Source of the DNA: a virus | Lineage: Duplodnaviria; Heunggongvirae; Uroviricota; Caudoviricetes | Length of the DNA stretch: 5,955 nt | Reading direction: 5' to 3' (one strand) | Virus record (IMG/VR): IMGVR_UViG_2663763000_000004 | Shown here: one piece after another, positions 1 through 5,955 of the stretch | How the letters are laid out: each line of letters begins with the position of its first letter | Position numbering within the stretch: position 1 is the first letter of the stretch | Notes under the pieces: generated by a model | Database searches by the model: none | What the model was told of the DNA's origin: nothing | The model's input: the letters and a program-made list of their open reading frames with translations, nothing else | Translations under genes and position numbers: made by a program

Positions 1-52
1 CAGCAATAACAGCCAGCGCACCTTCCATTGCCAGTGAAATATCATCCGACAT
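1..52 (-). CDS. 5' end of a minus-strand gene running off the left edge (N-terminus MSDDISLAMEGALAVIA...); product unknown
   Basis: ATG at 50-52 (reverse complement) preceded by a strong Shine-Dalgarno AGGAGGG (reverse complement of ~55-61) at 4-5 nt spacing; the frame stays open to position 1. Only 17 codons are visible, hydrophobic. Confidence 0.35.
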   Translation of the reverse strand, partial: MSDDISLAMEGALAVIA

Positions 53-167
53 ATTCCCTCCTTTGGTGTTAATCCCGGCGAACGTTTTTACCCCCACCGA
101 CAAATAACATATACTAAAAAAGCGATAGCCATAGCAACGCCTGTAATTGCAAATGCTTCAGGCCAGT

Positions 168-752
168 TCATTGGCGCACCTCCTGCGGCGGTTCTGGTAG
201 CGGCATCCAGTCGGTTACATTGCGGCTCTGTGTTTCGAAAAATTCATCACCATCACGGACTACATCAAAAAACTCACCGTCTCGATATTGCGCATAAAGA
301 ACGAATGCGCCATCACATAAAATAATTACGTGCTGACCGTCATCCGGCATTCGCTCACTACAGCTTATCCAACCATCCAGAGTTACCGGATAGTTGGTTG
401 ACGTTTCCGAGATTTCCCGAAAATTATTGGTTGACGAACCCTTCTTTTCCCGAAAGTTTCCAGCCTGAAGCATGGCGGCGCTGTCTGGCGGGGCAGCATA
501 TAGCGGCACGTATATTTCCGGTTCCTTATCAGCACCGGGTTGCTCTTCCAGTGAGAATGTCTTTCCGGTAAATCGATTCATATAAAGCACGGGCTCTGCT
601 TCCAGCGAAGCCTGAGCAACAAGGGCCAGTGCTAAATCCAACTCAATTGCCTCGAGAGAATTTTTGAATGCTGTCTGTTTTACTGCAAATTTCATCGCCT
701 TTACATTTTCACTAACATGACTGATTAACTGCTCTTTTGTAAAAGTGGTCAT
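168..752 (-). CDS. DUF551-domain phage protein (about 194 aa from the ATG at 752)
   Basis: ORF 168-812. The ORF-track start at 812 is GTG with no RBS; the in-frame ATG at 750-752 is preceded by AAGGAG (reverse complement of 759-764) at 6 nt spacing. The C-terminus WISCSERMPDDGQHVIIL...DGEFF...VTDWMPLPEPP matches the DUF551 signature as I recall it (W-I...P..G........DG.......THWMPLPEPP). Confidence 0.7.
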   Translation of the reverse strand: MTTFTKEQLISHVSENVKAMKFAVKQTAFKNSLEAIELDLALALVAQASLEAEPVLYMNRFTGKTFSLEEQPGADKEPEIYVPLYAAPPDSAAMLQAGNFREKKGSSTNNFREISETSTNYPVTLDGWISCSERMPDDGQHVIILCDGAFVLYAQYRDGEFFDVVRDGDEFFETQSRNVTDWMPLPEPPQEVRQ

Positions 753-808
753 CTCATTCTCCTTTGATGCGAATGCCAGCGACAATTGAAGCCTGATAGC
801 TAATTCAC

Positions 809-997
809 TCACAGTACCGCCTCCTGAAAATTGCCCTGATAGAACGCCAGTACACGCAGCATAACTTCACTCTTCCGGCACTCGCCACAGATTATGTTCT
901 GTTGTCTGTCGTAGCGGCGTATTTCTCCGTCTGGTAACTTTCGAATCAATGTCTGGTCGGTTGTTTTCTCCGCTGCCTTACGCCATACGCGATACAC
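809..997 (-). CDS. small hypothetical protein (62 aa, GTG start)
   Basis: Open frame filling the gap between two better-supported minus-strand genes, abutting the upstream stop. Start is GTG and I see no Shine-Dalgarno; contains a CGEC motif. Support is weak. Confidence 0.3.
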   Translation of the reverse strand: MYRVWRKAAEKTTDQTLIRKLPDGEIRRYDRQQNIICGECRKSEVMLRVLAFYQGNFQEAVL

Positions 998-1204
998 CTA
1001 TTCTGATGTAAAAACACCGTATTTACCGGGCATGTATAAATCGCCACAAGCCAGTACATCCACAAGGCAACGTCTGACTGAATGCCAGCCTGCTCCCGTC
1101 GCTCTCTCCAGTTGTGATATCGTCATGCGTTCATTTTTGCGTACCAGCCCGATAATTCGGGCCTTCAGTTCTTCACGCTGTTCGTGTGTAAAAGGTTTCG
1201 CCAT
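998..1204 (-). CDS. small helix-turn-helix (winged-helix-like) DNA-binding protein, about 68 aa
   Basis: ORF 998-1219, but position 1219 is a TTG; the in-frame ATG at 1202-1204 has GGAGG (reverse complement of 1210-1214) 5 nt upstream. The stretch MTISQLERATGAGWHSVRRCL looks like an HTH recognition region. Confidence 0.55.
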   Translation of the reverse strand: MAKPFTHEQREELKARIIGLVRKNERMTISQLERATGAGWHSVRRCLVDVLACGDLYMPGKYGVFTSE

Positions 1205-1219
1205 AAGCGCCTCCGGCAA

Positions 1220-1990
1220 TCACTTTTCCGACACAATACGACCGGATGAATCGACAATCTGCCGAACAATATCCCGGTGCTTGTTCAGCTCCCGCAGCGC
1301 GGCGCAGACACGCTCCCACTTCTGAACCTGACCTTTTGCCCGGCGCAGCTCGCGGTTAGCCACATGCAGCGATGGTAAAATCAGACCATCCGGATGTTTT
1401 CTGGTGAACAACGGCTGTGACTGCACTGTGACCGCCACACTTTCAGTTTTTATTTCTTCCTGTGTTTCCGCTTCCCGGACTGGTAACGCAACACCTGTTG
1501 GCTGAGGAAAGGCTTTACCATCGGTTTCCGTTACCGATGCAGCTTCCGGCTCTGCCGGTAAATCAGCGCCCGGTATGCAGTAACGAAATTTACCGTTCTG
1601 ATTTACGCGTGCCAGGCGCCCCGTTGCTGTTACGACCGCCAACGTGGAAGCAACCTTGCGAATGCTAACACCGAACTTATCCGCCAGTTCCTCACACGTT
1701 TTAGCCCCATCCTGACAGATAAACTCAATCATCATGTCCGCGGTAACTTTTTGTTCGACCTCCCCGGTCAGCACATCCGGTACTTCAGACTGTGCTGGCT
1801 GCTCTTCGGTTACCCCGGATTCACCTTCACCAGCCAGAAACCAGGTGTGACCCGTTTTATCAACAACGCCATTTTTTTTGAGTTCCCACAGTTCGTTGAG
1901 AACTTCTTCACGGCTGATATCAAGCCGCGCCGCCAGTTCAACAGAATTGGCTTTACCCATCGCTTTCAGTGCATGCAATACGGTTTCCAT
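1220..1990 (-). CDS. phage protein with two winged-helix-like repeats (possibly DUF1627-like), about 256 aa
   Basis: ORF 1220-2041. Two ATG starts are possible: 2041 (overlaps the DnaC-like 3' end by 29 nt, weak and distant SD) and 1990 (GGGAGG 8 nt upstream, 22 nt after the DnaC-like stop), which I prefer. Two similar segments, [29 protein letters not shown] and [28 protein letters not shown], look like repeated wHTH units. The DUF1627 label is recall only. Confidence 0.6.
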
Positions 1991-2012
1991 TAAAACTTCC
2001 TCCCGGTAAAAA

Positions 2013-2759
2013 TCACTTCGCAATTCCTGGCTGGACGACATTCGGACGCCAGCTCTCCCAGTTAAAATTCACCCATCGCCCGCCGTTCATGGTCATGCGA
2101 TCCATAATCCGCTCGCCGAGCAATGTTTTCATGGCCTCATAGTTCAGGTTTGTCAGCATCCCCACGCTGCGCATCGACGCTGTCCGGCGATCAACAATCT
2201 GGTGCAGCACCACCTGCTCGTTTTTCGTCTCGCGCTGAATGCCAATTTCATCAAGAACCAGCAGATCTACTTCGCACAGCTCCCGCAAAAATTTTTCGCC
2301 TGACTGCCCGTCGTCATAGCTGGCGTGCAGGGCGCTCATAACATCAGCCACGGTAACCACAATCACTGTCTGACCGTCTTTCAGCAGGCGATTCCCGATA
2401 GCTGCCGCTAAGTGATTCTTCCCGGTACCAGGTTTTCCGCTGAACGCAAAATTTGTACACCCGGTCATCAGTTCATCGGCGATGGATTTCGCCTGGCTTA
2501 ACGCGTATCGCTGGCCGTCGTTCTGCACCTGGTAATTCGCAAACGAGCATTTACGGTGCAACGGCTGGATGCCTGAACGATTCAGAATTTTTTCCACCCG
2601 CAACTGGCGATTCAGGCGGTTGATCTCCTCGCTACGTTTCTGGCCTTCAGCAAGTTGCCACTCGCGCCACTCCGCTACCGTTCTGAATGGGGCGGTTACA
2701 TGTGGCGGGGTCAGTCGGCGGATGCGTTCCAGAACGCCGCCTGTCGCAATATTTTTCAT
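2013..2759 (-). CDS. DnaC-like replicative helicase loader (AAA+ ATPase)
   Basis: 248 aa with ATG start. Walker [18 protein letters not shown] and Walker [10 protein letters not shown]; the N-terminal MKN...[18 protein letters not shown] and C-terminal [23 protein letters not shown]...[10 protein letters not shown] stretches are near-colinear with E. coli DnaC as I remember it. Sits immediately downstream of the O-like gene, as in the Rac ydaU-ydaV arrangement. Confidence 0.9.
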
Positions 2760-2765
2760 GGTCCG

Positions 2766-3554
2766 TTACCCCCTGAAGCCTGGCGGGATCGCACTGTCCG
2801 GCAACGAGACAGTGTTAACCTGTCGGAGCAACGTCTCAGGCCGAACACCTTTCGGCGCGAACAGGCCCTGGTATTCATTGGCGATGCTGTGTCGAATCAC
2901 CTGCTCAGGTGTAAAACCCTGCTGACGGAATTTTTCCAGCTCCCGTATCGCCCCGTTAGCGCCCTGCTCCGTTCGAATCGGTTTTCGCAATGCCTGCCTG
3001 AACTTAACCCACTCATGCCAGAGTGTTTCCGGCAACCAGTCAGGCAGCTCGATAGCCTCCGGCTCGAATTTTTTAGACGCTCGTTTTTGGCGAGGGGGAT
3101 TTAGGGGGAGATCAGTATTTATATCTTCCTCTTCCTCTTCCTCTGGTAACGCTTTTTGATCCGTTTGTGTAACGCTGCCAGCGTTACCTTTTCGTTTCAG
3201 TTCGCGTATTTTTGTAACTCGCTCGTTTGTAACCGCCCGTTTTTTAGAGCTTTTTCCGTTATGACGTTCAAAGTTAGGTAGAGAAAGCCCACCGTCATTT
3301 TCGACCAGCCATCCAACCTGAATTAACGCATCAGCAAAACCAGCCATAAAAGTGATGCGGTCTATTGCACTTTTTGTAACGCCGCGAGCGTTACAATCTG
3401 CATTACCGTCTATCATTTGTTGATCCGCCCATGCCCAGAAGCGAATAACCTTCCCTAATGCGGCATCTGGATCAATATTCAGAATCTCAGCAAGCCTGAA
3501 TATTTCCGGCTTATCCGGCGTAATAACCTCGAGCTTTATCCAGTTTGAAGCCAT
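2766..3554 (-). CDS. phage replication initiator / replisome organiser (lambda O analogue, YdaU position)
   Basis: 262 aa; ATG at 3552-3554 with AAGGTG 7 nt upstream. Lies directly upstream of, and nearly abutting, the DnaC-like gene. The middle of the gene carries an iteron-like repeat cluster and an acidic EEEEEED linker, as lambda O carries ori. Family is assigned from position and architecture, not from recognised sequence identity. Confidence 0.7.
   Translation of the reverse strand: MASNWIKLEVITPDKPEIFRLAEILNIDPDAALGKVIRFWAWADQQMIDGNADCNARGVTKSAIDRITFMAGFADALIQVGWLVENDGGLSLPNFERHNGKSSKKRAVTNERVTKIRELKRKGNAGSVTQTDQKALPEEEEEEDINTDLPLNPPRQKRASKKFEPEAIELPDWLPETLWHEWVKFRQALRKPIRTEQGANGAIRELEKFRQQGFTPEQVIRHSIANEYQGLFAPKGVRPETLLRQVNTVSLPDSAIPPGFRG
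3145..3237. repeat. iteron-like repeat cluster inside the O-like gene (candidate replication origin)
   Basis: GTAACGC half-sites at 3146-3152 and 3169-3175, inverted GCGTTAC at 3181-3187, and variants GTAACtCGC (3214-3222) and GTAACcGCC (3229-3237); includes the 19-bp palindrome GTAACGCTG-c-CAGCGTTAC (3169-3187). Followed toward the gene 3' end by a pyrimidine-rich (CTTCCT)3 tract and an AT-rich patch (3110-3145). Confidence 0.5.
3374..3396. repeat. second copy of the GTAACGC-N5-GCGTTAC palindrome (TTGTAACGC-cgcga-GCGTTACAA)
   Basis: 9-bp perfect inverted arms inside the 5' part of the O-like gene; same core as 3169-3187 and 3566-3588. Confidence 0.5.
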
Positions 3555-3565
3555 TTGTTTTCACC

Positions 3566-3588
3566 TTGTAACGCTCGCAGCGTTACAT
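3566..3588. repeat. third copy of the GTAACGC-N5-GCGTTAC palindrome, just upstream of the O-like RBS
   Basis: TTGTAACGCt-cgc-aGCGTTACA in the 77-bp spacer between the YdaT-like stop and the O-like start, 14-30 nt upstream of the O-like ATG. No flanking T-run or A-run, so it is not a terminator. Confidence 0.5.
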
Positions 3589-3631
3589 TTAACTGATACC
3601 GAACAAAACAATCCGGCACGATCAATTTCAA

Positions 3632-4054
3632 TCAATGCACTACGACAGAATCGCCGGGCGACCCACCACCGCTGAAATGTGCTTTCCGGTAAACGGCCTG
3701 GACTGCATCATCATGCGCATCAATTGCCGTACTCAACGCTTCCTGCGCCGCCAGTAATGCACGGCGTTCCAGGGTATCGAAGATGCAGAGTCGGTGACGC
3801 AGCTCGCGCGGAAGAATTGCCAGAACCGCAGGGATCAGTTTCTGAATTTTTTCCCTTTGCGCTTTCGTTTCACCTTTCAACCAACGGTGATAGATATTCT
3901 GCTGATTGTTCCAGTCCTTGCCTGGTACAAGGGGCAATTCGCCGCCCCCCTGGCGCAGATATTCTTCAGTAATTGCGTTAGCGACCCACGCCTGCCCTTT
4001 TTCGGCTGCCAGGGCTAACAACACTGATTCGATGTGCTCATGCCTGATTTTCAT
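3632..4054 (-). CDS. ydaT: YdaT-family protein (CII-like regulator / putative toxin of the Rac ydaS-ydaT module)
   Basis: 140 aa; ATG at 4052-4054 overlaps the Cro-like stop as ATGA. The sequence MKIRHEHIESVLLALAAEKGQAWVANAITEEYLRQGGGELPL... matches my recollection of E. coli K-12 Rac YdaT (also 140 aa) very closely. It occupies the cII position between cro and the replication genes. Confidence 0.7.
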   Translation of the reverse strand: MKIRHEHIESVLLALAAEKGQAWVANAITEEYLRQGGGELPLVPGKDWNNQQNIYHRWLKGETKAQREKIQKLIPAVLAILPRELRHRLCIFDTLERRALLAAQEALSTAIDAHDDAVQAVYRKAHFSGGGSPGDSVVVH

Positions 4055-4293
4055 GAATCAACCGCTCCTATGCTGTTTTCGCTATGCTTACCGTCTGGGG
4101 GGAATACATCGTCAAGTCCACAATGAGCGCCAAGCCGATTAAGGGTAGAAACAATTTTTCTGCACTCCTCTAGTCCAGGGGTACGAAAATTTGCTTCGTA
4201 ATTTGCCAGTCGGCTTTGTATCCACCCTAACTGAACAGCAAGTTGTCTTTGAGACAGCCCAAGCTGTTTTCGATATGTTGAAATTTTGTTCAT
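4051..4293 (-). CDS. Cro-like HTH-XRE transcriptional regulator (80 aa)
   Basis: ATG at 4291-4293 with GGAGG (reverse complement of 4301-4305) 6 nt upstream. N-terminal HTH QLGLSQRQLAVQLGWIQSRLANYE of the Cro/C1 (XRE) type. First gene of the minus-strand operon, divergent from the repressor. Confidence 0.8.
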   Translation of the reverse strand: MNKISTYRKQLGLSQRQLAVQLGWIQSRLANYEANFRTPGLEECRKIVSTLNRLGAHCGLDDVFPPDGKHSENSIGAVDS

Positions 4294-4389
4294 TGAAAAC
4301 CTCCGATGACAATTTTAAACACACCTTGTGTTATATGGTCAATCTGTTTTGTGTTTTATGTAAATCACGATTCGTGATACAAGGATGCA
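4294..4389. promoter_or_regulatory. divergent immunity control region (PR-like / PRM-like promoters with operator candidates)
   Basis: 96-bp AT-rich spacer between the divergent HTH genes. Contains a 15-bp inverted repeat AACACAcctTGTGTT (4318-4332), a 15-bp perfect palindrome ATCACGAtTCGTGAT (4364-4378) just upstream of the repressor SD, and direct repeats TTGTGTTaTATG (4326-4337) and TTGTGTTtTATG (4349-4360). On the minus strand, a TTGACC, 17 nt, TTTAAA/TAAAAT arrangement could be the promoter for the Cro-like gene. Confidence 0.6.
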
Positions 4390-4809
4390 ATGGAAAAAGA
4401 AAACGAAAAAATTGCCGCTAGTAGGCTCAATGACAAAATTGCAATGCGTCTTAAAGAGCGCAGGCAGAAGCTTGGTTTATCTCAAGGAAAACTTGCTGAA
4501 ATCTGCGGATGGACGCAATCGCGTATAGGTAACTATGAGGCGGGCAGCAGAAATGTTGGAGTGCATGACGCTGTCGTATTGGGAAAGGCACTTGGCATAT
4601 CTCCTCCTGAGCTCCTATTTGGAGAACAGGAATCTTCTGAATTGTGGTTAAATGAATCCCAACGAAAACTTCTTGAGTTGTTTAACCAGCTACCTGGCTC
4701 AGAACAACAACGAATGATTGAGCTATTTGAAGTCCGGCTAAAAGAAATCGATGAGTATGTAGAAAAATATTTGAGAGGCAGGCTTAAAGATAATCCCCCA
4801 CCGGAGTAA
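4390..4809 (+). CDS. DicA-like prophage repressor (N-terminal HTH-XRE, C-terminal dimerisation region, no S24 peptidase domain)
   Basis: 139 aa; ATG at 4390 with AAGGA 4-5 nt upstream. HTH KLGLSQGKLAEICGWTQSRIGNYE; the C-terminal SQRKLLELFNQLPGSEQQRMIELFEVRLK resembles the DicA C-terminus (SPKELELLELFNALPESEQ...) as I recall it. Divergent from the Cro-like gene. Confidence 0.8.
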   Translation: MEKENEKIAASRLNDKIAMRLKERRQKLGLSQGKLAEICGWTQSRIGNYEAGSRNVGVHDAVVLGKALGISPPELLFGEQESSELWLNESQRKLLELFNQLPGSEQQRMIELFEVRLKEIDEYVEKYLRGRLKDNPPPE

Positions 4810-4838
4810 TGATCTTGCTATCACAGTAATATGCCAAT

Positions 4839-4864
4839 CAGCCCGCTATCAGCGGGCTTTTTTG
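4839..4864 (+). terminator. rho-independent terminator downstream of the repressor gene
   Basis: Perfect 8-bp GC-rich stem AGCCCGCT (4840-4847) / AGCGGGCT (4851-4858) with a 3-nt loop ATC, followed by a T-run (4858-4863), 30 nt after the repressor stop. Confidence 0.8.
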
Positions 4865-4892
4865 TACCATCATCATATGACACCCACCACAA

Positions 4893-4935
4893 AACACATT
4901 TCGTGTTGACATAAGAAAACGCATTGTGTTTAATA
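4893..4935 (+). promoter_or_regulatory. PL/OL-like promoter with overlapping operator-like palindromes, driving the downstream accessory gene
   Basis: -35 TTGACA (4906-4911), 17-bp spacer, -10 TTTAAT (4929-4934) with TG at 4927-4928. The inverted repeat AACACatttcGTGTT (4893-4907) overlaps the -35, and an imperfect repeat AAACGCattGTGTTT (4917-4931) overlaps the spacer and -10. The motif AACAC-N5-GTGTT is the same as at 4318-4332. Confidence 0.55.
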
Positions 4936-5103
4936 AGCATATCCAAACAACGCCCCACCAGAGAACGGCTGGACAATACCTCGAGTTATCCAGCCACTGA
5001 ACAGGGCTAAGTAGCCAGCCTGAGGCATACGAACATGACGGCAGTTGTTGATTGATACAAAGCGCAGTAGATAAAACGTTCCGCCACCCGGCGTTAAGGG
5101 GAA

Positions 5104-5805
5104 ATGAGGTCAACANNNNNNNNNNNNNNNNNNNNNNNNNNNNNNNNNNNNNNNNNNNNNNNNNNNNNNNNNNNNNNNNNNNNNNNNNNNNNNNNCCAGG
5201 AGATTGCAGCACACACACTTCGTCATCGTCTGAACGAACTTGAATTGGAATCGGTAACGAAAAAAGACACTGATAATATGGCTCGTAATGTGCGCGATGC
5301 GTTTACCGGATTGTATTTCTGTGCGTCTATAAATAAACACGACTCAGAGAGTGTGGCAAATAAAATTGCAGAAACGACAGCGCAAAACATCAATACGAAA
5401 CCAACGGAAGAAGAAATTGATCAGTTTGCTCATGATGCTGGTTTAAAAAACAAGAAAGAAAAATCGCCATATGCGGGGAACATGTTTGTTTATGACAATC
5501 TCATCAGAATTCGTGGCGAAATTCCGGCGGAATACCTGGCAAGAGTCCATCAGGCATTGCTTAAAAATTTGGAAACAGAATTATTTGATGGCAACACTAA
5601 CGGTTTCTTCATGGTATCAGGCCTTGAGAAAGACTGGGATGCAGAAAAACGCTGGAATGTTGCTACATGGTTATTCAGTAACAGAGCCGCTGCACTGGAA
5701 GCTTCGGCATGTATTTGCGGCCTGTTCTTAACAGACCACAAATATAATCTGGATGTGTACAGTTATATTTACGCTGAACACGGTCCACTCTGGATTGACT
5801 GGTAA
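5104..5805 (+). CDS. hypothetical protein of unknown function; lower-GC accessory gene in the cI-proximal position, interrupted by an assembly gap
   Basis: ATG at 5104 with strong SD AAGGGG (5095-5100); 80 N at 5116-5195; then a continuous open frame 5196-5805 ending in TAA (5803-5805). Hand-counted GC in three 60-nt blocks (5281-5460) is roughly 35-43 percent, against roughly 50 percent in a replication-gene block (2401-2460). The gap length, and so the frame link between 5104 and 5196, cannot be trusted; an in-frame ATG at 5278 has no SD. No motif I recognise. Confidence 0.5.
   Translation: MRSTXXXXXXXXXXXXXXXXXXXXXXXXXXXQEIAAHTLRHRLNELELESVTKKDTDNMARNVRDAFTGLYFCASINKHDSESVANKIAETTAQNINTKPTEEEIDQFAHDAGLKNKKEKSPYAGNMFVYDNLIRIRGEIPAEYLARVHQALLKNLETELFDGNTNGFFMVSGLEKDWDAEKRWNVATWLFSNRAAALEASACICGLFLTDHKYNLDVYSYIYAEHGPLWIDW
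5116..5195. other. assembly gap (80 N)
   Basis: Run of exactly 80 ambiguous bases, a conventional scaffold-gap placeholder. Confidence 0.99.
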
Positions 5806-5955
5806 TTATAAGGAAACACCAGCAGGGCCGCGGCGACCAACAGAACGATTAAAATCAATAATGCCATTATAAAGGACATTATTTAATTTATCGTCGAATG
5901 CTGATTCTGTGAGCCTCAACTCTGAATGAGTTTTTAATAACCCTGATTGCCTGAG

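Follow-up and report, generated by a model that had tools for sequence, protein, structure and literature searches.

Iteron plasmids of the F, R6K, pPS10 and pSC101 type carry direct repeats at the origin and, upstream of the initiator gene, an inverted repeat of the same half-site. The Rac prophage of Escherichia coli K-12 has a genetically defined origin, oriJ. DnaT, which has no sequence-specific origin-binding N-domain, acts in replication restart. In phage lambda, the middle of gene O contains the origin, whose iterons are 19-bp imperfect inverted repeats accompanied by an AT-rich tract (PMC7466680). In Stx phages, two additional iterons add 13 residues to the O protein, and variants with six iterons have been described (PMC7466680). 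Our literature search found no sequence-level description of oriJ, YdaU/YdaV, the DNA motif analyzed here or the epsilon15/phiV10 origins, and no paper on the origin of the initiator family encoded at the present locus. That locus lies in a viral DNA stretch of 5,955 nucleotides (IMG/VR record IMGVR_UViG_2663763000_000004), hereafter the window.

Genomic context of the replication module

The window derives from a Rac-type lambdoid E. coli prophage, with the early-right operon on the minus strand. Its best match is strain PEC399 (99.6% identical over 1.7 kb), and related DNA is present in 1629 of 5426 complete E. coli genomes, with 627 of the 5426 covering at least 80% of the query. The module is also found in deposited complete phage genomes. 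A plasmid search returned 2 records only and thus provides no broad plasmid evidence of autonomous replication. The genes in and around the operon are as follows.

4390-4809, plus strand, cI-like repressor
4051-4293, minus strand, cro-like HTH protein
3632-4054, minus strand, YdaT/cII-like protein
2766-3554, minus strand, initiator gene ("O-like"), 262 aa, PHROG 2509
2013-2759, minus strand, YdaV, DnaC-like helicase loader (Pfam IstB_IS21, 1.3e-19; NCBIfam PRK12377, 1.7e-153)
after ydaV, minus strand, DUF1627, DUF977 and DUF551 genes

YdaV, the presumed partner of the initiator C-domain, also matches the DnaC equivalog model (2.4e-91), at a level below that model's cut-off. A promoter scan of positions 3000-4283 revealed no sigma-70-like site except the cro-side promoter, and transcription of the initiator gene appears to come by read-through from the early-right operon.

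The initiator combines an N-domain lacking a Pfam match with a YdaU/DnaT-like C-domain

The initiator matches PHROG 2509, annotated as a replication initiation protein, from end to end (E=1.5e-89), with residues 1-262 aligned to positions 1-277 of the 277-position profile. The preliminary description of this DNA called the gene O-like; the protein is, however, not a member of the lambda O family, as it has no match to any Pfam family at E≤0.01, and its match to the "O-like" PHROG 678 is confined to residues 77-236. Its layout comprises a putative winged-helix-like N-domain (approximately residues 10-100), a basic helix (residues 104-119), a disordered linker (residues 121-166) and a YdaU/DnaT-like C-domain (residues 170-262). 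In the AlphaFold2 model, the N-domain (pLDDT 80-91) is ordered as helix, helix, loop, helix, helix and β-hairpin, while residues 121-166 are disordered. The N-domain may thus be winged-helix-like in this model, a weak fold assignment. Searches with the N-domain found nothing in Pfam or NCBIfam.

The C-terminal 124 residues of the initiator (residues 139-262) are 81% identical to K-12 YdaU by BLASTP, with no alignment before residue 139. A PDB sequence search matched the DnaT-like C-domain only, where residues 170-262 show weak matches to the DnaT C-terminal domain (PDB 2ru8, E=1e-4; 9zbt, E=4e-4), and the NCBIfam DnaT model scores the initiator at 16 bits against a cut-off of 201. The DnaT-like family PF17948 was seen in homologs with other C-domains and not in the window protein. 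The N-terminal ~135 residues are unrelated to YdaU and recur fused to other C-domains, often PF17948, in Uetakevirus phages and many Enterobacterales prophages. PGAP names the window-type gene "hypothetical protein" and the K-12 gene "YdaU family". Among relatives, the sequence of the basic helix (TNxRV versus AERKR or RRKK) shows an apparent link to the class of DNA motif described below, which we regard as a lead only.

Three dyads, half-sites and a polypurine tract in and upstream of the initiator gene

The window contains three exact matches to GTAACGC-N5-GCGTTAC (3169-3187, 3376-3394 and 3568-3586), with start-to-start spacings of 207 and 192 bp. Dinucleotide-preserving shuffles (n=200) yielded a mean of 0.01 dyads and none of the 200 gave three, while the GTAACGC 7-mer itself is present in 8 copies in the window versus 0.6 expected, 7 of the 8 being inside 3146-3586. 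The exact matches and the shuffles therefore bear out the preliminary description of three palindromes with a common 7-bp arm, although the outer coordinates that it gave were slightly generous; the true symmetric extents are 3169-3187 (9-1-9), 3374-3396 (9-5-9) and 3567-3587 (9-3-9). The sites and associated elements are as follows.

3568-3586, upstream dyad, GTAACGC-TCGCA-GCGTTAC, symmetric extent 3567-3587
3400-3406, minus strand, degenerate direct half-site, GTAATGC on the gene strand (GCATTAC on the plus strand), 12 bp upstream of site A
3376-3394, site A dyad, GTAACGC-CGCGA-GCGTTAC, symmetric extent 3374-3396, in the N-domain coding region
3214-3220, minus strand, one-mismatch half-site, GAGTTAC on the gene strand (GTAACTC on the plus strand), 27 bp upstream of site B
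3169-3187, site B dyad, GTAACGCTG-C-CAGCGTTAC, in the interdomain linker, codons 123-129
3146-3152, minus strand, exact half-site, GCGTTAC on the gene strand, codons A-L-P
3113-3144, minus strand, polypurine tract AGAGGAAGAGGAAGAGGAAGA (3124-3144) and AT patch TATAAATACTG

The 77 bp that separate ydaT from the initiator gene contain the upstream dyad, at -32 to -14 relative to the start codon of the initiator. This dyad adjoins the Shine-Dalgarno sequence AAGGTGA (3561-3567, minus strand), stopping 1 nt before it. Site A corresponds to codons 54-60, which encode C-N-A-R-G-V-T in a low-confidence surface loop of the AlphaFold2 model (pLDDT <50 at residues 54-57). This loop accepts insertions of 4 to 15 residues. 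The degenerate half-site at 3400-3406 was overlooked by the preliminary description; together with the left arm of site A it looks like a 12-bp duplication (GNAD/CNAR), and a 4-residue insertion relative to Uetakevirus-type homologs is seen there. Site B encodes G-N-A-G-S-V-T in the window. Together with its half-sites, it spans codons 112-137, at the junction between the N- and C-domains, and the YdaU homology starts at residue 139. We propose site B as the candidate core initiator-binding site of an origin. A terminator-like match on the plus strand at 3169-3187 was rejected as a separate feature, as it is made up of site B and the T-rich stretch after it, in antisense orientation to the gene.

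The cluster of additional half-sites that had been noted around the first palindrome was upheld in part. The exact half-site at 3146-3152, which is positioned 23 bp downstream of site B and directly adjoins the purine tract, is kept in nearly all representatives of the comparison set described below, and the one-mismatch half-site at 3214-3220 recurs in several lineages, its place being occupied by GAGTTAC, GCGTTAC or GCGTTGC in 9 of the 27 representatives shown (L003, L075, L151, L133, L214, L217, L128, L009 and L159). The proposed member at 3229-3235 (GTAACCG) is weak, with 2 mismatches, and is not conserved. The pyrimidine tract and AT-rich patch reported beside the first palindrome are both present. 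The tract, polypurine on the gene strand and pyrimidine on the plus strand, is 21 nt long (3124-3144), and the short AT patch covers about 12 bp (~3113-3125), with a minimum GC fraction of 0.375 in 40-bp windows. Both fall in codons for LPEEEEEEDINTD, and we propose that they form a putative DNA-unwinding or strand-specific loading element.

The dyads are conserved as DNA across related loci

For comparison, about 370 related loci were fetched, mainly from viral contigs, with at least 4 loci matched in genome contigs, and codon usage was analyzed in 33 representatives sharing <95% nucleotide identity. Both intragenic dyads are present in every fetched N-domain variant with at least 60% protein identity, as well as in several at 44-50%. 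A 41-kb circular element of Pusillimonas (46% identity) retains an exact dyad at site A, while its linker is a half-site array without an exact dyad. The arms are near-invariant, whereas the 5-nt spacers vary freely, including by non-synonymous changes; at the upstream dyad, the arms are invariant and the spacer is variable (89 unique sequences).

The codon data show the same constraint. Synonymous positions elsewhere in the gene are near saturation, with a background majority-codon fraction of 0.55 ± 0.16 over 57 conserved-residue codons. By contrast, the fraction is 0.91-1.00 for the codons of the site A arms (Mann-Whitney p=2e-4) and 0.67-1.00 for the K-x-L-P-E-E-E codons, which contain the last half-site and the purine tract (p=3e-5). 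Here, within the half-site at 3146-3152, the six-fold degenerate Leu codon is TTA and the Pro codon is CCA in 32/32 representatives (100% fixed). Site B is moreover read in different frames, frame 1 (GNAGSVT) in Rac-like lineages and frame 0 (NVTRTAL) in Uetakevirus-like lineages, where it is ~10 bp nearer to the purine tract. The comparison thus indicates that the dyads are conserved as DNA, not as protein code, across hundreds of related phages.

The linkers of relatives share an order of elements, in which 1-3 direct GTAACGC half-sites with a 12-bp period are followed by the dyad, 1-2 inverted half-sites and the purine tract. The extra half-sites force "xNAx" repeats on the protein, for example SNAKGNAISNAASVT. 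The window linker is a reduced version of this array, with one full dyad, one exact half-site and one near half-site. The upstream dyad is found in 13 of the 33 core lineages, those with non-coding DNA upstream, often with 12-bp-phased half-sites; it is missing in about 60%, including every lineage in which the preceding gene touches or runs into the start codon of the initiator.

In nearly all subfamilies, a run of 16-44 purines comes after the dyads. This tract is translated as EEEEEE in the window and as EKRREEK or REEKRREE in other relatives, and two lineages (L144 and L376) read the same AGAGGA repeat in another frame as RGRGRG. Because relatives translate the same purine tract differently, the "acidic linker" of the preliminary description probably reflects a DNA element and not selection for a peptide. 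A conserved 43-bp block that includes the tract (3116-3158) shows 93% identity even between genes whose nucleotide sequences otherwise do not align. The purine block sits exactly at a mosaic junction, where similarity between initiators with different C-domains stops, and recombination may therefore account for part of its conservation.

More distant subfamilies carry other dyads at the same linker position, again with a purine run after them. The variant forms are as follows.

GTCACGC, lineage L298, changed at sites A, B and a third site
TGTCACG-N7-CGTGACA, linker position, distant subfamily
TGTCCCG-N7-CGGGACA, linker position, distant subfamily
TGTCAGAAT-N3-ATTCTGACA, linker position, distant subfamily
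GTCCGCAT-N3-ATGCGGAC, linker position, distant subfamily

Across these subfamilies, the aligned loci indicate that the dyad sequence changes together with the N-domain. The dyads are retained whether the C-domain is DnaT-like (PF17948) or of another type, and next to different flanking regulators, and the dyad-bearing Uetakevirus phages infect Escherichia, Klebsiella and Enterobacter. Two further arguments were considered. Helical phasing from the conserved spacing between sites A and B (207-264 bp) was dropped, as this spacing is fixed by the length of the encoded folded domain. The co-occurrence of dyads and N-domain was downgraded as proof of cognate binding, since the sites lie within that domain's own DNA.

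Comparison with lambda, Rac, iteron plasmids and DnaT

The arrangement resembles that of lambda in several respects. The candidate origin is inside the initiator gene, at the junction between a DNA-binding N-domain and a loader-recruiting C-domain, as these domains are predicted to function here; the sites have ~19-bp internal dyad symmetry and are followed by a tract that is predicted here to unwind easily; and the helicase loader gene is directly next. As in lambda and the Stx phages, extra sites lengthen the protein, the "xNAx" repeats of relatives being the counterpart here. Unlike in lambda, the initiator N-domain lies outside the lambda O family and the site motif is unrelated. Lambda has four tandem dyads, whereas relatives of the window have half-sites with a 12-bp period that converge on a single dyad, and the window linker itself has far fewer sites than the four lambda iterons. 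The window also has two additional full dyads, one ~200 bp upstream within the sequence that codes for the N-domain and the other ~400 bp upstream in the leader. Where lambda has a long AT-rich block, a polypurine tract flanks the sites here, and the loader is DnaC-like rather than lambda P. The preliminary description had noted that the wide spacing of the palindromes is unlike lambda, which is half the picture: the other two dyads are indeed dispersed, but in the linkers of relatives the half-sites are tightly arrayed, one every 12 bp.

K-12 Rac shares the operon layout (cro-like gene, ydaT, initiator, ydaV), the C-domain (81% identical) and the ydaT and ydaV DNA (about 93% identical). Its initiator gene also has a repeat cluster at the corresponding place in the linker, and further copies are scattered over the part that encodes the N-domain. 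The YdaU N-domain is, however, unrelated, and the repeats are TGTTTGAACA / TTGAACATC instead; there are no GTAACGC dyads and no EEEEEE purine tract, and the upstream gap is only 12 bp.

Iteron plasmids are similar in combining direct repeats with an upstream inverted repeat, which is the logic behind the autoregulation suggested in the preliminary description. They differ in that the window lacks a Rep_3-type initiator, its protein having a single winged-helix-like domain in the model and no Pfam match. In addition, no promoter overlaps the upstream dyad of the window, the candidate origin is inside the gene and the element is a phage. The E. coli dnaT-dnaC pair offers a further parallel, as the C-domain weakly matches the DnaT C-terminal domain and the next gene matches the DnaC model.

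Alternative explanations for the dyads

The dyads could be transcriptional operators only, through which the initiator or another regulator represses the replication genes, with the true origin elsewhere. One dyad directly precedes the ribosome-binding site, 13 of the 33 core lineages have an upstream copy, and iteron-plasmid Rep proteins employ inverted repeats as operators. Yet there is no sigma-70-like promoter near any dyad, the upstream copy is missing where the upstream gene abuts or overlaps the start codon, the best-conserved sites are intragenic, beside the frame-independent purine tract at the domain junction, and the phased half-site arrays resemble origin iterons. A purely operator role is thus improbable. 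The narrower suggestion that the upstream copy mediates autoregulation gains no support, because no promoter-like site is nearby and the copy is present in only 13 of the 33 core lineages; such control is nevertheless possible, perhaps with the copy acting as a roadblock to read-through transcription. We consider it about equally improbable that the dyads bind a different protein, either from the host or from the phage, with a role such as packaging, recombination or partition, or that the junction DNA is mainly a substrate for module-shuffling recombination. The forced overlap between dyads and N-domain means that co-occurrence does not identify the binder, and the end of similarity at the purine tract, together with the 43-bp block that is 93% identical between otherwise diverged genes, is what a recombination substrate would be expected to display. 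Against a different binder, the sites persist although the flanking genes of the Rac-type, Uetakevirus and Pusillimonas elements differ completely, and a change of N-domain subfamily brings a change of dyad sequence; recombination alone leaves unexplained why synonymous sites are fixed in arms that are 200 bp away from the junction.

As palindromes, the sites could also act as RNA hairpins in the early-right transcript, in stability, processing or translational control of the initiator. Each dyad folds with a 9-10-bp stem, the minimum free energies of the surrounding 51-106-nt segments range from -16 to -23 kcal/mol (z = -2.7 to -3.0), and the upstream hairpin stops 1 nt before the Shine-Dalgarno sequence. 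A favourable fold is, however, built into any palindrome; the arms are invariant in sequence, with no compensatory pair changes within a subfamily, the direct half-sites at a 12-bp period are unable to pair and there is no Rfam match, which makes a role as RNA very improbable. Finally, sites A and B of the window share a reading frame and the peptide pattern x-N-A-x-x-V-T, which could suggest that the palindromes are a by-product of the coding sequence. This explanation, like chance, does not survive the change of frame and the synonymous-site data: the Uetakevirus-type site B is in another frame and encodes another peptide, synonymous positions are fixed, the upstream copy is non-coding, and no shuffle reached three copies.

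A proposed origin within the initiator gene

We favor the reading, with a probability of roughly 70%, that the dyads are cognate sites of the initiator encoded around them and that replication of the phage starts from an origin whose core is the linker cluster. The selected dyads, the phased arrays, the adjacent element expected to unwind easily, the position at the domain junction and the covariation with the N-domain match the lambda arrangement, and we therefore read 3113-3220 as the origin core. An origin with iterons at this location had been suggested in the preliminary description, and the comparison of relatives strongly supports that suggestion through selection at the DNA level, the domain-junction position and the covariation with the N-domain. 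Because co-occurrence of dyads and N-domain is forced by physical overlap for two of the three dyads, we infer the identity of the binder by analogy. Judged from sequence, the locus most likely contains a lambda-like origin within the initiator gene of a different, uncharacterised initiator family. What would be new is its own motif, the half-site array converging on a dyad, the dispersed accessory dyads and the frame-independent purine tract.

In the mechanism that we propose, the N-terminal winged-helix-like domain would bind GTAACGC half-sites, with the initiator forming a head-to-head dimer on the 19-21-bp dyad and further protomers occupying flanking half-sites phased 12 bp apart. The complex at 3146-3220 would destabilise the adjacent polypurine/AT element (3113-3144), and the DnaT/YdaU-like C-domain would recruit the DnaC-like loader YdaV with host DnaB. 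Site A and the upstream dyad, 207 bp and 399 bp upstream, may serve as accessory initiator sites, acting through looping or through control of expression.

A more speculative extension, which we consider doubtful, is that the three dyads form a looped or handcuffed complex or, alternatively, that the polypurine tract is a strand-specific loading platform. The former, if true, would couple initiator expression (through the upstream dyad), occupancy of a site within its own coding sequence and origin firing; such copy-control logic is known from iteron plasmids and, to our knowledge, has not been described for lambdoid phages. The latter, if the platform is read by the DnaT-like, ssDNA-binding C-domain, would represent a new kind of unwinding or helicase-loading element.

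About 12% of complete E. coli genomes carry the module, which also occurs in Uetakevirus phages from several genera of Enterobacterales and in numerous viral contigs from metagenomes. The N-domain of its initiator has no Pfam family and no published origin that we could find. The analysis provides a testable prediction for this domain, consisting of the motif TGTAACGC-N5-GCGTTACA, a 12-bp phasing of half-sites and an adjacent purine-tract element, and the natural specificity variants (GTCACGC, TGTCCCG, TGTCAGAAT and others) are suited to swap experiments. The locus also clearly illustrates how DNA signals can take precedence over protein coding, as the sites dictate "NA...VT" peptides and a run of Glu or Arg-Gly. 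For annotators and protein modellers, it urges caution before an "acidic linker" is read as a protein feature.

Dyad spacers and the ydaT-initiator gap

Each GTAACGC dyad encloses a 5-bp spacer, and these spacers vary among related loci. The spacer of the upstream dyad (3568-3586), located in the gap between ydaT and the initiator gene, differs among near-identical prophages, reading either TGTGA or its reverse complement TCACA (window compared with related loci L003, L077 and L090). Because this change takes either three substitutions or a single inversion, it suggests inversion of a hairpin or cruciform loop. At site B, the dyad in the interdomain linker of the initiator gene (3169-3187), the centre base is G in some loci and C in others across many loci, which changes Gly to Ala. 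The same ydaT-initiator region contains two further elements:

3620-3640, minus strand: direct repeat TTGATTGAAATTGATC (TTGAT-N5-TTGAT, 10-bp period) spanning the ydaT stop codon
3590-3620, minus strand: second hairpin, in the gap, with arms GUGCCGGAU and GUUCGGUAU

The direct repeat is kept in close relatives, as revealed by locus comparison, and is reminiscent of the lambda CII sites (TTGC-N6-TTGC). It is located directly 3' of the cII-like ydaT gene. In phage vB_EcoS-666R9, the counterpart of the 3590-3620 hairpin is a perfect ACCGAAC/GTTCGGT stem; the hairpin in the window's gap has no U-run.

Basic helix and KKR codons of the initiator

Comparison of initiator sequences across dyad classes drew attention to one protein segment:

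~3198-3245: basic helix after the wing, initiator residues 104-119

Most GTAACGC-class proteins carry TNxRV here; AERKR, RRKK or SEAQRRKR takes its place where the dyad is of another class. The helix is a candidate specificity determinant. The Lys-Lys-Arg codons (S-K-K-R, ~3240-3250) contain the run AAAAAACG, in which synonymous sites are fixed: 97-100% of representatives have AAA AAA there, in contrast to the variable Lys codons elsewhere. This run, which lies ~60 bp upstream of site B, may be one more element at the DNA level.

State of the prophage

The DUF977 gene (998-1219) spans only 68 of 134 profile positions and its counterpart in PEC399, the E. coli strain with the closest match, is annotated as frameshifted; the prophage is therefore at least partly decayed. 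Two other features of the window are:

4838-4866, plus strand: AGCCCGCTATCAGCGGGCTTTTTTG, putative intrinsic terminator, read off the sequence
5116-5195: 80-N run (assembly gap or masked stretch) breaking the 5' part of ORF 5104-5805

The first, right after the cI-like gene, looks like a plus-strand intrinsic terminator. A Pfam search with the N-interrupted ORF 5104-5805 gave no match.

Parallels with host dnaT-dnaC and K-12 Rac

In sequence, the initiator C-domain (residues 170-262, 2769-3045) weakly resembles that of DnaT at its C-terminus (2ru8, 9zbt); a DnaC-like gene follows (2013-2759). Thus, the ydaU-ydaV pair parallels the host dnaT-dnaC pair. In K-12 Rac, ydaU also harbors repeats:

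L001 (K-12 Rac) 2966-3037, 3185 and 3270: ydaU repeat set, TGTTTGAACA / TTGAACATC

These form a linker cluster plus scattered copies in the N-domain coding DNA, a layout that mirrors that of the window's initiator gene with a repeat set of its own. The K-12 ydaU repeats are a candidate for the sequence-level anatomy of oriJ, the genetically defined origin of the K-12 Rac prophage.

Follow-up and report, generated by a model that had tools for sequence, protein, structure and literature searches.

The closest described counterparts of the locus are the immunity regions of two Escherichia coli prophages, Rac of strain K-12 (Wons et al. 2025, PMC11879457) and CP-933P of O157:H7 (Jurenas 2021, PMC8630535; Prolic-Kalinsek 2023, PMC9986795; PDB 8bt1). 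In both, YdaS and YdaT have been described as analogues of Cro and CII (PMC5917428, PMC8630535). In the work on Rac, K-12 YdaT is a tetrameric, DNA-binding helix-turn-helix activator, and the residues mutated in it include H56 and R57 (and W58) at the DNA contact and L107 and A110 in the tetramerisation helix (PMC11879457). The same study describes a footprinted YdaT-box, ATGATTCATGAAAATCAA, an inverted repeat over ydaT's own ATG on which both a 29-fold activation of leftward transcription and a rise in racR expression depend. The YdaT-dependent activity is assigned there to PracR4, a predicted promoter located ~190 bp from the box and inside ydaS (PMC11879457). In CP-933P, where paaR2 and ydaS-ydaT follow the same logic of CI, Cro and CII analogues, YdaT recognises TTGATTN6AATCAA at the cro/ydaT junction (PMC9986795) and activates a cryptic leftward promoter, PRE933P, at the ydaS/ydaT junction (PMC8630535). 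No detectable effect of YdaT was found on the PRM-type promoter of CP-933P, and the CP-933P papers give differing accounts of where PRE933P lies relative to the box.

The lambda cI/cro-cII region shares this functional layout, with an activator site and the promoter PRE at the cro/cII junction (PMC8630535, PMC11879457). Lambda PRE likewise overlaps the start of the activator gene and is antisense to cro. However, the YdaT site is an inverted repeat, whereas the lambda CII site consists of direct TTGC repeats. [quoted passage not shown] The locus described below retains the ydaT gene, the YdaT-box and the divergent layout of repressor, cro analogue and CII analogue known from K-12 Rac, with a Cro of another family and an unrelated repressor.

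The locus and its exchanged cassette

The DNA analysed is a stretch of 5,955 nucleotides, referred to as the window, and is part of a Rac-like lambdoid prophage of E. coli. Many E. coli strains have chromosomal prophage DNA that agrees with positions 3560-4400 at 99.9% identity. In the genome NZ_CP159875 the locus is ordered recT-recE-kil ... repressor / cro-ydaT-ydaU-like-ydaV-DUF1627-DUF977, and kil, ydaE, recE, recT and ralR follow on the repressor side. This backbone (recET, kil, ydaU/V-like genes, DUF1627 and DUF977) is that of K-12 Rac, and the arrangement is that of a lambdoid immunity region, with divergent repressor and cro genes, the CII analogue and replication genes on the cro side, and the early-left genes (kil, recET in the NZ_CP159875 annotation) on the repressor side. 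The cro analogue (80 aa, 4051..4293) and ydaT (140 aa, 3632..4054) are both minus-strand genes in the list of open reading frames. They correspond in near-identical genomes to the RefSeq coding sequences WP_001033914.1 (helix-turn-helix regulator) and WP_000702025.1 (toxin YdaT family). A 96-bp divergent promoter/operator region (4294..4389), in which the operators are putative, separates cro from the gene for a CI-like repressor of 139 aa (4390..4809, plus strand; Pfam HTH_3, E 4.7e-13), which is an annotated coding sequence in NZ_CP159875. Directly after the repressor gene, the consensus scan found a terminator-like hairpin (4840..4858, plus strand) with an 8-bp stem of which 6 pairs are GC, followed by the T-run TTTTTTGT. 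Downstream of the cro-ydaT pair lie a YdaU-like, replication-initiator-like gene (262 aa, 2766..3554, minus strand; a half-length match to K-12 YdaU), a DnaC/YdaV-like helicase loader gene (2013..2759, minus strand; NCBIfam PRK12377, 509 bits; Pfam IstB_IS21) and genes with DUF1627, DUF977 and DUF551 matches in Pfam and NCBIfam.

Two irregularities were seen elsewhere in the window. A run of 80 N at 5116-5195, where the sequence is masked or unresolved, interrupts the start of a 233-aa open reading frame (5104-5805), and past about 5104 the window has no alignment to NZ_CP159875. The DUF977 gene (809-1219, minus strand) carries an in-frame TAG at 998-1000 that divides it into reading frames of 73 and 62 aa; its counterpart in NZ_CP159875 is a single coding sequence of 423 nt, and the split gene is probably a nonsense-mutated pseudogene of the window's prophage.

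A preliminary description of this DNA had paired a YdaT-like protein with an XRE-type protein unlike YdaS, and the BLASTP and HMM searches agree with it on both genes, placing the first in the YdaT family and finding no YdaS family member in the second. By its sequence, the 140-aa protein is YdaT, a CII-analogue transcription activator of the Rac type; the family consists of tetramers with a POU-like helix-turn-helix. The protein scores 43.3 bits for Pfam PF06254 (YdaT_toxin), whose cut-off is 21 (E 5.1e-11), is identical to K-12 Rac YdaT at 133 of 140 residues (95%; 93% for the DNA), and gives full-length phmmer matches to the YdaT-family structures PDB 3c4r and 8bt1. H56, R57, W58, L107 and A110 align with the same residues in K-12 YdaT, and the seven substitutions (K4R, F13L, T64A, I77V, S133P, D134G and I138V) lie elsewhere. 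Its relationship to the YdaT of CP-933P is a distant one (phmmer match to 8bt1 with E about 1e-6; 35% identity by tblastn for the CP-933P type).

The 80-aa protein matches XRE-type models only, HTH_3 (PF01381) with 39.3 bits against a cut-off of 23. The YdaS model PF15943 found no match in it even at E<=10, while K-12 YdaS reached 107.7 bits in the same Pfam search, and BLASTP against K-12 YdaS returned no alignment at E<=100; hidden membership of the YdaS family was rejected on these negatives. The models for lambda Cro (PF09048) and P22 Cro/DicC (PF14549) also went unmatched at E<=10, the DicC-like cro product of other ydaT loci scoring 49.7 bits for PF14549 in the same search. The nearest solved structure is 28tn, a 'lambda repressor-like protein' (E 8e-15). 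Over the helix-turn-helix the protein shares 45% of its residues with the adjacent repressor, those of the segment GW(I/T)QSR(L/I)xNYEA among them, as is expected of a cognate Cro/CI pair competing for operators. A Cro function is inferred from these resemblances. The pair presumably parallels that of phage 434, in that Cro and repressor are both HTH_3 proteins with 45% identity over the helix-turn-helix. However, a PDB search with the 80-aa protein gave no direct homology to the 434 proteins, and the downstream activator of the window, unlike that of 434, is YdaT.

The repressor consists of an N-terminal XRE helix-turn-helix and a DicA-like C-terminal part, DicA being its best NCBIfam match at a score below the cut-off of that model. 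Unlike the lambda repressor it has no S24 autocleavage (peptidase) domain; sequence comparison detected no homologue of lambda Cro or CII among the window's proteins. No similarity to RacR was found. The Cro and the repressor thus both set the window apart from K-12 Rac, whose Cro analogue belongs to YdaS/PF15943. CP-933P also differs, with a YdaS-like Cro and a repressor operon that includes the paaA2-parE2 toxin-antitoxin genes, which are absent from the window. The intergenic region contains the cro Shine-Dalgarno sequence GGAGG (4304..4300) and two perfect palindromes, AACACA-CCT-TGTGTT (4318-4332) and ATCACGA-T-TCGTGAT (4364-4378). These are putative operators, an assignment that is weak because the two palindromes differ from each other.

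The pairing of cro with its repressor is not uniform among genomes. Nine of the 162 genomes that matched the cro-plus-repressor query cover <80% of it, and in the three such genomes among the matches listed (H60-H62) the cro part alone was matched. In strain PEC178 (L387, NZ_CM168017.1, 2486-3215) the cro DNA is identical to that of the window, whereas the intergenic sequence differs and the repressors share only 64% identity. The junction falls exactly at the cro start codon, and TCGTGAT, part of one of the palindromes, is kept. The result is a hybrid immunity region, with a Cro that may not match the repressor and operators beside it.

Comparison with K-12 Rac by BLASTN shows homology at only three places in the window, 1532-3127 (86% identity), 3634-4060 (93%) and 4951-5102 (76%). 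The segment between the last two (4061-4950), which contains cro, the operators and the repressor gene, is unrelated to K-12 Rac; in direct alignment the K-12 identity starts exactly at TGATTCATGAAAATCA, and upstream of it nothing aligns. With K-12 homology absent over 4061-4950 and resuming at the box, the exchanged unit is, on this alignment, the whole immunity cassette, and ydaT is its conserved neighbour. Since the exchange ends at the box, a non-YdaS Cro abuts a 95%-identical YdaT and its gene ends in the TGA of the box. The earlier idea of module shuffling with YdaT kept is thus correct as regards the swap and the retained ydaT; the two-gene cro/ydaT unit that it implied is replaced by the cassette 4061-4950. 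On the other side of ydaT, the C-terminal 124 residues of the YdaU-like protein are 81% identical to K-12 YdaU, and the N-terminal half (3128-3633) has no K-12 similarity and no Pfam match, so that the N-terminal half found in K-12 Rac is replaced. The YdaU-like protein is a chimera, and ydaT an island between segments replaced on both sides.

The YdaT-box and the cro/ydaT overlap

The stop codon of cro (TGA, 4053-4051) and the start codon of ydaT (ATG, 4054-4052) overlap as ATGA, read as TCAT at 4051-4054 on the plus strand, as the preliminary description had noted. Around them lies the box TTGATTCATGAAAATCAG (4061..4044, minus strand), which spans the ydaT ATG, holds the cro TGA and consists of the half-sites TTGATT and AATCAG about a central CATGAA. 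It is the only strong box match within the window. The left half-site equals the CP-933P consensus, and the single mismatch to TTGATTN6AATCAA is in the right half-site (AATCAG instead of AATCAA). Compared with K-12, the outer bases differ (TTGATT...AATCAG in the window, ATGATT...AATCAA in K-12). The last codons of cro run through the box as GTT GAT TCA TGA, giving a protein that ends in ...VDS.

The YdaT-box lies on the start codon of ydaT throughout the 304 usable ydaT loci of the survey described below, in four YdaT lineages. The spacing between cro and ydaT varies by cro cluster, at -4, -17, -1, +3 or +22 nt in these loci. The overlap of 4 nt seen in the window, which differs from the 22-nt gap of K-12 Rac, is also the exclusive arrangement in three other cro clusters and occurs in 2/3 loci of a fourth. 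The gene ydaT has a Shine-Dalgarno sequence of its own, AGGAG (4065..4069, minus strand), 10 nt before its ATG and within the cro coding sequence, and a GGAG/CTCC element is found at the same place in most cro classes.

These observations bear on whether the overlap is a selected device for translational coupling that fixes the ratio of Cro to YdaT in this allele. In its favor, all but one of the 51 loci in the window's cro cluster have the 4-nt overlap, a separate scan with cro found it in all loci of >=98% identity with a called downstream gene bar one variant, and the K-12 operon is bicistronic (PMC11879457). However, the TGA, as part of the conserved box, is there also at loci where cro stops elsewhere, the spacing varies from class to class, and the AGGAG of ydaT is at a workable distance. 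Because the TGA is within the box, any upstream ORF that enters in that frame stops there, and together with the variable spacings and the separate AGGAG this explains the overlap with no need for selection on coupling. Coupling is possible and not required, given that ydaT has its own ribosome binding sequence, and a selected coupling device is doubtful. The ATGA overlap is instead a by-product of the YdaT-box and of the frame in which cro enters it.

A candidate promoter adjacent to the box

When the repressor-ward strands of the loci are aligned with the box as an anchor, they fall into 17 box-proximal sequence groups that otherwise have little in common (median identity 31% across 45 nt). 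In 16 of these 17 groups, which are not fully independent and of which at least 10 are clearly unrelated, a hexamer TAnnnT begins 20 or 21 nt beyond the box; the one exception reads CAAAAT. Position 2 of the hexamer is A and position 6 is T in all 17 groups, and TGn precedes the hexamer in 6/17. TAnnnT has a background frequency of 0.02 at any one offset, and every other pair of adjacent offsets gives at most 4/17. Loci with the conserved offset are L036, L237, L300, L096, L307, L146, L208, L177, L114, L137, L009, L217, L222, L140, L158 and L163. In the window the hexamer is TATGCT (4083-4088), which falls in the Cro-tail codons K-H-S, and its K-12 counterpart is TATGAT. A third YdaT lineage, which is paired with relatives of the window's cro, has a -10-like hexamer too. 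The position of the hexamer puts the center of the box at about -41.5/-42.5, a location typical of class II activators.

This conservation suggests that TAnnnT is the sigma-70 -10 element of a box-proximal, PRE-like promoter activated by YdaT. The predicted promoter of the window, with its -10 at 4083..4088 on the plus strand, would be antisense to cro and directed towards the repressor gene. Its position fits the PRE of CP-933P at the cro/ydaT junction and departs from the K-12 assignment to PracR4. Either the mechanism differs between the window and K-12, or the published PracR4 assignment is imprecise.

YdaT could instead act from afar, on a promoter deep within cro as described for PracR4 or by looping to intergenic sites. 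In PMC11879457, activation depended on the box in a construct where PracR4 was ~190 bp away, and K-12 YdaT bound to the racR-ydaS intergenic region; the window's intergenic region also contains a weak box-like sequence (4351-4368, 3 mismatches). However, by the same text PracR4 was predicted by software, its start was unmapped and the activation assay mutated the box alone (PMC11879457). In the window's cro, which is unrelated to ydaS, the consensus scan found no promoter on the plus strand over 4062-4293, and a PracR4-like promoter within this gene was rejected on that basis; the scan of 3500-4900 gave matches on the minus strand only, no more than in shuffled sequences. The box-like sequence at 4351-4368 is at chance level as well, since six matches with up to 3 mismatches were found where 4.3 were expected, and it is a weak lead only. 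A TAnnnT 20-21 nt from the box, in K-12 (TATGAT) as elsewhere, is the simpler geometry, and action at a distance seems unlikely. On balance, we lean slightly towards a compact PRE cassette in which the box and the -10 element together straddle the cro/ydaT boundary, the establishment promoter would lie next to the box in every Rac-like and CP-933P-like prophage, that of K-12 included, and the box would serve as a recombination linker.

Partners of ydaT and the prophage switch

The survey of what precedes ydaT comprised 304 usable loci from the window, K-12, GTDB genomes and IMG/VR contigs, found with queries from four YdaT lineages (Rac, CP-933P, Klebsiella type and Salmonella type). The best 80 matches per scan were kept, with a bias towards close relatives of each query, and the single-protein scan of GTDB genomes contributed 9 loci, so that the survey is mainly one of IMG/VR. 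The ORFs preceding ydaT in the 304 loci form 17 protein clusters, of which at least 15 are credible cro types. The cluster representatives belong to YdaS/PF15943 (several clusters), to P22_Cro/DicC (PF14549), to HTH_3 (the window's type), or to no Pfam family. Among the matches listed, cluster C0 is paired with 45 Rac-type and 27 CP-type ydaT loci, and cluster C2 with 27 Rac-type and 18 CP-type loci. The same cro before a Rac-type or a CP-933P-type YdaT implies that recombination has taken place to either side of the box. The window's own cro cluster (51 loci) is found with Rac-type ydaT alone among the matches listed. However, relatives of this cro at 75-85% identity precede the third, divergent YdaT-family lineage (one member scores 29.7 bits for PF06254), in which the ATG is again within an inverted repeat. 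The survey thus documents a free exchange of immunity cassettes at the YdaT-box.

A few loci are unusual. In the IMG/VR contigs L385 and L379 (1742-2236), a YdaT-like gene that scores 19 bits against the cut-off of 21 follows 75%-identical cro relatives; the C-terminal third of its product is unlike that of L374, which may reflect a frameshift. A 5.2-kb contig (L007, JARKOR010000130.1) from a metagenome-assembled genome named 'Candidatus Nanosynbacter sp.' carries K-12-type ydaS (truncated) and ydaT at ~95-97% protein identity, and is almost certainly E. coli contamination of the Nanosynbacter bin. The phage record PP818812.1 contains the cro-ydaT pair at 95.5% identity (hit H16, 7077-7743). 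It is titled Actinobacillus phage vB_Apl-pPE4, and the segment is unexpected for a Pasteurellaceae phage; the host may be mis-assigned, or an E. coli prophage may have been present in the preparation.

Prevalence was determined over 5426 complete E. coli genomes. Rac-type ydaT DNA is present in 1509 of them, K-12-type ydaS in 1089, and cluster C0 cro, the commonest alternative, in 1046. The window's cro-plus-repressor cassette occurs in 162, and 160 cover at least 80% of the query 3560-4400 (ydaT, cro, the intergenic region and the start of the repressor gene). The arrangement is common and already annotated, a product of ordinary lambdoid mosaicism and an ordinary allele of a known prophage switch.

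The remaining alternative is that the pair behaves as a type II toxin-antitoxin-like module, with YdaT as the toxin and the XRE protein swapped in for YdaS as antitoxin or autoregulator. The names 'YdaT_toxin' and 'toxin YdaT family protein' persist in Pfam and RefSeq, ectopic K-12 YdaT is toxic (PMC5700377, PMC11879457), and the 80-aa protein has weak, sub-threshold NCBIfam matches to XRE antitoxins of the HipB, MqsA and Y4mF types. However, these matches reflect generic HTH_3 similarity far below the cut-off, and the protein resembles the neighboring repressor. At least 15 unrelated cro types precede ydaT, even near-identical ydaT, where an antitoxin should co-vary with its toxin. Jobling, citing a 2010 study, reports no evidence of toxin-antitoxin behavior (PMC5917428), YdaS and YdaT of CP-933P are regulators and not a toxin-antitoxin pair (PMC8630535), and in PMC11879457 K-12 YdaT binds upstream of the host gene rcsA and raises RcsA, which is linked there to the toxic filamentous phenotype. 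The toxin-antitoxin framing raised in the preliminary description finds no backing in this work on homologues (PMC8630535, PMC5917428, PMC11879457), and with context and partner diversity also against it this reading is rejected as very improbable.

Positions 3632-4809 are, with high probability, the immunity region of a Rac-like prophage with CI, Cro and CII analogues, whose cassette has been exchanged at the YdaT-box. In such a switch, Cro (80 aa) and the repressor (139 aa) would compete for operators in the 96 bp between their genes. YdaT, the product of the second gene of the rightward operon, would bind as tetramers at 4044-4061 over its own start codon and activate the leftward PRE-like promoter with its -10 at 4083-4088. 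Transcription from there would cross cro in the antisense direction and continue into the repressor gene, which would favor repression and lysogeny. The cro-operators-repressor cassette (4061-4950) was replaced, by recombination ending at the YdaT-box, with that of another immunity type. For the window's proteins, box binding, activation of the repressor gene and the lack of toxin-antitoxin behavior are carried over by analogy from the literature on homologues.

These results are of modest interest to specialists in phage regulation and leave general concepts unchanged. They have some value for annotation, as the label 'toxin YdaT' invites a Cro/CII-analogue part of a prophage switch to be misread as a toxin-antitoxin module. 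The box-proximal promoter gives a testable position for the establishment promoter, on which the published descriptions of K-12 and CP-933P disagree. If it is correct, every cro allele, of whatever family, must encode the -10 element in its last ~14 codons, and the box would be a recombination linker that allows immunity cassettes to be freely exchanged.

Follow-up and report, generated by a model that had tools for sequence, protein, structure and literature searches.

The window, that is, the whole stretch of 5955 bases analyzed here, is the immunity region of an E. coli lambdoid prophage of the Rac/Qin type. A prophage in E. coli O145 and O157 strains matches it at 99.8% identity. Counting any place where 80% or more of the 1077-base immunity segment is covered, this segment occurs in 153 of 5426 complete E. 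coli genomes, O145 and O157 strains included. The order of the elements is a Cro-like gene read leftward, a first set of putative operators, a repressor gene read rightward, a terminator and a promoter with the same putative operators.

The Cro-like gene (4051 to 4293, minus strand) is the first of the leftward early operon. This open reading frame encodes a protein of 80 amino acids with an HTH_3 domain (Pfam, E = 6.7e-10) and is annotated as an HTH regulator in E. coli O145. It is followed by ydaT-like, ydaU-like and ydaV-like genes, of which the last two are replication genes. YdaT (3632-4054), the CII analogue, matches the Pfam family YdaT_toxin (5.1e-11) and is annotated as ydaT. The YdaT motif, TTGATT-N6-AATCAA, is unrelated to the putative operators and has its sole good match at the cro/ydaT junction.

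The DicA-like repressor (4390 to 4809, plus strand) is a protein of 139 amino acids with an N-terminal HTH_3 domain and a C-terminal helix region (LLELFxQLPxxEQ...KEIDEYVEKYL), which is the most conserved part of the repressor family in the alignment. It shares 29% identity with K-12 DicA over 129 amino acids (E = 2e-15), the C-terminal LLELFxxLPxSEQ included. The solved HTH domains closest to it, according to sequence matches in the PDB, include those of the 434, lambda and P22 repressors. Pfam gives HTH families only, and no S24 peptidase/RecA-cleavage domain was found in the repressor.

On the right, the ydfA-like (DUF1391) gene is placed at 5115 to 5195 (plus strand) by alignment to the near-identical complete genome of E. 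coli O145 (L001). Only its first base is visible in the window; the run of N at 5116-5195 replaces ~191 nt, which hold the rest of this gene and the start of the next one. The ydfA-like protein counts 50 amino acids, belongs to DUF1391 (Pfam, 2.9e-29) and is 90% identical to K-12 YdfA. Most of the gene for a 212-aa protein follows (5196 to 5805, plus strand); this protein falls in phrog_2151 (1.8e-147), annotated as of unknown function, and matched no Pfam family. The rest of the operon was read in L001, where the order is ydfA-like gene, 212-aa protein, dicF, dicB remnant, kil, ydaE, recE and recT, with a DicF RNA match of 75 bits. No N gene or nut site was recognized downstream.

Operator-like repeats and the promoters they overlap

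The inverted repeat AACAC-N5-GTGTT, searched as AACACNNNNNGTGTT on both strands of the 5955 bases, has exact matches only at 4318-4332 (AACACACCTTGTGTT) and 4893-4907 (AACACATTTCGTGTT). The chance expectation is 0.01, and two matches were found in none of 200 dinucleotide-preserving shuffles. This bears out the sequence-only reading, in which the same repeat had been noticed in both the divergent region and the downstream promoter. A third copy, matching in nine of ten positions, is present as well. Its best register is 4916-4930 (AAAACGCATTGTGTT), exactly 23 bp from the 4893 site and one base away from the register first proposed for a degenerate copy (4917-4931). A weight matrix trained solely on sites of non-E. 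coli homologues places the same three positions at the top of the window (4893, 21.3 bits; 4318, 19.1 bits; 4916, 16.3 bits), while the best score in shuffled sequences averages 9.2 bits.

The intergenic region between the divergent genes (4294-4389) is 96 bp long. Sites at 4318, 4341 and 4364 lie over the spacer of the leftward promoter PR, over its -35 and over the -10 of the repressor promoter PRM, respectively. PR reads on the minus strand as TTGACC (4342-4337; GGTCAA on the plus strand), 4 nt, the perfect operator OR1 (AACACaccttGTGTT, 4318 to 4332) and TAAAAT (4317-4312). OR1 fills the PR spacer beside the -10, and its half-sites show no variation in 24 E. coli-type sequences. The candidate -10 TAAAAT (4312 to 4317, minus strand) has a 19-bp spacer and is supported by the sequence and by the layout in homologues, which share a -35, 3-4 nt, a 15-bp operator and then the -10. 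TTTAAA (4314-4319, minus strand) is an alternative read from the sequence, with a 17-bp spacer. GTCAA is kept at the position of the PR -35 in all homologue classes.

The two other sites in this region are candidates. OR2 (AATCTgttttGTGTT, 4341 to 4355) has a weak left half and a perfect right half, overlaps the PR -35 and lies 23 bp from OR1; homologues also show a weak site at +23. OR3 (ATCACgattcGTGAT, 4364 to 4378) is a perfect palindrome with two mismatches to the motif and overlaps the PRM -10. By matrix score, OR1 alone is significant among the three. The scores of OR2 (8.5 bits) and OR3 (6.8 bits) are not above chance, and both are therefore kept as positional candidates only, based on the 23-bp phasing and on their conserved position in homologues. 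The single divergent-region operator proposed earlier is retained at 4318-4332, with probably two more sites that had been missed.

The right half of OR3, GTGAT, forms together with ACAAG a candidate extended -10 of PRM (TGaTACAAG, 4375 to 4383, plus strand; TGnTACAAG pattern), and the ATG of the repressor comes 6 nt further on. Homologues have GTG[GA]TAAAAT at this place, followed after 6-7 nt by the ATG. Since the -10 lies so close to the start codon, a leaderless repressor mRNA is implied. Leaderless mRNAs have been reported for lambda cI and paaR2 (PMC8630535).

Behind the repressor gene, an intrinsic terminator (4840 to 4863, plus strand; 8-bp stem, six of its pairs G-C, with a T-run behind it) would end the repressor transcript. 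The second perfect operator, OL2 (AACACatttcGTGTT, 4893 to 4907), has the best score of the window. It overlaps the -35 TTGACA of a rightward promoter (4906 to 4911, plus strand) as claimed before, two bases being shared, and in most homologue classes TTGAC follows the operator. Among E. coli-type copies of OL2 the half-sites are constant and four of the five N5 columns vary. OL1 (AAAACgcattGTGTT, 4916 to 4930; 9/10) is located between the -35 and the -10. The order on the plus strand is TTGACA, 4 nt, the 4916 site and TAATAA (4931-4936), a -10 option with a 19-bp spacer. The other option, TTTAAT (4929-4934, plus strand), has a 17-bp spacer and lacks the -11 A. Homologues carry TATAAT or TAAATA immediately after the operator on this promoter. 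PR on the minus strand and the PL-like promoter on the plus strand align gaplessly as modules of -35 TTGAC, 4 nt, operator and -10.

A consensus promoter scan of the window reported neither the PL-like promoter nor PR, because TTTAAA and TTTAAT in the 17-bp register have no A at position 2 (the -11 A). Both promoters are retained on comparative grounds, with an ambiguous -10 assignment. The operator-bearing promoter at 4906-4936 is the PL/dicBp equivalent of the early-left operon, since the unit from the ydfA-like gene to recT follows it in the complete genome. It is a second early promoter beyond the repressor gene and is directed away from it. An early promoter with operators had been foreseen at this place; what it serves is the early-left operon and not a single accessory gene, as the gene of the 212-aa protein had been called.

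The early-left transcript would start with a leader of ~175 nt (4941 to 5114, plus strand). This leader contains the core AAGTAGCCAGCCTGAGGCATACGAA (5009-5033), the block GCGCAGTAG (5062-5070) and the 3' hairpin CGCC-ACCC-GGCG (5080-5091), all on the plus strand. Leaders behind many unrelated repressors have these blocks too, among them those of phages mEp237 and ST64B and of more than 120 IMG/VR contigs. In most relatives the blocks make up a domain of 64 nt, which combines a closing helix with an H-type pseudoknot. Across 38 distinct sequences of this domain, 94.6% of the cells are paired, compared with 26-42% when the structure is slid, and double changes occur in 10 of 20 pairs. The window keeps the pseudoknot core and the 3' hairpin only, the hairpin showing compensatory changes in three of four pairs across relatives. 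A covariance model of the type-1 leader did not find the window with default filters and, with filters off, gave a local match of 9.4 bits to the core only. Folded as a single sequence, the window leader reaches an energy equal to that of shuffles (z = -0.10). Rfam 15 (E<=1; window and six related loci) yielded no match in the leader and a sub-threshold Trp_leader match on the terminator, and a literature search for the leader sequence returned unrelated primer matches only.

An HK022-type put RNA was considered and rejected. The putL RNA of HK022 lies just downstream of PL and has two stems; its sequence (L088) shows no similarity to the leader, the leader model gives no match in HK022, and the second copy expected past PR is absent, the leader motifs being single in the window and in L001. 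The lambda PreS sRNA (bioRxiv 10.1101/2024.10.31.621285) was set aside, as its sequence is lambda-specific. Tentatively, the initial 175 nt of the transcript could represent a widespread, as yet undescribed family of structured leaders in early-left operons of lambdoid prophages without a recognizable N gene. If functional, such a leader would be a cis-acting controller of the repressor-held operon, and it may act on processivity or antitermination, on stability or in ligand sensing.

Conservation of the sites and co-variation with the repressor

The comparison covered 85 loci whose repressors are related to that of the window (43-100% identity), taken from species-representative genomes and from IMG/VR. 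The same layout recurs across these loci, which answers the motif search in homologous prophages proposed in the sequence-only reading. In most classes with a GW...NYE-type recognition helix, a perfect site is found at -72 to -76 relative to the repressor ATG, with a second CAC-N5-GTG site at -26/-27. The downstream promoter of the homologues carries two to three sites in 23-bp steps.

The core of the half-site, CAC/GTG, is constant. Its two outer bases track the start of the recognition helix, in the same way at OR1 and at OL, which gives the variants AACAC, TTCAC and GACAC in related loci. Repressors with the helix GW[TAV]QSR[IV]GNYE are associated with AACAC in every half-site counted (52 of 52 at OR1, 50 of 50 at OL). 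The helix GWS[GA][AS]SR..ANYE goes with TTCAC or CTCAC, and GW[AS]T[AG]SR.GNYE mostly with G[AT]CAC at OR1, the OL set being more mixed. In a relative with an unrelated HTH (L007), TTAAG-N7-CTTAA sites are found upstream of the repressor gene instead. Operator specificity is matched to the repressor in this manner, as would be needed for immunity specificity, with the classes co-varying at both locations. Identical half-site changes in both regions, in step with the helix, are as predicted if one protein binds both.

Within the E. coli-type set (24 distinct sequences with repressors at least 98% identical to that of the window), 3 of 50 half-site columns are variable. The corresponding figures are 14 of 57 for fourfold-degenerate codon sites and 27 of 49 for the N5 plus the stretches between neighboring sites (spacers versus half-sites, Fisher test, 5.5e-8). 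The half-sites are therefore constrained and the intervening bases unusually free. What these loci show directly is where the sites are, how they are placed and conserved, and that they co-vary with the repressor helix.

The HTH of the Cro-like protein is 45% identical to that of the repressor over 42 amino acids. The helix of the Cro-like protein (GWIQSRLANYEAN) is nearly the same as that of the repressor (GWTQSRIGNYEAG), with GW[TI]QSR[IL][GA]NYEA in common, and over 30 nt the coding DNAs of the two helices are 83% complementary to each other. It is very likely, from this resemblance, that the Cro-like protein shares the sites of the repressor. Its specificity is not explained by the same code, because a near-identical Cro-like protein is also encoded in loci with TTCAC/CTCAC operators (L052 group). 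The window and those loci have an ATCAC half in OR3 in common, which makes a preference of the Cro-like protein for OR3 plausible.

A probable lambda-type switch and alternative readings

Judged from sequence comparison, the AACAC-N5-GTGTT sites are almost certainly operators of a lambda-style prophage switch. The best overall explanation, to which we give a probability of about 85%, is a lambda-type immunity switch with operators at PR/PRM and at PL that are read by the repressor. The parallel with lambda OR and OL drawn in the sequence-only reading finds its support in the gene order of lambda and Qin and in half-sites that co-vary with the repressor helix at both regions. It is this co-variation that points to the repressor as the ligand of the sites. 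Repression of the corresponding promoter has been demonstrated by experiment in the homologous systems of Qin and CP-933P.

Binding, order of occupancy, transcription starts and route of induction are inferred as follows. A dimer of the 139-aa DicA-like repressor would read the 15-bp AACAC-N5-GTGTT site via its helix-turn-helix. On OR1, it would silence PR, because this site fills the PR spacer, and the operon of the Cro-like gene, YdaT and the replication genes would be off. Through OR2 at the PR -35 and OR3 at the PRM -10, the repressor would probably stimulate its own leaderless transcript and, at high level, limit it. Occupancy of OL2 (4893-4907) and OL1 (4916-4930) would silence the rightward promoter of the early-left operon. 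Upon loss of the repressor, PR and the PL-like promoter would both fire. This loss would presumably come about through an antirepressor, since the repressor has no self-cleaving domain. After induction, the Cro-like protein would occupy the same sites, probably OR3 first, and hold off the repressor gene.

It could also be that the downstream promoter sites are bound chiefly by the Cro-like protein, which would lower the early-left operon after induction, the repressor acting mainly at OR. The almost identical recognition helices of the two proteins speak for this, as does the repression of PL933P in CP-933P, which is equally strong with YdaS and with PaaR2 (PMC8630535). However, the outer bases of the OL half-sites track the helix of the repressor, while a near-identical Cro-like protein accompanies AACAC in the window and TTCAC/CTCAC in the L052 group. 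We regard this as rather unlikely; it is compatible with the lambda-type switch and does not exclude it.

With a distance of 575 bp between OR and OL, the OL sites might mainly anchor a loop for sharper regulation of PR and PRM, with only a secondary part in repressing the downstream operon. Lambda CI and PaaR2 octamerize and form loops (PMC8630535), and the strong conservation of the C-terminal helix region of the repressor family would be in line with such contacts. However, the sites coincide with the -35 and the spacer of a promoter, and every class with a recognizable downstream promoter keeps them there. Such precise placement would not be needed by a pure anchor, and we consider this role improbable as the main one.

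The alignment of PR and PL over ~48 bp, -35 and -10 included, would also be expected if the motif were a relic of the duplication of a promoter module, PR and PL being paralogous and the motif bound by nothing. This is very improbable, as half-sites are less variable than fourfold-degenerate sites and the bases between them more variable, and across genera changes in the half-sites accompany those in the repressor helix. Binding by a host transcription factor is the least probable reading of all: no support for it was found, CAC-N5-GTG recalls the sites of host regulators superficially at most, the motif varies from one prophage to another within the same host genera, following the phage repressor, and the half-sites of CRP (consensus TGTGA-N6-TCACA) are oppositely oriented.

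The OR/OL arrangement in itself is ordinary and well known, and its principle is textbook knowledge. The operator sequence AACAC-N5-GTGTT was previously undescribed, and the immunity type to which a concrete operator code and a promoter map can now be assigned was uncharacterized. Three related helix variants appear to read three half-site variants, and such a code of helix and half-site would predict homo- or heteroimmunity of co-resident prophages. With the lambda-type switch, loss of the repressor is predicted to release dicF, kil and recET, in analogy to DicA of K-12.

Comparison with lambda, CP-933P and Qin

Lambda shares with the window the tripartite operators in steps of ~23-24 bp, the overlapping divergent PR and PRM, and a second operator set on PL beyond the repressor gene in the same orientation. 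The leaderless repressor transcript and the sharing of operators by two proteins are further common features, both of them predicted for the window. In contrast to lambda, the repressor of the window has 139 amino acids and no S24 peptidase/RecA-cleavage domain, as is the case for DicA and PaaR2. OR and OL are 575 bp apart compared with 2.4 kb in lambda, and only two OL sites are evident. The repressors of 434 and P22 are likewise of the HTH_3 type, with short symmetric operators in which the outer half-sites are conserved and the central sequence is free. Their sequence similarity to the repressor of the window is low (E ~1e-3), and the site of the window is 15 bp long with 5-bp half-sites.

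CP-933P of E. coli O157:H7 resembles the window in its lambda-like switch, whose repressor is short and non-cleavable and which also includes a Cro analogue and YdaT (PMC8630535, PMC9986795). Operators are found in both cases in the divergent region and at a PL-like promoter, and the repressor mRNA is leaderless in CP-933P, as predicted here. PaaR2 and YdaS footprint OR of CP-933P, and each represses PL933P ~100-fold (PMC8630535). Unlike those of the window, the operators of CP-933P are 18-bp palindromes of the GTTTAGTAA type, four of them in OR. The PaaR2 operon also carries the toxin-antitoxin genes paaA2-parE2, whereas in the window a terminator and the PL-like promoter come directly after the repressor gene.

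The dicC-dicA-dicBp locus of Qin in E. coli K-12 goes back to Bejar et al. 1988 (cited in PMC10448788). Three operators are present in the dicC-dicA region of Qin and three on dicBp (PMC3441716, PMC10448788). Oc, the perfect one, is bound by DicA, but Om and Oa by themselves are not, and the dicA gene is activated by its own product (PMC3441716, PMC10448788). Repression of dicBp by DicA is 22-fold (PMC10448788). Several features set the window apart from Qin. The Qin operator, TTGTTAG-N6-CTAACAA (Oc, TTGTTAGTCATAACTAACAA), differs from AACAC-N5-GTGTT, and the two prophages should therefore be heteroimmune. The Cro-like protein of the window is unrelated to DicC (no BLASTP alignment), its leftward operon is Rac-like (YdaT, YdaU, YdaV), and its leader of ~175 nt compares with one of ~70 nt in Qin. 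On the downstream promoter, Qin (read in L002) has one operator upstream of the -35 where that of the window overlaps the -35; both have one in the spacer.

The overall order is nevertheless the same, with a divergent Cro-like gene and a short repressor, an operator-bearing promoter, ydfA, dicF and dicB. Qin and the window are also alike in having one perfect inverted repeat beside the Cro-side promoter together with two weak sites (Oc, Om and Oa in Qin). Two features of a Qin-type region are found here: a repressor of the DicA family and a promoter followed, in the complete genome, by ydfA, dicF, a dicB fragment and kil.

Leader RNA of the early-left operons

Early-left operons that follow repressors of unrelated types begin with a conserved leader RNA. 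In most relatives, this leader takes the form of a 64-nt domain, built by a closing helix and a pseudoknot, both with strong covariation. Examples of this full domain (type 1) are found in the comparison loci L003 (2034-2099), L089 (2998-3063) and L090 (2993-3058). More than 120 IMG/VR contigs carry the leader, and a comparison of its domain with Rfam gave no match. The leader of the window (4941-5114) has only the core of the domain (5009-5033), recovered as a local match of 9.4 bits, plus a 3' hairpin (5080-5091), which shows compensatory changes when compared with the relatives.

In some related phages (L208, L209, L154, L158 and L107), the leader domain has a hairpin on its 3' side, along with an rrn-type boxA that matches exactly (GCTCTTTAACAA). 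The domain thus occurs together with a signal for Nus-factor antitermination and does not take its place.

Divergent regulators and their operators

A 30-nt inverted repeat, with its arms at 4236-4265 and 4469-4498, is 83% complementary and corresponds to the DNA coding for the helix-turn-helix of both divergent regulators. The two protein regions, in the repressor and in the Cro analogue, share 45% identity over 42 amino acids. The DNA-binding domains of these regulators are paralogous.

The Cro-like protein of the window (4051-4293) has nearly identical counterparts in the prophages L052-L063, which encode a different repressor, with the helix GWSGSSRIANYEAG, and carry operators of the TTCAC/CTCAC type. 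The presence of such a similar Cro-like protein alongside another repressor and other operators points either to a mosaic joint within the immunity region or to a Cro whose specificity is broad.

Variability is high within and between the operators of the window. In 24 near-identical E. coli copies, 55% of the columns are variable in the central N5 segments (4323-4327, 4898-4902 and 4921-4925) and in the gaps between sites (4333-4340 and 4908-4915). For fourfold-degenerate codon sites in the neighbouring repressor gene, the figure is lower, at 25% (Fisher p=0.0015). The Citrobacter-type loci likewise have variable N5 segments and gaps. This excess diversity could stem from recombination or from a mutational hot spot, or it could serve to tune how strong the operators are.

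Sequence gap and an unexpected phage record

Where the window has a run of 80 Ns (5116-5195), the near-identical genome of E. coli O145 has ~191 nt. The run conceals a DUF1391 (ydfA-like) gene, together with the first codons of a 212-aa gene. Because the N-run replaces real sequence, the ORF list of the window contains a false 233-aa ORF reading through the Ns.

This E. coli immunity region is also present, at 99.8% identity, in PP818812.1, a record labelled as an “Actinobacillus phage”, where it is annotated with DicA and ydaT. Actinobacillus is an unexpected host for this sequence, and the record may result from contamination or misassignment.

Candidate origin repeats and a possible YdaT site

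The repeat TGTAACGC-N5-GCGTTAC occurs in three copies (3167-3189, 3374-3396 and 3566-3588), two of them within the YdaU-like replication gene and one just 5' of its start. In appearance, these repeats resemble iterons, or sites bound by an initiator, at the prophage origin.

The sequence CTGATTTTCATGAATCAA (4044-4061), which spans the stop codon of cro and the start codon of ydaT, may be a target of the CII analogue (YdaT) for a PRE-like promoter. It differs by a single mismatch from TTGATT-N6-AATCAA, the YdaT recognition site reported for prophage CP-933P of E. coli O157:H7 (PMC9986795).

Follow-up and report, generated by a model that had tools for sequence, protein, structure and literature searches.

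How does a prophage escape from a repressor that is not built to cut itself? The question is raised by a repressor gene in the window, the 5,955-nucleotide stretch of viral DNA analyzed here (IMG/VR record IMGVR_UViG_2663763000_000004). The gene (4390-4809, + strand) starts with ATG and encodes 139 amino acids. An initial annotation, made from the letters of the DNA, had proposed that its product lacks the S24 autopeptidase domain, that a palindrome immediately upstream serves its autoregulation, and that derepression needs an antirepressor or some other signal in place of RecA-mediated self-cleavage. The answer developed below, to which we would assign a probability of about 0.7, is that this protein is a lysogeny repressor of the GfoR/GfhR/DicA class, a CI analogue that acts at AACAC-N5-GTGTT operators and is released from them by an antirepressor of the GfoA family.

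The prophage and its immunity region

The window corresponds to the part of a Rac-like lambdoid E. coli prophage that governs immunity and replication. Leftward from the repressor gene lie genes for a Cro-like protein (4051-4293, - strand; 80 aa, with an HTH_3 domain in Pfam), a CII-like YdaT (3632-4054, - strand; 95% identical to YdaT of the K-12 Rac prophage), an O-like initiator, a DnaC-like loader, and DUF1627, DUF977 and DUF551 proteins. Rightward lie a terminator, a promoter and the early-left genes, which in relatives continue through kil, recE, recT, xis and int to ttcA or yebY/copD; the ORF that is located 3' of the repressor gene encodes a phrog_2151 protein. Likeness to Rac extends to the backbone, to the ttcA integration site in some relatives, and to YdaT, the DnaC-like protein, recET and intR, and RacR is also a short, non-SOS repressor. 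Nevertheless, the repressor and cro genes make up an immunity module distinct from that of Rac: the repressor has no detectable similarity to RacR or YdaS despite the Rac-like backbone, and its identification as RacR is rejected.

The window is a mosaic, and no complete E. coli genome covers all of it (best coverage, 86%). Of 5426 complete E. coli genomes, 153 (~3%) contain the repressor locus, each in a single copy; O157:H7, O145, O111, O55:H7 and avian (pathogenic) strains are represented. Neighboring modules such as ydaT occur in about 1500 E. coli genomes. The same immunity region is also carried by a deposited phage genome. The repressor of related prophages listed in RefSeq as WP_000410105.1 is identical to that of the window. 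A literature search with this accession, and with that of the linked protein WP_001356604.1 that is discussed below, gave no match, and no paper was found for phage vB_Apl-pPE4.

A repressor without a peptidase

Searching the protein for domains, as the initial annotation had advised, yields HTH families only: in Pfam, HTH_3 covers residues 21-75 (E 4.7e-13), relaxing the threshold to E<=10 brings up no Peptidase_S24 match, and the C-terminal 56 aa are without a Pfam assignment. The homologues (at least 120 listed, 91-202 aa in length) likewise contain HTH families only. The AlphaFold2 model, built on an alignment of 28 homologues (pLDDT 86.9), is all-helical: a five-helix HTH domain extends to approximately residue 77 and is followed by a short linker and by helices 89-99 and 103-133, which form a hairpin. 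When this model is compared with the PDB by Foldseek, the top matches are the HTH domains of C.AhdI, P22 C2 and 434; the C-terminal hairpin finds no solved relative, the HTH domain alone being matched, and a match to SinR/SinI is weak (rmsd 8.8).

Could an autopeptidase nevertheless be hidden in such a protein, allowing it to be inactivated through RecA like λ CI? The S24 peptidase fold is beta-rich and requires ~90-100 residues. What follows the HTH domain here is a segment of ~55 residues, modeled as two helices; the all-helical model and the beta-rich S24 fold are incompatible, which excludes a cryptic autopeptidase. The individual attributes of the LexA/λ CI (Peptidase S24) family are missing as well: there is no S24 beta-domain and no Ser/Lys dyad, no Ser is invariant in the C-terminal half across the 28 homologues, and the Ala-Gly pair, at residues 51-52, lies inside the HTH domain instead of in a linker. 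Relatives of this repressor, to be introduced in the next section, have been shown experimentally to escape cleavage. Cryptic self-cleavage is accordingly an explanation to which we give next to no credence. The initial description of a 139-aa protein with an N-terminal HTH and no Ser/Lys peptidase module is thus borne out by the ORF, by Pfam and by the AlphaFold2 model, and the S24-like dyad that was to have told against it did not turn up. Sequence and model together support a repressor that should be incapable of RecA-stimulated self-cleavage.

A class of non-cleavable repressors

Non-cleaved repressors that are inactivated by small antirepressors constitute a class that was already described in 2011, so that the initial inference is right but established. 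The repressors GfoR, GfhR and GtgR were found experimentally not to be cleaved on induction; the Gifsy repressors are instead bound by small LexA-controlled antirepressors and then released from DNA, as when GfoA inactivates GfoR and frees the DNA (PMC3121763). DicA and RacR were named as members of the group, homologues of which exist in most E. coli genomes (PMC3121763). DicA, for its part, is derepressed by Rem (bioRxiv 10.1101/2023.04.14.536235). PaaR2 of prophage CP-933P has no peptidase motif, does not respond to mitomycin C and is made from a leaderless mRNA (PMC8630535).

Does the repressor of the window belong in this company? GfoA and GfoR of Salmonella Gifsy-1 were recovered for comparison from viral contigs with the help of the primers that Lemire et al. 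2011 give for their cloning. The repressor is 32% identical to GfoR (131 aa) over 125 aa (E 7e-19) and, by BLASTP, 28.7% identical to K-12 DicA over 129 aa (E 2e-14); its C-terminus is 45.7% identical to that of GtgR over 35 aa. The NCBIfam profile for DicA, NF007257, is matched nearly from end to end (residues 15-133 align with positions 4-131 of the 135 in the profile) at 57.2 bits, which is below the cut-off of 101 and makes the repressor a relative of DicA, neither a member of that subfamily nor a DicA orthologue. A C-terminal motif, LLxLFxQLPxxEQ...RLKE(I/L)D...Y, is common to the repressor, GfoR, GtgR and DicA, and the C-terminal domain is where conservation across the repressor family is highest. 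The DicA-like C-terminus that the initial annotation had discerned is therefore genuine.

The features of sequence and gene order that distinguish the class are in evidence: a small protein (the class spans about 125-165 aa) with an N-terminal HTH of the Cro/C1 type; no S24 domain, cleavage site or Ser/Lys dyad; homology over the full length, including the C-terminal LFxQLP...RLKExD domain; and the position of cI, with a divergent cro-like gene ahead of a CII analogue and replication genes, and with operators at both early promoters. The evidence from sequence supports placing the protein in that short, non-cleavable class as a previously uncharacterized lysogeny repressor, a full-length homologue of GfoR and DicA. 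This homology, with the precedents of GfoR (PMC3121763) and of Rem and DicA (bioRxiv 10.1101/2023.04.14.536235), also speaks for derepression by way of an antirepressor or another signal, as initially proposed, rather than by RecA-mediated self-cleavage.

The resemblances to individual members of the class are instructive. Gifsy-1 GfoR shares with the window repressor its size, the combination of HTH and C-terminal LFxQLP...RLKE(I/L)D motif, and divergence from cro in a lambdoid immunity region, but the operator specificity of the window repressor differs. DicA, in the Qin prophage of K-12, is likewise short, non-cleavable and divergent from its Cro analogue (DicC), and has the same C-terminal motif; as in Qin, DUF1391 and kil/dicB-type genes are located downstream of the repressor. 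In contrast to Qin, this prophage keeps its replication and recombination genes and, in relatives, structural genes. PaaR2 of CP-933P (O157:H7) is similar in being a CI analogue without a peptidase motif and, as already mentioned, unresponsive to mitomycin C. The immunity regions are also alike: an intergenic region of ~97 bp with several equally spaced operators for the repressor and the Cro-like protein, a repressor mRNA that is leaderless (probably so in the window; see below), a YdaT-type CII analogue after cro, and a PL-type promoter 3' of the repressor gene. There the likeness ends: the PaaR2-PaaA2-ParE2 arrangement places a toxin-antitoxin pair behind the repressor gene, whereas in the window an intrinsic terminator (4840-4866, + strand; an 8-bp G+C-rich stem followed by a run of T) and PL come directly after it, and YdaT is of the Rac type, unlike that of CP-933P. 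Equating the repressor with PaaR2 is consequently unsupported: no locus or homologue contains an ORF that begins with MQKKE, the N-terminus of PaaR2, there are no toxin-antitoxin genes, and the YdaT type is another one.

Operators and promoters

The palindrome to which attention had been drawn, ATCACGATTCGTGAT, is exactly where it was said to be (4364-4378). It has 7-bp arms about a central T, and its center lies 19 bp 5' of the repressor ATG. Of palindromes with arms of 7 bp or more and a spacer no longer than 4, one would expect ~1.7 in the whole window and ~0.03 in the 96-bp intergenic region. The palindrome, designated OR3, is one of a set of five AACAC-N5-GTGTT sites, three in the gap that separates the repressor gene from the cro-like gene and two at the leftward promoter, with a center-to-center spacing of 23 bp throughout the window. 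OR1, AACACACCTTGTGTT, is at 4318-4332. The presumed OR2, AATCTGTTTTGTGTT at 4341-4355, is read from the sequence: only its right half-site is conserved, but its center is 23 bp from those of both OR1 and OR3, and full-site equivalents exist in the homologous loci L007, L010 and L011. At the other end of the repressor gene, OL2, AACACATTTCGTGTT, and OL1, AAAACGCATTGTGTT, occupy 4893-4907 and 4916-4930, respectively. (All five sites are strandless.)

How secure is this assignment? With one mismatch or none allowed, AWCAC-N5-GTGWT is found four times in the window, always in the two regulatory gaps; 0.65 occurrences are expected, and none of 200 shuffles reaches four. The pattern was derived from the window's own sites, however, so that comparison across loci provides the only independent check. 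Among 21 homologous loci of other genera, six encode a repressor with the recognition helix GWxQSRIGNYE. Upstream of the repressor gene, five of these six have three sites (L005, L006, L007, L010, L011) and one has a single site (L012); the spacing is 23-24 bp in L007, L010 and L011, and 26 and 47 bp in L005 and L006. On the 3' side of the gene, L005, L006 and L011 have two sites 23 bp apart, and L007 has one. The loci of this set with other recognition helices lack the sites. The motif thus co-varies with the recognition helix, which supports its assignment as the operator. It differs from the half-site GTTTAGTAA that is reported for the 18-bp palindromes of CP-933P by its authors. (The paper on Rac YdaT offers no motif that accounts for TGTAACGC palindromes.)

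The promoters among which these sites are placed were read from sequence and conservation; they had been missed by a promoter scan because their -10 hexamers violate its requirement for A as the second base and/or T as the sixth. The presumed PR, for the cro-like/ydaT/replication operon (4314-4342, - strand), has its -35 element TTGACC at 4342-4337 and its -10 element TTTAAA at 4319-4314, separated by a 17-bp spacer; GTCAA is kept at this position in relatives. The presumed PL (4906-4934, + strand; TTGACA, 17 bp, TTTAAT) would serve a DUF1391/kil/recET/xis/int operon, the gene order being taken from relatives. Operators and promoters share one geometry: OR1 is inside the PR spacer and overlaps the -10 element by 2 bp, OR2 overlaps the -35 element by 2 bp, and OL1 and OL2 are disposed in precisely the same way with respect to PL. 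The presumed PRM (4355-4383, + strand) combines a weak -35 element (TTTATG, 4355-4360) with an extended -10 element (TG-A-TACAAG, 4375-4383), and OR3 overlaps both its spacer and the extended -10 element.

The distance between the PRM -10 element and the repressor ATG is exactly 6 nt. This configuration, TG-n-TA(A/C)AA(A/G), six variable nucleotides, ATG, is kept in the window and in L005, L006, L007, L010 and L011; in all six, the right half-site of OR3 continues into the TG-n-TA(A/C)AA(A/G) element, and in several of the relatives the six bases before the ATG contain no Shine-Dalgarno sequence. The repressor mRNA is therefore probably leaderless, with its 5' end at 4390, as judged from this arrangement. 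Leaderless repressor mRNAs have precedents in λ cI and in PaaR2 of CP-933P, the latter established by 5' RACE and N-terminal sequencing (PMC8630535). The sequence AAGGA (4381-4385) has the look of a ribosome-binding site, but the conserved geometry of -10 element and ATG in relatives implies that it is probably not transcribed; it could be a real ribosome-binding site, 5 nt before the ATG, if transcription begins further upstream. Thus, what the initial annotation had described as a palindrome immediately upstream of the ribosome-binding site is correctly located, but the site is likelier to lie in the PRM spacer and extended -10 element, ahead of a message that dispenses with a leader.

In the layout of λ PRM, operator centers are found at -19, -42 and -65. 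The window presents the same values, counted from the start of the repressor gene, along with a tripartite OR at 23-bp spacing, an OL and a Cro/C1-type HTH; where it departs from λ CI, P22 C2 and LexA is in a protein with no S24 domain, cleavage site or Ser/Lys dyad, whose putative oligomerization domain is a short helical hairpin. The flagged palindrome is most likely OR3, exerting negative autoregulation from inside PRM: the autoregulation that it had suggested is supported, and the palindrome turns out to be one of a λ-like operator set.

These elements suggest the following scheme. A repressor dimer, presumably held together by its C-terminal helical hairpin, would bind to the 15-bp AACAC-N5-GTGTT operators. 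Occupancy of OR1 and OR2, and of OL1 and OL2, would shut off PR and PL, while binding to OR3, in the core of PRM, would limit synthesis of the repressor itself. The HTH of the Cro-like protein is 45% identical to that of the repressor, and its recognition helix is nearly identical (QSRLANYE, compared with QSRIGNYE in the repressor), so that it should compete for the same operators; competition at shared sites would create a bistable switch. Induction would ensue when a small antirepressor of the GfoA family binds to the repressor and causes it to leave DNA. Where might that antirepressor be encoded?

A linked gene of the GfoA family

A candidate is found outside the window, in related E. coli prophages: a gene in the nin region, on the cro strand and 5.8-7.8 kb from the repressor gene, which lies between hok and a DUF1367 gene and encodes the 70-aa protein WP_001356604.1. 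Its placement recalls both Gifsy, whose nin region likewise houses a small gene of the GfoA family, and Qin, in which the antirepressor gene rem is situated just 3' of hokD with no known SOS signal. It differs from Qin in type: the E. coli linked gene belongs to phrog_1813 (GfoA-type), and Rem-type antirepressors to phrog_340.

The relationship to GfoA emerges at the level of the family. The 70-aa family profile matches GfoA with 42.9 bits (E 1.8e-15), and a leave-one-out profile of 72 members, GfoA included and the E. coli type omitted, detects the E. coli ORF among 4823 ORFs searched (E 4.7e-14). Pairwise, the E. coli protein is only weakly similar to GfoA (E 3e-4) and is 27-33% identical to the LexA-linked members of the family; similarity of the family to GftA of Gifsy-2 or to Rem is not significant.

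Gene and repressor travel together. The 70-aa gene is called in 9 of 10 contexts of the exact repressor protein, and homologues are found in 14 of the 21 homologous loci of other genera. Among 80 viral contigs, 57 of 61 family genes are preceded, at a distance of 4.2-9.4 kb, by a gene for a short repressor of this family that lies on the opposite strand; the four exceptions are cases in which insertions of genes have pushed the immunity region past the fetched flank. The 70-aa gene is present in 173 of the 5426 E. coli genomes. Sampled rows provided an estimate of its overlap with the repressor: 10 genomes are common to the two samples, and in each of them a distance of 5.8-7.8 kb separates the genes. 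Near-complete linkage predicts this number of shared genomes, whereas independence would yield ~5 in the entire collection. The abundance of ydaT (about 1500 genomes, against 153 for the repressor) makes this linkage specific to the repressor allele. Clonal descent of a single prophage lineage could account for part of it.

The SOS connection and its probable loss

In other genera the gene is wired to the SOS response. At 71 of 71 viral loci (on 80 contigs), the 70-aa-family gene has a LexA box in the 700 nt that precede it; such a box is also found at 14 of 14 genome loci, and at 69 of 94 loci a dinI-like ORF is interposed between box and gene, which is the Gifsy arrangement. By the weight matrix built from 57 of these boxes, true boxes of the family score at least 19.2 bits. 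No LexA box is found in the window, nor in the 13 E. coli-type contexts (L001, L002, L027-L036 and the phage record L175), in which the best score is 14.9 bits; dinI is also missing from the E. coli contexts. The LexA box-dinI-antirepressor module of the Gifsy type is thus a property of the other genera: the E. coli gene is divergent in sequence and comes instead after the terminator of a hok module, just as rem comes after hokD in Qin. An antirepressor gene with a LexA box had been predicted to reside elsewhere in the prophage; E. coli prophages with this repressor do have a gene, a linked member of the GfoA family, but in the 13 contexts no box was found.

A sequence in E. coli, TTGTACCTGCACAT, aligns with the LexA boxes of the other genera; on the slender ground of that alignment, it may be a decayed LexA box.

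Direct SOS coupling of the E. coli antirepressor has probably been lost, or is supplied in trans. The trigger in E. coli could be a non-SOS signal or one that another prophage supplies in trans, or there could be none. One can think of the hok/sok module as having replaced the LexA box and dinI, uncoupling the GfoA-type antirepressor from LexA and placing it under the control of a signal other than DNA damage, or of read-through from hok or the early-right transcript. We hold this version of events tentatively, as possible but on balance doubtful.

Is there an inducer at all? The repressor might be of the same class and have none of its own, prophage release being left to stochastic switching by way of the Cro-like protein or to destabilization of the repressor by heat, urea or host proteases, with the 70-aa gene a relic or serving another purpose. 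Much is compatible with this idea, beginning with the missing LexA box and dinI. Temperatures of 39-42 °C, and likewise urea, lift repression by DicA with no need for Rem or RecA, and spontaneous switching is seen in ~1% of cells (bioRxiv 10.1101/2023.04.14.536235); CP-933P exhibits heritable bistability without SOS involvement (PMC8630535). Signs of decay can also be cited: the DUF977 gene of the window is truncated, and relatives contain IS elements and pseudogenes. Yet the 70-aa gene is intact and tightly linked to the repressor allele over two integration sites and many serotypes, which argues for selection on a functional pair, and the occurrence of the same immunity region in a deposited phage genome also tells against the idea. 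An inducer-free prophage strikes us as unlikely.

SOS-dependent induction might, alternatively, be imposed in trans, either by LexA-controlled antirepressors of co-resident prophages or by an ORF6N/Rem-like protein, through the conserved C-terminal domain of the repressor. Salmonella provides the precedent: either antirepressor, GfoA or GfhA, inactivates the two heteroimmune repressors alike, and GtgR is inactivated by FsoA of Fels-1 (PMC3121763). The strong conservation of the C-terminal domain, greater than that of any other part of the repressor family, fits such promiscuity. The ORF6N protein of some relatives, WP_000211416.1, matches PHROG antirepressor families, and its last 50 aa give matches to the Rem family (E 9e-5) and to the GfoA profile (E 0.008), but these are weak and near noise level. 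Moreover, the ORF6N gene is present in just 6 of 10 contexts, and no LexA box was found near it in the relatives. Trans-acting induction of this kind is very unlikely to be the principal route, and release by the linked GfoA-family antirepressor continues to be the reading that we prefer.

Implications

Assigning this repressor to the antirepressor-controlled Gifsy/DicA type leaves the picture of how such repressors work unchanged. What it provides is concreteness: an operator map and a candidate repressor/antirepressor pair are now at hand. The assignment also bears on possible ways of inducing prophages of this kind and on whether they could be cross-induced by co-resident ones, and the lack of a LexA box at the linked antirepressor gene adds to its interest. 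The question of principal value concerns the control of the hok-adjacent antirepressor gene in E. coli. If that gene is indeed uncoupled from LexA, it would represent a widespread non-SOS route by which lambdoid prophages could be induced in pathogenic E. coli (O157, O145, O111, O55, APEC).

An exchanged immunity cassette and its neighborhood

A mosaic joint lies between cro and ydaT (3632-4293 of the window): the YdaT protein is 95% identical to that of the K-12 Rac prophage, while the Cro-like protein and the repressor show no similarity to YdaS or RacR. The prophage has a Rac backbone with an exchanged immunity cassette.

The O-like replication gene (2766-3554, minus strand) is accompanied by three 21-bp palindromes, TGTAACGC-N5-GCGTTAC(A/C), at 3168-3188, 3375-3395 and 3567-3587, that is, at a spacing of approximately 200 bp. 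Two of the three lie within the 5' half of the gene and the third adjoins its Shine-Dalgarno sequence; exact matches to the core, AACGC-N5-GCGTT, number 3, against 0.01 expected. Their half-sites are one base removed from those of the repressor operator (AACGC rather than AACAC). The palindromes may serve the replication origin or its initiator, or else be targets of another regulator.

Downstream of the repressor, 80 N occupy positions 5117-5196 of the window. In its relatives, a DUF1391 (ydfA/ydaF-like) gene is found at this place; the masking also takes in the start of the phrog_2151 gene, leaving 5197-5805 as its readable part. In the window, the repressor stop codon and the phrog_2151 gene are approximately 110 bp closer together than in E. 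coli strain ML35, which carries a related prophage. Many of the homologous loci share a conserved sequence, AACACCGGATGAGAT, approximately 540-600 bp past the start of the repressor gene (at about 10536-10598 in L005, L006, L009, L011, L013, L014, L015, L017 and L020; the variants are ATCACCGGATGAGAT in L005 and L006, and AACACCGGGTGAGAT in L015), and it is present irrespective of the recognition helix of the repressor. The sequence is absent from what can be read of the window, and may lie inside the masked stretch.

Antirepressor-type genes of the related prophages

In related E. coli prophages, hok lies directly 5' of the 70-aa GfoA-family candidate antirepressor gene (the pair at 19059-19702 of L002, minus strand); the counterpart in Qin is hokD followed by rem (13652-14275 of L003). 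In other genera, the position held by hok in these prophages is instead occupied by a LexA box and dinI. The sequence TTGTACCTGCACAT, 5' of the E. coli 70-aa gene, can be aligned with the LexA boxes of those genera and is perhaps the remnant of one.

Some of the related prophages also encode an ORF6N-domain protein, WP_000211416.1 (L002, 16692-17273, minus strand; L001, 11051-11632). Its N-terminal part matches PHROG antirepressor families; for the C-terminal 50 aa there are weak matches to the Rem family (phrog_340, E 9e-5) and to the GfoA profile (E 0.008). The protein may be a KilA-N-like domain fused to a small antirepressor module.

A deposited phage, and a possible sign of decay

A genome deposited as "Actinobacillus phage vB_Apl-pPE4" (GenBank PP818812.1; regions 6590-7738 and 13832-14044) has an E. 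coli immunity region of the window type (96% identity), together with hok and the 70-aa gene, joined to different structural genes. A literature search found no publication on this phage. Either prophages of this immunity type produce virions, or the stated host is open to doubt.

The DUF977 (Ren-like) gene of the window (998-1219, followed by a 62-aa ORF at 809-997) specifies only 73 aa, compared with 131-153 aa in relatives, and the Pfam model is matched over its first half only. The gene looks truncated or frameshifted, which points to decay or to a mosaic joint.

Follow-up and report, generated by a model that had tools for sequence, protein, structure and literature searches.

The question that this locus raises is what occupies the stretch immediately downstream of a prophage repressor gene, and under whose control its products would be made. 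In the initial annotation of the 5,955-nucleotide stretch of phage DNA analyzed here (the window), a single open reading frame (ORF) at 5104/5196-5805 was placed under its own operator-controlled promoter, at a site where rexAB or sieB is found in other phages, and was proposed as a candidate for superinfection-exclusion or anti-phage cargo. Part of this picture held in our analysis, and part of it had to be redrawn.

Prophages of E. coli ML35, O145, and O157:H7 match positions 4810-5955 of the window with 100% identity, and the 17 kb around the ML35 match (locus L001) were used as our reference. The ML35 prophage is located at ttcA and has Rac-type int/xis, ralR, recT, recE, and kil aboard; its gene order runs from the repressor through a DUF1391 gene, a gene for a 212-aa protein, a convergent gene for a 69-aa protein, DicF, a dicB remnant, kil, recE, recT, ralR, and xis to int. 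The DicF sRNA is of the Qin type (L001 9657-9708; Rfam, 75 bits) and falls beyond the window end, and both DicF and the DUF1391 gene, the latter concealed by a gap, were read from genomes whose flanks are 100% identical to the window. Within the window itself, the rightward genes lie on the minus strand and include those for a cro-like HTH protein (4051-4293), a YdaT-family protein (3632-4054), a YdaU-like protein (2766-3554), a DnaC/IstB-like protein (2013-2759), a DUF1627 protein (1220-2041), and a DUF551 protein (168-812). The repressor gene, on the plus strand at 4390-4809, encodes a DicA-like prophage repressor of 139 aa with an HTH_3 domain (Pfam E = 4.7e-13), whose top NCBIfam model is DicA at 57 bits (the cut-off being 101 bits); in ML35 this protein is labelled as an HTH protein, and its place is identical to that of dicA in Qin. 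Because of the complete identity to known prophages, a gene order as in Qin, and the operators and terminator described below, positions 4390-5955 are established as the beginning of an early-left operon of the dicBF type, the counterpart of pL, in a lambdoid, Rac/Qin-like prophage of E. coli.

The control region agrees in good part with what had been proposed. The repressor gene is indeed followed by an intrinsic terminator on the plus strand (4840-4864), where the terminator scan found a stem-loop at 4840-4858 (L001 8031-8049) with an 8-bp stem and 6 GC pairs, and a T-run at 4859-4864. Sequence reading and a pattern search likewise bore out a plus-strand promoter overlapped by operator-like palindromes (4893-4934), with a sigma-70-like -35 element (TTGACA, 4906-4911), a 17-nt spacer, and a -10 element (TTTAAT, 4929-4934) that was passed over by the promoter scanner because the latter demands an A as the second base of the -10 hexamer. 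One palindrome, AACAC-N5-GTGTT at 4893-4907, overlaps the -35 element, and a second one at 4916-4930, with one mismatch, overlaps the -10. A further operator copy, AACACACCTTGTGTT, was found by pattern search at 4318-4332, in the divergent region between the cro-like and repressor genes. Three matches to AACAC-N5-GTGTT were seen against 0.22 expected, a number reached in 0 of 200 shuffles. The early-left promoter occupies the place of the dicBF promoter of Qin, which is repressed by DicA/DicC (PMC5069750), and, given its putative operators, it is probably shut in the lysogen.

The leader (~175 nt, ~4941-5114 on the plus strand, with a Shine-Dalgarno GAGG at 5107-5110) is long, as had been noted, but it precedes another gene than the one to which it had been assigned. 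An Rfam search of the leader returned no match, and its predicted fold (z = 0.30) is not exceptional compared to shuffled sequence, on which grounds an antitermination RNA or a nut/put-like element was dropped as a candidate. A ydaG-like ORF hidden in the leader was also looked for, and is absent.

The gene that follows the leader became visible in genomes that match the window on both sides of the gap. Both gap flanks are matched at ~100% identity by 70 complete E. coli genomes, where the matches are 1258 bases long for a 1146-base query; the 80-N gap therefore stands for 192 bases, which contain the rest of a ydfA-like gene and codons 1-10 of the 212-aa gene. As read from these genomes, the supposed single ORF is a chimera of two genes joined across the gap. 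The first is a DUF1391 gene on the plus strand (5115-5195, L001 8306-8458; 50 aa; Pfam PF07151, E = 2.9e-29), homologous to ydfA/ydaF, whose ATG begins at 5115, the sole base of it visible in the window; the ATG at 5104 lies in another frame, inside the Shine-Dalgarno region of this gene. Since the ydfA-like gene comes directly after the leader, both promoter and leader belong to the whole early-left operon, of which it is the first gene, rather than to the 212-aa gene as had been believed. Furthermore, as the putative operators on the early promoter are those of the prophage repressor, the 212-aa gene is expected to stay silent in the lysogen together with the promoter, which is the reverse of lysogen-expressed cargo of the rexAB or sieB kind. 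There is also a practical lesson here, as a scaffold gap of 80 Ns, by concealing 192 bases, gave two genes the appearance of a single one.

The 212-aa gene proper spans 5197-5805 in the window (codons past the first 10), with its stop at 5805. Its low GC content had been taken as a sign of separate acquisition, and the values are in fact lower (0.41-0.42) than those of the replication genes (0.50-0.55), but they do not set this gene apart, as those of the repressor gene (0.43) and of the cro-like gene (0.44) are comparably low; the ORF on the opposite strand has 0.37. The initial annotation found no recognizable motif in the product, and this was confirmed in all our searches of known families: neither the protein as a whole nor either of its two parts has a usable Pfam, NCBIfam, PADLOC, or PDB-sequence match, even at E = 10. 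End to end, it matches phrog_2151, of unknown function, while PHROGs 1363, 9419, 6937, and 33007, also families with no function assigned, cover residues 1-51 to 1-75 only. Close homologues (65-100% identity) come from Escherichia and a few Salmonella only, and are labelled hypothetical or "Ybl81". The full-length gene is present in 568 out of 5,426 complete genomes of E. coli, mostly of Shiga-toxin-producing strains; ~275 further E. coli genomes match it partly, and the ones sampled retain the first 153-156 bases only. It was absent at full length from the phage records searched. A match to a core phage protein, which had been named in advance as the result that would overturn the reading of this gene as accessory, was not found, and the 212-aa protein is not a core phage protein.

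A profile search against 1.84 billion representatives returned 47 matches, 36 of which cover the N-terminal 34-90 residues only and then continue into unrelated C-termini; the C-terminal domain is common to only two Salmonella proteins among the 47, and the N-terminus of these differs. In the alignment, two allelic N-terminal types are joined to one conserved C-domain. Together these comparisons demonstrate, at the level of sequence, a protein of two parts, the first being a helical N-module common to many prophage proteins (MEFKDLP...NVRDAFTGLY; residues 11-70, 5197-5376, plus strand; delimited by PHROG and profile matches) and the second an acidic alpha/beta C-domain (residues 97-212 and stop, 5455-5805, plus strand; delimited by an AlphaFold2 model and dN/dS). 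K-12 YdfB and YdfC were compared as possible relatives of the N-module, and no similarity was visible. The C-domain model is a confident one (pLDDT 79.5, pTM 0.73) and has the topology b-b-a-b-b-a-b-b; Foldseek returned nothing significant with it, and structural searches gave generic two-layer sandwich matches only. The C-domain residues kept unchanged in both E. coli and Salmonella are chiefly hydrophobic or Gly/Pro, plus an FDGxxNG loop, and no His, Lys, or Arg is invariant across both genera. Such a pattern, devoid of conserved catalytic residues, speaks for a domain that binds and not for one that catalyzes. Neither a recognizable DNA-binding motif (Pfam and further domain searches) nor a membrane segment (maximum 19-residue Kyte-Doolittle mean, 1.16) was found in the E. 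coli protein.

The suspicion that a partner gene might lie past the window end was well founded. A basic 69-aa ORF on the minus strand runs off the end, its 3' part (stop and residues 21-69) occupying 5806-5955 (L001 9109-9318; phrog_4274, E = 1e-51) and its start lying 60 bases further on. The stops of this ORF and of the 212-aa gene abut (TAATTA, read as TAA and TTA). The 69-aa protein, too, is without a usable Pfam, NCBIfam, PADLOC, or PDB-sequence match even at E = 10, has no membrane segment (maximum 19-residue Kyte-Doolittle mean, 0.22), and, like the 212-aa protein, matched nothing in PADLOC-DB v2 at E up to 1. The small ORF is encoded in 74 IMG/VR loci, and in every one of them the C-domain abuts it; in these loci the identities of the two vary together (100/100, ~85/82%), while that of the N-module ranges from 44 to 100%. 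Nei-Gojobori estimates place both under purifying selection, with a dN/dS of 0.14-0.19 in the C-domain and of 0.19-0.27 in the small ORF, and dS is broadly alike in the two (0.50-0.64 and 0.31-0.46) and quite different in the N-module (0.19-1.57). The low dN/dS, the similar dS, and the co-varying identities indicate that both are real genes with a shared history, and the separate behavior of the N-module indicates recombination between it and the C-domain. By these measures the C-domain and the 69-aa protein behave as one cassette, always together and diverging in step. Their predicted charges are opposite, with a pI of 4.9 for the C-domain and of 9.4-9.9 for the small protein, and the same is seen in Escherichia and Salmonella. 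In 8 of the 74 loci, the small ORF is frameshifted within an A7 run. As for its expression, scanning and inspection by hand yielded a GGAGG Shine-Dalgarno and no convincing sigma-70 promoter: the sole scanner match nearby overlaps the start codon, and the best candidate found by hand (TTTTCA-17-TAAACT, ~120 nt upstream) matches at 8 of 12 positions. Because of this, expression of the 69-aa ORF in lysogens is assumed by analogy.

The same pair recurs in Salmonella, in prophages that have int and a C-like repressor/Cox switch. There, the C-domain is 27-32% and the small ORF 44-52% identical to those of the window, and the layout is the same, the C-domain gene being again followed by a convergent ORF of 64-69 aa. 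The small ORFs of E. coli and Salmonella have in common the motifs IEKQIEC...SGLLK...GRRGPAGV-L. The Salmonella pair is grafted onto a different N-module (MFNVKRNG...), which also bears many alternative C-termini, several of them with convergent ORFs of their own, and in about half of the Salmonella homologues or clusters an HTH_3 domain is inserted between N-module and C-domain.

Comparison of the slot across related prophages, as had been recommended, revealed that its content does vary, with at least five cassette types between the same flanks. Other E. coli cassettes consist of the N-module with a 52-59-residue tail and a convergent 64-aa ORF, of a 186-aa protein with a zinc-ribbon-like convergent ORF, and of a 135-aa protein with a convergent 77-aa ORF (phage Evi, PPompW); further types in the same slot each have their own C-terminus and convergent ORF. 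The convergent ORFs of several types start from the conserved ATGGAGGATAAAATG, which supplies the GGAGG and the start codon, and the conserved pre-dicF region adjoins ATGGAGGATAAAATG, a flank kept even between E. coli and Salmonella. The borders are thus the N-module on one side and the GGAGG-ATG plus pre-dicF sequence on the other. On the evidence of these comparisons, the slot serves as a dock at which convergent gene pairs are swapped, and it matches the sieB site in position. In the literature searched on ybl81 and its protein records, on DUF1391, and on defence hotspots of lambdoid phages, neither this gene nor this architecture was described; the cassette-in-dock architecture therefore appears to be undescribed, whereas an accessory slot as such is of a known kind.

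As to what the pair may do, the reading that we prefer, by analogy with known exclusion systems and with a probability of roughly one in three, is that the small opposite-strand protein is an accessory factor of the exclusion type and that the early 212-aa protein is its cognate neutralizer. The 69-aa protein would be a prophage factor of the exclusion or abortive-infection kind, made independently of the early operon; once the repressor is lifted, the 212-aa protein would bind and neutralize it through the cognate C-domain, providing self-immunity, and head-on transcription from the early promoter might also damp the small gene, so that the lytic growth of the prophage itself would be unblocked. 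The N-module would serve as a generic scaffold or dimerization part. We counted in favor of this model the linkage of the two genes in one cassette, the parallel with sieB, the acidic C-domain and basic partner in both genera, and the binding-type residues; we counted against it the want of a convincing promoter for the small ORF, a co-inheritance that could be purely physical, the absence of a membrane segment from the small protein, the HTH_3 domain in about half of the Salmonella homologues, which points to a DNA-binding or regulatory role superfluous to the model, the frameshifted small ORFs, and the lack of similarity to SieB or to PADLOC families.

Alternatively, the two genes could be independent cargo, a possibility that we take seriously while holding it doubtful. 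The 212-aa protein would then be an early lytic binder of a host target, for take-over or counter-defence, like Ral, Gam, and Kil of lambda or DicB of Qin, and the 69-aa gene a physically linked neighbor. The repressor-controlled operon does place the 212-aa gene beside DicF, kil, and the dicB remnant, whose known functions are host-directed, and a binding rather than catalytic C-domain is what such a protein might have. Moreover, because the coding regions abut between conserved flanks, recombination in the flanks moves both, and this tight abutment alone would account for co-inheritance, which could be purely physical. Less readily explained in this manner are the maintenance of the pair at 27-32% and 44-52% identity in two genera and beside two immunity switches, the fact that all the other cassette types examined bring a convergent ORF of their own, and charges that are complementary in both genera.

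It is also conceivable, if unlikely, that the 212-aa protein is an early regulator, its C-domain being an oligomerization or ligand-binding domain of the ACT/ArgR-C type that controls the small gene or the lysis-lysogeny decision, and the E. coli form being an HTH-less variant. The HTH_3 domain that precedes the C-domain in about half of the Salmonella homologue clusters would fit, as would the location of the Salmonella gene after Cox, the position of cII in phage 186. Nonetheless, the E. coli protein has no recognizable DNA-binding motif, and the same C-domain occurs both with and without the HTH. Still less probable, in our opinion, is a toxin-antitoxin-like or abortive module in which one protein is toxic and the other its antidote. 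A cognate-paired two-gene cassette with an acidic and a basic partner, the acidic one sometimes bearing an HTH as in type II antitoxins, is reminiscent of such modules, and they are common cargo nearby, given that a relBE pair lies directly after the repressor in a related prophage. However, convergent and separately regulated genes would be atypical, toxin, antitoxin, and PADLOC families are unmatched, conserved catalytic residues are absent, and, were the small protein a toxin made at all times, the lysogen would keep the matching antidote repressed. Finally, the original proposal of a separately acquired anti-phage or superinfection-exclusion gene that acts from the prophage under its own regulated promoter, which the varying content of the slot, the reduced GC, the lack of a known family, and a site equivalent to the sieB region had made attractive, is very improbable for the 212-aa gene, which is encoded on the lytic-operon strand, is served by an operon promoter that carries prophage-repressor operators and drives the ydfA-like gene first, goes unmatched in PADLOC, and has a low GC common to the repressor and cro-like genes.

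If the preferred reading of a small factor with an early neutralizer is extended to the other cassettes, a wider proposal can be made, which we put forward tentatively and as more apt to fail than to hold. The slot between ydfA or cox and the pre-dicF region of Rac/Qin-like prophages of Escherichia and Salmonella would be an undescribed docking site, at which each cassette contributes a C-terminal domain, fused in frame to the resident N-module and made only upon derepression, and a cognate small protein encoded on the opposite strand and translated from the resident ribosome-binding site, the cassettes being exclusion or abortive pairs with early self-immunity. The promoter-proximal genes of dicBF/Rac early-left operons have been without assigned function for decades, in prophages that a sizeable fraction of E. 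coli genomes carry, and the dock finding provides a clonable hypothesis, namely a small factor and its cognate early neutralizer, and a route to mine more pairs.

Among known systems, the closest in layout and strand logic is the dicBF operon of Qin (dicA; ydfA-ydfB-ydfC-dicF-dicB-ydfD), with which this locus shares a DicA-like repressor, a promoter that is repressed in Qin and predicted to be so here, a DUF1391 gene in first place, a slot, the conserved pre-dicF region, and DicF. In Qin, too, the promoter-proximal genes are of unknown function (PMC5069750). In spite of these commonalities, ydfB/ydfC give way in the slot to a 212-aa gene and a convergent 69-aa gene, the repressor belongs to a different immunity type, with the DicA model below cut-off and different operators, the leader is ~100 nt longer, and in ML35 only a remnant of dicB is left, followed by Rac-type kil, recE, and recT.

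A conserved N-terminal part with swappable C-terminal domains, each with a small gene of its own, is also seen in the CdiA-CT/CdiI and Rhs-CT/RhsI systems. This likeness to polymorphic toxin-immunity systems is one of architecture only. Here, the small gene faces its partner instead of following it in the same direction, the cassette lies in an early operon of a prophage, and neither a toxin fold nor a domain for secretion or delivery was recognized in it (Pfam; absence of conserved catalytic residues). In its proposed logic alone, our preferred reading resembles BstA/aba and the evasion of HepS, which combine a prophage factor that would also harm its own lytic cycle with an element that spares the prophage (PMC8585504; PMC13043305). 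There is no homology to either, and the self-immunity element would be here a domain of an early-operon protein.

The comparison with sieB bears most directly on position. In lambda, sieB (34482-35036, plus strand) abuts N (35037-35438, minus strand) stop to stop in convergent orientation, and in Rac of K-12 sieB (plus strand) is convergent with the DUF1391 gene ydaF (minus strand), with a 4-nt overlap; the 69-aa ORF therefore holds the position and orientation of sieB. The slot had been rightly likened to that of sieB, but the sieB-like element in it is the opposite-strand ORF, which runs against the early-left operon and abuts its last promoter-proximal gene, and not the 212-aa gene; relative to Rac of K-12, the two genes replace sieB. 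A SieB homologue was sought at the locus by tblastn of Rac SieB against the 17 kb, with chance matches only (E = 0.83 or worse), and Pfam and PHROG searches assigned no function to either protein of the pair. SieB is also larger (~160-190 aa) and has hydrophobic segments, whereas the 69-aa protein is predicted to be soluble, without a membrane segment. Genes that lie antisense to lytic operons are a typical form of prophage accessory locus, and SieB of P22 has a cognate escape function encoded by the phage itself (PMC7067206). Esc is an internal in-frame product, in contrast to the putative partner described here, which would be a separate early protein. Should the docking proposal prove true, these cassettes would put the sieB/esc logic into modular form and would be a new source of small proteins that act against phages.

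Immediately after an invariant GTGTCCGGCGCAC motif, read on the minus strand, a hairpin could be recognized at positions 9340-9365 of L001, the 17-kb locus around the match in the E. coli ML35 prophage, and a hairpin follows the same motif at the homologous positions of six related loci (L002, L004, L006, L007, L010, and L170). The stem sequences vary from one prophage to another while pairing is retained, as seen with the GACCACACG/CGTGTTGGTC, CTCCAC/GTGGAG, and TTCCCGA/TCGGGAA pairs. This element may be a conserved RNA structure belonging to the 5' part of the precursor of DicF, the sRNA encoded downstream of the slot. Another hairpin, this one weak and terminator-like, lies on the minus strand at window positions 4951-4967, within the long leader, where CGTTCTCTGGTGGGGCG is followed by TTGTTTGG. 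This could mark the end of a transcript originating from the convergent small gene and running antisense to both early genes; the region as a whole, with five terminator-like sites against 3.1 +/- 1.8 by chance, holds no excess of such sites.

The convergent small gene, a 69-aa ORF that begins beyond the window end, carries an A7 run at codons 3-5 (L001 9300-9312, just past that end). In 8 of the 74 IMG/VR loci (L063-L070) the run is A6 instead, which frameshifts the ORF, and the majority of these loci come from a single series of IMG genome ids. Such variants could reflect either homopolymer sequencing error or on/off switching based on slippage. With regard to the 212-aa protein encoded stop to stop with this ORF, the profile of its helical N-terminal module matched, through residues 16-71, repeated stretches in two giant proteins (14 in P0140, of 2862 aa, and 9 in P0145, of 5212 aa; E ~1e-10), and these matches may represent a shared helical repeat or an artefact of composition. 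In a 152-aa Salmonella protein, P0219, an EFKDLP module of the E. coli type comes after the Salmonella N-module, which shows the EFKDLP module to be a separable domain that can also occupy an internal position.

When window positions 1-4800 were compared with the ML35 locus at a fixed offset, the correspondence failed somewhere to the left of the gap, whereas 4810-5955 was identical. As the fixed offset breaks and the YdaU-like protein measures 262 aa in the window versus 289 aa in ML35, the replication region must either differ by at least one indel or be mosaic. Among the cluster members, a partial protein of 202 aa (P0346; WP_057728331.1, locus tag BL722_005183) is probably the window's own gene product, cut by the gap, and the truncated gene that the gap created would therefore already be present in public annotation.

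A perfect 7-1-7 inverted repeat, ATCACGA-T-TCGTGAT, is located at window positions 4364-4378, 12 nt 5' of the repressor start codon. Unlike the AACAC-N5-GTGTT operators in its sequence, it may be bound by a second regulator, for example the cro-like or the YdaT-like protein. A related prophage in E. coli strain 109 (L013) harbors a relB/relE toxin-antitoxin pair at positions 1448-1926, immediately behind the repressor gene and ahead of the ydfA promoter. It is this site that constitutes the true repressor-proximal slot, the rexAB-like one, and the slot studied here is a different one.

Follow-up and report, generated by a model that had tools for sequence, protein, structure and literature searches.

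The immunity region and its early-left promoter

The DNA analysed here (the window) is a 5,955 nt stretch of the viral record IMGVR_UViG_2663763000_000004, and covers the immunity region of an E. coli lambdoid prophage that resembles Rac and Qin. A 306 nt query taken from it (window positions 4810–5115) is 100% identical to E. coli O145 strain RM9872, which provides the parent sequence. Divergent cro-like and cI-like genes, a replication gene cluster, an early-left promoter with its operators and a long structured leader are the main features of the region (Table 1). In or just upstream of the YdaU-like replication gene there are also three 19-bp palindromes of the form TGTAACGC-N5-GCGTTACA (3168–3188, 3374–3396 and 3567–3587), which look like iterons, parts of an origin or regulator sites.

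Table 1. Features of the immunity region and leader, in window coordinates.
Feature	Position	Strand	Details
ydaT/cII-like gene with ydaU- and ydaV-like replication genes		minus	
cro-like HTH gene	4051–4293	minus	
cI-like HTH repressor gene	4390–4809	plus	
cI intrinsic terminator	4840–4862	plus	
oL-type operator	4893–4907		AACACATTTCGTGTT; overlaps −35 hexamer
oL-type operator	4916–4930		AAAACGCATTGTGTT; overlaps spacer/−10
pL-type early-left promoter	4906–4934	plus	TTGACA-17-TTTAAT; −35 4906–4911, −10 4929–4934
Conserved structured leader RNA, whole unit (module 1)	4943–5044	plus	covariance model R1, 90.4 bits, E = 3.6e-21
P0, tentative outer helix around P1a	4952–4955/5004–5007	plus	GCCC/GGGC
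P1b, tentative outer helix around P1a	4959–4961/4997–4999	plus	CAG/CUG
P1a hairpin (hairpin 1 of the preliminary description)	4967–4973/4989–4995	plus	loop 1 4974–4988, CAAUACCUCGAGUUA
Junction and S1 5' strand	5009–5017	plus	AAGUAG; S1 5' strand G5014, C5015, C5016; then A5017
P3 hairpin	5018–5023/5037–5042	plus	loop: S1 3' strand GGC 5024–5026, then AUACGAACAU 5027–5036
AU-rich variable spacer	5045–5073	plus	least conserved stretch of the eight-sequence alignment; includes the end of the 6-codon ORF from AUG 5035
Separate 3' module (module 2)	5074–5115	plus	small hairpin, UUAAGGGG, SD GAGG 5106–5109, first start-codon base 5115
Hairpin 3	5082–5085/5090–5093	plus	CGCC/GGCG, inside the 3' module

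The early-left promoter is absent from a simple promoter scan because its −10 hexamer lacks an A at position 2. It had been placed at the same position in a preliminary description of this DNA, and is supported both by its hexamers and by the two oL-type palindromes that overlap them. The operator palindrome AACAC-N5-GTGTT is exact at the first of these sites, has one mismatch at the second and recurs at 4318–4332 in the intergenic region between the cro-like and cI-like genes; the window as a whole contains 12 matches against 2.7 expected, a number that none of 200 shuffled sequences reached. Operators overlapping the promoter, with a further copy between the cro-like and cI-like genes, constitute what is by its sequence organisation an oL/pL arrangement. 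Transcription would start at about A4941. Similarity to other prophages begins at ~4938–4941, and the promoter and operator sequences 5' of this point are unrelated.

The leader is built from two modules

A run of 80 N in the window (5116–5195) stands for 192 nt of the parent sequence (L001 6307–6498), comprising a 50-aa DUF1391/YdfA-like coding sequence whose ATG starts at window position 5115, together with the opening 29 nt of a 212-aa gene. The open reading frame that begins at ATG 5104 (5104–5805, 233 aa), taken in the preliminary description as the start of an accessory gene, is an artefact since its frame reads through the 80 N. That accessory gene is therefore two real genes joined by masked sequence, namely a DUF1391 (PF07151) gene followed by the 212-aa phrog_2151 gene without known function, and the parent sequence places the real first ATG at 5115. 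Because the first coding sequence starts there, the leader is ~174 nt long (~4941–5114). The broader proposal that a long untranslated leader with RNA-level information lies behind a pL-type promoter is supported.

The 3' ~40 nt of the leader, containing hairpin 3 and the SD, occur without the 5' element in phages phiES15 and mEp460, where the leader is only ~65 nt, and the 5' part is self-contained, which indicates that the leader consists of two modules. Module 2 is very likely the region in which translation of the masked ydfA-like gene is initiated, and module 1 is very likely a horizontally shared structured RNA; horizontal transfer is implied by the presence of the element in unrelated phage types. 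The stem of hairpin 3, whose fourth pair varies from C-G through U.G to U-A, exists as first described, but it lies at 5082–5093 rather than 5081–5094 and belongs to the separate translation-start module.

Module 1 forms a covarying fold with a predicted pseudoknot

Module 1 combines variable helices with ~35 unpaired loop and junction nucleotides that are near-invariant. All of its motifs are found in the window at 4967–5042: the P1a loop AC...GAGUUA, the junction AAGUAG, the S1 strands (GYY/GRC) and the P3 loop UA.GAA. In P1a, GGCTGGA (4967–4973) pairs with TCCAGCC (4989–4995) to give a 7-bp stem closed by a 15-nt loop, exactly where the preliminary description had drawn its first hairpin, and the comparison adds that the helix covaries while the loop, AC...GAGUUA, is almost invariant. 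AAGUAG is invariant in all 47 aligned sequences. Immediately 3' of AAGUA, GCC pairs with the GGC that opens the P3 loop, and this helix, S1, together with P3 very probably forms an H-type pseudoknot with a conserved A-rich loop, to judge from the pattern of sequence change.

That pattern was drawn from a structure alignment of 37, and then 47, distinct copies. Within P1a all six modelled pairs change on both sides, and the stems include GGCUGGA/UCCAGCC, GUCGGG/CCCGGC, CAGAG/CUCUG, ACCAGA/UCUGGU, ACUAGA/UCUAGU, GCGG/CCGC and GGAAGA/UCUUCU. P3 is likewise found as GCC/GGC, ACCUGA/UCAGGU, UCUGGU/ACCAGA, UCAACC/GGUUGA and UCAAGC/GCUUGA; in the E. coli types its canonical pairs are confined to the outer GCC/GGC. 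The S1 strands are GCC/GGC (n = 34), GCU/GGC (n = 7) or GUC/GAC (n = 6); they pair in 100% of cells, and the middle pair covaries from C-G to U-A. Taken together, 12 of the 15 pairs in the three helices change on both sides, and 74.5% of cells pair compared with 60.2 ± 0.9% after shuffling (a figure matched by 0/500 shuffles). For covariation the score is 0.337, the shuffled alignments giving 0.148 (again 0/500) and slid partners 0.142 at most, and an earlier test on a plain MAFFT alignment pointed in the same direction. RNAalifold applied to the MAFFT alignment predicted a single helix, a 3-bp GCY/GGC pairing later recognised as S1. The G.U pairs imply that the plus strand is the folding strand.

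Two outer helices around P1a, P0 and P1b, appear in the minimum free energy folds of most clades and in a four-helix model, and 74–76% of their cells pair in the model-fitted alignment; they are kept as tentative because an independent flank-shuffle test was not significant (Fisher p = 0.11). A second small hairpin of the preliminary description, given at 5003–5015, is in fact GGCT 5005–5008/AGCC 5013–5016. Its pairing is possible in 81% of cells, yet covariation is lacking, and S1 takes up the AGCC strand. The stems proposed at the outset are thus conserved in relatives to different degrees: the first covaries, the second does not, and the third belongs to the other module. Single-sequence folding does not set the leader apart (z = −0.08 for the whole leader and −1.87 for a 95-nt core), and a perfect 7-bp hairpin arises in ~9% of shuffled leaders. 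Twelve homologues give z-scores between −1.87 and +0.83, so that folding energy is unusable as evidence; the case for a structured leader is comparative, the energy alone being unremarkable.

Several further pairings and motifs were considered and dropped. Pairing of loop 1 UUCG with loop 3 YGAA is at odds with uncompensated loop 1 variants (CCUCG, CCACG, CUACG and UGCG), and pairing of loop 1 UACUU with the junction AAGUA was given up in the face of loop 1 variants that are similarly uncompensated. In by-eye comparisons, the registers or the variation did not fit a T-loop or tRNA mimic, a sarcin-ricin/loop-E motif (AGUA/GAA), an RfaH ops site (GGCGGTAG), a CRISPR-repeat mimic or complementarity to the rrn leader.

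The element is widespread behind unrelated promoters in E. coli prophages

Of 5,426 complete E. coli genomes, 3,842 match the leader, at up to seven places in a single genome, and in 3,549 the match spans 80% or more of it; the K-12 Qin prophage has no match to the element in this search. When eight prophages and phages are aligned, their promoters and operators are unrelated and similarity sets in abruptly from the inferred start site. Across 93 distinct copies, at least ten unrelated types of upstream promoter and operator are joined to the same leader. The prophages Tritos and LD67-1 have HK022-type pL operators and carry the element exactly where HK022 has putL. The pPE4 promoter (TTGACA-17-GAGCAT) also differs from that of the window, and joins a window-type leader at CATATCCAAAC. 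This last sequence, PP818812.1, is deposited as 'Actinobacillus phage vB_Apl-pPE4'; it has a Rac-like immunity region with ydaT, kil and exoVIII genes and a leader that is 99.4% identical to that of the E. coli prophage in the window, and its assignment to an Actinobacillus host looks doubtful.

The downstream side is equally variable. In prophages the element is followed by ydaG (K-12 Rac), by ydfA (CFT073, O157) or by no nearby gene, and when other phages are included what follows may also be nutL and N or the next promoter; the element is independent of the sequence downstream of it. It is absent from the related lambdoid phages mEp460 and phiES15, which are also without an obvious N. Neither the 12-kb locus nor the complete phage Tritos contains a second copy on the pR side, each giving a single match. 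In Tritos Q is present and no N is annotated.

Arsenophonus-type prophages and T7-like phages carry the same element

A scan of genome contigs with the 15-mer CAATACYTCGAGTTA returned, among the matches listed, almost only chance hits, the one real match being Arsenophonus contig L059. Viral scans with short split patterns likewise yielded mostly chance matches (two were screened by model and the third by regular expression), and a metagenome scan for the T-variant gave no new members. In the Arsenophonus-type prophages the element precedes a boxA (CGCTCTTTAACA), a boxB (UCGCUGAAAAAGCGA), a lambda-like N-leader hairpin and an N-like gene whose product has an arginine-rich N-terminus. Loci of this type with two copies of the element contain two tandem immunity modules. 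One such case is the IMG/VR contig L255 (1–5000), of the sequence type of the Arsenophonus nasoniae contig L059, in which each of the two tandem modules runs in the order cro-like gene, cI-like gene, pL, element, boxA/boxB, N-like gene.

A T7-like form is found in 404 phage records, near full length in 390. The carriers are mostly Klebsiella phages of the genus Przondovirus, together with Berlinvirus and with phages of Salmonella, Erwinia, Dickeya, Pectobacterium, Yersinia and Pantoea; Klebsiella phage K12P1.1 has a further T7-like version. In every one of these genomes the element comes after the first sigma-70 promoter, at the left end of the genome, and stops at the −35 of the next. By alignment to the T7 A1 start, which has been mapped, it begins at ~+1 to +6. 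Known anti-restriction genes lie just downstream. In phage KpV766, for instance, the annotated promoters lie at 413–439 and 547–575 and the element at 448–552. As a separate observation, T7-like phages show complementarity between the −10 region of the first promoter (AUGGCUAC or UUAGC) and the junction/S1 segment (GUAGCCAU or GCUAA; L265 ~7935–7945 with 8020–8030, and the equivalent in L273). A transcript would include the two sequences only if it started further upstream.

Aligned start sites and promoter positions across these groups make it highly probable that the element forms the first ~100 nt of the first early transcript made by host polymerase in Rac/Qin-type, N-encoding lambdoid and T7-like phages.

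Searches for known regulatory sites and RNA families

The preliminary description had noted that this position holds nut-like sites or other RNA-level control in lambdoid early-left operons, while remarking that a canonical boxA was lacking. The latter is borne out: allowing one mismatch, boxA (YGCTCTTWA) has five matches in the window against 4.8 expected by chance, and none in 4941–5115. The hairpin loops of the leader measure 15, 4 and 4 nt and include no GNRA-like pentaloop hairpin of the boxB type, and the annotations of the 12-kb locus and of the complete phage Tritos include no N-type gene. Lacking a boxA, a boxB-type loop and an N gene, the leader is not a nut site.

No Rfam 15 family was matched in 4866–5337 when the window was searched with cmscan at E ≤ 10, and at gathering thresholds the parent locus yields only DicF, further downstream. 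A weak Trp_leader match at 4779–4865 (27.5 bits, below the gathering score) coincides with the cI terminator hairpin AGCCCGCTATCAGCGGGCT and its T-run. There is no intrinsic terminator in 4941–5115, the only one nearby on the plus strand being that of cI, and no alternative terminator/antiterminator pairing was found in the leader. HK022 gave no blastn match and only a chance-level partial match to model R1 in its immunity region (7.6 bits, E = 4.7). Literature searches, including searches with exact sequences, returned no paper that contains the element sequence or discusses the leader, and the papers on dicB/Qin, Rac, put and EHEC prophage sRNAs make no mention of it. The element is an uncatalogued, structurally conserved RNA that belongs neither with the nut sites nor in the put family.

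Discussion

A proposal for its role must accommodate a strict place at the head of one strong early transcript, indifference to the downstream sequence, the ~35 near-invariant unpaired nucleotides, hosts throughout Enterobacterales and absence from some close relatives. By analogy with HK022 put, we tentatively suggest that the element may be a cis-acting modifier of early elongation or of transcript fate. Module 1 would fold while emerging from E. coli RNA polymerase and, once folded, could affect in cis either that same polymerase complex during elongation or the transcript being made, directly or via a host factor conserved across Enterobacterales. Following the logic of put, a long and initially untranslated early operon would in this way stay processive against pausing, Rho and internal terminators. 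An example of such a barrier might be the DicF terminator ~1.4 kb downstream of the leader: the DicF sRNA gene (Rfam RF00039, 75 bits) and its intrinsic terminator (parent L001 7657–7715) lie within this early-left operon, ahead of kil, recE and recT.

Consistent with an action of this kind at the start of the early operon, operators matching those at oR overlap the promoter, homology starts at the inferred start site whichever promoter type precedes it, and in T7-like phages the element keeps its place near +1 and between the annotated promoters of KpV766. A covarying three-helix structure on the plus strand, its wide distribution over E. coli genomes, T7-like phages and Arsenophonus-type prophages, and its retention whatever sequence lies downstream point the same way. 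A need for read-through is possible, given the DicF terminator inside the operon and the lack of an annotated N in Tritos, and prophages with HK022-type operators carry the element at the putL position. Against this, each immunity module has a single copy and the pR operon has none, whereas HK022 needs both putL and putR; mEp460 and phiES15 manage without the element and without an obvious N; and the Arsenophonus-type prophages have the element in addition to a full nutL and N. The transcripts from the second and third promoters of T7-like phages cover the same genes without it. Sequence similarity to putL is lacking, the folding z-scores are unremarkable and the outer helices are not significant.

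More broadly, the element could represent a new class of nascent-RNA device in lambdoid and T7-like phages, either a second, non-put type of RNA that reprograms the host RNA polymerase or blocks Rho from within the opening ~100 nt of the first early transcript, or an immediate-early decoy, ribozyme or aptamer that disarms or senses a conserved enterobacterial factor, and in this general form the proposal is doubtful.

An unlikely alternative is that the RNA works in trans, being the first and most abundant RNA made after infection or induction, and that it binds and neutralises a conserved host protein or RNA such as a defence nuclease, a toxin, Rho, Hfq or an RNase. Known decoys of this sort include RNA anti-CRISPRs and pseudo-ToxI antitoxin mimics. 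A decoy would fit the position at the very start of immediate-early transcripts, in T7-like phages just before anti-restriction genes, and its optional presence among close lambdoid relatives alongside its sharing by unrelated phage types. One copy per phage would suffice, and long invariant single-stranded segments are typical of a specific binding surface. The element nevertheless has neither a promoter nor a terminator of its own, is never found away from a transcription start, shows no evident 3' end and bears no likeness to CRISPR repeats, ToxI or another Rfam family.

Less likely again is a role in stability or processing, in which the lifetime of the early transcript would depend on a compact 5' fold that either blocks 5'-end-dependent scanning by RNase E or provides a site for RNase III. 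The 5'-proximal position is constant and an AU-rich unstructured spacer follows the element in the E. coli types, both as such a role might predict. The ydfA transcripts of K-12 Qin depend on RNase III and RNase E (PMC10448788), although K-12 Qin itself has no match to the element. A simple protective hairpin would require neither a pseudoknot nor ~35 near-invariant loop and junction nucleotides, and the 5' end of the element is single-stranded for ~10 nt in the E. coli types, while its short interrupted helices would be poor substrates for RNase III.

Covarying helices set around junctions and loops of high conservation, together with an H-type pseudoknot whose loop is A-rich, are also typical of a riboswitch aptamer or self-cleaving ribozyme, and orphan ribozymes and riboswitches are known from phage genomes. 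A new class of either kind is nonetheless improbable here, as there is no conserved expression platform (the T7-like element directly adjoins the next promoter), no alternative terminator/antiterminator pairing and no match to an Rfam aptamer or ribozyme even at E ≤ 10.

It is very improbable that the conservation reflects a small open reading frame on either strand, a DNA-level protein site or hitch-hiking instead of RNA structure. The region does have a conserved AUG at 5035, within loop 3/P3 and with a GAGG 9 nt upstream, and some phage records annotate hypothetical proteins over it on one strand or the other, but these annotations conflict in strand and frame. The frame opened by the AUG encodes 6 aa in the window (5035–5055), extends for 18 codons in K-12 Rac and becomes an in-frame extension of ydfA in CFT073-type prophages, and the AUG is absent from the T7-like copies. 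Since the length of the frame is not conserved and indels of 1, 2 and 5 nt between clades break it, a coding or uORF reading is rejected; the compensatory changes and G.U pairs are, in addition, strand-specific. In some phage records the CFT073-type ydfA extension is itself annotated, as a 78-aa 'head-DNA stabilization protein D'.

The view of the preliminary description, that the leader holds a nut-like site for an N-type antiterminator protein, is hardly tenable and already contradicted, for although the position between pL and the first gene matches that of lambda nutL and small hairpins are present, boxA occurs only at chance level, the first genes are DUF1391 and phrog_2151 rather than N, and in relatives the element coexists with a genuine boxA, boxB and N as separate units.

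Returning to the put-like action that we favour, if it is correct the element could explain how N-less Rac/Qin-type prophages transcribe through internal terminators such as that of DicF, and would be a second natural system, beside HK022 put, for RNA-mediated control of elongation. Its fixed 5' place in the first transcript of phages with two unrelated lifestyles suggests a general function in early infection exerted on a conserved host component. The distribution, if borne out, would mean that roughly two-thirds or more of complete E. coli genomes contain an unannotated RNA, often in several copies, and that the same RNA is present in hundreds of Klebsiella phages that are therapeutic candidates. 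Whatever its function, the element defines a new RNA family for annotation pipelines.

Comparison with known systems

Lambda nutL is placed as the element is, in untranslated RNA that separates pL from the first gene of the early-left operon, but nutL has a boxA, a boxB pentaloop hairpin and N downstream, none of which accompanies the element here. HK022 putL and the element are both structured RNAs encoded in cis that start a few nucleotides after the pL start, both are composed of two domains and of similar size (~70–100 nt), and neither needs a dedicated phage protein encoded nearby. The sequences are nevertheless unrelated by eye and the structures dissimilar; put consists of two stem-loops with a triplex in stem I, and the second domain of the element is a pseudoknot. 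Antitermination and anti-pausing by put need no protein and depend on the β' zinc-binding domain of RNA polymerase. HK022 has both putL and putR while the element is single-copy, and, unlike put, the element stands beside nutL and N in some phages.

Phage T7 itself retains a reduced copy. The A1 RNA from ~+35 to +92 (L393 133–190) is homologous in position, coming after the first host promoter and extending as far as the −35 of A2, and it keeps AAGUAG, a possible S1 (GAC/GUC), P3 (CCUG/CAGG) and the loop 3 sequence ACGAA. It differs in its spacings and in having a hairpin CCGG-GGUCAA-CCGG, with a 6-nt loop in place of the 15-nt loop 1, and scores only 5.6 bits with model R1. This part of the much-used A1 transcript has, to our knowledge, no assigned function, and a function for the element would provide one.

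Other small pseudoknotted RNAs borne by phages, serving as protein decoys or regulators, are ToxI with its pseudo-ToxI mimics and the leader of T4 gene 32. ToxI differs in that the element has no repeat array and no match to the Rfam ToxI family. Autoregulation of a single protein is unlikely for the element because the gene downstream of it varies; in layout the gene 32 leader resembles the E. coli-type leader, a 5' pseudoknot being followed in both by an unstructured AU-rich stretch that leads to the ribosome-binding site.
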